This document shows, piece after piece, positions 1-64,000 of a stretch of DNA of 64,000 bases. Position 1 is the stretch's first letter. Every line of letters begins with the position of its first letter. The DNA lies in contig CAVQHA010000007.1 of the NCBI GenBank assembly GCA_963712215.1, forward strand, positions 143,583-207,582, in the 5' to 3' direction. The notes below the pieces were generated by a model. The model saw only the letters and a list, made by a program, of their open reading frames with translations, had not been told where the DNA came from and made no database searches. Origin of the DNA: an uncultured Methanomicrobiales archaeon (GTDB taxonomy: Archaea; Halobacteriota; Methanomicrobia; Methanomicrobiales; JACTUA01). The translations under genes were made by a program, and so were the position numbers.

Positions 1-183
1 TCGCGACTTCGTCGCTCCAGGTCGGGTTCTGATGAACCCTCCCTCCCCCAAGAGCCCCAAGACGCTAAATAAACTCAGACCTTGCCCTCCCGGGCGGCGA
101 TTGCACGTTCAGGAGTTATTCAAAGCAGAATAAAGATCCTTGGCAGCTTGCTAATGAAAAGTGAAAAGGTAAGAGGGGGAATT

Positions 184-492
184 TCACCCGAAGAGGGCGC
201 CGAGCCCGGCCATCGCGGACTCTTCTTCCTGCTTCTTGTCCTCCTTCTTCTCCTCGGGCGCCGCTGCCGCTGCTGCGGCAGGGGCCGCTGCGACCGGTGC
301 GGCCGCAACGGGTACAACCGCGGCCTTCGCGATGGCATCGGCGATGTTCACGCCCTCGAGTGCGGCGATGAGGGCCTTCACCCGGGAGTCGTCCACCGCG
401 ACACCCGCGGCGGTAAGAACGGTCTTCACGCTTGCTTCGTCAACTTTCTTTCCTGCGTGGTGCAGGAGCAGTGCAGCATAGATGTATTCCAT
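184..492 (-). CDS. rpl12: 50S ribosomal stalk protein P1 (L12e)
   Basis: 102 aa starting [16 protein letters not shown], with an Ala-rich hinge, an [12 protein letters not shown] acidic/basic tail and C-terminal MAGLGALFG. It is the last gene of the L11-L1-P0-P1 cluster. Confidence 0.93.
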
Positions 493-526
493 GTCAGTTC
501 ACCTTCTTTCTCGTCTGAGATTATCC

Positions 527-1381
527 TTATTTTCCACCTACGATTCCATTCAGGGTCTTTGCCTCGCGGGAGGCCCGGGCGATGATGGCGTCCATCACGT
601 CCTTCTCGTAGACGCTCGCCTCGACGGCCAGGTTCTTTGCCTCGGAGAAGGCCTTCCCGATGATCGCGACGGCCGTAACCTTCGTCGGGTAACCTGCCTC
701 CAGAGAGAGGCTGAATGCCTGGCGTGTGGCGAGGGCGATGTCCCGCCGGTAGGCCTCGTCGTCGATGGCGAGGCTCTCGGGCCTGAAGATGGTCTTCTCG
801 TAGAAGGCCGCCTGGAGCCGCAGGCCCACGTCCATGGGCCTGATCTCGAGCTTCGAGAGGATGTCGGCGACCTTCTTCGAGATCACGTCGCCCTTCTTCA
901 CGACGACCTTCGTGTCCCGGATCCTCACCTTGCCGGCGTCGATGACGGCAGGGATCCCCGCCGCCTGGAGCTCGCCGACGACAGGGCCCGGCTTGAAGCT
1001 CGTGGGCCCCTTGGAGACGACGATGTCCTCGGGGGCGACCTCGCCCGCCTTCGCGGCCATCTTCGTCTTCGTCTTCTCCAGCGTCCTGAAGAGGGAGAAC
1101 GGGTTCTGGTTCGTGAAGATGAGGGCACTCTGGCCTTCGATGAACTTCTCGAGGTCCGCGTAGTCGCCGCCCAGTTCCGCAAAGGCATGCTCGATGAGGG
1201 TGTTCCTCGTCATGCGGAGCACCGCCTTCCCGTGGAGGTCCCTGCGGATCCCCTGGAGCTGGGCCGCGGGGATGCCGTGGACGTCCACGAGCGAGATCAC
1301 CGCATAGTCCTTTGCCCAGACCTTGATCTTCTCCACCTCGTCCCGCTTCCACTTCGGGAGGTGGTGCGTGTAGAGGGCCAT
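527..1381 (-). CDS. rplP0: 50S ribosomal protein P0 (uL10)
   Basis: Intact 284-aa ORF (MALYTHHLPKWKRDEVEKIKVWAK...) lying between L1 and P1, as in archaeal stalk operons. Confidence 0.93.
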   Translation of the reverse strand: MALYTHHLPKWKRDEVEKIKVWAKDYAVISLVDVHGIPAAQLQGIRRDLHGKAVLRMTRNTLIEHAFAELGGDYADLEKFIEGQSALIFTNQNPFSLFRTLEKTKTKMAAKAGEVAPEDIVVSKGPTSFKPGPVVGELQAAGIPAVIDAGKVRIRDTKVVVKKGDVISKKVADILSKLEIRPMDVGLRLQAAFYEKTIFRPESLAIDDEAYRRDIALATRQAFSLSLEAGYPTKVTAVAIIGKAFSEAKNLAVEASVYEKDVMDAIIARASREAKTLNGIVGGK

Positions 1382-1382
1382 C

Positions 1383-2024
1383 TCACACCAGCCTCACTGC
1401 GGGCCCCATGGTGGTCTTCACGAAGACCGAGCGGACATTCATGTGCCCCTGCTCGAGGACGGACTCGATCCTCTTTATCACAACGTCGATGTTCTCGGCG
1501 ATCAGGTTCGGGTCCATCTCGGTCGACCCCACCTTCGCGTGGAAGGTGGTCCGGTCCTTGGTCCGGATCTTCACCGACGAGCGGAGCCGGTCCACCATCG
1601 GCCGGATATCGGTCCCGGGCTGGACGGGGATGGGCATGCGCCCCCGCGGGCCGAGCCTGGGCCCGAGGTACCTCCCCACCTGGGACATGACCGACGTCTC
1701 TGCGATGAAGAAGCGGTACTCGCCGGCAATCTTTCGCGCCTCGCGGGGTGCGCCTCCCAGGCGCTCGATCTCCTCGGAGGAGATGATCAGGTCCACCTTG
1801 GCGTCCTTCGCCTTGGACGTGATATCCCCCTTCCCGAGCACGGCGATCTTCACTCCCCCGAGCTGGTGGGGGAGGAGGATCGTCTCGTCGATCCGGTTCT
1901 TGGGCTGGGACAGGTCGATGTTCTTTAAGTTCACCGTAATGTCCACGCTCTCCCGGAACTTCCGCTTGGGGGCGCTCTCTATGGCCGTCTTCACGGTCGT
2001 GACAATCTTTTCCTTCTCAACCAT
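1383..2024 (-). CDS. rpl1: 50S ribosomal protein uL1
   Basis: Intact 213-aa ORF (MVEKEKIVTTVKTAIESAPKRKFRESVDITVNLK...) with typical uL1 sequence and position. Confidence 0.95.
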   Translation of the reverse strand: MVEKEKIVTTVKTAIESAPKRKFRESVDITVNLKNIDLSQPKNRIDETILLPHQLGGVKIAVLGKGDITSKAKDAKVDLIISSEEIERLGGAPREARKIAGEYRFFIAETSVMSQVGRYLGPRLGPRGRMPIPVQPGTDIRPMVDRLRSSVKIRTKDRTTFHAKVGSTEMDPNLIAENIDVVIKRIESVLEQGHMNVRSVFVKTTMGPAVRLV

Positions 2025-2078
2025 CTGATACCTCCATAGTCTTCGACCTTCCTCTCGATCTCCTATGGTCAGTCTCCT

Positions 2079-2552
2079 TCATGCCAGGCGCTCATCGAAC
2101 TCGCCCGCATCGATGGCTGCAAGGAGATCCTTCGGCCTCCGCCCCTCCACGGTGACTCCCATGGAGACGCAGGTGCCGATGACCTCCTTGACACCGCTCT
2201 TCGTTGTATACGAGAGCATGTCGCCAGTCTTCATGCGGGCGATCCGGATGGCCGCCTCAAGCGGCAGGTTCCCCACCAGCTGCGTGCTGGGTGTGGGCGA
2301 TCCCTTCTCGATCCCGGCCTCCTTCTTGATGAGGGCGGTGGTCGGAGGGGTCCCCACGGTCACCGTGAACTGCTTCCTGTCGTCGACCTCGATCTTGACC
2401 GGGACCTGCATGCCATTATAGTCTGCCGTCTTCCGGTTGATCTCGTCCACGACCGCCTTCACGTTGATACCAAGGGGGCCCAGTGAAGGCCCCAATGGCT
2501 GGCCGGGTGTTGCCCTGCCGCCGGGTACCAGTACCTCGACGATCTCTCCCAT
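2079..2552 (-). CDS. rpl11: 50S ribosomal protein uL11
   Basis: Intact 157-aa ORF (VPGGRATPGQPLGPSLGPLGINV...TVGTPPTTALIKKEAGIEKGS) with typical uL11 motifs. Confidence 0.95.
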   Translation of the reverse strand: MGEIVEVLVPGGRATPGQPLGPSLGPLGINVKAVVDEINRKTADYNGMQVPVKIEVDDRKQFTVTVGTPPTTALIKKEAGIEKGSPTPSTQLVGNLPLEAAIRIARMKTGDMLSYTTKSGVKEVIGTCVSMGVTVEGRRPKDLLAAIDAGEFDERLA

Positions 2553-2600
2553 AACGTTTCCACCAAAGCAGATGCGACCCTGAAGGGCTCACCGCTTGGG

Positions 2601-2610
2601 TTATATAAAG
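2601..2610 (-). promoter_or_regulatory. Candidate TATA box for rpl11
   Basis: The minus strand reads CTTTATATAA about 50 nt upstream of the rpl11 ATG, which fits the archaeal TATA consensus. Confidence 0.45.
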
Positions 2611-2624
2611 TCGCGCCGGGGGGT

Positions 2625-2630
2625 TAAAAA
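2625..2630 (-). terminator. Oligo-T tract after the nusG 3-prime repeat array
   Basis: T6 on the minus strand (GATACTTTTTTAACC), just downstream of the repeat array and upstream of the rpl11 TATA box. Confidence 0.35.
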
Positions 2631-2652
2631 AGTATCAATTGGGTGACGGGGA

Positions 2653-2836
2653 GGACCTTACCTGTCCTCGACTTTCGCGGAAAACCGCCCCGGTTTTCCG
2701 CCGGCAGAGGCCCTAACATGTCCTCTACCTTCGTGAAACCCTTCAGTTTCCCTCGAGGATCGGACCTTACATATCCTCGACATTCGCGGAAATCCTCGCG
2801 GATTTCCGCCAGTAGAGTCCCTTACATGTCCTCTAC
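2653..2836 (-). repeat. Four ~55-nt tandem units: the nusG stop region plus three degenerate downstream copies, each with hairpins
   Basis: CCTTAC/CCTAAC anchors sit at 2656, 2712, 2765 and 2820. On the minus strand the copies read AKVEDR*, TKVEDML and ANVEDM*, against the real gene end EKVEDM*. Perfect hairpins lie at 2677-2701 (11 bp) and 2786-2809 (10 bp, GCGA loop on the minus strand). Confidence 0.8.
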
Positions 2837-3349
2837 TTTCTCCACGACCCGCACATGGTCGCCGCGGACGGTGATGGGGATGGGGACCACGGACTCGTAG
2901 AGCTCGACCGTGATCTCCTCCTTCCCCATGTCGACCCTCTTCACGACGGCCTTCTCCCCCTTGAAGGGGCCGGCGATGAGCTCGACGATCGTCCCCTCGT
3001 CGATCCCGCTCACCACGGGCTTCGGCACCAGGAAGTGGGCGACCTCCTCGAGCTTCGTCTCGCCCTTTACCACCGCGCGCGCATGGGGGATCATCTCCAC
3101 CAGCTGCTCGATCCGCGCATGACTCTCCGGGGTCTCGACGAGCACGTACCCGCGGAGCTCGTCGGGGACGATGATCGCTACCACCTTGATATCGGTCTGG
3201 GTCTCGACCGCCTTCTTGATGCTGTCAGCAACCGCCCGCTCCTGCTTCGCGGTGGTCTTGATCGCAAAGATCTTGTTCCCCGCCGTGGCGGGGTTCTCCG
3301 TCGGCACCGGAGTCTCCGGGGGTTTTACCTCGTCGGTCATGAGAACCAC
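2822..3349 (-). CDS. nusG: Transcription elongation factor Spt5 (NusG)
   Basis: Intact 175-aa ORF with NGN ([21 protein letters not shown]) and KOW ([14 protein letters not shown]) regions, between secE and rpl11. The start may instead be the ATG at 3340. Confidence 0.9.
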
Positions 3350-3353
3350 GTTC

Positions 3354-3530
3354 CTAGTGCGGGAGGGCGGTCATGAACGAGAGGATCAGGAAACCGATGA
3401 GGCCGATGAGGAGGATCCCCGCGGCCGCGACGATCGCGATCTTCTGGAATTCATCCCGGGTAGGGGTCCGCGCGAGTCTGATGACGCGCCAGTATTTGTG
3501 GAAGAGTTCTTCCTCTATCTTGAAAGCCAT
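3354..3530 (-). CDS. secE: Preprotein translocase subunit SecE (Sec61 gamma)
   Basis: 58-aa ORF below the ORF-track cutoff: [58 protein letters not shown]. It has a single C-terminal TM helix and the canonical position upstream of nusG. Confidence 0.8.
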
Positions 3531-3561
3531 TATTCCTCACGTATTCTTACTTCATGTCTTC

Positions 3562-4696
3562 CTACTTCATGAAGTCTATCTCGAAATGCTTGGCAACCCT
3601 CCGGGGTGCCTCCTTCTCGGATCTCCCGTAGATCTGGGGGGAGTGGACGCCGGTGACCACGAGCATGGTCCGCATCCGGTGCTGCATGGTCGGGTCCACC
3701 ATCGCGCCCCAGATGATCCGGGCGTTCGGGTCCACCCGGTCGAAGACCTCCTGGACGACCCCCTCGGCTTCGGCGATGGTCATGTCCGGGCCGCCCACCA
3801 CGTTCACGAGTGCGGCGGTGGCGCCCGAGATGTCCACGTCGAGGAGCGGGGACCGCAGCGCCTTCTTCACGGAATCGGCGGCCTTGTCCTCGGCATCGCT
3901 CTCGCCCATCCCGATCATGGCGACCCCGCCCCGCTCCATGACCGTCCGCACGTCGGCAAAGTCCAGGTTCACGAGGCCTGGGAGGGTGATGAGCTCGGTG
4001 ATCCCCTTCACGGCCCGCATGAGCACCTCGTCGGCTACCTTGAAGGCGGCGTAGAGGGGGAGCCTGGGGACGACCTCAAGGAGCCGGTCGTTCGGGACCA
4101 CGATGACGGTATCGGCGATATCCCGGAGCCGCTCGAGGCCTGCCTCCGCGTTCTCGCGCCGGATGGAGCCTTCGGCGGTGAACGGCAGGGTGACGATCGC
4201 GATGGTCAGGGCGCCCTGTTCGCGGGCGGCTTTTGCGACAACCGGTGCTGCGCCTGTCCCGGTCCCTCCGCCGAGGCCGGTGGTGAGGAAGACCATGTCG
4301 CAGCCCGCGACCGCCTTTTTGATCTCCTCCACCGATTCGACGGCCGCCTCCTCCCCTACCTGCGGGATGGACCCGGCCCCGAGCCCCCTCGTCCGCTGCC
4401 GGCCGAGGAGGATCCGGGTACTGGGCCTGGGTGCGGATCAGGTGCTGGGCATCCGTGTTCATGGCGATGAGCCGGGCACCATGGATCCCCTCCTCCATGA
4501 TGCGGGTGATGGTATTGGACCCGCTCCCCCCGCAGCCGATGACCGCGATCTCGGTCCGCAGCTGGGAGAGAACCTCCTCGAGCTCCTTATCAGACTGGGG
4601 GGCGACAAACGGTGCAACGGGCGGCTGTGCGGCAGCCGCCATCGCCTTCTGCTCCACCTCGCCCCTCTCCAACGCCTCTTCGATCACGGACTTCAT
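3562..4696 (-). CDS. ftsZ: Cell division GTPase FtsZ, interrupted by one frameshift
   Basis: The N-terminal fragment (frame of 4076..4696) reads [17 protein letters not shown]...[12 protein letters not shown]. The C-terminal fragment (frame of 3562..4332) reads [15 protein letters not shown]...[15 protein letters not shown]. The frames join at about 4414-4418, where a C/G run carries one extra base. Confidence 0.9.
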
Positions 4697-6012
4697 AAGT
4701 ATGACTCCAACCCCGGGATGTGGATCTCTGTAATTCTGGCTGTCTGGACCATGGACGGGGCGATAACCCTCCCGTCGAGGTCGATCTCATCGCCTGCTGA
4801 CAACCTGCCAAAGAGCGGTCCCTTCGGGACCCCGAGTGCAGATGCTTTCCCGGGGTCGAAACGGAACCTCCTGATGATCAGGCGATCACCTTCAACAGCC
4901 GCATCCTGACGTTCAATAATGATTTTCACACACAGGTTTATTAAGTCATGGATGACGCCGTCCTTCCGCTCCTCATCCGTGACGAAGGCGGGGAGAACGT
5001 TCCTCCCGCCGCCAGAGAGGTGGACGACGGGCATGAGTTCCAGGCCTGCGATGAATCCCTTCTCATCGGACTTCGCGGCCTCGGCAACGAGGACCGGATC
5101 CATCCCGACAATGACCGGCCGCCCGAGGGTGGTGAGCCGGTGCGGATGGCAGCGGGCACCGGGATATGCCTCTCCGGCCAGGGTGCGGACCGCGAGGTAG
5201 GAGGACCATTCCATTTCACCCACCGAGAGGATCTCGCCCTCGGTGAGGACCGGAAGGCCGATCTTCCCGAGGATCTCCTCGATATGGGAGAGATCCCGGG
5301 TATCGAGGGCTTTCCTGTCGATGTACGCGGCGGCCGCCCGGCTCCGGTCCCGCATCATCACGACCATCTCCCCGTCGAGTGCCCCCACCTCGCGGCTGTG
5401 GGCGATGTGCCCGAACGCCCCGCGGGACGTGCAGGCTATCTCCGTCTGGCGGGCGGCGTAATGGTTCCCCCCGAACCCGATGAGGGGGATGGCATCGGTA
5501 GGGACAGCGGCGAGGATACTTTCTGCAACCGCCCTTCCTGCTCGGGGATCGGCCCACTCCGTGGCGGTTGACCCGATCTCCGCGAAGAAAGACGGGGTCG
5601 TGAGCTCAGTCGGGCCGTGGTGGGTCACCTCGTAGGAGACGGCATATCCCGGGGGCGCCCTCCGGCGGAGTTCCCGGAGGATCGCCTGCATGAAAGGCGG
5701 GCAGGCCGGCGGGAGGGAGCGGGGCCTCCCGCCGAGGTCGGCACCCGACAGGTTACCGGTCACGTGGACGGTGAGGACAGGAACGGGATCCCTGCTTGTG
5801 TGCCGGGAGATGAAGAGGAGGAGGTCTGAAGGGTATTCCCTGTCAATCCCGTCTGCGTGGATGAGCCGGCCCTCAACCTCGTGAAGCTCGAAGGACGGCC
5901 CGCCCATGCCACGGATTCCGGAAGCAGGCAGGAGCTCCTCCATGTGACGCCGGATGTTTCTTCCCGCCTGGTCCTGGGCCGAGTTGATGACGGCCACCCG
6001 TAACGCTCCCAT
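4693..6012 (-). CDS. dtdA: D-aminoacyl-tRNA deacylase, archaeal DtdA type
   Basis: 439 aa from [17 protein letters not shown], the internal Met of ORF 4693..6801. Its TGA overlaps the ftsZ ATG (ATGA). The ORF portion upstream of 6012 is antisense to moeA and not credible. Confidence 0.75.
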
Positions 6013-6049
6013 GGTGCACCGATGGTAAACACTATGTTGGAGGAAAGGA

Positions 6050-6238
6050 ATGATTGTTACCATGGACGACGCCCTCATCAAAAAAGCCTTCGACGAATCC
6101 GGTATCGGGAGCGACCTGCCCTGCCCGAAAGCCTTCGAGATATCCGAAAAGTACGGGATCCCCAAGATGGAGATCGCCAGGTACTGCAACAAGCACAAGG
6201 TCAAGATCAGGAAGTGCCAGCTGGGCTGCTTCGGATGA
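6050..6238 (+). CDS. Small Cys-containing protein of unknown function, translationally coupled to moeA
   Basis: 62 aa ending KCQLGCFG, with four Cys in total. Its stop overlaps the moeA ATG (ATGA at 6235-6238). Confidence 0.55.
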   Translation: MIVTMDDALIKKAFDESGIGSDLPCPKAFEISEKYGIPKMEIARYCNKHKVKIRKCQLGCFG

Positions 6239-7471
6239 GCCTCTTTCTCAGGGTCGTCACTCTCGAGGAAGCCGTCAGCGTGATCCTGGGGATCGCCCCG
6301 CATCCCACGCAGGAAGAGGTCGCCCTGGGGGAAGCCCTGCACCGCGTCCTCGCCCGGGATACGATCACAGGGGAAGATATCCCCGGGTTCGCACGGACGA
6401 CCGTGGACGGTTACGCGGTCAGGGCCGCGGAGACAGTCGGGGCCGGGGAGTCCCTTCCGTCCATCCTCCGGATGGCAGGGGAGGTCTCCATGGGAAGAGA
6501 ACCGGGCGGTCCCCTGGGGCGAGGTGAGGGGATCTACCTCCCGACAGGTGCCATGCTCCCGCCCGGCGCTGATGCCGCCGTGATGATCGAGTACACGGAA
6601 CGGATTGGGGACGATATCCTGGTAAAGAGACCCGTAGCCCCGGGAGAGAATGTCATCCTTACCGGAGAGGACTTCCCGAAAGGGGCCGTCATCCTCCCGA
6701 AAGGTACGCGCCTCTCCCCCCGGGATATAGGGATACTTGCTGCCGCCGGTCATGACAGGGTCACCGTCAACCGGATGACCGGTTATCGGGGTCATCTCCA
6801 CGGGAAACGAGCTGGTACCCGTCAGCGCGAAACCCGGCCCCGGGGAGGTGAGGGACGCAAACGGCCCAATGTGCGCCGCGTTCGTGGAAGAGGCAGGGTG
6901 CAGCCCCAGGTCCTATGGGATCATCAGGGACGATCGGGCTCACCTCGGTGCAGCCGTGGACAGGGCAACGGGAGAATGCGACGTGATCCTCATATCGGGT
7001 GGCTCGTCCAAGGACGTGCGGGACCTGGCAGCGTCGATCATAGCGGAGAAGGGCGAGGTGCTCGTCCACGGGATCGGGATCGCACCCGGGAAGCCAACCA
7101 TCATCGGTCGTGCAGGAGGAAGACCGGTCATCGGCCTCCCCGGCCACCCCGCATCCGCCTATGTGATCCTCCATACCCTTGCAGGGCCCCTCCTCGCGGC
7201 GATGTCCGGGTCCCCGAGACCCGAGAGGAAGGTCCAGGCGATACTCGGCGAAAACATCCCGTCCCAGAAGGGGAGGGTGGAGTTCGTCCGGGTCAGGATC
7301 GAGGGGGGCAGGGCCATCCCGTGCTTCGGAAAGAGCGGTCTCCGAGCAATCCCGCTCTTTGGGAAGAGCGGTCTCCTCAACACCTTCGCGGGGAGCGACG
7401 GGCTCATCCAGGTGCCCGCCGGGAGCGAGGGCCTCGAGTCCGGTGAGACCGTCGAGGTGATCCTCTGGTGA
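6235..7471 (+). CDS. moeA: Molybdopterin molybdenumtransferase MoeA, one frameshift
   Basis: N-terminal frame: MSLFLRVVTLEEA...GFARTTVDGYAV...LPTGAMLPPGADAVVMIE. C-terminal frame (6848..7471, extended upstream): PVIGVISTGNELV...ILISGGSSKDVRD...GKPTIIG...GLPGHPASAY. The junction is at about 6772-6778. Confidence 0.88.
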
Positions 7472-9318
7472 AGCGCTACCTCTCCCTTACACCACTCGGA
7501 GAAGCCCGTGGAATCCTCGGCCGTTCTTTCACCTTCACCCCCTCCACCGAACGGGTCCCCGTGGCAACGGCCGGCGGGAGGGTGACGGCCTCCCCGATAT
7601 TTGCCCGGTTCTCGGTCCCGGGAGCGCATCTTGCGGCCATGGACGGGATCGCGGTCCTCTCCGAGGAGACCTTCGGGGCAGGAGAGCAGCGGCCGGTGAC
7701 CCTCCGGGGAGCGATCGGGTGAACACCGGGAACCTCCTCCCTCCAGAGGCCGACGCGGTCATCATGATCGAGGATGTCAGGATCGATGGAGACCGGTTCA
7801 CCATCCGCAGGCCGGCGACGCCCTGGCAGCATGTCCGCCCCGTCGGGGAGGACATCGGGGAGACCGAGATGATCCTCCCCTCCTGCCACCGCATCCGCCC
7901 CCACGAGATCGGGGCCCTCGCGGCCTACGGTATAGCGGACGTGGAGGTCCTCACCGTGAGGATCGGGCTCATCCCCACGGGGAGCGAGCTCGTCCCCCGG
8001 GGGAGAAGCCGGGCCCTGGCCAGGTCGTGGAGTCCAACACGGTCATGGCCGCGGCATGGCTCGACGGGATGGGGGCCAGGTGTACCGGTATCCCCTTACC
8101 CCCGATGATTCCGATCTTATCCGGTCCCGGATCAGTGAAGCGGTGGATGCAAACGACCTCGTGATCATCTCGGCCGGTTCCTCGGCTGGCACGAGGGACT
8201 TCACCGCGGATACGATAGCGGATCTCGGGGAAGTCCTCCTTCACGGCGTGGCAATGAAGCCCGGGAAGCCGGTCATCCTCGGGAGGATCCGTGGGAAGCC
8301 GGTCGTCGGGCTTCCCGGGTATCCCCTCTCGGCGGTCACGGTCCTCCGGGAGATGGTGATCCCGCTGCTCGCCCGGTACGGGCTGCCCCGTGACCCCGGC
8401 CACACGGTTCCTGCCATCCTCTCCTCGGCCCTCGCATCAGAGGTCGGCGTAGAGGAGTTCGTCTTCCTGTCCCTGGGGAAGATAGAGGGGCGCTGGGTGG
8501 CAGTGCCCCACGGCAGGGGGGCAGGCGTCCAGATGAGCGGCGTGAGAGCGAATGCTTACCTCTCCATTGACGCCGAAGAGGAGGGGGTGGAGGCGGGGAG
8601 GAGATACAGGGCCATCTCACCGTTCCGGAGGAGGAGGCCGCCAAGGCCCTCATCCTGACGGGGAGCCATGACCCTGCCCTCGATCTCCTGGCAGACCATC
8701 TGGCGAAGGCCGGGGTCGCGCTCCACAGCGCCCACCAGGGTTCCATGGGGGGCCTCATCGCGCTCTCGAAGAGGGTCTGCCACGGCGCCCCGATGCATCT
8801 TCTCGCCGAAGACGGGACCTATAACACCCCGTACCTCAGCCGCCACCTGCCGGGAGAGGACCTGGTCATCTTCTGCCTCGCAGGGAGGGAGCAGGGGATC
8901 ATCTCCCGCGAGAGCCTTGCCATCGAAGACCTCCCGAAGGTCCGGTTCATCAACCGGCAGAAGGGATCCGGGACCCGGATCCTCCTCGACCACCTCCTCT
9001 CTGAAAAGGGGAATCCCGCAGGACTCCATCGCCGGTTACGACAGGGAGGTTACCACACACCTCGCCGTCGCCCTCGCCGTGAAGACAGGGGAGGCTGACG
9101 CGGGCCTGGGGGTCTACTCCGCGGCAAAGGCTTTCCACCTCTCCTTCGTGCCGGTGGCCCGGGAGCCCTACGAGCTCGTCTTCCACGCCGATACCTGGGA
9201 GGACCCCCGGGTGAAGGCCCTCGTAACCGCGGTCACCTCGGACTCTTTCAAGCAGGGCCTGGAGGCTCTCGGGGGATATGACACCACCATGACCGGCAGG
9301 ATACGGCGTCTGCCCTGA
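7468..9318 (+). CDS. MoeA paralog fused to a C-terminal periplasmic-binding-protein-like domain, about 5 frameshifts
   Basis: The MoeA core (IPTGSELVPPGEKPGPGQVVESN, VIISAGSSAGTRDF, GKPVILG, GLPGYPLSA) is followed by LTGSHDPALDLLADHL...GGLIALSKRVCHGAPMHLL...INRQKGSGTRILLD...VKTGEADAGLGV. The frame changes near 7717, 7996, 8075, 8598 and 9012. The GTG start overlaps the moeA stop. Confidence 0.8.
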
Positions 9319-9411
9319 GAACCACCCCCGGGCGGGGTAATGAGCTCCGTCGATCTTTCAAGACCTCTGTGCAGAGCGAATCGCCCGGGCGGCAACCGCG
9401 ATCTCCCAGAG

Positions 9412-9421
9412 ATTTAAAAAA
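9412..9421 (+). promoter_or_regulatory. Candidate TATA box for ileS (near-leaderless transcript)
   Basis: ATTTAAAAAA centred about 29 nt upstream of the ileS ATG at 9445. Confidence 0.4.
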
Positions 9422-9444
9422 TGCTTTGATATGGGAGATCCAAC

Positions 9445-12400
9445 ATGGTAGAGAATGACGGGTCGCGGGGGGTCCTCGTGAGGGCGGTGGAGAGCACCTA
9501 CCATGCCGGGGAGGTGGAGGAGTCTGTCCGGGAGTTCTGGCGGGGCGGGGATATCTACCGGAAGGTGCGGGACCTCCGGAGCGGAGGGAAACCCTTCTTC
9601 TTCGTCGATGGGCCGCCCTATACCACGGGGAACATCCACCTCGGCACGGCCTGGAACAAGATCCTCAAGGACGCGATCATCCGCTACCACCGCCTGAAAG
9701 GGAGGCATGTCATCGAGCGGGCAGGCTATGACATGCACGGCCTCCCTATCGAGGTGAAGGTGGAGCACAACCTCGGGTTCTCCTCGAAGAAGGAGATCGA
9801 GACCTTCGGCATCGGCGCATTCATCGACGAGTGCAGGCGCTTCGCACTCGGGAACATGAAGGTCATGTCCGACCAGTTCCGCAGGCTCGGGGTCTGGCTG
9901 GACTTCGACGACCCCTACCTCACCGTCGCCCCCGCGTACATCGAGGCGGCGTGGTGGACCCTTGCCCGGGCCGGGGAGAGGAAGATGCTCGAGAGGGGCC
10001 ACCGGGTGGTGAACTGGTGCCCCCGCTGCGAGACCGCCATCGCCGACTCGGAGGTGGAGTACTGGGAGAGGAAAGACCCCTCCATCTTCGTGAAGTTCCC
10101 GGTGAAGGGACGCGAGGGTGAGTACCTGGTCATCTGGACGACCACGCCGTGGACCCTCCCCGCGAACGTCGCCGCGGCGGTCCAGGCTGGCGCCATCTAC
10201 GCGAGGGTAAGGGCAGAGAAGGACGGCCGCACCGAGACCCTCTGGATGGCCGATGACCTGGTGGAGCAGGTGCTCAGGAAGGGCCGGTACCAGGACTTCA
10301 ACGTCCTTGAGAAGGTCCTCGGCCGGGAACTCATCGGCCTCGAGTACGAATCGCCTCTCGCCGATAAGGTTCCTTTCCAGAGGGAATATACCCACAAGGT
10401 CACCGAGGCGGACTTCGTCACCCTTGAGAACACGGGGATCGTCCACATCGCCCCGGGCCACGGCTGGGACGACTACCTCCTCGGGATGAAGGAGGGGCTC
10501 CCCATCTTCTGCCCGGTGGACGGTACCGCCGGTTCACCGCCGATGGAGGGGCCTATGCCGGGTATCTTCGTGAAGGACGCCGACGGGATAGTCCTCGAGG
10601 ATCTCGGGGAGGACCTCATGGCAAAGGGGGAGGTCGTCCACCGCTACGGGCACTGCTGGCGGTGCAAGACCCCCATCATCTTCCGTGCCACCTCGCAGTG
10701 GTTCCTCAAGGCGTCGGAGATCCGGGAGCAGATGCTCGCCGAGTGCGCCGCTGTCACCTGGTACCCGGGATGGGCGGGGTCGGCCCGTTTCTACGACTGG
10801 CTGAAGGAGGCCCGGGACTGGTGCATCTCGCGCCAGCGCTACTGGGGGATTCCCATCCCCATCTGGGAGTGCGGGAGCCTGCACAGGCCACAAGATCATC
10901 GGCACCATCGCCGAGCTCGAGGCCCTCTCGGGGGTGAAGGTCCCCGACCCCCACCGGCCGTACGTGGACTGCATCACGATCCCCTGCGCCTGCGGCGGGA
11001 CGATGCACCGGGTCGAGGACATCTTCGATGTCTGGTTCGACTCGGCGGTTGCCTCCTGGGCGACCCTCGGCTTCCCCGGCGAACGGGAGAAATTCGAGAA
11101 GTACTGGCCCGCCGACTTTATCACCGAGGGGCAGGACCAGACGAGGGGCTGGTTCTACTCCCAGCTCGGGGCATCGGTCATCGCCTTCTCCCGCTCGCCC
11201 TACCGGAGCGTGCTCATGCACGGCTTCGCCCTCGATGCCGAGGGCCGGAAGATGTCGAAGAGCCTGGGGAACGTCGTCGCCCCCGAGGAGGTCATCGGGA
11301 AGGCCGGGGTGGACGTGCTCAGGCTCTACATCCTCTCGGCGAACGCCCCGTGGGACGACCTGAAGTTCAACTGGGACGGGGTGAAGACGGTGAACCGGGC
11401 GGTGAACATCCTCTGGAACGTCTACCGCTTCCCCCTCCCGTACATGATCCTGGACGGGTTCGCACCTCCCGATGACGGGGAAGGGAGGTTCGACCCCTCG
11501 CGTCTCCTCGCGAACCTGGGAGCGATGCTTCCTGAGGACCGCTGGATCCTCTCCCGGATCGAGACCCTGACCACCGAGGTGGACGCCGCGATGCAGGTCT
11601 GCGAACTCCACAGGGCGACGCGGGCGATCTCGGAGTTCATCCTCGAGGACCTCTCCAGGTGGTACGTCCAGCTCGTCCGACCCCGGATGTGGCTGGAGGG
11701 AGAGTCCCCGGAGAAGCAGCAGGCCTACGACACCATCTACTTCACCATGCGAAGGCTCGTCCAGCTCCTCTCGCCCTTCACCCCGCATCTCTCCGAGGAG
11801 ATCTACCCGGAACCTTCGTCTCCCGGGAGAGCCCGAGAGCGTCCATATGCTCGACTGGCCCCGGGCCGAACCCGTCCCTCACCGACAGGGATCTCGAGTC
11901 CGCCATGTCCGTCGTCCGCTCATTCGACGATGCGGTGGCGAATGCACGGCAGGCGGCGAAACGGAAGCTCCGCTGGCCGGTGGCGGAGTGCGTCGTGGAG
12001 ACGACTTCGCCGGAGGTTGCCCGGGCATTCCGGGACCTCGGATCTATCGCCCGGAACAGGGCGAATGCGAAAAGGGTAACCGTTGTCGAGGGATCCTGGG
12101 ACCGGATGGGGATCCGGGCCGAGCCGGTCATGAGGGCCCTCGGCCCGGTGTTCGGCAAGGATGCCCCGAAGGTGAAGAAGCTCATCGAAGCCGCAGACGG
12201 GCGGTCCCTGCACGAGTCTGTCGAGAGGGACGGGAGATTTGTTTTTACCGGCGGAGAGAGGTCCTTCGAGATCACGCCTGCCCAGGTCACCTTCGCCCGG
12301 GTTATCCCCGACGGGTTCACGTCTGCGCCGATGGAAGGGGGCACCGTGTACGTGGACAGCAGGCTCACCCCGGAGCCTCGAAGGAGAGGGCTATGCACGG

Positions 12401-12667
12401 GAGGTGATCCGCAGGCTCCAGGAGATGCGCCGGCAGCTCAACCTGGCGGTCGAGGAGTTCATCATCGCCGATGTTCTCATCGGGGACCCGAGGATTGCCT
12501 CCCTCGTGAAGTCCGGCTGGTCTGACAGGATCGCCGGCGAGGTGAGGGCACGATCGCTCGCCATCCGCCTGCCCGGGGAAGAGAGGCCTGCAGCAGAGGG
12601 TGAAATGGAGAACAGCTGGGAGATAGAAGGGATCGAGGTCAGGACGGCAGTCTCACGGGCTGCCTAG
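9445..12667 (+). CDS. ileS: Isoleucine-tRNA ligase, about 6 frame disruptions
   Basis: Class I signatures are present: [16 protein letters not shown] (HIGH) and KMSKSLGN (KMSKS). The gene is pieced together from ORFs 9445.., 10934.., 11847.., 11659.. and 12239..12667. Frame changes lie near 10526 and 10560 (a compensating pair), 10885, 11807, 11873 and 12376. Confidence 0.92.
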
Positions 12668-13385
12668 GATCCCTTCCAGGAACGCCCTGCCCTCCGGGCT
12701 CGAGAAGACGGGGAGATCCCTCTCGATCGTGACGGCCCTCCGGACCGCTTCGGCCGGCTCCCCGGTACGGGGATCACAGCCGGGCCGCACCTCCTCTCTC
12801 CTGTAGACGAGGACCCCCCGTCGCTGCCATGCCGGGGTCTTTGCGAGGTTCACCCCCCGGGAGAACATGAACTCGTGGAGCTGCCTCGCTCCTCATCCCC
12901 GAGAGCCGGCCGGCCACCTCATCCGGCGGTATCCCTTCCCTGACGAGGGCGTCCTGGCAGTACGCGTTCAGGTGGTTCCGCCAGGCCTCCTGCTGCCTCC
13001 CGCAGAGGTACTCGGCGGCATAGCTCCGTGAGGCCACGATGACCCTCGCGTCGAAGGCGAGGGGCTGGTCCGTGGAGAGGGCGAGGGTGAGGCTGCTCGC
13101 CGCAAAGGACGCGAGGACCGAGTCGATCTTCTCGACCCGGCCCCTGAAGGGGAGCCCGGGGAAGTAGAGGCTGATCTCGTCCGAGAAGGTGAAGGCGAAG
13201 AGGGGGGCGAGGCCGCTCTCCCCGAGGAGCCGCTCGCAGACCCCGGCCATCGCCCGCGAGAAGCCCTCGTCAAAGGGCCGCGAGAGGCGCAGCCTCTTCG
13301 CGAGCCGGTGGAAGGCCCGCCCGTCGAGCCTGACAAAGATGGGGGGGACGATGGAAAGGTTCCCGAAGATCTCTCTCTCTTCCAT
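12653..13385 (-). CDS. thg1: tRNA-His guanylyltransferase (Thg1-like protein), one frameshift
   Basis: N-terminal fragment: IFVRLDGRAFHRL...FTFSDEISLYF...SFAASS. C-terminal fragment: LHEFMFSRGVNLAKTPAWQRRGVLVY. The junction is at about 12880-12884. Confidence 0.8.
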
Positions 13386-13458
13386 AAAAACAGATATCGG
13401 ATGGGGCGTTCCCCTTATACCGGGAAATCCGGGGCCCCGCCCCCTGGATCGCTCATCC

Positions 13459-13710
13459 TTACTCTTGCCGGAACTGCGCCGAGAGGTGGCGGATGACGAT
13501 AATATCGCCGATGGCCTTGATGATCCTGAAGGGGATCTTGATGCCCTTGAACCCCTTCACGTCGACGAGCTCGGGGTTGAGGTTCCCGATGGCCAGGGCG
13601 TCGAGCTTCTTGTTGTCTACATCGATCACGACATCCTCGACGTCCCCCACGTAGATTGCCTTATCGGTGTACACAGAGAGCCCGAATAACTCGGTTATTT
13701 GCGTTATCAT
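13459..13710 (-). CDS. PRC-barrel domain protein
   Basis: Intact 83-aa ORF (ELFGLSVYTDKAIYVGDVEDVVIDVDNKKLDALAI), typical of small archaeal PRC-barrel proteins. Confidence 0.7.
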   Translation of the reverse strand: MITQITELFGLSVYTDKAIYVGDVEDVVIDVDNKKLDALAIGNLNPELVDVKGFKGIKIPFRIIKAIGDIIVIRHLSAQFRQE

Positions 13711-13753
13711 CGTTATCAGAGGAAGATCAGCTACTTAAACATTAAAAAGATAC

Positions 13754-14905
13754 TTGTCTCGCATGGTCGGTTCCATCAGGATCGGGAGGATCTTCGGGAT
13801 TCCCGTCATCCTCCACTGGTCCCTTCTGATCGCGATCCCCCTCTTCACCCTGGTCATCGGGTACCGATATCCCTCTCCTGAGCGAACCTGTTTTCGGCCT
13901 GTTCCGGGTAGCGAGCCCCGACACGAGCCTGCTCGTCCAGGGCTGGGACCCCTACATCCTCGGGGCCGTCGTCTCCCTCGCCCTCTTCGTCTGCGTGCTC
14001 ATCCACGAGCTCGCCCACTGCGTCGTGGCACTCCGGCGGGGCATCCGGATCAACAGCATCACCCTCCTCATCCTCGGGGGTATCTCCTCCATCGAGAACG
14101 AGCTCCCCGACCCCCGTGACGAGCTCCCCATGGCCCTCGCCGGCCCCGTGACGAGCCTCGGCCTCGGGGTCCTCTCCACGGTCCTCGTCTTCGCGACGCT
14201 GTCCGTAGTTACGAATACGCCCGGTCGCGGGCGTCCTCGTCTTCCTCTTCGGGTACCTCGCCCTCCTCAACCTGATCCTCTTCGTCTTCAACCTCCTCCC
14301 CGCGTTCCCCATGGACGGGGGACGGGTGCTCCGGGCCTGGCTCGCCCAGCGGATGCCCCTCGCCCAGGCGACGAAGATCGCCGCCGATATCGGGAAGATC
14401 TTTGCCATCATCTTCGGGATCTTCGGCGTCTTCGTCGTCTTCAACCCGGTACTCATCATCATCGCCTTCTTTATCTACGTCGGGGCAGACCAGGAGTTCA
14501 TCGCGCTCCGGACCACCCTCCTCCTCAAGGACGTGGCGGTGAAAGACGTGATGTCCCCGAACCTCGTCACGGTCGCCCCCGACATGCCCGTCCCCGAGGT
14601 GATCCGGCTCATGTACTCCACCAAGCATCTCGGCTTCCCCGTCGTCGAGATGGGTGCACTCGTCGGTATGGTCACCCTGGAGGATGTCCACCGCACATCG
14701 GAGATCGACCGGGATGCGAAACGGGTCAGGGACATCATGACAAGGACCCTGCTCACCCTCCCCCCGACGGCCATGCTCTCCGATGCTTTCAGGCTCATGT
14801 CCAGCTACAAGGTCGGCCGCATCCCGATCGTCGCTGAGAACAACCTCCTCGGTATCGTCACCCGGACGGATATCCTCAAGGTGATGGAGACTCAGGGAAG
14901 CCTAG
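13754..14905 (+). CDS. M50 site-2 metalloprotease with tandem CBS domains, at least 2 frameshifts, 3-prime end uncertain
   Basis: Contains the HELAHCVVALRRG (HExxH) and NLLPAFPMDGGRVL motifs followed by two CBS repeats (VMSPNLVTVAPD..., IMTRTLLTLPP...GRIPIV). Frame changes lie near 13860 and 14215. The frame stays open to 15198, antisense to the next gene. A TAG at 14903-14905 in a neighbouring frame suggests the true end is near 14900. Confidence 0.75.
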
Positions 14906-16553
14906 GAAGTCCGGAAGGAGAGGGCCCGGTCCAGGGGGTGTTCCCCTGCCACGGCCCGGAATGCTGCGAGATCGGCGAAGGGACGGGCAGCAGCGATCCC
15001 CCCGGCCCTCTTCTTCCCAATCCCCGGGATCCAGGCCAGCGACTGGAGAGGGAGCCGGTTCACCTCGATAGGATAGGGGAGGGCCGTGATGGACCGCATC
15101 CCCCAGTCCACGACGATGGCATCGACAACCGTCCTCTCCGGGACCTGGAGGGGGATCCCCACGAGGACGGGATAGGATCCCATCTGGCGCCCGAATGAGA
15201 CCCGGCCCGGCACCTCGACGATCACCCGCCTGAGGACGGTCCCGAGGGGGAAGATCCTCGCGATCATGGGATGATCGAACTCCTTCCTGACCTTCTCCTT
15301 GAACCTGCGGAAGAGACGGTCGTGCATCCCGAGCGTATTCTCCTCGTAGGCCCGGGTACCGGGAAATGCCATGAGCCTCCTGATGTTCACCCGGCGGACG
15401 AGGAGCCCTCTTGAGAGGACACCGGCGAGGAACTGTTCGTTCAGGGAGAAGGTCTCTTCGGTCTCGCCGGCGAGGCCTATCACGAAGTTCAGGCCGGGCA
15501 GGAGCCCGGGTATCCCTTCTCTTCGCATCCCTCCCTCCTCGTTCACCACCCGGATGGCCTGCAGGACCTGTTCAGGGGTTGCTTTCAGGTTGTTCGCCGC
15601 AACCACCGCCGGATCTGCGGTCTCGAGCCCGAAAGCCGCCACATCCCCGGGGTATGCCCCCCGACAATGGTCCGGAGTGCCTCGCGGCTTGCTTCCTCGT
15701 GCCGGGCGATGGTCCCGGGGTTCACGTTGTCGATGTGGAGGGTGAGGAGGTCAGGGGCGGCCCGCCGGATCCCGTGGAAGAGATCGCGGAGCAGCCCGGG
15801 ATCCGGCCTCGGGAACTCCCCTCCGACCACCCCGTACGTGAGGAGATCGGGCTGCCTCCCAAGGCGGAAATGCATGGCTCCGTTCGCCGAGAGAGCTGCT
15901 ACCTCCGATGTAATCTCCTCGGCAGTCCTGAACCGGGGCGGACCATAGAAGGGCTCGGTGCAGAAGGAGCACCCGCCCGAGACCGACCTGCTGCAGCCCG
16001 TCGCGGTCTCGAGCTCGCACATGATGTGCGGGAAGGACGGGTGGTCGCGGATCACGGGGGCGCCCGCGACCAGCCACTCCCCCAGCCGGCGATAGTCACC
16101 CCCGCCCCTCGGTTCGCCGCCGGAGAGGAACGAGTCCAGGGCGGCGGCAGGAGATCCCTCGAGGAGGACCGGAAAGCCGGCGATCTCCCGCTGCAGGGCC
16201 TTCGTACCGCCCTGCGGCGAGTATCCGAAGAGGATAGGGCCGCCGAGGAAGGTCTTTGGGTGCCGGAGCGTGGATCCGATCTGCTCGATCTCGCCGAGGG
16301 TGGCGGGTGTTCCCGCCAGGTACTTCCCGGGCACCGTGACCCCTGCCACCATCACCACCATCCCGGCCTTGTCGAGCGAGAGGAGGAGGGGGGGTTCCCG
16401 CCTCAGCTGGTCGATGGTCAGGTAGGTGACCCGGTACCCCCTGCCCAGGAGGACCCCGGCGACGGAGCGTACCTGGGGTGCGATGTACGGCGGGACCCCC
16501 AGGCAGGCAGGTTCGTCGATGTATCCGTCCAGGATGACCGCGTCAGAGGTCAT
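14902..16553 (-). CDS. Radical SAM protein with C-terminal helix-hairpin-helix, one frameshift
   Basis: Starts MTSDAVILDGYIDEPACLGVPPYI and has the Cys cluster ATGCSRSVSGGCSFCTEP. The C-terminus carries IPGIGKKRAGGIAAARPF. The frames join at the G/C run near 15645-15649. Confidence 0.75.
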
Positions 16554-17209
16554 GGCCTGCGAGTCTGAGGAGCTCCCGGGCGAAGAGGAGTTTCCCCGCT
16601 TCACCGGTCCCACGGTCGGATCGTCAAGGTCAAAGCCCGCAAGCCTGACCTCCGACGCACCAAGGGCGTCTGCGAGGAAGACGGCACGATCACCGTCAGA
16701 GAACCCGCCGAAGTTGTGGATCCGGTCCGAACGGCCGGCTCTGGGTGGTCCCCACGAGGGGACCAGGGAACCGGGGAACCCACCGGCGGAGGAGGTCCAT
16801 GTTGTCCCCGTGGGCATGGACGACGATGACCGTGCCTGCCCTGTTCATGCCGATGAATGCATCCGTGGCACCGTCGAGAATCGGTGACGATTACATCGGG
16901 TCAGATTCCCCGGGCGAAGAGTCGGTTGGCCGCCCCATCTGCGGCGATGACCGTGCCCTTTATCCTGTCCAGCTCTTCAATCAGGTTCGGGCCGTTCCCG
17001 CAGACCGTGGCGGGCTTCCCCCTGATGCATTCTTCGAGAAGGGGGAGGTCGTCCCGGGTGAGGAGGGAGGAGAGGAGGACCGCTGACTCCTCGTCCCGTG
17101 CCCGGTCGAAGGAGAAGTGGGCGAGGATCCGGAGGTAGTAGGGCTCCCAGTCCTCAAATCTCGAAAACAGGGGGACTTTTGCCCCTTGCATTCCTGGATC
17201 GGTATTCAC
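16543..17209 (-). CDS. mptE: 6-hydroxymethyl-7,8-dihydropterin pyrophosphokinase MptE (DUF115), heavily disrupted
   Basis: Reconstructed as CGNGPNL...VIAADGAANRLFARGI-[TGA]-PDVIVTD-LDGATDAFI...VIVVHAHGDNM...NFGGFSDGDRAVFLADALGA...LAGFD. There is an in-frame TGA at 16901-16903 and frameshifts near 16880, 16723 and 16594. The reconstructed stop overlaps the radical SAM start. Confidence 0.65.
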
Positions 17210-17246
17210 TCCATCCCCACATTACAATTTGATGGGGTAAATACCA

Positions 17247-18723
17247 TCAAATCTCGAAGATCTCATGGGACTCTTCCTTCTCGAGGCCCACGACCCGCAT
17301 GAACTTGCGCATGACGGGCTCGAGCACCAGGGCGAGGAGGTCGTCCTTTGTCTTCACGAGGGAGAAGTAGGTGAGCGGGATCGTCGCCGCCGCCATGTTC
17401 GGGTGCCCGCCCGCCTCGCCGATATCCCCGAAGGCCTCGGCGAGGACGTTCCCGATGTGCAGGCGGATGTCCTTGTTCCGCGCCGAGATGTAGATGGCGG
17501 AATCGCCGATCCCGATGGCGAGGGCCGTGTTCACCCCTTCCAGGTTGATCAGGAGGTCGGCCGCCTGGGGCAGTGCGTCCCGGTTCCTGACGTACCCGAC
17601 GTTGGAGAAGAGGTACCCGCTCCGGATCTTCCGGTTCCGGATGGCGTTCCCCAGGATGTCGAGGGTCTCCTGGGAGACGGCAGGCGAGGTGATCTTCTCC
17701 AGGAGCTCGAGGTCGGTGAAGGGGAGGAGGAACGCGGCGTTGATGAAGTCCGCGGGCGTCACGTTCCGGCGGAAGTAGCGGGTGTCCGCCTGGATGCCGT
17801 AGAGGAGGGCGGTCGCCACCTTCTTGTTTACGACAATCCCGAGCTCCTTGAGGTACTGGGCCATCATCGTCGCGGTCGCCCCTATCCCGGAGCGGATGTC
17901 CACGAAGTCCCCCTTCACCTCGGGGACCTCGCCGTTCGTGTGATGGTCGATGACGATGTTCACCTGGGTCTTCTTCGAGAGGCTCGTTGTTCATCCCCGG
18001 GGCCAGGGAGTCGACCAGGGCCAGGTAGTCGCACTCCTTGAGGACCTGGGGGGTGATCCGCTCCATGTTGATGTCGAGCAGGTTCACGAAGGCCCGGTTC
18101 TCCTGGTGGCCGATGTTCCCGCCGTAGAGGAATCCGGCAGGTGAGGTTCTTCGGGTTCGCCTCCGAGGCGATGGCTACGAGGGCCATGGCGCTCGAGATG
18201 GAGTCAGGATCCGGGTTCGTGTGCGTCACGATCCCGAGGGTACCGTCCCATCCCGCGATGAGTTCGCTGAGCCTCCGCGCGAGCCGGGACGAGTGGAGCC
18301 TCTTCAGGTGGGCCTCGACCTCCCTCGCCACCACTTCCTGGGGGTAGATGACGAGATCCCCCCCGCCTCCTGGAGCATGCTGATCGAGACCGGGTCGGTG
18401 GCCCTCGCGATGATATGTGCCTTCGGGTACGCTGACCTCACGGTGCGGACGGCGGTCAGGTTCGCGTCCTTGTCATTGGAGAGGACAAAGGCGACGTCCG
18501 GCTCGGGGAGCCCGGAGATGAGCCCGGGGTTCGTGAGATCCCGGACGATGGCGTTGAACTTCTGGACCCTCAGGTCCTCGACTCTTTTTTCGTCGCGGTC
18601 GATGATGAGGATATCGGGGGTCTCCCGGAGGAGGGCCTCCACCACATTGTAGCCCGTGCTCCCGCACCCGAATATCAGGTATTTGACCTTCTTTTTCGCT
18701 CTGTCCACACCAGTACCCGCCAT
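17247..18723 (-). CDS. TrkA_N (NAD-binding) domain fused to a DHH/DHHA1 phosphoesterase, 3 frameshifts
   Basis: The N-terminus KYLIFGCGSTGYNVV...ILIIDRDEKRVEDL is a Rossmann/TrkA_N region. It is followed by THTNPDPDSISSAMAL (DHH motif I), NIVIDHHTNGE (the DHH motif) and GGHPNMAAAT (DHHA1). Frame changes lie at the C7 run 18358-18364, near 18135 and near 17975. Confidence 0.8.
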
Positions 18724-18844
18724 ATGTACAAAGATGCGCACTGCACCGTAATAAGGGATTCCGACATCTCTCCGGATTCTCGCAACCTCGAGCTCTTCCG
18801 AAGTCGACCCGGATTCCGAAATCGCCGGATTCCGCAAACTCGCA

Positions 18845-18987
18845 CCTCCGAAGTCGAAAATCCCTTCGGGATTTTCTCCACGGAGGTCCCTCGGCCCTGC
18901 GACTGGCGTCGCAGGACTCCTATTCCTTCGGGAATAGTCGTCCCTGCGGGCCTCGGCACCTCCGATTCCGAAGTCCTAGGGACTTCG
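18845..18987 (+). repeat. Cluster of four or more strong hairpins, two capped by C(UUCG)G, upstream of tRNA-Lys
   Basis: Hairpins: GAAAATCCC-TTCG-GGATTTTC (18856-18876, nested in CCTCCG/CGGAGG 18845-18886); CCTGCGAC-TGGC-GTCGCAGG (18896-18915); CTATTCC-TTCG-GGAATAG (18920-18937); GAAGTCC-TAG-GGACTTC (18970-18986). An imperfect direct repeat CCGGATTC..CTCCGAAGTCGA also occurs near 18771 and 18824. Confidence 0.75.
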
Positions 18988-19078
18988 TCACCGGTATTTC
19001 GAAACCCAGAGGGTTCCGAACCCCCGGTTCCGAAATCCTTATGGGAGACCATCAACCAGATAATACGTTCTACTATCG

Positions 19079-19153
19079 GGGCCTGTAAGCTTAGTCAGGT
19101 TGAGCGATGGACTCTTAATCCATCGGCCAGGGGTTCAAATCCCTTCAGGCCCG
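19079..19153 (+). tRNA. tRNA-Lys (anticodon CUU)
   Basis: Cloverleaf folded by hand: acceptor GGGCCTG/CAGGCCC, anticodon loop CT-CTT-AA, T arm AGGGG-TTCAAAT-CCCTT, then TTTT downstream. Three nt (TAA) lie between the acceptor and D stems instead of the canonical two, which suggests a 1-nt insertion. Confidence 0.85.
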
Positions 19154-19363
19154 TTTTCCGCATCTGCCTCCCGCAGGCCCGTTTTTATGTCCCCAAATCG
19201 CGTTCCGGGTGAACATTCCCTGGATTCCGGTCTTCCATCCCGGGTGATACCGGCCTTCCCCACAGGAAGAAAATACCTGATCGGTTGTGAAGGTCTTTCC
19301 TGAGGAAACGGTTTATCCCTCAGGCTCCAATGCTATACAGAGACCATCTGGTACGTGATCGCA

Positions 19364-19997
19364 ATGAAATGGATGATTGAACCAGCTGCCATCGCCCTTG
19401 GGATCATCATCGTCATCGTCTTCATCGTCATTCTCGGGGGGCAGATAGTCAAGGTCCAGCAGGCGAGCCCCGTGACCCCGGAACCGGTCATCCCTGTCGT
19501 CACTGCAATCACCGAGACCCCGACGACCGTCCCGGAGACACTGGAGCCTACGGCCGAGATAACGACGGTCACCCCGGCACCCACCATGCCAGCAACCTAT
19601 GCAGTCGCTTCGACACCCATCCGGGATCCGAATTATTACCCGCTTCCCTATTACTCGACCGTCTATGATCCCAGGTTATCGAACCTGCCTCCCGTGATCT
19701 TCGAACAGTCGTATAAGTTCAACTTCCAGTACCGAAGCGGTAGTGGCGAAGGTGGCGAAGGCCCCGTTGATCATCGACTTCGCGGTCTCGCCCGGATCGG
19801 ACAGTCCCATCCGGTCGTTCTTCATGATTACCATACGCGATAACACGACCCAGAAACTCCTTGCCCAGGATGGCTATTTCCGGACCTACAGCAGCAACAG
19901 TCCGAAAAGGCTGATCTTTTCATCTCCGGGAATATACCAGATCAACATGTACGGGTCCTTTGTAACGACGGACCTGACCCTCCGGGCACCCAACTGA
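19364..19997 (+). CDS. Membrane-anchored hypothetical protein with Thr/Pro-rich linker, one frameshift
   Basis: N-terminal TM helix (MKWMIEPAAIALGIIIVIVFIVILGG) and a TPEPVIPVVTAITETPTTVPE linker. The C-terminal part (ORF 19743..19997) joins near 19735. Confidence 0.55.
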
Positions 19998-20069
19998 CGG
20001 GTCAGAAGATTCAGCCAGGGCCGGCTTCCCGGCCTCCAGGGGGACATCTCCCCCATCGCCTTTCTGTTC

Positions 20070-20956
20070 TCAGTTCCCGATCTTCACGAGCATCTGCTCG
20101 AGGCTCGGGTAATGGGACTCGACCCGCTCGACCCGGCCACCGGCAGGGGGGAGAGCGAGGGAGAGCTCGTTCATTCCATCGATATCCAGGCCGTCGACCG
20201 AGTAGTAGATCCCGTCCTTCTTGTAATTCCGGTGGTTCCCCAGCCGGGCGAGATCCCCGATGGAGAAGGTGAGGGTGTAGGTGATGGACCCGAACATCTC
20301 CCGGAGTTCCCGGATAGACCCGCAGGCTACCTCCTTCCCCCGCCGTAGGATCATGACCCGGTCGCAGATCTCCTCAACCTGGTAGAGGTTGTGCGCCGAG
20401 AAGACGATGGTCTTGTTCTGCTTCCTGAGGTCCTTCAGGAACTCGATGATGGTCCGGGAGGTCATGGGATCGAGACCCGACGAAGGCTCGTCGTAGATGA
20501 GGACCGCGGGGTCATGGAGGAGGGACCGGGCGATGGCAACCTTCCGCTTCATCCCCTTGGAGAGCTCCCCAATCTTCTTCTGCCCCGCCTCCAGCGAGAG
20601 GGTCTCGAGGAGCGGTCCGTCTTCTCCCGGATGGCGTCGCCTGCCATCCCGTAGATCTCGCCGAAGAAGGTGAGGTAGGACCGGACGGTCATGGTCTCGT
20701 ACAGGTGGGAGTCCTCGGGGAGGTACCCGAGGATCCTCTTCAGCCCGACCGGGTCGTCCACCACGTCGATCCCGTTGATGGAGAGGTCCCCGCAGGTGGG
20801 GGGCACAAGGCCGGTCATGATCTTGAGGAGGGTGGTCTTCCCTGCGCCGTTGTGGCCGATGACTCCGAGTATCTCGTTGTCCCTGAGTTCGAAACCGACC
20901 CCGTCGAGGGCCGTGAAACCGTTGTAGATCTTGGTGAGTCCGGAGGCTGAGATCAT
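20070..20956 (-). CDS. ABC transporter ATP-binding protein (ABC-2 type), one frameshift
   Basis: Walker A GHNGAGKTT, signature LSKGMKRKV and Walker B LIYDEPSSGLD are present. The fragments 20549..20956 and 20070..20552 join near 20612-20616. Confidence 0.88.
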
Positions 20957-21034
20957 TGCTTATTATAATTTATCTATTAAATTGATAAAATTTATGTTCT
21001 GATATAAACGATATTAAAGGTATATCAGGTAAAT

Positions 21035-22852
21035 ATGGGAATATTCTCCGATATCTTCACGATCGCGCGCTGGGAGGTGAAAAAATCCTTCTCGACCATG
21101 GGGAGGAACGTCCTCCCCCTCGCCGTCATCCTCTTCATCCTCCTTATCCTCGCGACGGGGTTCGTTGCCCGGAGCGGGATGCACCTCCAGGACGGGATGT
21201 ACCTCATCGCGACCGATAACCGTGAACTCGGGGATATCCTTGCCGCTGACGGGAGGTTCACCGTCTTTATCGGCGACGGGAGCACCATCCTCTCGGAGCG
21301 ATCCGCCTTTGACCTCATCATCGTGAACCGCACGGTCTCCCAGCCCGTGACCGAGAGAGGCTCGTGCGGCGGCAAAGACCCTCGCGAGGGACTACTCGCA
21401 GTACGTGGCATCGGTGTACAGCCGCGAACCCGACCTCTTCGCCGCCTACCCCCTCTGGATCGACCTCCAGTACGTGACGAGCGAGGCTCGACTTCCAGGC
21501 GACCCAGAGCGGCCAGTACATCTCCGTCCGCCAGCGGTCTGCGGAGGCCCCCGTACCCCAGGAGCCCGTCGTCCAGGTTACTCCTCCCTCGTCAACCATC
21601 CCTTACTCCGCCGATGACCTTCGGAAGAACCTGCAGCAGAACACGGGCAAGCAATGACCAGATCGCACGGTACACGAACCTGTTCACCCAGCAGCCGTCC
21701 TACTCGAGCTTCAAGACCCCCGACCAGCTCTCCCCGTCCCTCCCGTTCGACTCGATCATCTTCGTCTTCGTCTTCATCTTCCCCCTCTACTTCACGTCGC
21801 AGTTCTTCATGATGTCCATCATGAACGAGCGGATTGAGCGGAAGGGGGAGATCCTCCTCTCGAGCCCCCTGCACCCCCTCGTGATCATCGCGGGGAAGAT
21901 GCTCCCCTACCTCGCAGGGATGCTCATCACCTCGGTCGGGGTGATCCTCGCGGCCCATGCCTCCCTCCTCATCCTCCTCCCCCTGCTGCCGGTGATCCTC
22001 TTCTTCCTCGCCTCCGCCCTCCTCATCGGGATGCTCTCCCGCTCGTTCAAGGAGCTCTCCTTCATCTCCATCTTCTTCTCGACCGTCGCCACCTCGTACC
22101 TCTTCTTCCCCTCCATCTTCGCGAACGTCCACGTCGTCTCGCTCATCTCGCCCCTCACGCTCATCATCCTCCAGCTGCAGGGCACCGGGTTCTCGGCCAT
22201 GGACTACCTCTATTCCACGTCGCTCTTCTACCTGACGAGCGGGGTGCTCCTCTACATCGGGGCGGTGAACTTCAACGCCGAGCGGCTCTTCGACCTGAGC
22301 CCCTTCCTCCCCCGGCTCCGGGAGTTCATCACGTCGAGCCTCTCCCGCGTCCACCCGTACCGGTCCCTCTTCCTCGCGAACATCTTCCTGATCCCCTTCG
22401 TCTTCATGCTCCAGATGATGGCCCTCGTCCTCTTCTTCAACCTCCCGATGCCCCTCTCCCTCGTCCTCCTCATCGCCTTCGCCGCGTTCGTCGAGGAGCT
22501 CGCCAAGTCCATCGGGGTGTACAGCCTCTTCGCGGGCGAGATCACGTCCCTCCCCCTCCCGACCATCCTCCTCGCCTCGGCGGCCACCGCGATGGGGTTC
22601 CTCATCGGGGAGAAGCTCTTCCTCGTCGCGATGCTCTCGCAGATCACCGACTCGGTCTTCGGGTCCATCCTCTTCCTCCAGCAGGGAGCGATCCTCCTCT
22701 GGATGCCGCTCCTCCTCCACTTCGCGGGCGTGCTCATCGTCCTCCTCACGGTCCGCACGGGGGGGAGACGGTGGTACCTCCCGGGCGTCCTCGCCGCGAC
22801 GGTCGTGCACAGCCTCTATAACCTCTACTTCATCCTGGGGGCGGCCCGATGA
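21035..22852 (+). CDS. Polytopic membrane protein: ABC-2-permease-like N-terminal part fused to a CPBP (CAAX-type) intramembrane protease domain
   Basis: 605-aa ORF. The stretch at about 21350-21650 reads as out-of-frame Arg/Pro/Ser-rich text, while ORF 21405..21617 carries plausible sequence (SVYSREPDLFAAYPLWIDLQYVTSE), implying compensating indels. The C-terminal part has the CPBP motifs FVEELAKS and HSLYN. Confidence 0.6.
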   Translation: MGIFSDIFTIARWEVKKSFSTMGRNVLPLAVILFILLILATGFVARSGMHLQDGMYLIATDNRELGDILAADGRFTVFIGDGSTILSERSAFDLIIVNRTVSQPVTERGSCGGKDPREGLLAVRGIGVQPRTRPLRRLPPLDRPPVRDERGSTSRRPRAASTSPSASGLRRPPYPRSPSSRLLLPRQPSLTPPMTFGRTCSRTRASNDQIARYTNLFTQQPSYSSFKTPDQLSPSLPFDSIIFVFVFIFPLYFTSQFFMMSIMNERIERKGEILLSSPLHPLVIIAGKMLPYLAGMLITSVGVILAAHASLLILLPLLPVILFFLASALLIGMLSRSFKELSFISIFFSTVATSYLFFPSIFANVHVVSLISPLTLIILQLQGTGFSAMDYLYSTSLFYLTSGVLLYIGAVNFNAERLFDLSPFLPRLREFITSSLSRVHPYRSLFLANIFLIPFVFMLQMMALVLFFNLPMPLSLVLLIAFAAFVEELAKSIGVYSLFAGEITSLPLPTILLASAATAMGFLIGEKLFLVAMLSQITDSVFGSILFLQQGAILLWMPLLLHFAGVLIVLLTVRTGGRRWYLPGVLAATVVHSLYNLYFILGAAR

Positions 22853-23933
22853 ACGGGAGGAATGTCTGGATCATGGCGAGGAAGGAGCTCTCGGGGATCA
22901 ACTACGAGAAGACGATCATCTTCGCCATCCTCCTCCAGCTCTTCGTCGCGATGTTCTCCTCCTTCCTCATGGTCGGCCTCACCTCGATGTACGACCCGTC
23001 CTCGGTCTCCCAGGTACTCGAGGTTCCGGTACAGCATCGCCTACTCGGGGACGAACTCGACCCTCCTCGACCGGCTCGCGGCGTCGGACGACTTCACCGT
23101 CTACCAGATGGAGCTCTCGCCCGCCCTCGAGTCCCTCAAGGAGCGGAAACTCGCCGCTGTCATCTATGTCCCGGGCAACACCTCCTGATGCCCAGGATCC
23201 TGTACAGATCACCTACTATTCCCTGCAGAACGACCTGCAGGCGACGGTCGTGGGGGTGAAGCTCAAGGATGTCTTCCTCGGGTACCAGAGCGACCTCCGG
23301 GCCGCCAGGGCCTCGCGGATCACCGAGCAGCCTATCGAGGTCCAGCTCCCCGCTGCCTCGAGGACCGAGGGGTTCTACGAGTTCGTCTTCGGGCTCCTCA
23401 TCCCCCTCCTCGTCTTCATGCCCGCGATCATCTCGGCCTCGCTCATCATCGACCTGATCACCGAGGAGTACCAGCACGAGACCCTCGAGACCCTGGTCTC
23501 CACCCCGATCACTTTCGCAGAGATGGTCTGGGGCAAGATCCTCGCCTGCGAGATCCTGGTACCCGCCCAGGCGGGCGTCTGGCTCCTCCTGCTCGCGCTC
23601 AACGGGATCCGGATCCAGAACCCCATTCCCATCCTGATCATCGTCTCCGTCGCGTCCCTCATCCTGATCCTCCTCTCGGCCCTGACCGCGCTCCACTATC
23701 GCGAGCGGACCGCCGCCCAGTTCATCTACTCCACGGCCCTCGTCGTCGTGATCCTCTTCGTGGTCTCGGTGCCGGATAACCCGCTCAACCTCATCGTCAG
23801 GGCCTCGGTAGGGAATGCGGGCATCGAGATCTACGGGGCGATCCTCCTCGTCTCGGCTGTCGCAGCGGCCCTCGGGTACGCAACCCACCTCTATGCCCGG
23901 CGGATCGGCCGGCTCGCGCAGGGCGGCATCTAG
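22849..23933 (+). CDS. ABC-2 type transporter permease, 2 frameshifts
   Basis: N-terminus MNGRNVWIMARKELSGINYEKTIIFAILLQLF, with ITEEYQHETLETLVSTPI (an ABC-2 hallmark) in ORF 23166..23933. Junctions lie near 23010 and 23180. The start overlaps the preceding stop. Confidence 0.75.
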
Positions 23934-23996
23934 GGTTCGAATACCTATAAAAGGTCATGCCGGCCCTGATCACCTCCCGGATCACAAGGAGGAGAG

Positions 23997-24665
23997 ATGA
24001 GGGCCGTTTCACCGCACTATGCGATCCCCTGCTTAATCCTTGCCGCCGCTTTTTTCCTCGCGGTTCCGGCCGCCGCCACCCTCGTCCTCTCGGGTTCCAC
24101 CCTGATGCCCGGCACCCTTCCCCTTTTCCCGCTCAGCGCCGGAAGGTCGACGCGATCATCACCATCATCCCCTCCGGGGGAAGGACCTTTGCGATCGGGC
24201 ATACGCTCCAGATGGAGACCGACCTCCCGATGCGAGATGGAACACGAGCGTCATCGTGAACGGGTATACCGGGGACCAGGAGGCCTGACCGGAAGGGTCG
24301 CGTTTATCAACGGTTTCGTCCTCTCCTATCTCAACGGACAATGACGTCTCTCGTCGAGATCTCCGGTCAGCGGCACCGTCCCACAGGCACGCTAGGGGCT
24401 CGAGTCATGCTCATGACCGTCCGGGAGCTCGATAACGGCGGTTCGGTAGTACCCGGGAGCACGGTCATGATCGAAGAACCGGTGGCGACTCCAACCGGTC
24501 TTCCCTTCCCGGAAACATCGCCCATGACCACACCGGTTCCCGTGAAGACCACGGCATCACCTTCGCCGACGAAGGCCGGTGATGTCCTGCCGGTTGCAGG
24601 GATAATTGCGGCCGGCGTCGGCTGGAATTTTCCGTCGCTGGAACCAGCGGAAGAAACACCAGTGA
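23997..24665 (+). CDS. Secreted or surface hypothetical protein with signal peptide and C-terminal TM anchor, fragmented
   Basis: Signal-like N-terminus AIPCLILAAAFFLAVPAAA. Pieces lie in three frames (23997.., 23957.., 24341..). The reconstructed end is VLPVAGIIAAGVGAGIFRRWNQRKKHQ*, with the stop at 24663-24665. Confidence 0.4.
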
Positions 24666-24732
24666 GTCTGCCAGAGCCCTGCCTCTTCCCACCTGCATTC
24701 TGTTTTTCTCCTCCAGCATCCAACATCGGGTT

Positions 24733-25294
24733 ATGACAACCGAATCCGATGCAGTGAAATCGGTTGCAGGCCTGATGGCCCTTGCAGCCCGGACAGCACC
24801 AAAGGCGGTCGGTATCGATTCCATCGCCATCGAGGTCGTGACCGGTAAGGATCTCGACCAGCCTCGGAGAGGAGATGATCAGGATGGGCGATGAATCGGG
24901 CGTCGAATTCTTCGGGATCAACGGCCGCCAGGTGAAGGAGAGCGATGCCTGCGTCCTCATCGGCGTCGCCGGCCGTCAGGCGCTTGGGGCAGACTGCAGC
25001 GGGTGCGGGTATGCCACCTGCGCAGAGATGACGGAAGCCGTGAAGAAATCCAGGAAGAAGAAGGGCACTGCCTACGCCGGCCCCAACTGTGTCCTGAAGA
25101 TCTCCGACCTCGGTATTGCCGTCGGTTCCGCGGTCAAGACCGCCAGTATCCACAACGTCGATAACCGGATCATGTTCTCAGCGGGTGTCGTTGCGCTGAA
25201 GCTCGGGTGGCTGAAGGGGTGCAGCGTTGCCTACGGGATCCCGCTCAAGGCATCGGGGAAGAGTATCTTCTTCGATATCCAGTTCAAGCACTGA
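24733..25294 (+). CDS. DUF2148-family (ferredoxin-domain-like) protein, one frameshift
   Basis: N-terminus MTTESDAVKSVAGLMALAARTAPKAVGIDSIAIEVV, C-terminal part CSGCGYATCAEM...GPNCVLKISDLGIA. The junction is near 24855-24870. Confidence 0.65.
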
Positions 25295-25349
25295 ACGATA
25301 AACGACGAGGTTATTCCGGGAGAGGTGGGGGATAACGACCCCCGCATCA

Positions 25350-26411
25350 TCATCGGAAGATCTGCCAGATGCCAAAGACGAACTCGGAGGCGATGAGGAT
25401 GATGATCACCCACTCGAGGACGTTCGAGTGCTGGATGCGGACCTCGTCGGAGAGCATCGAGTAGTTCTCCCTGATCACGTCCATCTTCCGGCTCACGCTC
25501 TCGCTCCACTGGCCGCTCCGGAGGACCCTCAGGGCGGTTGCATAGATCCGGGCATAATAGACATCCTCGGTGACCTTGATCAGGTTGTCGACCTTCTCGA
25601 TGATCTCGGCGATCCCTGCATAGGTCTCCATCTGCTTCGACATGATCGCATGGTACTTCCGCATCCGGAAGAACTGCGACATCCGCTCGGCCTGCACGAT
25701 ATCCTCGTACATCTTCTCCATCTGCCGGGTCAGCTCCCGGTCATAGTACCGCAGCTCGAGGACCTGGACGTTGGCAAACTCGATCAGGTCGATGAGGTCC
25801 GTTGACGTCTCGGGGTTGCAGAGGAGGGCCGAGTCCCAGGAGAGCACCGCGAGATCGGCGGGGGTATAACTGAGCGAGTTCTTCAGGATCTCCTCCCGCA
25901 CCTGGGGGGAGGTCTGCGTCTTTTCGCCGATCATCAGCGGTACCGGGTCGAAGGAGTCGTCCCTCCTGTCGGTCACGTAGATCGTGTAGTCCTCGAAGAA
26001 GTCCGGATCGATGGCGAATTGCCTGATATGGGGCCCGATGATCTCACCGAGCGTCCTGAGATACTGGACGAAGGATTCCGAGAGGCCTTCCTGCCCGGCA
26101 AAGAGGAACGCAATATCGCTGAGCTCCGCGAAACCGGCATCCCTGTCTTCATGGAGGAAGCAGAAGCTGATGGCCCCGATGTCATAGACCCGTGCGACGA
26201 CCGCGAACTCGAACTGCCTGCCGTCCCGCTCCACCCGGACGGGGTGCATATGGATGGTGAGGGGCGGATCCTCTATCATGATGGACTTCTGCTTGAGCCG
26301 GGTGAAACTTGTCCTCGCGGTGAAATAACTCTGGGCGAGCTCCCGTTCCAGCCAGTCGAGGTCGATCTCCCTTCCGATATCATAGATCCTGTAGAAACGG
26401 GTCGAGATCAC
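25350..26411 (-). CDS. DUF155 / RMD1-family protein
   Basis: Intact 353-aa ORF with a single C-terminal TM helix (VLEWVIIILIASEFVFGIWQIF). The overall pattern matches the RMND1/Sif2-type DUF155 family. Confidence 0.6.
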   Translation of the reverse strand: MISTRFYRIYDIGREIDLDWLERELAQSYFTARTSFTRLKQKSIMIEDPPLTIHMHPVRVERDGRQFEFAVVARVYDIGAISFCFLHEDRDAGFAELSDIAFLFAGQEGLSESFVQYLRTLGEIIGPHIRQFAIDPDFFEDYTIYVTDRRDDSFDPVPLMIGEKTQTSPQVREEILKNSLSYTPADLAVLSWDSALLCNPETSTDLIDLIEFANVQVLELRYYDRELTRQMEKMYEDIVQAERMSQFFRMRKYHAIMSKQMETYAGIAEIIEKVDNLIKVTEDVYYARIYATALRVLRSGQWSESVSRKMDVIRENYSMLSDEVRIQHSNVLEWVIIILIASEFVFGIWQIFR

Positions 26412-26602
26412 GGTTCTTTCCCACCTTCCCTGATGCCTTCGTTCCCTGCCACAATGAACAACCAGAGGGAAGGTAAATAATCCTTATGATGATGCCTTCG
26501 GCCCGGAGGGAGAAGGCGGTCCACTGACGGAGATCAACCCGGGCCGTGAAATCTGCCGGGCAGGGACCCGGAACGGATAGAAAAAGGATAAAACGGTGTT
26601 AT

Positions 26603-26881
26603 TCAGAGTGCTGAATGCTGGATTGCCACGCGGCCGTTTGAGGTGAGCGACAGCTCGATCCCGCTCGTGGACTTCCCGAAATCGAGATACCTCCGGGCCA
26701 GCAACTGGCGGACACCTGTGCGGACCTTGCTCTCGCTGTGGGTGGGGAGCAACTCGAGAACAACATGACTTATGGTGCAGATTGGTTTCCCCGCGACTAC
26801 CTGCAGTATATCGATATGGGTCATATCCGGCACGAATGCCGCTGTCTTCGGTAATAGTGTTTTTGGTAACATTACTGCCAT
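26603..26881 (-). CDS. Small winged-helix-like hypothetical protein
   Basis: 92 aa from the internal Met of ORF 26603..27364 (MAVMLPKT...ILQVVAGKPICTISHVVLEL...VRQLLARRYLDF), with GGAG 8 nt upstream of the ATG. The rest of the long ORF overlaps aIF1A antisense. Confidence 0.45.
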   Translation of the reverse strand: MAVMLPKTLLPKTAAFVPDMTHIDILQVVAGKPICTISHVVLELLPTHSESKVRTGVRQLLARRYLDFGKSTSGIELSLTSNGRVAIQHSAL

Positions 26882-27213
26882 GTTTTTCTCCTGGCAATCG
26901 GGAACACGAAAGTATCGGAGAGAGGTATCCACGAAGAGCCATCCGGGAAACCTTCCACCCGGACCTGCCCCACTCCCAACGTGTGGATACGAACCAGTCA
27001 GCACCCGTCGCCGCGGGATCCCCGGGGCGAAGGGCGTCTCTCCTCTTCCTGTGAACGAATCACCATAATCTGTTTGTCTTCTGAGGGGAAGTAACCATCC
27101 CCAGCTGAAACAGGGCATTCGGGAGAATTCCCTCCGGAGTCCTGTGCCGGTTATTCCTCGCGAAAACCGGCCTCCCCAATAAATACCTTCATCGTGTCGG
27201 ACACCCTTAATTA

Positions 27214-27571
27214 ATGCCAACGGAGCTGATTGAATTCCGGGAAATCCAAAGAAGAAGAATGATGCTGTCGATCCAAACGCAGTAGATGCCCAGGGCCAGC
27301 CGATCGTCCGCGTGCGGTTGCCCAAGAAATGGAACCGCGAGCAGTTTGCCTCGGCGGAACTCATGATGGGGGCAAACCATATCCGCGTCCGGTGCTATGA
27401 CGGGGTGACGCGCATGGGCAGGATCAAGGGAAGATCAAGAAGAGAGTCTGGATACGCGAGGGGGATGTCCTAATCGTGACCCCGTGGTCCTTCCAGGACG
27501 AGAAGTGCGACATCCTGTACCGGTACCTGCCGCCCCAGGTGGAGTGGCTGCGGAGAAACCGGTATATCTGA
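27214..27571 (+). CDS. eif1a: Translation initiation factor aIF-1A, 2 frameshifts
   Basis: Reads IVRVRLPKKWNREQFASAELMMGANHIRVRCYDGVTRMGRIKG then, after a frame change, KIKKRVWIREGDVLIVTPWSFQDEKCDILYRYLPPQVEWLRRNRYI*. One A is missing in a run near 27430. The N-terminal ATG at 27214 is out of frame with the body, with a shift near 27235-27245. Confidence 0.8.
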
Positions 27572-27655
27572 ACATCCCGGACCATACAAAGCTTCATCGA
27601 TCCGGAAAGCCAATAAGATAATGCAGTTTTTCAGAAAGACTGTTTGAGTATAGCC

Positions 27656-27824
27656 ATGTATCGATCAGATTTTGGTGGCCGCAGAAACTTCGGCCCGCGT
27701 GAGATGACCAAGGTCATCTGTTCAGACTGTGGAAAGGAATGCGAAGTCCCATTCAAGCCAACCGAGGGAAGGCCCGTTTACTGTCAGGAGTGCCTCCCGA
27801 AAGCACCGGCGCCCCCGGTTCTAA
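27656..27824 (+). CDS. CxxC-x17-CxxC zinc-ribbon protein, one frameshift near the 3-prime end
   Basis: MYRSDFGGRRNFGPREMTKVICSDCGKECEVPFKPTEGRPVYCQECLPK. The natural end KHRRPRF* is reached after removing one A from the run at about 27799-27802. The ORF-track version runs on into T-rich non-coding DNA. Confidence 0.7.
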
Positions 27825-27902
27825 TCTCATCATTTCATCATTTTACCACTTTATTCCTTTATTTTCACAAATCCCGTTTTCATACCCTTCCCGATTCCTT
27901 CA
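27825..27902. terminator. T-rich intergenic region between convergent genes
   Basis: Several T runs (CATTTTACC, CTTTATTTTCAC, CGTTTTCAT) lie between the zinc-ribbon gene and the convergent YkgJ-like gene. Archaeal termination uses oligo-T. Confidence 0.4.
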
Positions 27903-28372
27903 TTACTCGACCCGGTAGCCGCGGCTCTCCAGGACCTTCTGCAGGCGGTCTTCTATATCGCCGGACCATTCCGGAATCTCACGGAGGGCAGCCTCCCAGA
28001 GCTCCCGTAACTCCCTGTTCTCGGAATGGAGCGCGAGGGTACCGGTCACCTTCCCGATGAGGACCCCCCGGGATCGAAAATCCGCATGACCACGCACCGG
28101 TAGAACCTGCATTGGGCCGGGCTGGTCTCGTGGATGGTGCAGAGGATATGTTCCCCGCTGGGGCGGAGAAACCGGCATGCAGCCGGATGCTCATCCGGCC
28201 AGGTGCGGTCCAGGAAGATCTCACGCTTATCGTCGTCAACCCTTGCCATGAATGGCGTTCCGGTCGAGACCGATTCACATTCGAATTCGAAGGGACCGGT
28301 CTCGCGCTCGATGGCGATGTAATCGCCCAGGTACATGCAGCATGTCCCGCACATCCGGCACCGGAAGGCCAT
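27903..28372 (-). CDS. YkgJ/UPF0153-family CxxCxxCC zinc/iron-chelating protein, one frameshift
   Basis: Starts MAFRCRMCGTCCMYLGDYIAIE, an internal Met of ORF 28046..28579, and continues ...CRFLRPSGEHILCTIHETSPAQCRFYRC. The C-terminal part lies in ORF 27903..28178, joining near 28070. Confidence 0.65.
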
Positions 28373-28379
28373 GCCCGGC

Positions 28380-30558
28380 TCACGCCCCGGGCTGGTACGC
28401 GTCCTTCGGAACCGATATCTCGAAGAGAGCCCCCTTCCCTTCCTGCCCGATCTCCCGGATCGTCGCACCGGTAATGCCAAGGATCTCCCGGACGAGGAAG
28501 AGGCCGTGACCGGTCTTCCCGCCATCGCTCGCGGAGAAGATCCTCTCCTTTTCCTGCACCGGGATCCCGATGCCATCATCCTCGCAGAGGATGGTGAGCC
28601 CGGAGCCTGTGATCCGGGTCGAGAACCGGATGGAGGAGACCTTCTCCCCGTGGTTCAGGGCATTCTCGATGAGGTTCGAGAAGACCCGCTCGAGGAGGGG
28701 ATCCGCAAAGATCCTGACGGGATCAAGGTCCAGGATGATGTTCACGTTCCGCACCGCTATACCTGATCTCGCCCTTCCGATCACATCCTCCAGGTCCTGC
28801 CATACCGGTGAATGGACCCCGACATCCTGGTACTGCCTGGTGAACTCGATCTGGTGGCGCATGGCCAGTCGCCGCCTTCCCGGCATTCTCCACGAGGTTC
28901 TTCACATCCCCGAGGGAGGTGCTCTCCCCCGCGAACCTCCAGGTTCCCGATGATGACCATGAGCTTGTTGAGGATATCGTGGCGGGTGACCGAGGAGAGG
29001 AGGTTCAGCTTCCTGTTCGCGATCTTCATGGCCTCCTCCGCCATCTTCCGTTCCGTATTATCGCGGAACACGATGAGATCTGCAGGCCTGCCTTCGAAGA
29101 GGACGCCCCCCCCATTCAGGTCAACGGGAAAGCCGGTCCCGTCCTTTTTCAGGAGCGGGTGTCGTACCGCCCGGGGACCTCTTTCCGGCCATCCGGCGTT
29201 CATAGTTCTCCCGGAGCCGTGGAAACTCGGCAGGGTCCACGAAATCCTGGTACGGCCGCCCCACGATCTCCCGGCAATCGCCTCCCCACATCTCGGCTGT
29301 CCTCCTGTTGCAGAATTTCACGATCCCATCCTGGATCACGATGATCCCATCGTGTGCGCGCTCCACCAGGTTGCGGTACTTCTCCTCGCTCTCCCGGAGG
29401 GCATTCTCGATCCGTTTACGATCGGTGATATCCAGCACGATGACATGAACCAGGGGTTGCCCCCGTATGGAGATGATCGTGCCGATTACCTCGGTGAGAA
29501 TCGGGGTGCGGGCGGGATCGTGTTTGAGGTGCGCCCATTCGTAGCGCGCCGACCCTTGCTCCCGGAATGCCCGCTGGATCTCCCTTCCCTTGTCGAGTGA
29601 CGGGGTTCCATCGGGCTGCATCAGGGGGGCGAACTCGCCCGGGCTGTGTCCCAGGACCGTTTCCCTGTCCTGCAGCCAGGAAGAGGGACAGGAACGCCGC
29701 ATTGCAGTCGATAACAACCCCCTCGTCCATCAGGAGCTGGGGGACGGCGGACCGCTCGAAGAGTGTCTTCCACCGCTCCTCGCTCTCCCGGAGGGCATCC
29801 TCAATCTGTTTGCGTTCGGTGATATCCCGGGAGATCCCCATGACCCGGGTGACCGTGCCTTCGGCGGTCCGGAGCGGGATGAGCGTGGTATCCTGCCAGG
29901 ATATTCTCTCCCCGAACGAGAACGGGTTCTCGGCACGCAGGGGCTCACCGGTGGTGAATACCTCAGAGGCTTCCCTTCATCCGATCGCGTTCGGCCGGGG
30001 GAGAAGAGGAGGGCCCTCGGCCGGCCCACCACCTCCTCCTTCCTCCTCCCGAGGAGTTCCAGGGCGTGCGTGTTCAGGTAGGCGACGTTGTCGTCGCGGT
30101 CGATGATGTAGATGAAATCCTGCGATGCCTCGGCGAGGTTCCGGTACCGCTCCTCGCTCTCCTGGAGGGCCTCGAGGCATGGCGGCGGGTGACCGCCTGG
30201 TTGATGAGGTTCCTCAGCTCGATGAAGGGGACCTTCGGGTCCGTCCCCTTCTGGAGGTAGAAGTCTGCCCCGTTGTTCAGGGCTTCGATGGCCACCTGTT
30301 CCCTTCCCCTCCCCGTGAGGATGATGAAGGGGATGGGTCCCCGCGCCGTCCTCGATATGCCTTCAGGAGGCTGATCCCGTCCATCCCGGCGCATCTGGTA
30401 ATCCGAGACGATGGCATCGTACCTGCCTCTTTCAGCCTCCCGAGGGCCTGTTCCGCCGAGGTGACGCCGACGATCCGGATATCCCCGCTCCTCTCGAGGA
30501 ACGCCCTGGCGAGGTCCAGGAAATCCTGCTCGTCGTCTATGTGGAGTACCGAGATCAT
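28380..30558 (-). CDS. Hybrid sensor: N-terminal receiver domain, multiple PAS domains, histidine kinase; many frameshifts
   Basis: Receiver: [17 protein letters not shown]...[14 protein letters not shown]...[12 protein letters not shown]-box linkers: [24 protein letters not shown] and [24 protein letters not shown]. Kinase core: [14 protein letters not shown], then [10 protein letters not shown]...DDGIGIP...[10 protein letters not shown]. It is spread over at least 6 ORF fragments in different frames. Confidence 0.8.
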
Positions 30559-30706
30559 ACCTTCTCTCCCCAGCCCCTGCACGCGGTGCCTGGAGGAGAG
30601 TTATCTTCAAAGGATGAGATAAAAGGGTGGGGAATCGGCAGACCCCCCAGCCCGGGAACCTGCGAAGGGGACCGTCTCCCGGTTCGTCCCGGAGGCAGGG
30701 GACCGC

Positions 30707-31386
30707 TTACTTCCCGCCGTCCACGATCTTCCCGTCGCGGAGCCGGATCGATCCGGTCGAAGTACTCGTTGTGCCACTCCTCGTGGGAGACCATCACGAT
30801 GGTCTGCTGCATCTCCCGGTTGATCTCCCTGAAGAGGTTGAGGACCATCCGGGAGTTCTCGGTGTCCAGGTTGGCACACGGCTCGTCGGCGAAGAGGATG
30901 TCCGGCTTGTTCACGATGGCCCGGGCGATGGCGACCCGCTGCTGCTGGCCCGCCCGAGAGCTCGCCCTGGAGGTGGCCGCGCCGGTCGCACAGGCCGATC
31001 TTCGAGAGGATGTCCACCGTCGCCGCCTTGTACTGCTTCTCGGAGATGTCTGCCCGGAGCATGGCGGGCAGGGCGACGTTCTCCATCACGGTGAGCTCGG
31101 GGACGAGGGCATAGTCCTGGAAGACGTACCCGAGCTTGTAGAGCCGGAACATCGTCTTTTCGTAGTCGGTGAGCTTCCCGACATCGGTTTTATCGATGAT
31201 GATGCTCCCCGATGAGGGGGTGTCCAGGAGCCCGAGCATGTGGAGGAGGGTCGACTTGCCGCTCCCCGACGGGCCCATGATCCCGATGAACTCCCCCTTC
31301 TCTATGTGGATATCGACCCCGTCCAGGGCCTTCACCTCGACGGTCCCCATCCGGTAGATTTTCCGCAGGTTCTCTGTCCGGATCAT
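30707..31386 (-). CDS. ABC transporter ATP-binding protein (MacB/LolD-like), 2 frameshifts
   Basis: Contains [28 protein letters not shown] (after a shift near 30960) and [12 protein letters not shown]. The reconstructed end is [14 protein letters not shown], with the stop at 30707-30709. Confidence 0.88.
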
Positions 31387-31389
31387 GGA

Positions 31390-32605
31390 TCAGGCCCTCA
31401 TGGACTTCTGGATATCCTCGCCGGCAACCCGCCAGGCCGGGACATAACCGGCAACCACTGCGGCCCCGAACAGGATCAGGGAGTTTGTCAGCATGTCGAG
31501 GGGGGTCAGGTACATGGTCGCTGACCATTCCGGGGTCACGATGGGGTGGATGGACATGTACACAGCCAGCAGGGAGGTTATGGTGATCCCGATGATGATC
31601 CCGAACAGGGCCAGGATGATGACCTGGAGCCCATAGCTGTGCATGATAACCTCCTTCTGGACCCCGATGGCCTTGAGGATCCCGATCTGCTTCCTGCTGT
31701 TGATGGTCTTGATGGTGATGACGATGAAGAGCACCACGGTGGTGATGACGATGCTCACGATCAGCGAGACCAGGTTGATGATGGCAAAGCTCTGGAGGGC
31801 CCTCCCCATCCCCTTCGCGAGGAGGTCGCTCGTGGTCTGCACGTCCTGCGAGACGCCGTAGGACTGGAGCTCGTCCTTGATGTACTTCTCGGAGTAGCCC
31901 GGCTTGGCCTTCACCGTGATGTAATCGGCCCGGTCGAGGGCCTTCCCCTCCACGAGCTCCATGTCGGTCATGGTCGTGTACACCGTGCTGTCCGCCTGGC
32001 TCCAGCCCGTGAAGTAGATCCCCTTGACCCGGTAGTCCTTCGTGTAGCCGTTGCCGTACTCGATGGTGATGGGATCCCCGGTCCGCACCCCGCCAAGGGA
32101 GGGCTGGAACTCGTCCTCCTGGCGCACGGAGGCATCCCCTGCCACCGTCTGCCCGATCATGATCTCCCCGGTATCCCCGTCACCGAGGTAGGCCCCGGAG
32201 ATCATCTTCGTGTACAGGGGGAGACGTACTTCTCGTCCGAGGGTGAGATGGCCCGCACCCCGACGCTGAGGATCCGGTCCCTGAACTTCAGGGTCGCCCC
32301 CTTGGTGTAGTGGGGGGTCGCCCTCTCAACGCCGGGCATACTGTTGATCAGGGAAAGAACGGCATCGAGGTCGGTGATGTACTGGTCGCCCGCCCGGGGG
32401 CTGACCAGGACGTTTCCCACCTCATAGTCCACGAGCTGGCCGGTGATACTCTGCCCGATCCCATTGAAGAGACCGGGGAGGAAGATCATGTTCGTGAAAC
32501 AGAGAGCAATGATGATCACGGTCATCACCGTGCTCGTCCTGTTCCCCCTGATCGAGCGATCGCCACGCTAAAAAGAGGGCGACCTTCAGTCTCTTTCTTA
32601 CCCAT
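31390..32605 (-). CDS. FtsX/MacB-type ABC transporter permease, about 3 frameshifts
   Basis: N-terminus (MGKK)RLKVALFLAWRS-IRGNRTSTVMTVIIIALCF, a periplasmic domain, then a C-terminal FtsX region KQIGILKAIGVQK...AVVAGYVPAWRVAGEDIQKSMRA*. Junctions lie near 32590, 32555 and 32205. Confidence 0.8.
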
Positions 32606-33923
32606 GGAAGGGCCCCGTCACCGTTCTTCCTCGGGAGGTACCAGAACTTGTAGGCGACCGCCCCGATGCCGATGACAAGGAGGAGCGCGAGGATAAGGCC
32701 TCCCGACGAGTCGCCGGGGTCAACCCGGAGCGCCATCTGCTGGGAGACCGTGTGGGTCCCGAGGTCGTCGACGTAGGTGATGGACACGTTGTACGGGTAG
32801 GTCCCTCCCTTCCCCCCGTCGAGCATGAAGACCGCCGGCGCATCGTTCCCGGGCTTGACCTTCCCGATGAACGACTGCTTCGTACCGGTCATGGGGAGGT
32901 CGACGGTCGCTGCCACCTGCTTTGCATCGCCGGTACCGGTATTCTCGATCCTGATGGTGAGGTCGAACGGCTGGTTCTCGGCGATCCTGCGGGGGCTGGA
33001 GTCGACCGAGACGAACCCGAGCTCGCTCTTCCCCTTCATCATGACGTTCACCGAGGTCGACTGGGTCTGGGCCGAGCCGTCAATCCTCTTGTAGGTCAGG
33101 GTCACCGGGACCTGGATAAGACCGGGACTGGTCGTCTTGTCGGAGAGGAGGAGGACATCGACGGTCTTCTCCCCGCCGGCATCGATCGTCCCCAGGTGGT
33201 AGAGGTCCGTGTTCTCGGGTGCGACCGTGCCGCTGACGTTCCCGATCTTCATGGTGACATCCATGGCGTCGAGCATCCCATCGTTCCTGAGCGTCAGGGC
33301 CACGGGTATCTCGTCGCCCGGGTCCACGGTTCCGGGAACCGAGGAAGAGAGGATCATGACCTCCTGCTTCTGGATCCCGACCGGCGAGTTGACATTGACC
33401 GGAATGGGGTACTGCACGCTCGTACCCTCGGGTATACGGATCCAGACCTCGGGGAAGTACATTCCTTCATGGGACGGGGCCTGGATCAGGAAGGTGAGTT
33501 GAGGGACTGGCCCGGGCCGAGCGCACCAACCTGCTGGAAGTTCCCTTCCAGGACTTCAACCCCCTTCCCATAGAGGTAGACCGACTCGACGAGGACCGTG
33601 AGATCCTTTGTCGTCGTCGAGGTCGTGGTCCCTGATACGCCGTTCTGGACGGTCGATTCCGTCGAGGTCGCCGTCGAGGCGGTGTTCGCGAGGGTTATCG
33701 TGATCGTTCCCTGGTCGCCAGGGAGGAGAATGGCGGGGGTCACCTGGTAGTCGGTGATCGCCACCGTGGGATCTGTCGTGCTCGCCGCGACGGCGGGGGG
33801 GAACCCCGCAAGGAGGAGAAGGGCAATGCCCAGCCCGAAGAGCCCCATCCTGTTCAACGTCCACGCCTTCCGGGCCCGGGGGGCCCGTACCGATTCACCC
33901 GGCAGGTCCTGTCTTATCGCCAT
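32598..33923 (-). CDS. COG1361-type (S-layer-domain-like) surface protein with signal peptide and C-terminal TM anchor, 2 frameshifts
   Basis: Signal peptide MGLFGLGIALLLLAGFPPAVAA (an alternative start at 33848). Repeated beta-sandwich-like segments (PGDQGTITITLANT, PGDEIPVALTLRNDG, ENQPFDLTIRIENTG) precede the anchor GGLILALLLVIGIGAVAYKFWYL. Junctions lie near 33500 and 32615. The reconstructed stop at 32598 overlaps the permease ATG. Confidence 0.7.
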
Positions 33924-34082
33924 GAACTATCCTTCTCTGCATTTTCCCTGAGTTGGGGATGAGATCCGAAAAGAATCCGAATATTATTTTGAGAGCAGGG
34001 TATGTATACCTATCCCCGTCCCCGTGGCGGAGTGCCCGGGCCGATGCTCCGGTTTTTATCCTTGCCTGCATAAGGTTCCTGT

Positions 34083-34433
34083 ATGATAGATGAGATTCAC
34101 CAGTCACCCTCGAAGAACCCCGCGCTGAAGCAGCTGTTTACCTACGAACAACCGGCAAGAAGGCTCGAGCTCCTCGTCCGCATCCTCTACTGGATCCTCA
34201 TCGGGATCGTCCTCTGGGTGTACGGGCTCATCACCCTCATCTGCCTGGTGATCCAGTGGTTCGTCATCCTGATCCTTGGGCACAGGAACCAGGGGCTCTC
34301 CGATTTCGCCCGCGGGTACATGGAGTATTCGGTCCACGTGATGCCCTACATGTACATCATGACTGACAGGAGGCCGGACGTCATGCCGGTGAAGGTGCAG
34401 ATCTACGAGGAGATGGGGGAGGAGAAGACATAG
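34083..34433 (+). CDS. DUF4389-like small membrane protein
   Basis: Intact 116-aa ORF with two TM helices (RILYWILIGIVLWVYGLITLICLVIQWFVILILG). Confidence 0.55.
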   Translation: MIDEIHQSPSKNPALKQLFTYEQPARRLELLVRILYWILIGIVLWVYGLITLICLVIQWFVILILGHRNQGLSDFARGYMEYSVHVMPYMYIMTDRRPDVMPVKVQIYEEMGEEKT

Positions 34434-34510
34434 TCCCGAAGACAGTTCTCCGGAAGAACATTTTTTCACCGGGAATTCCTGAAACAAAAAGACAAAAATC
34501 GGATAATTCA

Positions 34511-34618
34511 GAGGCCGGGGCCGAGATTCGAACCCGGGTCGGGGGATCCACAGTCCCCTAGGATAACCAACTACCCCACCCCGGGAAATATACCCTTTTC
34601 GATTGGCCGGTGAATCTG
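34511..34618. repeat. Direct repeat L (tRNA-His plus ~33 nt of its 5-prime flank)
   Basis: Near-identical to 35530..35638. The differences are G/C at tRNA position 1 and CGATTGG versus CGTTTTGG in the flank. Confidence 0.9.
34513..34585 (-). tRNA. tRNA-His (anticodon GUG), copy 1, with a C1:C72 mismatch
   Basis: Identical to copy 2 except at position 1 (C instead of G), so the first acceptor pair is C:C. The anticodon loop is CT-GTG-GA. G-1 is not encoded, and the discriminator is C73. Confidence 0.75.
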
Positions 34619-34693
34619 GGGGAGGAGAAGTAAGGAGAATATTCTTTATTTTTATAAAAACAAATGAATATATATTACGACCACGTATAAATA

Positions 34694-35011
34694 TTGATGA
34701 TAAATCTCTTAGAAATATTAATCTCTCGCTTCCTAATGGACCTCTTTTATTCTCTACTTCTATCATTGTTTATTTTCGCAATTGGATTCCCAGGATTCCT
34801 CTTCTCGATAACCGAATCGCGGGAAGCGAATAAAAAATTTAAATTTACAGTTCTTCCAGCCCATCCTGAATTCTCACGCAAATTACCTAATTTTATTAGG
34901 AGATTCGGGTTTAAAATAAGAGATTATGCAGAAATTCTTTTTTATCTTGAGATTTTTCATTTGTATTATATTCTTCTCGGGTGGAATAATGCTAAAATAA
35001 TGCCTGAGTAG
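34694..35011 (+). CDS. Orphan small membrane protein in the AT-rich islet
   Basis: 105 aa with a hydrophobic N-terminal segment (LFYSLLLSLFIFAIGFPGFLF), a Lys/Arg/Phe-rich middle and AT-rich codon usage. The ATG is at 34697. Confidence 0.4.
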   Translation: MMINLLEILISRFLMDLFYSLLLSLFIFAIGFPGFLFSITESREANKKFKFTVLPAHPEFSRKLPNFIRRFGFKIRDYAEILFYLEIFHLYYILLGWNNAKIMPE

Positions 35012-35091
35012 AAGCTCATCAAGAACATAACGCCATCATAATTATTCCGGCGAAAAAAGCGAGAAAATATTTCTATGGTAATGGTATTGAT

Positions 35092-35499
35092 TTGTTGATC
35101 AAATATTTCGATAACGCATTTCCTTACAAAATTTATTTTTGTGATACAAAATTCAAATTAGAACAGGCAATATTGGATCCAAAGACTATTTGTTTATGGA
35201 TTTTTGGGCACGGCGATCATGGTGGAGTGAGTTGTGATGATGGATCGCTTATCTATGAAGATTTTATAAAATTTTGTAATACCTGTAGGATTTCTGTCCC
35301 TGAAAAAAAGTATATTTTCCAATTTCATTGCAATAATGGGCCTAAAATTTCACTGGCTGAATTATTATCTCACAATTGTGGGTTTGTAACAGATTTTAGT
35401 CATACCATGTTGATGAATCGGCAATTTATAATAAACATTATCGAATATTTCGAATACAAATGTGGATCTCATCCTTTTAAGAAATTATTCGATTTATAA
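35092..35499 (+). CDS. Orphan protein in the AT-rich islet with a His-Gly ... Cys dyad pattern (possible clan-CD-like Cys hydrolase)
   Basis: 135 aa with a TTG start. It contains ICLWIFGHGDHGG and, about 48 residues later, KYIFQFHCNNG, each after a hydrophobic strand. Confidence 0.4.
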   Translation: MLIKYFDNAFPYKIYFCDTKFKLEQAILDPKTICLWIFGHGDHGGVSCDDGSLIYEDFIKFCNTCRISVPEKKYIFQFHCNNGPKISLAELLSHNCGFVTDFSHTMLMNRQFIINIIEYFEYKCGSHPFKKLFDL

Positions 35500-35529
35500 T
35501 ACCATAGTTACGGATGACACTAAAATACT

Positions 35530-35638
35530 GAGGCCGGGGCCGAGATTCGAACCCGGGTCGGGGGATCCACAGTCCCCTAGGATAACCAACTACCCCACCC
35601 CGGCAAATATACCCTTTTCGTTTTGGCCGGTGAATCTG
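35530..35638. repeat. Direct repeat R (tRNA-His plus 5-prime flank)
   Basis: Partner of 34511..34618. Confidence 0.9.
35532..35604 (-). tRNA. tRNA-His (anticodon GUG), copy 2, canonical
   Basis: GCCGGGG-TG-GGGT-AGTTGGTTA-TCCT-A-GGGGA-CTGTGGA-TCCCC-CGA-CCGGG-TTCGAAT-CTCGG-CCCCGGC-C. G-1 is not encoded. Confidence 0.9.
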
Positions 35639-35801
35639 ATAATAATATCCCCCTCGCCCTTAGTTTCGCGCCCCTCGCCCTGAGTACCGCGCACCTCGCC
35701 CCGCGGGAACCCGCAGGAAGCAGGGGAATGGGCAGGTTTATGATGGTGTGAATAATAGTACCTTCACCTTTTCACCGAGGATACACGATGGAGGACGGAC
35801 C

Positions 35802-37587
35802 ATGGCAGCACTCCCACCCGCAGGCATCAGGACACCCATCGTCTGTGTCCTCGGCCACGTGGACCATGGGAAGACCTCCCTCCTCGACCGGATACGGGGC
35901 TCCTCGGTGGTCGACACCGAGGAGGGGGCGATCACCCAGCACATCGGTGCGACCCTCGTCCCCCTGGACGTCATCCGGACGATGAGCGGGACCCTCGGGG
36001 GTCTCGATATCCAGGTCCCCGGGCTCCTCTTCATCGATACTCCCGGCCACCACGCGTTCACGACCCTCCGGGCGAGGGGCGGGGCCCTCGCCGAGATGGC
36101 GATCCTCGTCGTCGATATCAACGAGGGGTTCCAGCCCCAGACCCTGGAGGCCCTCGAGATCCTCAGGAATGCGAAGACCCCTTTCGTCGTCGCCGCGACG
36201 AAGATCGACCGGATCCACGGCTGGCGGGTGAACGAGAACGAGCCATTCAGGGCCACCTTCGCGAAGCAGGGGGAGCGTTCGGCTTCCCTCCTGGAGCACA
36301 AGATCTACGAGATCGTGGGGAAGCTCTCCGAGCTCGGGTTTGCCTCCGAGCGGTACGACCGGATCAGCGACTTCCAGCGGAACATCGCCATCGTCCCGGT
36401 CTCCTCCCATACCGGCGAGGGGATCGCGGACCTCCTCATGGTCCTCATCGGGCTCGCCCAGCGCTTCCTGAAGCAGGACCTCGCCTTCCAGGCGAACAGC
36501 CCGGCCCGGGGTACTGTCCTCGAGGTGAAGGAGGAGCGGGGCCTCGGGATGACGCTCGACGTGATCCTCTACGACGGGACCCTCGCCGTGGGTGACGAGA
36601 TCATGCTCGCCACCGCCGACGATGTCGTCACGACGAAGGTGCGTTCCCTCCTCTCGCCGAGGCCGCTCCGGGAGATCCGTTTCGAGGACCGGTTCGACCG
36701 GGTGAAGTCGGTCGTCGCGGCCGCGGGGATCAAGGTCTCTGCCCCGAGCCTCGAGGCCGTCGTCGCCGGTTCCCCCCTCCTTGCCGTGCGGGGGAACCGG
36801 GAGGAGGTGGAGGCGAGCATCCGGCACGAGATGGAGGACATCAGGGTCGTCCTCTCGGACAACGGGATCACCATCAAGGCCGACACAATCGGGGCCCTCG
36901 AAGCCCTTTCCAAGGAGCTGGAGGGGAAGTCCATCGGGATCCTGCGGGCGGGCGTCGGGCCGGTCTCGCGGCACGACCTCGTCGAGGTGCAGACCGTCAC
37001 CGACCCGCTGACCTCGGTCCTCCTCTGCTTCAATACCCCAATCCTCCCCGACGCCCAGGAGCTCATCAAGGACCCCTCCTTCGCCCACGTGAAGGTCTTC
37101 GAGGCACGGGTCATCTACCAGCTCATCAACGAGTACCTGGAGTGGCGGGACGCCGAGATCCGGAAGAAGGAGGCCCAGCGGTTCGAGCAGGTGGTGCTCC
37201 CCGCCCGGATCCTGCTCCTCCCGAACTGCGTGTTCCGGCAGAGCAACCCCGCGGTCGTGGGGGTCCGGGTCCTCCTCGGGAAGCTCAGGAGCGGCGTGGA
37301 ACTCATCGACCGGAGCGGGCGCCGGATCGGCCATGTGAAGACGATGCAGAGCCGGCAGGAGACCATCCGCGAGGCCGATGCCGGCATGGAGGTGGCCATC
37401 TCCATCGAGGGGGCAACCGTGGGCCGGCAGGTGAACGTGAACGACGAGCCTCCTGGTGGAGATCCCCGAGCGGCATGTGAAGATCCTCGAGCACGAGATG
37501 TTCCCCCACCTCACGCCTTCCATGAGGGAGTGCCTCGAGGATTACACGATGGCAAAGCGGAAGGGCGACCCCTTCTGGGGGAAGTGA
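35802..37587 (+). CDS. infB: Translation initiation factor aIF5B (IF-2 homolog), one frameshift
   Basis: Starts MAALPPAGIRTPIVCVLGHVDHGKTSLLD, followed by DTPGHHAF and ATKIDR. The tail LLVEIPERHVKILEHEMF...AKRKGDPFWGK* lies in a second frame, with an extra C near 37449-37451. Confidence 0.92.
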
Positions 37588-37738
37588 ACCTCCTGATCTG
37601 TCCAGGGGAGAAGGTTCCTGATCCTGGCCCTTCTCCCTCGTTTCCTGCGCTCCCATCCGGCAGGGAACTGTGCGGCGGGCAGTATGTTTATGAACCCTCC
37701 CGGCTAATGATAAAGTCACTCCAAAGGCGGCAACACGA

Positions 37739-38176
37739 ATGGTGGATTTCAAGCTGGTTCTCTCGGATGGAAAGGACGGACGGGCCTACAACGTGGGCGT
37801 GAGCGGCGGGTCCGCGAACGCCTTTATCGGGAAGCGGATCGGGGAGGAGATCGACGGCGGGCAGGTCGGTCTCGGCGGATATAAGATGAAGATAACGGGC
37901 GGGTCCGACCGGAACGGCAACCCGATGCGGAAGGACCTCCCGGGCATGGCAAGAAAGAGGCTCCTCCTCTCGGGCGGGAGCGGGTTCCACCCCCGGCTCG
38001 AGGGCGAGCGCCGGCGGAAGATGGTGAGGGGCAGCGAGATCACCCCCGACTTCGTCCAGATCAACGCCTCCGTCACCGCGTACGGCGAGAAGCCCCTCGG
38101 CGAGTACTTCAAGAAGGGCGAGGAGAAGGCCGGGGAGAAGGGCGAAGAGAAGAAGACGAGACCTGCACGCAGGTAA
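37739..38176 (+). CDS. rps6e: 30S ribosomal protein S6e
   Basis: Intact 145-aa ORF (MVDFKLVLSDGKDGRAYNV...ITGGSDRNGNPMRKDLPG...RRKMVRGSEI). Confidence 0.93.
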   Translation: MVDFKLVLSDGKDGRAYNVGVSGGSANAFIGKRIGEEIDGGQVGLGGYKMKITGGSDRNGNPMRKDLPGMARKRLLLSGGSGFHPRLEGERRRKMVRGSEITPDFVQINASVTAYGEKPLGEYFKKGEEKAGEKGEEKKTRPARR

Positions 38177-38184
38177 ATCCGATC

Positions 38185-38656
38185 TCACGATATCTTTTTT
38201 CTTCAGCACTTCGACGGTGAGGCTCTCGCGGAGATCCTCAAAACCGACTTTATATCGCTTCGCCACGATCGCCGCCGCGGCCGGGAGGCGCAGGTTCCCG
38301 TCGAACCCCTCCCTGATGACCCGGTTCACCTCGGCCACCACCTCTGCGGGGGGGACCCCCCGGGCGGCGGCGATCCTCCCGACGAGTACCTGGGAGGCCT
38401 CATCGCTCTCGAAGATCCGCGAGTCCGGTTTGAACCCGACGGGGACCGTGATCGCAGAGAGGTCGAGGAGGGGCCTCACCCACCCGTCGGCGACCTCCAC
38501 CATCCCCGCGGCCTTCGCCTTCTCCAGGAGCTGGTTCGCCTGGTCGCGGCTCATCCACTTGCGGTCTATCGTGAGGTAGAAGATGAACTCCGACTTCTGG
38601 AGCTTCTCCTTCCTCGTGTGCTTGAAGGGGGCGGCGACGGTGACGGGGAGGCTCAC
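38185..38656 (-). CDS. DUF2240-family protein, 3-prime end uncertain
   Basis: GTG start at 38656, overlapping the upstream stop (GTGA). It reads SLPVTVAAPFKHTRKEKLQKSEFIFYLTIDRKWMSRDQANQLLEKAKAAGMV... The frame runs on antisense through rps6e. An indel in the A6 run near 38195 would give the end LKKKIS* at about 38185. Confidence 0.5.
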
Positions 38657-39077
38657 GAACAGGCACCCTTGATGAGGGTCTTGAACTCTTCGGCGTCCAT
38701 GGTCCCCTGCTGCCCCTCCTTCACGACGGTGCATTCGGACTGGGGGCCCTTGTCCTGGACCCTCATGAGGAAGATGTTCTCCCCGAGCGGGACCCTGCCC
38801 TTCGCCGCGAGGAGGATATCGTGGACGATGAACCGGAAATCGGCCATCTCGGTGACCGTCTCCTCGAAGGGGGGAGGGAGTCCACCATCTCGAAGGACAT
38901 CTTGTTCGTGGCGAGCAGGACGAGGATCTGCCTCTTCACGAGGTCCGTCCCCCGCCGGCTCGTCTGGTGGGTGTCGTGGAGCCTCCGGATGCAGCCGAGA
39001 ACCTCGGGGAAGGGGCGGTTCAGGTCGAAGTCGATGTCAAAGGTATTCGGGAACCGGTAATAGATTCTGCGCATCAA
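38653..39077 (-). CDS. Conserved hypothetical protein, one frameshift
   Basis: The fragments 38763..39077 (MRRIYYRFPNTFDIDFDLNRPFPEVLGCIRRLHD...) and 38653..38847 (..LPPPFEETVTEMADFRFIVHDILLAAKG...) join at the C/G run near 38876-38885. Confidence 0.5.
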
Positions 39078-39116
39078 GTAGGTATGGGCACCTGAGAGGG
39101 TAAAAAAGAATGGGTA

Positions 39117-39245
39117 AGGTTCACTCGATCAGGACCGCGTGCGCCCTCGTTCAGGACGAGGTCGCCGGGTCCTTACTCGATAAGGACCGCGTGGGCGTTC
39201 GTCGATACGAAGGCCTCGCGTTCTTATTCGATAAGAACAGCGTTC
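39117..39245 (-). repeat. Three ~52-nt tandem units: the rps8e stop-codon hairpin plus two degenerate downstream copies
   Basis: On the minus strand the real end is VVNAVLIE* (hairpin TTCTTAT-TCG-ATAAGAA). The copies read NAHAVLIE* (GGTCCTTA-CTCGA-TAAGGACC) and GAHAVLIE*. Confidence 0.75.
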
Positions 39246-39610
39246 ACGACGCCGTCCTGGGCCGGGCGGGAGACCACCCGTGCCTTGCCGAGCTCGGTCT
39301 TGATGACGGCCCCCTTCGTGAGGATATTCCGCCTCATGTAGTTCGGGTCCGCGTGGTTCTCGACGACCGTCTCGATCTTCGCCCTCTTCGTCACGCCGGT
39401 CGCGGGCGTCGAGATGTTCGCGTACTGGGTCCTTAAGGCCCGGACCTTGAGGTTCCCTCCCCTCGTCCGGATGAGCCTGGTCCGGCTCTCCCCGAGGGTC
39501 GTATCCGCGGGAGCCCGCCCTATCTCAAATCGTTTCTTCCGCCGGGAGATGCGGTAACGCTTGCCGCTCTCCCTCCGTACCGATCTACCTTGCCAGAGGA
39601 TGAGAACCAC
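39224..39610 (-). CDS. rps8e: 30S ribosomal protein S8e
   Basis: Intact 128-aa ORF (LWQGRSVRRESGKRYRISRRKKRFEIGRAPADT...). Confidence 0.92.
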   Translation of the reverse strand: MVLILWQGRSVRRESGKRYRISRRKKRFEIGRAPADTTLGESRTRLIRTRGGNLKVRALRTQYANISTPATGVTKRAKIETVVENHADPNYMRRNILTKGAVIKTELGKARVVSRPAQDGVVNAVLIE

Positions 39611-39679
39611 CCCGGTGAATCCCTGGATTCATCGTCAGGATTCATTAATATGGGGACGGAGATTATTAAACCCTTTGCT

Positions 39680-40327
39680 CTAGGAGAGGATGGCGTCGAG
39701 GAGTGGCCCGACCCCGTCGCCCGTCTTCAGGTTCGTCCGGAAGACCGGCATCCGGGGGTTGTACCGGTGCATGTCGGATTCCATCCGGTCCAGGTTCGCC
39801 CCCACGAGGGGGGCGAGGTCCACCTTGTTGATCACCCCGATGGTCCCGTCCCTGAAGATCATGGGGTGCTTGTTCACGACGTCGTCACCTTCCGTCGAGG
39901 AAACGATCACGATCCTTTTCTCCGCCCCCAGCCGGAAGTCCGTCGGGCAGACCATGTTCCCGACGTTCTCGATGAAGAGGAGGTCGATCTTGTCGAGGGG
40001 GAGACCCTCGATGGCATGCTCCACCAGGTGGGCGTCCAGGTGGCACTCCTTCCCCGTGTTCGCGTTCACCGCAGGGATCCCGAGGGCGACGATCCGCTGG
40101 TAGTCATCGTCTCCATAGACATCGCCAGCGATGGCCCCCGCCCGAAGGCCCCGCGCCGAGAGGAGGGGGACCATCCGCTCAATGAGAGCGGTCTTCCCCG
40201 AACCGATGGCACCGAGCAGATCGAAGGCCCGCACCCCGTGCCTCGCGAGGAGCGCCGCGTTCGCATCGGCGATGCGGTTGTTTGCCCCGTAGATGTCCTT
40301 CTCGATCTGGAGATCGATATGGTGCAT
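39680..40327 (-). CDS. hypB: Hydrogenase nickel-incorporation GTPase HypB
   Basis: Intact 215-aa ORF with GAIGSGKTALIE (P-loop), ENVGNMVCP and INKVDL. Confidence 0.9.
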   Translation of the reverse strand: MHHIDLQIEKDIYGANNRIADANAALLARHGVRAFDLLGAIGSGKTALIERMVPLLSARGLRAGAIAGDVYGDDDYQRIVALGIPAVNANTGKECHLDAHLVEHAIEGLPLDKIDLLFIENVGNMVCPTDFRLGAEKRIVIVSSTEGDDVVNKHPMIFRDGTIGVINKVDLAPLVGANLDRMESDMHRYNPRMPVFRTNLKTGDGVGPLLDAILS

Positions 40328-40381
40328 GGAGGAATATGGATCATGAACCTGTTTATAGGTTCACCGTCAATAGCTCGAGGG

Positions 40382-40660
40382 ATGAAACTTTCGGGAGAAC
40401 GGATCCTGTACCCCTGCTACTTTGACGCCGCGCTGGAACGGAGTTCGGGGAGACGGGTCCCCCGCGCCCTCGCCGTGAAAGGTCCGACCCTCCAGGACCT
40501 GGAGCGGGCCCTGAAAAAGGAGCGCCTCTCCTTCCGCCCCGAGGACAAGAACCACCCCGCCCACTGGGCGAAAAGGGAGGGGAGGCTTATCGTCACCTGG
40601 GAAGGGTCCAAGGAGGCACTCCTCAGGCGCGTTGCAAAGGGCCTTGAAGTGAAAAAGTGA
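40382..40660 (+). CDS. srp19: Signal recognition particle protein SRP19
   Basis: 92 aa from an internal Met of ORF 39590..40660: MKLSGERILYPCYFDAALERSSGRRVPRALAV...HPAHWAKREGRLIV. Confidence 0.85.
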   Translation: MKLSGERILYPCYFDAALERSSGRRVPRALAVKGPTLQDLERALKKERLSFRPEDKNHPAHWAKREGRLIVTWEGSKEALLRRVAKGLEVKK

Positions 40661-40665
40661 TCGCC

Positions 40666-41322
40666 ATGTACGACCTGCACACCCACTCCACCCTCTCGGA
40701 CGGGGACATGCTCCCCATCGAGCTCGTCCGCCGTGCTGCGGTCCTCGGGTACCGGACCCTCGCCATCACCGATCACGTGGATTCGGGGAACCTCTCCCAG
40801 GTTGTCGCCGCCCAGGTCCCCCTGAAGGATCTTGCGGCCGCCTTCGGCGTGACCCTTCTTACCGGTGTCGAGATCACCCACGTGCCCCCCTCCCACATCC
40901 CCCTTCTCGCACGGAGGGCGAAGGACGAGGGGGCCGATATCGTCGTCGTGCATGGCGAAACCGTCGTGGAACCGGTGGCGCCGGGGACGAACCTGGCCGC
41001 CTGCACCTGCAGGGAGGTGGACCTCCTCGCCCACCCCGGCCTCATCACCCCGGAGGTCGCCCGGGAGGCTGCCCGGCGGGGCATCGCCCTTGAGATCACC
41101 TCGAGGGGGGGCCATAACCGGACGAACGGCCACGTGGTACTCGCGGCAAAGGCCGCGGGATGCACCCTCGTCGTGGACTCGGATGCCCACGGGCCCCATG
41201 ACCTCCTTGACGCGGGCGCGCGCGAAGCTGTGGCGCGCGGAGCCGGGCTTTCAGCCCCTGAGGCCGCGGACGCACTAGGTTTAAATATTGAGAAATGGCT
41301 CTTCCACCGGGGTTCTATTTAA
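40666..41322 (+). CDS. PHP-domain (histidinol-phosphatase-like) metal-dependent phosphoesterase
   Basis: Intact ORF with MYDLHTHSTLSDG...AITDHVD...VVHGE...DSDAHGP. An alternative GTG start at 40657 overlaps the srp19 stop. Confidence 0.75.
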   Translation: MYDLHTHSTLSDGDMLPIELVRRAAVLGYRTLAITDHVDSGNLSQVVAAQVPLKDLAAAFGVTLLTGVEITHVPPSHIPLLARRAKDEGADIVVVHGETVVEPVAPGTNLAACTCREVDLLAHPGLITPEVAREAARRGIALEITSRGGHNRTNGHVVLAAKAAGCTLVVDSDAHGPHDLLDAGAREAVARGAGLSAPEAADALGLNIEKWLFHRGSI

Positions 41323-41356
41323 TCTTTGACGCAACCTTTTTATAATGAAAAGTGCC

Positions 41357-41366
41357 ATATATATAA
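41357..41366 (+). promoter_or_regulatory. Candidate TATA box for the gar1-tfb unit
   Basis: ATATATATAA about 35 nt upstream of the gar1 start. A second A/T box, TTTTATAAT, lies at 41337-41346. Confidence 0.35.
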
Positions 41367-41400
41367 GTAACCTAAACACAGGTGAAAGATCGAGGTAGGA

Positions 41401-41625
41401 TTGAGGAGTTTAGGCAGCGTTCTTCACCGTTCAGGGAAACGCCTGTTGCTCATCCAGTGTGACGCCTCAAAACTCCCGCGTTTGTACAGCGACGTAGTGG
41501 ATAGACGCCTCCGGGCGGTTGGTAAGGTCGTCGACATCTTTGGGAATATCCAGAACCCCTATGCGTGCGTGCTCTGCTATGGCGGATGCGGTATCGAAGT
41601 CGGAGAGAAAGTATTTGGGAAGTAG
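41401..41625 (+). CDS. gar1: H/ACA RNP component Gar1
   Basis: 74 aa with a TTG start: LGSVLHRSGKRLLLIQCD...PRLYSDVVDRRLRAVGKVVDIFGNIQNPYACV. Confidence 0.75.
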   Translation: MRSLGSVLHRSGKRLLLIQCDASKLPRLYSDVVDRRLRAVGKVVDIFGNIQNPYACVLCYGGCGIEVGEKVFGK

Positions 41626-41635
41626 GTGAGGACCC

Positions 41636-42646
41636 ATGCAGGAGACAGAGAAGGTTAAGATCCTCCAGACAGAGAGGGAGGCCCTCAAGAAGCGCTCGAA
41701 GGAAGTATCCAAGGAGCGTGAGCGGACCGGGCAGGACTATGCCGAGGTGGTCTGCCCGGAGTGCGGCGGGCGGCAGCTCGTCCATGACTACGAGCGGGCG
41801 GAACTCGTCTGCCAGAATTGCGGGCTCGTCATCGACGAGGACTTCATAGACCGTGGTCCCGAGTGGCGTGCCTTTGACAATGACCAGCGGATCAAGCGGT
41901 CCCGGGTGGGAGCCCCCATGACCTTCACGATCCATGACAAGGGCCTCTCCACCATGATCGACTGGCGGAACCGGGACTCCTACGGGCGGGCTATCTCGTC
42001 CAAGAACAGGGCCCAGCTCTACCGGCTCAGGAAGTGGCAGCGGCGGATCCGGGTCTCCAACGCCACCGAGCGGAACCTGGCGTTCGCCTTGTCGGAGCTC
42101 GACCGGATGGCCTCGGCTCTCGGGCTCCCGAGGAACGTCCGGGAGACGGCGGCCGTGGTGTACCGCGACGCGGTGGACAAGAACCTCATCCGGGGAAGGT
42201 CCATCGAAGGGGTCGCGGCCGCGGCGCTCTATGCGGCCTGCCGGCAGTGCTCGGTCCCGAGGACCCTCGACGAGATCGCGGAGGTATCCCGGGTCTCGAG
42301 GAAGGAGATCGGCAGGACCTACCGGTTCATATCGAGGGAGCTCGGCCTCAAGCTGCTCCCGACCTCACCCATCGACTATGTCCCCCGGTTCTGCTCAGGC
42401 CTCAACCTGAAGGGGGAGGTCCAGAGCCGGGCGGTGGAGATCCTCCGCCAGGCCGGCGAACGCGAGCTCACGAGCGGGCGTGGCCCGACCGGTGTCGCGG
42501 CGGCCGCCATCTACATCTCCTCCATCCTCGGGGGAGAGCGGCGGACCCAGCGCGAGGTCGCCGAGGTTGCAGGAGTCACCGAGGTGACGATCCGGAACCG
42601 GTACAAGGAACTCGCCGAGAAGCTCGACATCGAGATCATCCTCTAA
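41636..42646 (+). CDS. tfb: Transcription initiation factor IIB (TFB)
   Basis: Intact 336-aa ORF with the zinc ribbon [24 protein letters not shown] and two cyclin-fold repeats. Confidence 0.95.
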
Positions 42647-42709
42647 AACAACTTTTTTCGAACCCTTCGTAAGGACTATATTCTCTCAGAAGAGAACCTG
42701 TATCTCATC

Positions 42710-42781
42710 GGGCTCGTAGATCAGGGGTAGATCGTTACGTTCGCAACGTAAAGGCCGCGGGTTCGAATCCCGCCGAGTCCA
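42710..42781 (+). tRNA. tRNA-Ala (anticodon CGC)
   Basis: GGGCTCG acceptor with G3:U70, D stem GATC/GATC, anticodon loop TT-CGC-AA and T arm GCGGG-TTCGAAT-CCCGC. Confidence 0.9.
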
Positions 42782-43290
42782 CTCTTCTTATTCTGAATAG
42801 TTTTCTTATTTGATAGGTACCTCGCTACCTTTCGGCGACCGAAGGTCGCCCCGGGGTCGAGGGCGGAGCCCTCGGTCCGGAACGCCCTGGCCGCGGGTTC
42901 GAATCCCGCCGAGTCCATTTCCTTGAGTTCTTTTGAGATCTGTCCTTCGGCGACCGAAGGTCGCCCCGGGTTCGAAGGGCGGAGCCCTCGGTCCGGAACG
43001 CCCTGGCCGCGGGTTCGAATCCCGCCGAGTCCACTCTTCTTATTCTGAATAGTTTTTCTCATTTGATGAGGTAGACCTGGATCCTACCCTTTTCGGCGAC
43101 CGAAGGTCGCCCCTGGGTCGAGGGGCGGAGCCCTCGGTCCGGAACGCCCTGGCCGCGGGTTCGAATCCCGCCGAGTCCACTCTTCTTATTCTGAATAGTT
43201 TTTCTCATCTGATGAGGTAGACCTAGGATCCTACCCTTTTCGGCGACCGAAGGTCGCCCCAGGGTCGAGGGGCGGAGCCCTCGGTCCTGG
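42782..43290 (+). repeat. Tandem array of 3 full and 1 truncated units, each ending in an exact copy of the tRNA-Ala 3-prime 29 nt
   Basis: GGCCGCGGGTTCGAATCCCGCCGAGTCCA ends at 42781 (the tRNA), 42917, 43033 and 43179. Each unit also has the hairpin GGCGACC-GAA-GGTCGCC (42834, 42949, 43095, 43242) and a conserved GGGCGGAGCCCTCGGTCCGGAACGCCC segment. Confidence 0.9.
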
Positions 43291-43350
43291 AACTACCGAC
43301 AGAGACACTTCTCGAGGGGTAAGGCTTTCCAGGAAAAAAGGATGAAAGGA

Positions 43351-45584
43351 TTACCGGTCAGGGAGCTCGCTCTCCTCGTCCTTCTTGTGGAAGTCGAGGT
43401 AGGGGTGGGCCTTGCGCTTGTCATTCCCGACCGTGATGAGGCTGTCCTTGCTCGTCAAGTCCTCGCCGCCCGCGTTCTTGACGGTGAGGTTCACCGTGAA
43501 TGTTCCGGCCTTGGCATAGGTATGCACCGGGTTCTTGTCGGCGGAGGTCGTGCCGTCCCCGAAGTCCCAGAGCCATGAGGTCGGTTTCCGGAGCGACCTG
43601 TCCTTGAAGGTGACCTTGAGGGGCGTATTTCCTTTCTTCGGGGACGCGGTGAACCGGGCATCCGGCGGCGGGACCGCGGCGACGGTGAAGGCCTTCAGGC
43701 AGACATTGATGTTGGGGTAGTCCGGTTCGAGCGTTGTCGTGTCGAGCCATGTGGAGCCATCGCTGCTCATGTAGCCTCTCACCCGGGTGGGCGACCGCAT
43801 TGCTCGTATAGCCGGGTATGCCGACCTCCACTGGAACCGGGTAGGGGTAATCGGGCGTGTGGATCTTCACGACGACGGAGAACTTCTGCCCGAGATTGAC
43901 GAGGACCGAGTTGTCGAGGTTCACGGTGTGGTACCCTGCAAGCTCGAAGGAGCCGCTCGTGACCGACAGGGGGCCGGCGGTGCTGAGCGGCCCGTTGGTG
44001 GGATTGGTATAGACCGAGACCGTGTACTCGGAGTTCTCCTGGGGGGTGTAGAACGCCACCGCTGCAACCTGTTCCCGGGCCTGGGAGGTGAAGACATTTG
44101 CGTACTGGGCGGTATCGGTGAAGTCAGCGGTACCTATGTTTCCCACCCATCCAAGGTCATCGGTACTGGTACTCCCTTTTCAGGTTCTTCAGTGGCTCGG
44201 CGGTGAAGACCGTGTTGCCCATCCCGATGAGGGGGTCGTCGTACGAGATAGAGAAGTAGCCCGCCTGACCGAATCCCGTCCCCCAGCTGTTCTTGGCGAT
44301 GAATGCCCCGTTGTCCGAGGGAACGATGACTGAAGGAGTACCGTCATAGTTCACCGAGGGCAGGGCGAATTTGTTCCGGTCAAAGGAGTCGTCCCACCCG
44401 ACGAGGGTGACGGCATGGTCGTACCAGTAGGCCCCACCGTTATAGTAGGATGCGTTTGCTGCATTGTAGGCCTCGGGTTCCCAGTCCATCAGGCTGTACA
44501 CGCCGCCGTAGTTCATGATGGCCGCCTTGAGGTTGGCATTGTCGAGGGATCCTGTCCGGGGCGGGATGATGAACATCCCCTGTGCGTGCTTCCTTATCCT
44601 GAGATCTGCAGGCGAAACGAGGCTCGTGATGCTGTACGGGTCTGCCTTGTCGTTGACCGGGCCGCTCCAGCGGGCGAGGTATGCCATGGCCATGGTGTCG
44701 CTCCCACCGGCGCAGTGCCCGAGGTCGTACCCGTTGGTATTGATCATGTTATTCTCGGAGAAGTCCCAGGTCTCCCCGGGTAAAAGGGTCGATTCCAGGG
44801 ACCCGTAAGCCGCAAACGCCCAGCAGCTCCCGCAGGCGCCCTGGTCGCGGACACCGGTCACCTTGCCCAGGGTCCTCAGGTCGTACGAAGAGGGATATCC
44901 GGTGGAGGCAGTATCCTCGGTCGCGAGGTCCGTCCCTGTCGCCTCTGCTTCGGCCTCCACGGCAGTCCACGATACCTTTTGACCCTTCAGCTGGGAGAAA
45001 TCGATGGGTGGAGGTACATACCCGAGGCCGTGCCCCTGCTTGACCATGGCCACCTGGGAGAGGGTCTTCATATCAAGATAATGTCTGAAGCCGGCACTCG
45101 CCGGTGCCAGGTTGGCATCCGGCTGATCGGCGGGTACCTGGATCGTGGTATTCGGTGCAGGAGTAGCCGCCGGCGCAATGGTCGTCACATCCGGCTGGAC
45201 AGTCGCAATGACCGTAACGTCCGGTACAGGGGTGGATACCGGGGTCACTGCCACCACCGTCGGTTCAATCGTCGCAACCACTGTGACTTCCGGTGCGGGA
45301 GTGGCCGTCGTTGTTACAGGTGTGACCGTTGGTTCAACGGTAACGGTCGCCGTGACGTCCGGTGTCACAACAGGAGTCGGTGATACGTCGGCCCCCACCG
45401 GAGCACCGGCCGCATTTACGGTGACATCCGGAGCGGCAGTTGGTACCGGCGTGGTGGTGTTCGCCACCTGGCCGCCGGTCTCGTTCCCCGTGCCATCCGG
45501 CCCGGCGATGGCCGCCTGCGCGAGGCAGGCGATGAGGAGGAGGCCGATGATGAGAGAGATTTCCCTTCTTCGAGACATGTGCAC
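43351..45584 (-). CDS. Secreted papain-family (C1) cysteine protease with C-terminal beta-sandwich and PKD domains, 2 frameshifts
   Basis: Signal peptide, then a Thr/Pro/Val-rich repetitive linker and the catalytic region QGACGSCWAF...DHAVTLVGW...KNSWG. Next come ORF 43421..44146 and a PKD-like end (WDFGDGTTSADKNPVHTYAKAGTFTVNLTVKN). Junctions lie near 44150 and 43800. Confidence 0.8.
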
Positions 45585-45841
45585 GCTTACCCGTGGCAGT
45601 CCTCTCCCCTCGGCAGCGTATAGACAGGGTGTCCTGCAGGGGAGAGTGCCAGTAGGATTAAATCACCTTAACCCATAATAAAGTTAACTCTTTGTAAAGT
45701 TACGGGGGAGAGCACGTTCAAAGTAAATACCGCCAAATTGACTTATTTCATGGGATCCAAAAAAGTATATCATTTATAATTACATGAGATCGCGGCATTC
45801 TCCCTGAAAATACCGCAGGGCCCCTCATGATTGTCCCTTCC

Positions 45842-46735
45842 TCAGGTTTCCAGTCCCGGTCCCCCGGATCCGGTCTCCCCCCACCTGTGCTGGTACCCCC
45901 GGCGGTCCATGGGCTCGCCGTTCAGGAAGGCGCCGGGCTCACCGACCACATGCCCGATGACATGGTAGGTCATTCCCTCCAGGGGGAGCCTCTCCCCGGG
46001 GATGGTAAAGAGGAGCTCGTAATCGCCCCCTCCGTAGACGGCGAACTCCAGCGCCTTCTCGTACGGGATGTCCTCGATGACCGGGATCATCGCCGAGCTG
46101 ATCCGGTAGCCGCACGGGTTCGCGAGGCCGAGATCAGAGAGGGAGAGCGCGAGCCCGTCGGAGATGTCCATCATCGAGGTCGCCCCGCTCCTCCCCAGGA
46201 TCTGCCCTTCCGCGACACGCGGCTGTGGCTCGAAGAGGGCCTGCCTGTACCGGGCATATCCCTCGATGGCCGCCTGCGCCCGGCCCAGCACGCCGGTCAC
46301 GCAGACGAGGTCACCCTCCCGGGAACCCCTCCGTCGCACGAGGTGGGCAGGGTCCACGAGGCCGAGGCCCGTGGAGACCAGGGTGAGCTCGTCGTGGCTG
46401 TCGATGTCACCCCCGATGATCTCGGTGCCGTACCGGTCGCAGCAGGCCTTCGCCCCCTCCATGACCGGGCGGAGGCGTTCGGGCCGGTCGAGGCCTACGG
46501 CGAGGAGCAGGTAGCTGGGGGCGGCGCCCTTGGCGGCCATATCAGAGAGGGTCACCGCGGCTGCCATCCACCCGCACTGCCAGTCGGTCATCCCGGGGAG
46601 GAAATCCGTCTTCGTGTGGAGCATGTCGGTGGTGACAACCAGGCAGCTCTTCCCGCAAGGGATAAACGCACAGTCGTCGCGTGCCCGGTCCCCGACCAGA
46701 TCGAGGATGGATTCCAGGAGATCGCGGTCATCCAC
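45842..46735 (-). CDS. thiL: Thiamine-monophosphate kinase ThiL
   Basis: Intact 297-aa ORF with a GTG start and the AIR-synthase-related fold pattern DDCAFIP...VVTTDML...GGDI...MMDISDGLA. Confidence 0.8.
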   Translation of the reverse strand: MDDRDLLESILDLVGDRARDDCAFIPCGKSCLVVTTDMLHTKTDFLPGMTDWQCGWMAAAVTLSDMAAKGAAPSYLLLAVGLDRPERLRPVMEGAKACCDRYGTEIIGGDIDSHDELTLVSTGLGLVDPAHLVRRRGSREGDLVCVTGVLGRAQAAIEGYARYRQALFEPQPRVAEGQILGRSGATSMMDISDGLALSLSDLGLANPCGYRISSAMIPVIEDIPYEKALEFAVYGGGDYELLFTIPGERLPLEGMTYHVIGHVVGEPGAFLNGEPMDRRGYQHRWGETGSGGPGLET

Positions 46736-48682
46736 CCTTCCTCACCTCCTTCTCGCGCTCGGTCCGGGTCCTCCCTGAAGAGGTACTCGACCTTGGCCTT
46801 CTCCCTCTCGGTCTTCTCCTTCTGCCGGGCCGCCTGCCATGCACCCATCCCTCTCCTCGACCGTGCTTCGGTCTACAGAGCCAACCGGTCCCCGTACCTG
46901 GATGGTCCCCTGCGGGGCCGGAAGGACTGGGATCTCCTCGTCCCGTGAGGTATCGAGGAGGAGGGGATCGACCTCCCCGCCGGGCGGTACCCCCACGAGG
47001 AGTGCCTCCGCCCCGAGGCCCGCCAGGTCCTTCACAACGGAACGCCCCCACCCGTCGGACCTCGCGACATAGAGGAGGTCCCCCTCACCAATCCCCGCGT
47101 CCTGGACGAGGGCCTGGACCCCGTCCCTCGTGAGCGAGGGGAGGACCTTGAGCGGCAGCCGGGCCCCGTCGTGGCGCACCTCCTCGGCCTCCTTCTGCCG
47201 CTCCAGTCGCTTCTTCAGGGACTTCACCTGGCGTTCCCCCTGCCGGAGCCGGTGCCTCAGGTCGAGGATGGTGGCGTCGCGCCTCGTGATCTCGGCGTCC
47301 CGCTTCATCCGCACGTACATCCTCGACTGCTCCCGGTCGAGTCGTTCCCTGTACCGGGCAATCTCGCCTTCCCTCGCCTTGACCTCGTCCTGGAGTTCGG
47401 TGACGAGGCCGCGGAGGCGCTTGACCATCCCGTCAAGGACCATGACCCGCTCGTCCTGCTTCCCCGCAATCACCGGCCCCGGGGGTTTCTCCGCGACCGG
47501 TGCCCGGGCAGGAGAGAGTTCACCGAGAATTCTCTCGATCGACTGGCCCTTGACGATCCCGGCCCTCACCCGGTTCAGGTCGAACCCGGGCGGCACCCTC
47601 TTCTGGATGGACTGGAACTTGTTCCGGTAGGAACGGTAGGCATCGAGAGCCGCCGAGAGAGCGTCCCGCTCGTGGAGGTTCGCGTACGAGAACCCTTCCG
47701 TGAGCGCGATCTTCTCGTCCCCGGTCCGGTCCGCCCGGGGGGTGTAGGCAACGGCAGAGAACACCCGCCGGACCCGTTCCACCGAGAAGGGCATCTGCGA
47801 GACGTCGGAGGCCACGACCAGGGGCTTCCCTGCCTGGTAGAGGGCCTCGACGACGTCGGCCATGGACCGCTCCCGGCCGCTCGAGAGGTGGACCACCTTC
47901 CCATCCAGGTCCACCGCCGCCACCGCGGTGGTGGTCCCGGGGTCGATCCCCACGATGAGGTAGCTCGCCCCTTTTCCGGCGGGCTTGAACCGGATCCGGT
48001 CGAGCTTCTGCCCGGATATCCGCACCTGGACGTCACCACCCCGGCGTGAGGAGACCGGGATGTCCTCCCTCGGCGCGTGGACGAGGAACTGGACCCGGGA
48101 GAGGCCGCCGAAGGCCCGGGACTCCTTCTTCTCGAACCGGAGCCCTGCCTGGACGAGGCGGTCCTCAATCTCCCGGGCATGGGTGAGGACGGCGCCATGG
48201 ACCTTCCGCACGTACCGGTTCTGGCTCCACCCTCCCTTCCCCAGGGACCGGTTCCTCGAGACCACCACCGAGCAGGTGTTCTCGTAGGCGACCACCTCGG
48301 CCCCTCCGCCGAGGGAGGCGATCCTCGCGGTCGCCCGGGCCTCGGCATAGGGGTCGAACCGGTTGAAGCTGATGTTGTACCGGGCGGCGACCTTGCCCAG
48401 GGTCTCCGGCCGCTCCCCTCCGGTCACCTGGACGAGGCGGGTCTTCGGCGGGAGGTGCTCGAGGAACGCGAAGAGGGCGTGCTGGTCCCGGGCGATCTCC
48501 TGGAGGCTGTCGACCGCGAGGATCTCCGGCTCCTCTGCCGAGATCTCCTTCAGGAGCCGGAACTGCGTCACCTCCCCCTCCGCGACGAGCTCCCCGTCCT
48601 CCATCCGGACGAGGGCATAGACCGGGCGACGGGAACGCGACCGGACCGATCCCTTGACCACGTCGATGCCGAAGACCTTCAT
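46728..48682 (-). CDS. DUF460-family protein (RNase H-like fold plus coiled coil), 2 frameshifts near the 3-prime end
   Basis: MKVFGIDVVKGSVRSRSRRPVYALV...YLIVGIDPGTTTAVAAVDLDG... followed by long coiled-coil heptads. The tail is reconstructed as MGAWQAARQKEKTEREKAKVEYLFRE-DRTEREKEVRKGG*, with shifts near 46850 and 46765. The stop overlaps the thiL GTG. Confidence 0.7.
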
Positions 48683-49536
48683 CCCGTCACCTCCGCAAGG
48701 GCCTTTGAGAAGGGGTACTCGATCCCATACTTCCGGGTGAAGTAGTCAAGGATGACCCTGAGGTCCCTTTCGAGGATCTCTCCCGCGTTCGGGTGATCTG
48801 CCTCCATCCACTGGGGCCAGTCGATGAGGAAGCACCGGTCGCCATCGATCATGACATTGAACTCCGAGAGGTCGGCATGAACCACGCCGAGCCGGAACGC
48901 CTCCCTCACCTGGAGGAGGATGGCATCGAGCATGGCTTTCGGATCCCCGGGGGTGCACCGGGAGAGGATCTCCCCGGGGATAAGGGACATCACCACCACG
49001 TGGCGGTTCCGTTCGATGGGAACGGGGACCGAGACCTTCGGGTGGAGCTTCGTGAGGGCCAGGAACTCCCGCTCTGCCGACAGGGTCGAGGCGAAGATCC
49101 AGGGGACATGCCCCTCCTCGGGCATGTATCCCCGTTTCACCCGTGCGGAGTGGAATGACCGCTGGCCCACCCGGTGGAACTTGAGGACGAGCGTCCCCAG
49201 GCCGAGGCCCTCGTAGACGAGGGACTCCTTCCCCTCGCCGATGAACGGGCCGAGGGCGCTCACCGTCCCCTTCACCGACAGGGCATGGAGCGCGAGTGCA
49301 TCGTACCCGGTGAAGACGAGCGAGTAGCCCTCGTAGGGGACCTTCTCGTACTTCACCATGCCGAGATGGAGGAGCCGGGTGAGCCGGTAGGTCACCTCCT
49401 TCTCACTCTTCCTCGTGGCCTTCGTGAGCACCTCGAGGGGGACCCACTGGTACCGTTTCATGAGCCGCTCAAGGGTATGGAGGACCAGGAGGTCGTTCTC
49501 CTGGAGGGTACGCACCGCCTCGGCAGAGATGGGCAT
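48679..49536 (-). CDS. rio2: RIO-type serine/threonine protein kinase Rio2
   Basis: Intact 285-aa ORF with an N-terminal winged helix, IGEGKESLVY and VHADLSEFNVMI. The stop overlaps the DUF460 ATG (ATGA). Confidence 0.88.
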   Translation of the reverse strand: MPISAEAVRTLQENDLLVLHTLERLMKRYQWVPLEVLTKATRKSEKEVTYRLTRLLHLGMVKYEKVPYEGYSLVFTGYDALALHALSVKGTVSALGPFIGEGKESLVYEGLGLGTLVLKFHRVGQRSFHSARVKRGYMPEEGHVPWIFASTLSAEREFLALTKLHPKVSVPVPIERNRHVVVMSLIPGEILSRCTPGDPKAMLDAILLQVREAFRLGVVHADLSEFNVMIDGDRCFLIDWPQWMEADHPNAGEILERDLRVILDYFTRKYGIEYPFSKALAEVTG

Positions 49537-49553
49537 GGCGCTCTACACACTTT

Positions 49554-50473
49554 ATGTGGGGTGATGATAAAAGTCTGATCAGGGTGCCCCGATTGGAGTG
49601 CGACAGGTGCGGCCGGGATGCCATCGTCTTCCAGCGCTACTCGGGGCTTCATCTCTGCGGGGATCACTTCCAGAGGAACCTGGCCGCCCGGGTGAAACGG
49701 ACCATCCGGGCACGCGGGTGGATCCGGACCGGCGACCGGATCGCGGTGGCCCTCTCCGGCGGTGCAAGCGGCAGCTCCCTCCTCCACTTCCTCTCGGCGC
49801 ACTTCGGGATGCGGCCCGACCTCTCCCTCGTGGCGATCACCGTGGACGAGGGAGGCGACCTCTCTCGGGATACGCACCGGATCCAGAGGTTTGTAGAAGG
49901 GATGAAGATCGAATGGGCGGGCACCTCCTTTACGGAAGAGTTCGGGGATAATCCGGTCACGGATGCCGGAAACCTCCCCGTTCCATGCCGGGATCTCCTC
50001 CGTAACCATGCCCTCAACTCCCTCGCGGGAAGGATGGGGGCGACGAAGCTCGCGCTGGGCACGACCCTCGATGACGGAGCCCGTTCGGTCCTCCTCTCGG
50101 TGCTCAGGGGGAGACAACCAGCCTCCTGCCCCGTCAGGCGCCTGGAGAGGGCTGGATCCCGAGGATCATGCCTTTCCAGGCGATCCCCATGGATGATGTC
50201 GCCCTCTATGCCCGGCTGAACCTCACCGATTGCGATCAGGACCCGGGTGTGTCTGTCTCCGGCCCGCTGGAGACCGAGGTATGCCGTATCCTGCAGGAAT
50301 ATACCCACCGGCACCCTGCGGCCCCGTTCTCCCTGGTGAACCTGGCTGTTGCCCTCGCTGAAGAAGGGGTGCAGGGAACAGGAGAGCCCCGACCATGCGA
50401 AGATTGCCAGGAACAGCGCGCCACCTCCTGCCCTGCCCGAAGGATCCCTGGCCAGGTGCCCGGCCATGGGTGA
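49554..50473 (+). CDS. TtuA/NcsA-family tRNA 2-thiolation PP-loop ATPase, at least 2 frameshifts, start uncertain
   Basis: N-terminal zinc finger CDRCGRDAIVFQRYSGLHLCGDHF and PP-loop VALSGGASGSSLL. The C-terminal part lies in ORF 50168..50473 (PFQAIPMDDVALYARL...YTHRHPAAPFSL). Shifts occur between about 50105 and 50170. Confidence 0.7.
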
Positions 50474-52170
50474 GCCCATGGTCGCCCGGAGGTTCCTCGC
50501 CGGCTCGAAACGGCGGGGGATCCTCTCCCTCCTCGGGATCTTCGTCCTCGCCATCCTCCTCTTCACCATCGCCTTCCACTCCCTCTTCCCCCTTCTCGAG
50601 GGACGGGACATCTCCTGGCCCCAGGCCCTCCTCTTCATCCTCGAGACGATCACCACGGTCGGTTTCGGGGAGCTCCTCCCCTTCAGGAGCGATCTCACCA
50701 TCCTCTTCACCATCGTCCTGATCCTGGCAGGGGTCTTCATGATCTTCCTGTCCATCCCCATCCTCCTCGAGCCGGTCCTCGCCCGCATCATCAACAGCCC
50801 GCCCCCCACCCAGACCCCGCGGGAGATGAAGGGGCATGTCGTGATCGTGGGCTACGGGAACCTCGCCCGGGCGCTGATCGAGAGCCTCATCGTCTCCGAC
50901 CTGGGGATCGTGATCGTGGAGTCCGACGAGGCGGTGGCCCGGGAGGTCTTCCTGCGGGTACCGGTCACGGGTCTCGGTGGTCTGGGGGGATTACATGTCC
51001 CCCCGTACCTGGGAGCATGCCTGGGCGGCGCATGCCCACTCTGTGGTCATCTGCGAGGACGAGAGGACTGCAGCCGAGATCATTCTCGGGATACGGGACC
51101 AGACCCGGGGGTCCATCATCGCGGTGGTCGACGACCTCGCCTATGACCGGTACCTCCGGTACGCCGGGGCGGAGTACGTCCTCTCGCCGAAGAACTCCAC
51201 GGGGAAGATCCTCGCCCGGCACGCGGTGATGCGCCCCGACGTGGACACCATCTTCGAGGCCATCAGCCTCGACCACATGAAGCTCGAGGAGGGCCGGGCC
51301 GCGGACGGGACCCTCAAGCTCGTCAAGGTGCCGGTCATGCCCGGGTGCATCGCCTTCGGGAAGAGCCTGGGGGAGCTCGCCCTCTACGAGCGGTACGGCG
51401 TGGACCTCCTCTTCCTCTGGAAGGCCGGGGAGTTCGTCGCCTCCCCGGGAAAGGGGGACCTCCTGGACGCCTCGACCATGCTCTTCCTCCTGGGGAGGGC
51501 CTCCTCGGTCTCCGAGGTCCTCGACCGGGAGTTCTGCGTCCGCGAGGCAGGGGAGGCGGCCGCGGTCATCGCGGGGTACGGGGACGTGGGGAAGGCGGTC
51601 TTCCAGGAGCTCTCGGGAGCGGGCATCCGGTGCACCGTCGTCGACCGGAAGAGCCACGGCATCCGCGAGGTGGTGGGGAATGCCGAGGACGAGGCGGTCC
51701 TGAAGGCGGCCGGGGTGGAGGGCGCCCGGTTCGTGGTCGTGGCGGTTAACAGCGACCAGGCGAACATCTTCACCACCCTGGTCGCGAGGAACCTCTCCCC
51801 CTCGGCAAAGATCCTGGCCCGGGCGAACGAGCCCGCATCCGTAGAGAAACTCTACAAGGCGGGGGCGGACTACGTGGCGCTCCTCCCCACCATCGGCGGG
51901 CAGGTCATCGCGGGGATCCTCCTCTCGGATATCGTGCGGGTCCTCGTCGATCTCCCGAACGGTCAGAAGGTGCTCATGAAGCACCTGACCCGCCATGCCG
52001 GGATACCAGTCGGGGAGCTGGAGAGGAGGACCGGTGTCCGTATCGTCGGTATAGAGGGGGCTGTCCGGTCCGTCGTCCGGCCTCTTCCCGGGGAGCCCAT
52101 CGGCGAGGGGGACTCGGTCATCGCTGTCGGGCTGAACGAGAACCTGAAGGATCTCATTCACTTCATCTGA
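50466..52170 (+). CDS. Potassium channel with two C-terminal RCK (TrkA_N/TrkA_C) modules, one frameshift
   Basis: Two TM helices flank the selectivity filter TTVGFGE. Rossmann regions follow: HVVIVGYGNLARAL and AAVIAGYGDVGKAVF. The junction is near 50955-50960. The ATG overlaps the upstream stop by 8 nt. Confidence 0.82.
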
Positions 52171-52254
52171 AGCTTGCCGAAACGGGAATAAACCTGCAGA
52201 AGGGCTCCCAGGAGTGGGGGCCACTGTATAGGTTTTGTTCCCCCGCTGTAGGAG

Positions 52255-52941
52255 TCAGGAGAAGAGTTCAGGATACTCTTCAGGCCGGTTCAGGAACCCG
52301 AGGCTTTCCGTCCCGATGAGATCGTAGAGGTGAGCAGCCGGCAGGGAACCTGTCCCCTCCTGTTCGGATGCCCTGGTGATCCGGATCGCCGAAACATCAG
52401 GGTAGCAGGCGTTCTTCACCAGCCTTCCCCCTGCGAGCTCGAAGTAAGCCGCACCCCGGAGCTCCTCATAAACTGAATAATCGCTCTCGAAACGGGTCGA
52501 GACGATATTTGCCATGGCGAGCGTGGTGCCTCCCGGGTTGATGGTCACATGGCCGTACCCGGGTGGGATGAGGACCAGCTCACCGGCCCGGGCTTCCAGA
52601 AGCCGCACGTCATCCCCGGATCTTGTCTGGAGCAGGTAGTGGGCCTCCCCCTCGAGGACCTCGTAGATCTCGGGGAACGGCACCCCGTTCCCGTTCTCCG
52701 GGTGATGGTGCCCCTTGGTCTTCACATATTCTCCGCAGAGAGTTCTTGCGGGGATGACCGTGACATCGTACCTGAGGTCATGGTCCCGGAGCCACCGCCC
52801 GTCCTCCCGGGTCTTCGAGAGGTCGCGGTACATGAGATAGAGCGGTTCCGCACATTCGCAGGTCGGATCCAGGAGGACTCCCCGGATCTCCTCGATAGTG
52901 CGGACCCTGGGGGGAGGGAGGGGGCCATCCCAGGAGAACAT
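52255..52941 (-). CDS. pgiA: Cupin-type glucose-6-phosphate isomerase
   Basis: Intact 228-aa ORF with TKGHHHPENGNGVPFPEIYEVLEGEAHYLLQ and GYGHVTINPG. Confidence 0.8.
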   Translation of the reverse strand: MFSWDGPLPPPRVRTIEEIRGVLLDPTCECAEPLYLMYRDLSKTREDGRWLRDHDLRYDVTVIPARTLCGEYVKTKGHHHPENGNGVPFPEIYEVLEGEAHYLLQTRSGDDVRLLEARAGELVLIPPGYGHVTINPGGTTLAMANIVSTRFESDYSVYEELRGAAYFELAGGRLVKNACYPDVSAIRITRASEQEGTGSLPAAHLYDLIGTESLGFLNRPEEYPELFS

Positions 52942-54227
52942 TACTTCTTCCTGCGATGGATGAGGATATAATAGAGGGCGATTGCTATGAGAGCGATGAT
53001 AGCGACAAGGGCGAGGGGGTTCGTGAGGGTCCCGAGGATCCCCACGGGCTGGACCACGTCAACCGGGACCTTGATGGTATCCGAGATCTGGCTGTTGTCC
53101 AGGGCATCGCGGTACCGGATCTCGGAGTCCAGGCCGTAACTCTTCGGGGTCGCCCCGCCGTCTACGGTCATCTCGAAGCTCGCGGTCCCGCTCTGGCCGG
53201 GGGCGAGGTCCCCGAGGTAGGCGGTATCGTCGTTGGAGGTGAAGGGGTCGACAGCCGAGATCCTCGCCTCGGCATGGTAGACGGGGGCGGTCCCGGTATT
53301 CCTGTACACCACCGCGAGGGTTACCCTCTGACCGGGATTCACCTGGGTGGCAGGCGAGGTCACCGCGAAATCTATCTTGGGCCCGACCGGTACCCCGACC
53401 GTGACCGTGTCCGATGATGCCGGGTCGCCTTCGGAGTTGGTGTAGTCCACGTGGATATCCACGGGATAATCCTGTGCCTCGGCATCGGTGGAGACCGAGG
53501 CCTTGAACCGGATCTCCTTCGTTTCCCCGGGCCCGAAGTCCCCGATATAGACCGAGGCGTCCGTGGGGGTCAGGGGCGAGAGGCCGTCCCTCTCGAGCTT
53601 GGCTACCGCATCGGTCGCGTGCTCGCTTCCCGCATTCGTGATCTTCACGATGACGTACCCCTCGGTGCCCACGTTCAGCTGCTCGGCACGGGCCTCGCTC
53701 ACATCGAGGGTCACCCCGGGCTTGATCGTAATGCTGATGGGGACCGTGATGTTCGCGTTATAATACCAGTAGCGGAGGGTATCGAAGCTGATCTGTTCAG
53801 CATTATTGAGGTACTGGTAGCTGAGCTGGACGGGGAGGGTGTAGACCCCACCCGGAGCATACTTCGAGATCTTTATCGAGAAGGTGGCCGCCACGCTCTT
53901 CCCGCCGAGGAGGTCCCCGACGAACTGGGGTTCCGTCTTCACCGTGACGGGGGCCGTTCCCGGCGAGAGCCCGACGACGAGGAGCTTCGCGGTGTTGGGC
54001 TTGTCGGTCTGGGTAATGATGCTCGATTGGACTATCGTGACATCATTGACCCCCGTATTCTGGACATTCACGATGAGGCTCACGTCCTCCCCCGGGGTGA
54101 ACTCATTCGTGCCCGAGATGGCCGCCGAGAGCTGCGGGGATCCGAAGAGGTCCTGCTCACCGGCAAGTGCCGGTGCCGCGATGAGGGCGAGGACTGCGAT
54201 GACAGGGAATAACCATCGGTAGTTCAT
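52941..54227 (-). CDS. COG1361-type surface protein (signal peptide, beta-sandwich repeats, C-terminal TM anchor)
   Basis: Intact from MNYRWLFPVIAVLALIAAPALA to the anchor LALVAIIALIAIALYYILIHRRKK. Its TAA overlaps the pgiA ATG (TAATG). Confidence 0.7.
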   Translation of the reverse strand: MNYRWLFPVIAVLALIAAPALAGEQDLFGSPQLSAAISGTNEFTPGEDVSLIVNVQNTGVNDVTIVQSSIITQTDKPNTAKLLVVGLSPGTAPVTVKTEPQFVGDLLGGKSVAATFSIKISKYAPGGVYTLPVQLSYQYLNNAEQISFDTLRYWYYNANITVPISITIKPGVTLDVSEARAEQLNVGTEGYVIVKITNAGSEHATDAVAKLERDGLSPLTPTDASVYIGDFGPGETKEIRFKASVSTDAEAQDYPVDIHVDYTNSEGDPASSDTVTVGVPVGPKIDFAVTSPATQVNPGQRVTLAVVYRNTGTAPVYHAEARISAVDPFTSNDDTAYLGDLAPGQSGTASFEMTVDGGATPKSYGLDSEIRYRDALDNSQISDTIKVPVDVVQPVGILGTLTNPLALVAIIALIAIALYYILIHRRKK

Positions 54228-54294
54228 GAGGTTCCAACCTTGTTGTCTTGATAATAACAACATTTATCTGGATTCGGTATTTATACTTACGTTT

Positions 54295-55088
54295 ATGGAG
54301 ATGCGCGAGGATCTCCGCGGTACCCTTCCGCAGATCCTGAAATCCCTCGGTTTTACCAAGTACCGAGGCCCTGGTCTACGTCGCCCTCCTCGGGATGGAG
54401 GGCGCGACCGCGACCGAGATCCACGAGTTCTCCCAGGTCCCGCGCGCATCGGTCTACCCGGTACTCGACCGGCTCATCGGGAAGAACCTCGTGACCATCT
54501 CGGAGGCCACGCCCAAGCGGTTCTCGGCCATCCCGCCGGCGGAGGGGATAGAGAACCTCCTCTCGGGGATCGAGAGGGACGCCCTCCATGCAAAGGAGAT
54601 CCTCTCCGAGATCTACAGTAGAAGGGTGACCGTGGAACGGGGCAACCAGGAGCTCATCTGGTCCTTCTACGGGGAGGAGCAGATCGCCTCACGGGTAAAG
54701 GACCTCCTCGGCAGGGCGGAGCGGAAGGTGCAGGTCATCACCGGCTGGTCGTTCATGGAGCGGCTGGTCCTCCCGGGAGCTCCAGCGGAGGGCGAGGCCC
54801 GTGGAGGTGGAGGCTATCATCGACCGGTGGGAGGGTCCCGTCCCTGCGGGGATGCAGGTCCACGTGCGGGGCCGGCACATCATGGGGCGGGGGCATGCCG
54901 GGCTCCAGCCGCCCCAGACGGCCGGGATCTTCATCGTCGACGGCGGGAAGGCGCTCATCGTCATGGGAGTGGCGGAGGAGACCCCCACCGCTCTCTTCTC
55001 CGAGTCCCCCGGGTTCCTCCGCTTCTTCTCGCAGATCTGGTCCCTGAACCTTGCGATGGTTACCCGGGCGGATCAGCCTGTCTCCTGA
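54295..55088 (+). CDS. TrmB-family transcriptional regulator, 2 frameshifts
   Basis: The winged HTH reads LKSLGFTKYEALVYVALLGMEGATATEIHEFSQVPRASVYPVLDRLIGKNLV after correcting an extra C near 54365. A second shift lies near 54775. Confidence 0.75.
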
Positions 55089-55104
55089 TCGGATCTCTTC
55101 GAAC

Positions 55105-55890
55105 TCAGTAGTCCCGGATCGAACCCATCTCCGCGACGTCCATGACCCCCTTGAGGGCTTTTGTGACGACCCGGATCCCCTCCTCCTTCAGGGCTGCCAT
55201 GGGGTTCGTCCCCCCGACCATGGCGACCCCGAAGTACTGGGGGTTCGCGGGGACACCGAGGATCGGGAGGTTGGGGGCGCCCACCTCCAGGATGCCGGTA
55301 AACCCGACACTGGAAAAGTCGTCCAGGAGGCCGATGACGAGGGACTCGGCCTCCATGTGGCACTCCCGCAGGTTCGCGAGGATGGTCCCGCTCCCCTCCT
55401 TCATGACCCGGAGGATGGAGGTGAGGTCCTGGGCGACGAGGACCTCGAGGGGGTCGATGGTTGTCGCCCGGTAGAGGATCATGTGGGTGAAGCGCCGGGG
55501 AACCCGGTCGACGATCTCCACGAGCCCCCCGCCTATCGGCTGGACGGGGACCCCCCGCCTGAGGAGGATGCCGTCCAGGGTGATGGTGCACATGGTGCAG
55601 ATCCCTGCAAACCCCTCGGGGATGGTCAGGCCCTCGAGCCGTGCGCCCGCGCCAAAGAACCGCACCTTGTCGCTCACCGAGAGCCCGGCCCGGTAGGCGT
55701 TCCTGAAGAGCGAGATCGCCTCCTCCAGGTTCTCGTTCGGGATGAGGGAGAGGTTGAAGATGATATTCCCGGTATTCTCGATCGGGTCATAGCTCACCTC
55801 CATGGCGAGATCCTCGATCCGGTTGTTGATGAACTTGAGCCCGGGCCCGCAGATCTCCCCGGAAAGGTCGCTGTTCGGTTCCATGAGCAC
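55105..55890 (-). CDS. NrpR-regulatory-domain (DUF128) protein without an obvious HTH
   Basis: Intact 261-aa ORF (GAGARLEGLTIPEGFAGICTMCTITLDG...MVGGTNPMAALKEEGI...VMDVAEMGSI). Confidence 0.55.
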   Translation of the reverse strand: MLMEPNSDLSGEICGPGLKFINNRIEDLAMEVSYDPIENTGNIIFNLSLIPNENLEEAISLFRNAYRAGLSVSDKVRFFGAGARLEGLTIPEGFAGICTMCTITLDGILLRRGVPVQPIGGGLVEIVDRVPRRFTHMILYRATTIDPLEVLVAQDLTSILRVMKEGSGTILANLRECHMEAESLVIGLLDDFSSVGFTGILEVGAPNLPILGVPANPQYFGVAMVGGTNPMAALKEEGIRVVTKALKGVMDVAEMGSIRDY

Positions 55891-56027
55891 CTGTACGGGT
55901 ACACTTCATACGGTTCTCTGATATAGGTGTCGCATGGGACGGGGAATATGGGCCTGCCCCTGCCCATCCTCCCACGGGGAGAAGGGAGAAGAAATGTTCT
56001 ATAGTACCGATGCGATGTACGTGTGAA

Positions 56028-56958
56028 TGGACAGCGAGATGAGGGATCGGGCCCGGGAGGCGGTGCGGCGCATCCTTGAGGCGGCCTCGTACCGAGGTGG
56101 AGGACCTGGAGAGGCCCCTGGACCTCTCGGCCATCGGCGCAGGGGAGTGCGTGATCGTCCAGTGCTCTGACAATGCCGGGGAGATCGGCCAGTTCGACAG
56201 GACAAACTACCGGTGCAGGATCGAAGAGAAAGAGGTGACGAGCCGGAAGCTCCTGTTCACCCTGAACGACTCGGTGCGGACCGAGCACTGCACCCGCTGG
56301 GGGATCGGGGACCTCGAGAGCTTCTCCGGGAAGGCCGCGATCGCCTCCGTCCTCGGCCAGGGTTTTGACCTGGACCTGAGCGCGGGCCCGCAGCCTCGGC
56401 CATGCAGGCTCCCGAAGAGGCCGGCCCGGAGCTCCCCACGTCCCGGTAAAGGTGGACGAGAAGCGTGCCCGGGCCATATCCGGGGAGAGCGGGGCCGGGA
56501 TCCTCCGGTTCATCCCCTACTGGCGCTACCACTACAAGAGCAGCGGCCAGAAGGGCTACGGCAACCAGGTAGTGACCTTCGAGGCCGAGAAGAAGGGGTC
56601 CATCAACGCCATCAACGGGGCAGAGACCAGCGACGAACTGGGGCAGGTCCAGGTCTCCCCCGTCCCGATATCCGCCGTCGTCCTCCAGCCGATGGTCAAG
56701 AAGGACGAGGCAGAGGAGAAGCTCCGCACCCGCATCATCGAGGAGCTCACCCAGAAGGTGCGGATCAAGCAGGCGAAGGGGGACACCATCTTCTACGAAG
56801 AAAGGATCTTCAAGCCCGAGAGGAAGGACATCACCATCGATCTCGAGCTCGTCCATGTGCCGGTCTGGCAGTTCAGGGGGAAGAAGTTCGTGGAGCTGAA
56901 CGCGGTCACGGGCGTCGTCCTCACCGAGCCGATGGACACGGGTGCCGAGCTCCTCTGA
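56028..56958 (+). CDS. Hypothetical protein, 2 frameshifts
   Basis: The N-terminus MDSEMRDRAREAVRRILEAAS joins VEDLERPLDLSAIGAGECVIVQCSD... (shift near 56090) and then ORF 56452..56958 (shift near 56410). I recognise no family. Confidence 0.45.
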
Positions 56959-56966
56959 CGGCCCAC

Positions 56967-58300
56967 ATGATCGTCGTCATCGGCGGCGGGCCAGCGGGGC
57001 GCCTCGCGGCCATGCGCCTGGCCCGAGGAGGGAAGGAGGTGACCGTCGTTGAGAGGGGCGCCATGGGCGGCCAGTGCCTCCACCACGGCTGCATGGTGGT
57101 CTGCGCCCTCGCCGACGTTGCACGGACCATCCGTTACGCGGGGGCCCTCCACAATCTCGGGGTCCTCGACCGGCCCCCCCGGGTCTCCTACCCGAAACTC
57201 ATGGAGGAGATGGGAAAGATACAGGCGACAATCACCCGCGTCCTCGACGCCGAGACCGAAGAGGCGGGGGAGATCTCCATCGCCAGGGGCGAAGGGAAGC
57301 TGAGGGGTCCACTCCTTTTATCGATGGTAAGCCTGTTGAAGCAGAGGCCGTCCTTGCTGCGACCGGGTCCCGTCCCCTGATTCCCCAGGTCGAGGGGAGG
57401 GATCTCCCGGGGGTTGTGCATGCACACACCCTCCGGGCATGGAAGGATCTCCCGCCCCGGATCGCCATCGTCGGGGGAGGGGTGATGGCCGCGGAGTTCG
57501 CCCACATCTTCCATGCCTTCGGGGCGGAGGTGAGCATCCTCGCGAGGAGCACGTTCCTCAGGGAGCTGGACGAGCGCCTCCGGAAGCTGGCGCTGAGGGA
57601 GCTCGAAGGGGTGAAGATCGAGGAGGATGCCTGTCTCCTCCGGATTGACGGGGACCGGCATGTCGAGGCCGCCGTAGTGGGCGGGAAAGGGGGTGAGCGG
57701 GTGATCCCTGCCGATGGAGTCTTCCTCGCGACCGGGCTTGCCCCGAACTCGGAGATGATCCAGGGCCCCGGGAAAGGCCCGCTGGGTGAGGTGGTGGTGG
57801 ACGATCATATGCGGACGAATGTCCCCGGGGTCTACGCAGCAGGGGATCTCACGGGCCCCCCCTACCTTACCCCCGTCGCACGGATGGAGGGGCTGGTCGC
57901 CGCCGATAATATCCTCGGCCGGGAGAGGAGGATGGACTACCGGTGCATCCCCCGGTCCCTCACCCTGATGAACGAGTTCGCCTGGTGCTCCTCGGAGGAT
58001 GACGGGCCATCGGTCGGAACGGGATCCCCTTCCCCAGCCGGCCCGTTCTCCTTCTGGGCAGTTCCCAAAGGAAACACCGGGTACTCGGGCATCCGCGTCA
58101 ACCCGGAGGACGGGAAGATCCTCTCCGCCTCTCTCGCCGCCCCGGGCGCATCCATCGTCGCCTCGTACATCGCTTTCCTGATCCGGACTGGGTGCACGGT
58201 GCAGGACTTCGACGAGTTCATCGAGGTCCACCCCACCACCGACGGGGCATTCTCCCTTGCCCGCTACCTCGACGAGTGGCTGCGGTTCAGGAAGGAGTAG
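56967..58300 (+). CDS. Class I pyridine nucleotide-disulfide (FAD) oxidoreductase, one frameshift
   Basis: Contains VVIGGGPAGRLAAMRLA, redox-active GGQCLHHGC, IVGGGVMAAEFAH and GVYAAGDL. The junction is near 57298-57305. Confidence 0.8.
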
Positions 58301-58420
58301 GGAGAGGATACCTTTCTCCTGCCGTCGAAATCCGTCCTCCTGCCGCCTGGTGGGTCGGTCGCATCCCTACCTATAGTGCCATATATCTCCGGGATGAAAT
58401 GAATGAAAGGAGAACACAGA

Positions 58421-59564
58421 ATGGGTGGATCCATCTTTCGGGCCATCATCGCCCTCATTGTCATCTGCACCCCCGTCGTCCTTGCCGCGGCTGCCGATGC
58501 CGATGCCTCGGACATGACCGTCACCGGCATCCAGATCAGCCCCTCGGTGCTCATGCGCGGGGATACCGCAACGGCTACCATCTCGGTCGAGAACCGGGGA
58601 GGAACGAGCGTGGCGGTTCGGCGGGCGTACCCTGATGGGGGAGGCGACCATGGTCCGGGTCCTGAACGATCCCTACGTGACCGTGGGGGATATCGGGGCC
58701 GGTAACTCCCGCGAGTTCTCCTTCCTCATCAGGGCGGATGGCCCGGACGGCACCTACTACCCGAAGTTCGTCCTCGACTTCCGGGACGCGGGCTCCCTCT
58801 CCGTCCCGTTCCCGGTGGTCGTCACCTCCACGGAGCTCGCGGTCTCGGTCCTCGAACGCCCCGACCGGTTCTCGCGCGAGAGCAAGGACATCGTGACCAT
58901 CCTCATCGGCAACCCACGCGCGAGCGAGGTGACCGGGGTGAACCTCGTCATGACGGGTGAAGGGCTCGATATCACTCCCTCGAGCTACTTCATCGGGACC
59001 CTGAAGCCCGATGCCTCCACCACGGTCTCTGTCAACATCACCCCCCACCAGGCGGGGAATCTCAGCACGGCGATCTCCTACCAGAACGGCGTGAACCTCC
59101 ACACGAAGGAGATCTTCACCCCCATTGTCCTCGACGATAACCTGAAACGCGCCTCACTCGTCGCGAGTAACCTCGTCCTCACGAGCGAGGGGGGCACCTA
59201 CCACCTGACCGGCGATGTCTCGAACGCGGGGCTCGAGGTCGCGAATGCCGTCACGGTGACCGCGGGCGGCGGTGCGGTACCGGTCGACCCGTTCCGTTCC
59301 TACGTGGTCGGGTCCCTCAACCCCGACGACTTCGCATCCTTCGAGGTATCCTTCCAGGCGAGGAACGCGAGCGCGGTCCTCCTCCTCCTCCAGTTCAAGG
59401 ACGAGACCGGGAAGATCTTCTCCGAGAGGACCGATGTCACCCTCACCCAGGCCCCGCTCTCTTCGCAGGGGGCGCCCGCGCTCCCCCCGGGGCCCGTCCT
59501 CCTCCTCGTCCTCGCCCTCGCTGTCGGCGGGGTGATCCTCTACTCGTGGAAGAGAAAACGGTGA
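58421..59564 (+). CDS. COG1361-type surface protein (third paralog), one frameshift
   Basis: AAGGAG lies 8 nt upstream of the ATG at 58421. The signal peptide is MGGSIFRAIIALIVICTPVVLAAAADA, and the C-terminal anchor is LLLVLALAVGGVILYSWKRKR. The junction is near 58620. Confidence 0.68.
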
Positions 59565-59585
59565 AAGATCCGGAGTGACGCCGGA

Positions 59586-60758
59586 TCACCTGAAATATCC
59601 TGAATTGAGGAGCTTCTCGGTGATGTTTGCATTCAGGGTGGGGCGGATGTCCTGGAGCCAGAGGAAGAACCCGAGCATCTTCCTGGACCGGTTGCTCTCG
59701 AACTTGAACTGGCCCGGCCTGACCCTGACCATCTTCATGTAATAGTTCCTGTCCCGGGGTTTCATGTAGATGATCGGTTCCGCCTCGGGAAGGTTCACCG
59801 TGAGGATGATCTTCGCGAACTGGGTCCGGATCTCATGGGAGGTGATGGGCCTCCCCTTGAGGGTGAGCCGGACCAGGTTCGAGAAGCTGTCGACCGCGCC
59901 CGGCTCGAGCGCCCCGAGGAGGATCTTCTTCACGATCACGGTCGCGGGGTCCCGGGGGTCCCCCCCGCGGTACATGACGCCGCTCGCGAGGGCCGAGAAG
60001 ACCCGGCTCCGCTGGAGTTCGTGCATCTGCCGGTAATCGAAGGAGCCTGCCAGGGGGAGGTCCGGGGCCTCGATGAGCTTGGGGTTCCGGGTGGTCCGGG
60101 GCGGGGCCCCCCGGATCACCTCCTCCGGCCTGACCAGCGTCTTGATCGACTCGCAGGTGGCGGTGGAGAGGTAGAGGTTCGAGGGGTCCTCCATGATACG
60201 GCGCACGGCGGAGATCCGGGAGATATCCACCGAGGAGACGAGGAGGGAGGGGACCACCTGCTGCCCGAAGAGGTGGCCCATGAGCCTCTTTTTGTACGTG
60301 AACTCCTTCTCGAGCTCCTTCATGGCCGCCGGGGAGGTGACGATCTCCCCGAACGCGATGGAGTTCCCCGCCCCGACGAGGAGGAGGTCGAGCTCGGCCA
60401 GGTCCTGGCCGTTCCCCCTCACCTTGATATCCCCGGAACGGGAGTAGAAAAGCCCGTTCTGGCCGAGTTGTGCCTGAAGCCTCCGGTACCGGGCGTCCGG
60501 ACCCTTGGAGACGACCCGTATGATCTGGTCGGAGGCCTGGGCGCAGCGGAGGATCGTCTCGTAGATGATCGCCTCGTACCATTTCCCCTCCGCGGTCTTC
60601 ATCGTCCCAGGGTCGGGCGAGAAGAGGCTCTTTCTCTGGGGACCGGAGAGGTGTCTCGTTGCCGCGAGGATGGTGGGCCGGTCGGGCGGGAACTGGGGGA
60701 AGTTCCTTGCCAGCCAGTCGTTCATCGGGAACGCACCGGTCCTCCGCACCAGTGGCAA
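59586..60758 (-). CDS. Orphan 390-aa protein with an N-terminal PD-(D/E)xK-like pattern
   Basis: Intact ORF, with a possible alternative start at 60725 (MNDWLARNF). It contains [11 protein letters not shown] ... [27 protein letters not shown] recognise no family. Confidence 0.55.
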
Positions 60759-61097
60759 GGGCTGGGCAGGGGAGGGGGAGGGGGCTTTACCGGAGGTGCC
60801 CCGGCCCCTCCTCCTCCGCCGCCTTCCCTGCCCGGGCGTACCGGGAGGCGCTCCCCTCCCGCTGCCTCCTCCGCCCGGCCCGGGGGGTGCTGCCGCCCGG
60901 GGGGTCCCGGGTCGGTTCTCCCCCTCCGCAGAATCCTCGCGATTCGACCCTATGCACTATAAAACTCTTCCCGAGACGCCTCATAATGGTTTACCCCCGG
61001 CCGCGGTGCCGGCGAGAACCTCCTTCCCGGTGCCGGAGCAGTGGCCGGAGCTCCTTTAAGAAACATTGTAATAGATACATGACCTATTTTTTACCCG

Positions 61098-63152
61098 ATG
61101 GAGAGATCCGAGTACTTCTCCATTCTCGCGGGGGAGATGGGGGTCATCTTCAGGATCCTGGGCTTTGTCACGTGCATACCCCTGGTCATCGTCCCCCTCA
61201 CCGGAGAGTGGGGGATGCTCCTCCCCATGGCGACCGTCCCCGTCGCCTTCATCCTCCTCGGCCGGGCCCTCGCGATGCGGCACCCCCCCCAGGGCGAGGC
61301 CCGGCTCTCCATCGTCCTCGGGGCCGTGGCCATCGTCTGGTTCAGCTGCGCGGTGATCGGCGCCCTGCCCTTCACCCTGGGGGCCGGGATGCACTTCGTC
61401 GACAGCCTCTTCGAGGCGATGTCGGGCTGGACCTGCACCGGGCTCACCCTCATCCCGGTCCCCGAGACGATGCCCAGGACCCTTATCTTCTGGCGGTCCT
61501 TCATGCAGTGGCTGGGCGGGATCGGCATGGTCGCCTTCACCATCTCGGTCCTCGCCCGGTCGAGCCTCACGAATGCCCGGTGCGTGCGCCGGGCGGGCGA
61601 GGGCGGCCCCTTCATCCCGAGCCTGTTCTCCACGGGGAAGGAGATGTGGCGGATCTACGGGATCCTCTCCCTCGGGGCCCTCCTCCTGATCCTCCTCACG
61701 GGTGTCCCCCTCTGGGACGCGGTGAACCTCGCCATGACCGCCATCTCCACGGGAGGGTTCACCCCCCATGCGGCAGGGATCGCGTACTACCAGAACCCCC
61801 TCCTCGAGTTCGCCCTCGTCCCCGTGATGCTCGCGGGGTCGCTCCCCTTCATGATCTACTACATGCTCTACACGAGGAAGCGCTGGACCCTCTTCCAGGA
61901 CAGCCAGGCCCGGCTCATCGGCGGGCTCGTCGCCCTCGGGACCATCTCCATCGTCATCGACCTCACCTACCTCACGGGCGAGGACCCCCTGACCGCGTTC
62001 CGGCACGCCCTCTTCATGTCGGTCTCGGCCATCACGACCACCGGCTTCCAGAACGTCTCCCTCCAGCTCTGGGCCTCGGTCTCGGTGATCCTCCTCATCA
62101 TGCTCATGGCCATCGGGGGCGCCTCGGGGTCTGCGAGCGGCGGGATCAAGGCCTACCGGGTGCTCCTCGGGTACCACGGCCTCATCTGGTGGTTGAAACG
62201 GATCTTCGTCTCCCCGAAGATGGTGGTGCCCTTCGAGTACCAGGGCCAGGTCATCTCGAACACGGTCGCCGAGAACGAGGTGAGGAACAACATGCTCGTC
62301 ATCATCCTCTACTTCCTCACGGTCTCGATCGCAACGGTGGTCACCCTCCACTTCTCGACCATCTTCTTCGAGTCGACCGCCGTCATCTTCGAGCTCGTCT
62401 CGGCGATGTCGAACGTCGGGATCAGCACGGGGTTCGTCTCGCCCGAGATGCCCTACGTGGCGAAGTGGGTCTTCATCTTCGTCATGTGGATCGGGCGCCT
62501 GGAGATCGTCCCGGTCCTCGTCGTGATCCTGGAGCTCGCCAACCGCTCCGTCGGGGACGACACCGCCCAGATCTCCGAGATCCCGTCCAGGGCGGGCGAG
62601 GCGCAGGCGGCCCCCGCAGGAACCGCCCCGGCCGCTCCCGGCCCATCGGTCCCGCCCGAGGAGACCTGGAAGAAGGATATCCTCGCCGGAACAGACATCA
62701 CGCCAGAGGTCTTCGAGGCCGTCTTCAGGACCGCCATCGAGATCTCCCGGGAAGGAAGGGAGGGGAAGCCAATCGGGACCGCGTTCATCGTCGGCGACTC
62801 CCCGGGGGTCATGGCCCGGTCCAAGCAGCTCGTCCTCAACCCCTTCGAGGGGCACGACCCCTCGAAACGGATGATCACCAACCCCTCCAATGTCGAGAAC
62901 GTGAAGGAGTTCGCGCTCCTCGACGGGGTCTTCATCGTGAGCGGGGCGGGGGTGATCGAGGCGGCGGGGAGGTACCTTACCATCGATACCTCCACGGTCA
63001 GGATCCCCATGGGCCTCGGCACCCGGCACGGCTCGGTGGCGGGGATCACCCGGGCGACGAACTCGGTCGGGATCGTGGTCTCCCAGAGCGGCGGCAGGAT
63101 CTCCGTCTTCCGCCGCGGGGAGATGGTGAAGCAGTACAACACCCTCCAGTAG
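61098..63152 (+). CDS. TrkH/KtrB-family cation transporter fused to a C-terminal DisA_N (diadenylate-cyclase-like) domain
   Basis: Intact 684-aa ORF with four pore-loop motifs ([27 protein letters not shown]). An Ala/Pro linker is followed, at about aa 533-680, by IGTAFIVGD...[18 protein letters not shown]...[33 protein letters not shown]. Confidence 0.8.
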
Positions 63153-63238
63153 ATCTCGATGCGAAGAGCCGGTGTCTCACTTTTTTTCCGGTGGCGAAGC
63201 CAATTTATATCAGCACGGGGAATGGATTTATCCACAAA

Positions 63239-64000
63239 ATGCCGGGAAAGATCGTCGTAAGGGGTGCGCGGGAGCACAACCTGCAGAACATCACGGTCGA
63301 GATCCCCAGGGACCGGTTCAATGTCCTCACGGGCCTCTCGGGCTCGGGGAAGTCCACCCTCGCCTTTGATACCATCTTTGCAGAGGGGCAGCGGCGCTAC
63401 GTCGAGTCACTCTCCTCCTATGCCCGCCAGTTCCTCGGGCTCATGAGTAAGCCCGGACGTGGAGTCCATCGAGGGCCTCTCGCCCGCCATCTCCATCGAG
63501 CAGAAGTCCACCTCGAAGAACCCCCGCTCCACCGTCGGGACGACGACCGAGATCTACGACTACCTGCGCCTCCTCTTCGCCCGGATCGGGGTCCCCTACT
63601 GCCCCGACCACGGTTGCCGGATCGAGGCCCAGACACCCGAGCGGATCGCCGACCGGATCGCCGAGGAGCACCCGGGCACGGTGACCGTTCTTTCACCTGT
63701 CGTGCGGCAGAAGAAGGGGACCTACCAGGCGCTCATCAAGGATCTCCACAAGGAGGGGTTCACCCGGGTACGGGTGAACGGCGAGATCCACCGCACCGAC
63801 GAGGATATTCCCCTTGAGCGGTATAAAAAGCAGGATATCGAGATCGTCATCGACCGGCTTTCGACCGACGACCGGTCCCGGCTTGCCGAGGCCTGCGAGA
63901 ATGCCCTGAAACGCTCGGAGGAGGGCCTCGTCATGGTCCTCGACGAGCAGGGGAAGACCCAGATCTACTCCTCGCTCATGGCCTGCCCTGACTGCGGCAT
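63239..64000 (+). CDS. uvrA: Excinuclease ABC subunit A (5-prime partial, runs off the window), one frameshift
   Basis: [67 protein letters not shown], then after an extra base near 63455 [43 protein letters not shown]... Confidence 0.92.

Follow-up and report, generated by a model that had tools for sequence, protein, structure and literature searches.

Direct repeats of tRNA 3' parts that are left by integrative elements are well known, and at a tRNA-Gln gene of Pyrococcus yayanosii 44-bp repeats flank the element PYG1 (PMC9897764). The locus described here lies downstream of a tRNA-Ala(CGC) gene in a 64-kb stretch of DNA from an uncultured Methanomicrobiales archaeon, referred to below as the window. 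It resembles the archaeal attL/attR repeats in that the repeated sequence is the 3' part of the tRNA from about the anticodon loop, with the intact gene at one end, that foreign DNA stands between the copies in some relatives, and that partial copies are miscalled as tRNA (L010; L-numbers denote loci of relatives, which were viewed in stretches of 8-14 kb). It differs from them in that the units are 116-146 nt long and iterate up to four times, that an integrase was not found, and that every scar has a two-hairpin module, which also occurs without a tRNA part.

In Streptococcus, CIME/ICE tandems are built as integrase-less, att-flanked elements accrete next to integrative elements. Tandems of phages and ICEs have been described as well (PMC13651849). 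As in the CIME/ICE tandems, small, putatively att-bounded and non-autonomous segments are stacked here at the 3' end of a tRNA or gene, with repeated att sites between them. The streptococcal tandems are bacterial, kilobase-scale and have an identified integrase, whereas no recombinase and no free partner element was found for the array in the window. Integron cassette arrays with folded attC sites have been reported in Archaea. Common to these and the present locus are a polar array extending from one primary site, sites that are structured and apparently strand-specific, "cassettes" that are short or empty and occasionally replaced by genes, and spacer types that are reordered between genomes. 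Unlike integrons, the array has neither IntI nor an R/L box consensus, the sequence of its sites is highly conserved beyond their structure, and its direct repeats measure 27-80 nt as opposed to a shared core of ~7 nt.

Structured RNAs and repeats also invite comparison. As in AlaRS minihelices and microhelices, the tmRNA TLD and mascRNA, one unit of the array (unit 2) can be drawn with a G3·U70 acceptor, A73 and a T arm, and the Rfam models of tmRNA and mascRNA give sub-threshold alignments to the units. In contrast to AlaRS minihelices and tRNA-like domains, the pairing is neither conserved nor thermodynamically favored, and it competes with the second hairpin of the module. REP/BIME elements, too, are short GC-rich hairpins just downstream of genes, but they number tens to hundreds per genome as against ~1-3 for the archaeal module, which has a fixed two-hairpin make-up and is tied to tRNA-Ala. 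Unusual here are the miniature, iterated scars, the single conserved two-hairpin module across an order, and the presence of that module away from tRNA genes.

Results

Anatomy of the array downstream of tRNA-Ala

The tRNA-Ala(CGC) gene, which ARAGORN placed at 42710-42782, lies immediately downstream of the TFB gene (41636-42646), and the genes upstream of it are TFB, RNase P p30, SRP19, and cobW. The flanks of the array in the window are conserved host genes. The last 29 nt of the tRNA gene (42753-42781) are the first copy of a 29-mer that holds the end of the variable loop, the T arm, the acceptor 3' strand, and the discriminator A. An earlier note on this DNA, made by reading the letters alone, had reported that this 29-mer recurs three times downstream of the gene. 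This was confirmed: the plus strand carries four exact copies, starting at 42753, 42889, 43005, and 43151, and the number expected from shuffled sequences is zero. A 22-mer, TTCGGCGACCGAAGGTCGCCCC, which holds the hairpin GGCGACC-GAA-GGTCGCC, is likewise present in four copies (42831, 42946, 43092, and 43239), and TRF describes the array as 2.4 copies of a 146-nt period with 96% matches. The division of the array into spacers, hairpins (HP1 and HP2), and tRNA-derived parts is given in Table 1.

Table 1. Features of the tRNA-Ala array, in positions of the window
Feature	Position	Strand	Remark
tRNA-Ala(CGC) gene	42710..42781	+	ARAGORN; Rfam RF00005, 69.7 bits
Spacer S0	42782..42833	+	T-rich, 82% identity to S2
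Unit 1 HP1	42834..42850	+	GGCGACC-GAA-GGTCGCC
Unit 1 HP2	42851..42880	+	Extended hairpin CCGGGGTCGAGGGC-GGA-GCCCTCGGTCCGG; includes the "acceptor" heptamer of the earlier note
Unit 1 linker and 29-mer	42881..42917	+	Linker AACGCCCT
Spacer S1	42918..42948	+	Unrelated to S0, S2, and S3
Unit 2 module	42949..42996	+	HP1 42949-42965, HP2 42966-42996; folding z -2.5
Unit 2 linker and 29-mer	42997..43033	+	
Spacer S2	43034..43094	+	
Unit 3 module	43095..43142	+	HP1 43095-43111, HP2 43112-43142
Unit 3 linker and 29-mer	43143..43179	+	
Spacer S3	43180..43241	+	97% identity to S2
Unit 4 (terminal)	43242..43290	+	Module alone; HP1 43242-43258, HP2 43259-43290

Three complete units, of 136, 116, and 146 nt as read from the sequence, follow the tRNA gene, which bears out the range of 116-146 nt that had been given for them. 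The fourth is without a tRNA part and is indeed truncated near 43290, as had been stated; it ends after ...GGAGCCCTCGGTCC, the tRNA-derived part being gone beyond GGAAC, and its HP2 has 13 bp (CCAGGGTCGAGGG/CCCTCGGTCCTGG). The shared opening CTCTTCTTATTCTGAATAG that had been seen in three spacers is found at 42782, 43034, and 43180. Spacer S1 instead matches a spacer type (...TTCTTTT..GATC.GTCCTTC) that is found in L001, L033, and L109. The near-identity of S2 and S3 indicates that the segment of S2 and unit 3 was tandemly duplicated recently. A stretch of 64 nt, from GGGCGGAGCCC through CCA, is identical in units 1-3, the spacers of which are 48-82% identical. The sole variable patch among these three units is the heptamer that the earlier note had taken for the 5' strand of an acceptor stem; in unit 2 this heptamer, GGGTTCG (42968-42974), lies inside HP2.

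The earlier description of HP1 stood in part. The perfect hairpin is present on the plus strand, but its complement is a 7-bp stem with a UUC triloop and not a stem capped by C(UUCG)G; such a tetraloop on the minus strand would put the HP1 stem out of register. The HP1 loop varies in relatives, so a UUCG cap is not conserved. A 113-aa open reading frame on the minus strand (42721-43062) is made of the array repeats and is very unlikely to be a gene, and the HP1 loop length of 3-6 nt means that any reading frame is broken.

A conserved two-hairpin module

HP1 and HP2 together make up a module of ~45 nt that is conserved across Methanomicrobiales. It begins to appear 30-90 nt beyond the 3' side of tRNA-Ala, and in most cases a tRNA copy running from the anticodon loop to the discriminator comes next. 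HP1 reads GGCGACC-loop-GGTCGCC with the loop motif GNA; on the tRNA (plus) strand the loops are GAA (21), GCA (19), GGA (6), and GTA (3), plus tetraloops of the GNNA type. HP2 reads (T)CGA(R)GGGC-GNA-GCCC(Y)TCG(G) and has an extended form of 10-13 bp in the lineage of the window. Paired changes in HP2 turn CGA/TCG into CGAA/TTCG or GCGA/TCGC, and one pair in the RNAalifold alignment occurs as GC (19 sequences), AU (15), and GU (10). The HP2 region folds better on the plus strand in 66 of 78 copies, with 126 G·U pairs versus 24 on the opposite strand. Within the window, the folding z-score of the module is -3.9 in unit 4, where none of 200 shuffles was equally stable, and -2.5 in unit 2. The module appears to be a selected, strand-specific structure, which may act as RNA or as single-stranded DNA. 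The remark that conserved structured spacers are unusual for att scars is one that we share, and the structured "spacer" is a real module that spans the order.

Copies that stand alone, without a tRNA part, have only these ~45 nt in common. A scan of 185,579 species returned 1-2 module loci per archaeal genome; the copy number is ~1-3 per genome, and the module is chromosomal in many species. In the 64-kb window it is present at one locus, and with so low a copy number a REP/BIME element was rejected. The module has no match in Rfam, none among IMG/VR viral contigs, and none in phage or plasmid collections. A search of the full-text literature returned general background on att-derived tRNA fragments alone (PMC9897764) and no description of the module, which appears to be undescribed.

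A bacterial repeat family, largely from human-gut contigs, has the form CGTAGG-GGCGACC-CTTGC-GGTCGCC-CGCGGGAGGGGC-AGA-GCCCCTCCCCTACG (L052, L055, L057, L059-L061, L065, L068-L071, and many other metagenome loci). The stem of HP1 and the apex of HP2 recur in this family, which is flanked by GTAG and occurs in high copy in arrays of other GC-rich hairpins. This family looks REP-like, and its resemblance to the archaeal module is probably a matter of chance or convergence. At L044 (~4480-4570), three tandem 31-nt copies of TCTCGCTCGGGAATCCGAAAGGAAAAGAGCG lie just upstream of a standalone module.

Shared architecture and decay of the tRNA copies in relatives

The part of the unit that does not derive from tRNA was sought by a pattern scan of species-representative genomes and metagenomes and was found in Methanoculleus, Methanolinea, Methanoregulaceae, and unnamed Methanomicrobiales. 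The TFB protein of the window is encoded in identical form on at least nine other metagenome contigs. The arrangement of tRNA-Ala followed by n units of spacer, HP1, HP2, and tRNA 3' part recurs at 30 or more independent loci, with n ranging from 0 to 3 and loci with n = 0 being common. Between lineages the spacers are unrelated, and the module and the position of the junction are constant. The tRNA-derived part begins in the anticodon loop and follows the local tRNA in sequence, and homology reaches that point in L010, L047, and L054: the L010 units carry an exact TTCGCAA, and the L047 units carry TCTGCAA beside a tRNA-Ala(TGC), whose T stem ACGGG/CCCGT they share. The stem GGGCG/CGCCC is confined to one lineage and is absent from Methanoculleus-type and L047-type units.

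The tRNA copies differ along the array. Those proximal to the tRNA match the local tRNA exactly, and the last copy is decayed; when tails were aligned to the local tRNA, those of proximal units scored 28-36 on a scale of 42, and that of the last unit scored at most 12 in at least 12 arrays. Intermediate decay is seen in L002, where the T arm is kept and the acceptor strand lost, and in L033 and L094, where the T arm is lost. Identity to the tRNA has a sharp edge. In the window, the 29-mer is 100% identical in three units, although S0 and S2 agree at only 82%, and the 17 nt upstream of it match the tRNA at ~56-65% (10 of the 18 columns aligned, or 11 of 17 by eye). Direct repeats sometimes extend beyond the end of the tRNA, by ~30 nt in L013.

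One L010 unit (3023-3093) is called a second tRNA-Ala(cgc) by ARAGORN; in annotated genomes of Methanomicrobiales, units like this one can cause tRNA genes to be overcounted. The arrays also break assemblies, and several of them sit at contig ends. The segment from the anticodon loop to the T arm is recurrently deleted (L005, L001 at 4233, and L022), and in these variants HP2 is fused to the acceptor 3' strand (...GCCCTCGGTCGAGTCCA) as one long hairpin, the third pair of which is G·U.

Extra DNA next to the tRNA or the module

At L019, a segment of 1.7 kb with 31-41% GC, in flanks of 63-68% GC, lies between tRNA-Ala and a unit, and the native-type spacer TCCGTTCTTT comes after the unit instead of after the tRNA. 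This segment is clearly foreign. Its composition shows its origin; at the other loci of this kind, only the presence of extra DNA is recorded. In the cultured Methanoculleus frigidifontis FWC-SCC1 (L024), tRNA-Ala and a unit are followed by 3.3 kb of accessory DNA with GNAT, methyltransferase, and WD40 genes and then by a module. At L006 and L083 a DUF8173 gene is located between the tRNA or tail copy and the next module; it lies behind a module that is truncated in the HP2 loop, and this boundary is not that of a clean cassette. HNH-type genes directly follow the tRNA at L003 and L004. No recombinase Pfam match was obtained for any cargo open reading frame tested, no integrase or other recombinase gene was found in the cargo and flanks examined, and searches of viral contigs returned no viral relatives of the cargo reading frames.

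Comparable arrangements occur away from tRNA-Ala. At L017, L062, and L102, a segment of tRNA-Ala fragment, spacer, and module adjoins an AT-rich island next to EF-1alpha. At L030 (minus orientation, module at 6241), the module lies between two 58-nt copies that are 96.5% identical and correspond to the final 58 nt of the upstream open reading frame, stop codon included. The topology of repeat, module, and repeat is that seen at tRNA-Ala, here at a protein gene. A DGR-like VR/TR pair was rejected for this repeat because its two differences are not adenine-specific and a reverse transcriptase is absent nearby. Flanking repeats were also observed at L032 (27 nt) and L011 (80 nt). In the window itself, two complete tRNA-His(GTG) genes surround a very AT-rich segment of ~0.93 kb on the minus strand (34512-35640), each with ~40 nt of identical upstream promoter region. 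This arrangement has the look of another insertion linked to a tRNA, one that duplicated the gene in full and not the tail alone.

Discussion

Origin of the array

The best explanation, to which we give about an even chance of being correct, is that recombination at tRNA-Ala, as a hot spot of insertion, gave rise to the array, which would consist of stacked att-type scars together with a recent tandem duplication and would not be a set of tRNA-like genes. Each unit would be an attR-type scar in which HP1-HP2 is joined to a copy of tRNA-Ala from the anticodon loop to the discriminator. Archaeal integrative elements that target tRNA genes carry just this segment, by which the gene is rebuilt when they insert. 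New insertions at the intact tRNA gene would push older scars outward, where they would decay, which would account for a last unit without a tRNA part. Unequal crossing-over between repeats may alter the copy number locally, and S2/unit 3 and S3/unit 4 look like a recent duplicate pair. The junctions would then have been made by a site-specific recombinase, and the module would be the element-side arm of the attachment site. In its favor, the direct repeat is identical to the 3' part of the target tRNA, in four copies of the 29-mer, the tRNA-derived parts follow the local tRNA, identity to the tRNA breaks off sharply, decay is polar, and L019 has foreign DNA bounded by repeat copies. The constancy of module and junction among lineages with unrelated spacers, the extra DNA at other loci, the topology of L030, the segments by EF-1alpha, and the tRNA-His insertion in the window also speak for it. 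A cognate integrase gene was not found among the cargo reading frames tested, and a free or circular attP form was found in none of the viral contigs, phages, and plasmids. These negative results and the small size of the units speak against att scars; at 116-146 nt, each unit could only be an element that is miniature or has undergone heavy deletion. The earlier note had offered serial integration as its alternative reading, and this fits the locus better than its main proposal, given the tRNA 3' part, the polar decay, and the foreign segment of L019.

If this explanation is correct, the array would document, in little space, how a single archaeal tRNA gene was inserted into again and again, a structured module of ~45 nt would mark the distal end of each inserted segment across a methanogen order, and the locus would provide a handle on the mobile elements, recombinases, and attachment-site organization of Methanomicrobiales. 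To our knowledge, the mobile elements and recombinases of this order are almost unknown. Were the module a host RNA element, it would represent a new conserved non-coding motif linked to tRNA-Ala.

Weighing of the rival explanations

The main proposal of the earlier note was that the units form minihelix-like RNAs of ~66 nt that keep G3:U70, the identity determinant of AlaRS. On this reading the units would be transcribed and processed into tRNA-like RNAs with an acceptor stem, a T arm, and one extra stem, which AlaRS would charge or bind and which would serve as a decoy, a regulator, or an alanine donor. The pairing from which it started can be drawn: GGGTTCG of unit 2 is able to pair with CGAGTCC at all seven positions, with G·U at position 3, as a perfect acceptor-like helix with A73. 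Moreover, units 1 and 2 align to the tmRNA model of Rfam as a domain of acceptor and T arm at 28-31 bits, ARAGORN calls one L010 unit tRNA-Ala, the T-arm-deleted variants L005, L001, and L022 are still able to pair GGGTTCG...CGAGTCC(A), and proximal units keep the T arm and acceptor strand perfectly. However, the 65-66 nt RNAs are no more stable than shuffled controls (z -1.8, -1.5, and -1.0), and in their minimum-energy folds the ends still pair although the T arm is gone. Variation among units 1-3 is limited to the heptamer, so that the acceptor pairing has a single mismatch in unit 1 and is down to 4 of 7 positions in unit 3. The heptamer is sequestered as the 5' strand of HP2, and HP2 is also conserved in copies from which the acceptor 3' strand is missing. 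The extra stem GGGCG/CGCCC is confined to one lineage, the helix can form in Methanoculleus-type units only with a bulge or four wobbles, and neither conservation nor covariation of the helix was found across the related copies. Distal units decay by losing the T arm or the acceptor strand, and proximal copies match the local tRNA exactly, without compensatory changes, which is what conversion or recombination would produce. T-runs lie upstream, and the spacers have no conserved promoter-like box. Scans with tRNA models point the same way: at the gathering score of 29 bits only 42710-42781 passes, RF00005 reports no unit at E<=10, and no unit in the window reaches the tRNA threshold of Rfam or ARAGORN. 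With unfavored folds, a variable heptamer, and a competing HP2, the AlaRS minihelix is not supported, and we regard it as very improbable. A neutral tandem repeat that arose by slippage, with no selected element, is likewise very improbable. The 146-nt period with 96% identity from TRF and the 97% identity of S2 and S3 would suit it, but the module is near-identical across Methanomicrobiales families with flanks that cannot be aligned, 64 nt are identical in units 1-3 despite spacers of 48-82% identity, and the junction is identical in all lineages. The comparative data already contradict slippage alone.

A serious rival is a model in which HP1-HP2 is a host structured element of the tRNA-Ala transcription unit or of the 3' ends of genes, such as one that acts in RNA 3'-end formation, processing, or stability, and no mobile element takes part. 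Illegitimate and then homologous crossing-over would duplicate the segment of tRNA 3' part, spacer, and module, and gene conversion with the tRNA would keep the 29-mer identical. The module, being low-copy and chromosomal, with many loci of n = 0, could be such an element. It is conserved across families with spacers that are 82% identical (S0 versus S2), unrelated (S1), or unalike between lineages. Without exception it comes shortly after a tRNA or a sense open reading frame and shares its strand (L029, L030, L046, and L006), and it is on that strand that it folds better and that the excess of G·U pairs is seen. The paired insertions in HP2 agree with this model, as does the frequency of loci with n = 0. 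Most arrays end in a module, as duplication of tail, spacer, and module predicts; the flank after HP2 (TCGGCAAACG) has microhomology to the anticodon loop and stem (TTCGCAACG); and Methanolinea shows stable inheritance of orthologous copies that stand alone (L032, L063, L103, L122, and L130). The L013 repeat that continues past the end of the tRNA also fits tandem duplication better than a fixed att core. Left unexplained by the host element, however, are the DNA of 31-41% GC that lies exactly between the tRNA and the module plus tail at L019, and the translocated segments at the AT-rich island by EF-1alpha. Archaeal transcription would be expected to terminate at the T4-T5 runs of the spacers and so not to reach the module, and no U tract follows the module. 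In the two likeliest metatranscriptomes, a related unit reached 0-4% of the depth of the neighboring TFB mRNA, in data that consist of assembled Logan contigs for related Methanoculleus-type loci (L021 and L027) and break at repeat boundaries; three of the "RNA" runs hold contigs of 60-93 kb, which indicates that DNA is present. On balance the host element with unequal crossing-over is possible but on the unlikely side. A further reading is that Methanomicrobiales have a chromosomal cassette platform, in which HP1-HP2, as a site that folds strand-specifically and has GNA-triloop hairpins, forms with the tRNA-Ala tail the recombination site of small mobile cassettes, with tRNA-Ala as the primary site and a recombinase that has gone unrecognized. 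This would make the locus a functional analogue of integron attC x attI that is unrelated in sequence. It shares with integrons the features set out in the opening section and is considered decidedly unlikely. An integron cassette array proper was rejected, as there is no IntI gene by the primary site and the module contains no GTTRRRY/RYYYAAC boxes.

Other candidates and a further repeat in the window

Several further identities were considered for the units, of which a tmRNA-like domain and a C/D-box sRNA were rejected. The two matches to tmRNA scored 31.1 and 27.8 bits against a threshold of 47, with ~310 model positions deleted, and ARAGORN called none; these sub-threshold matches stem from similarity of the acceptor and T arm alone. 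Spacers S0, S2, and S3 do contain the TGATGA and CTGA motifs of a C/D-box sRNA, but the order is wrong for one, and other lineages do not conserve the motifs. A split or intron-containing tRNA would call for a complementary leader or a bulge-helix-bulge, neither of which emerged at the array, and HP1 and HP2 are self-contained hairpins. Elsewhere in the window, at 2651-2840, an intergenic 55-nt tandem repeat is present in 3.5 copies with 68% identity, each copy containing two short hairpins, GAGGAC...GTCCTC and CGGAAAACCG...CGGTTTTCCG.
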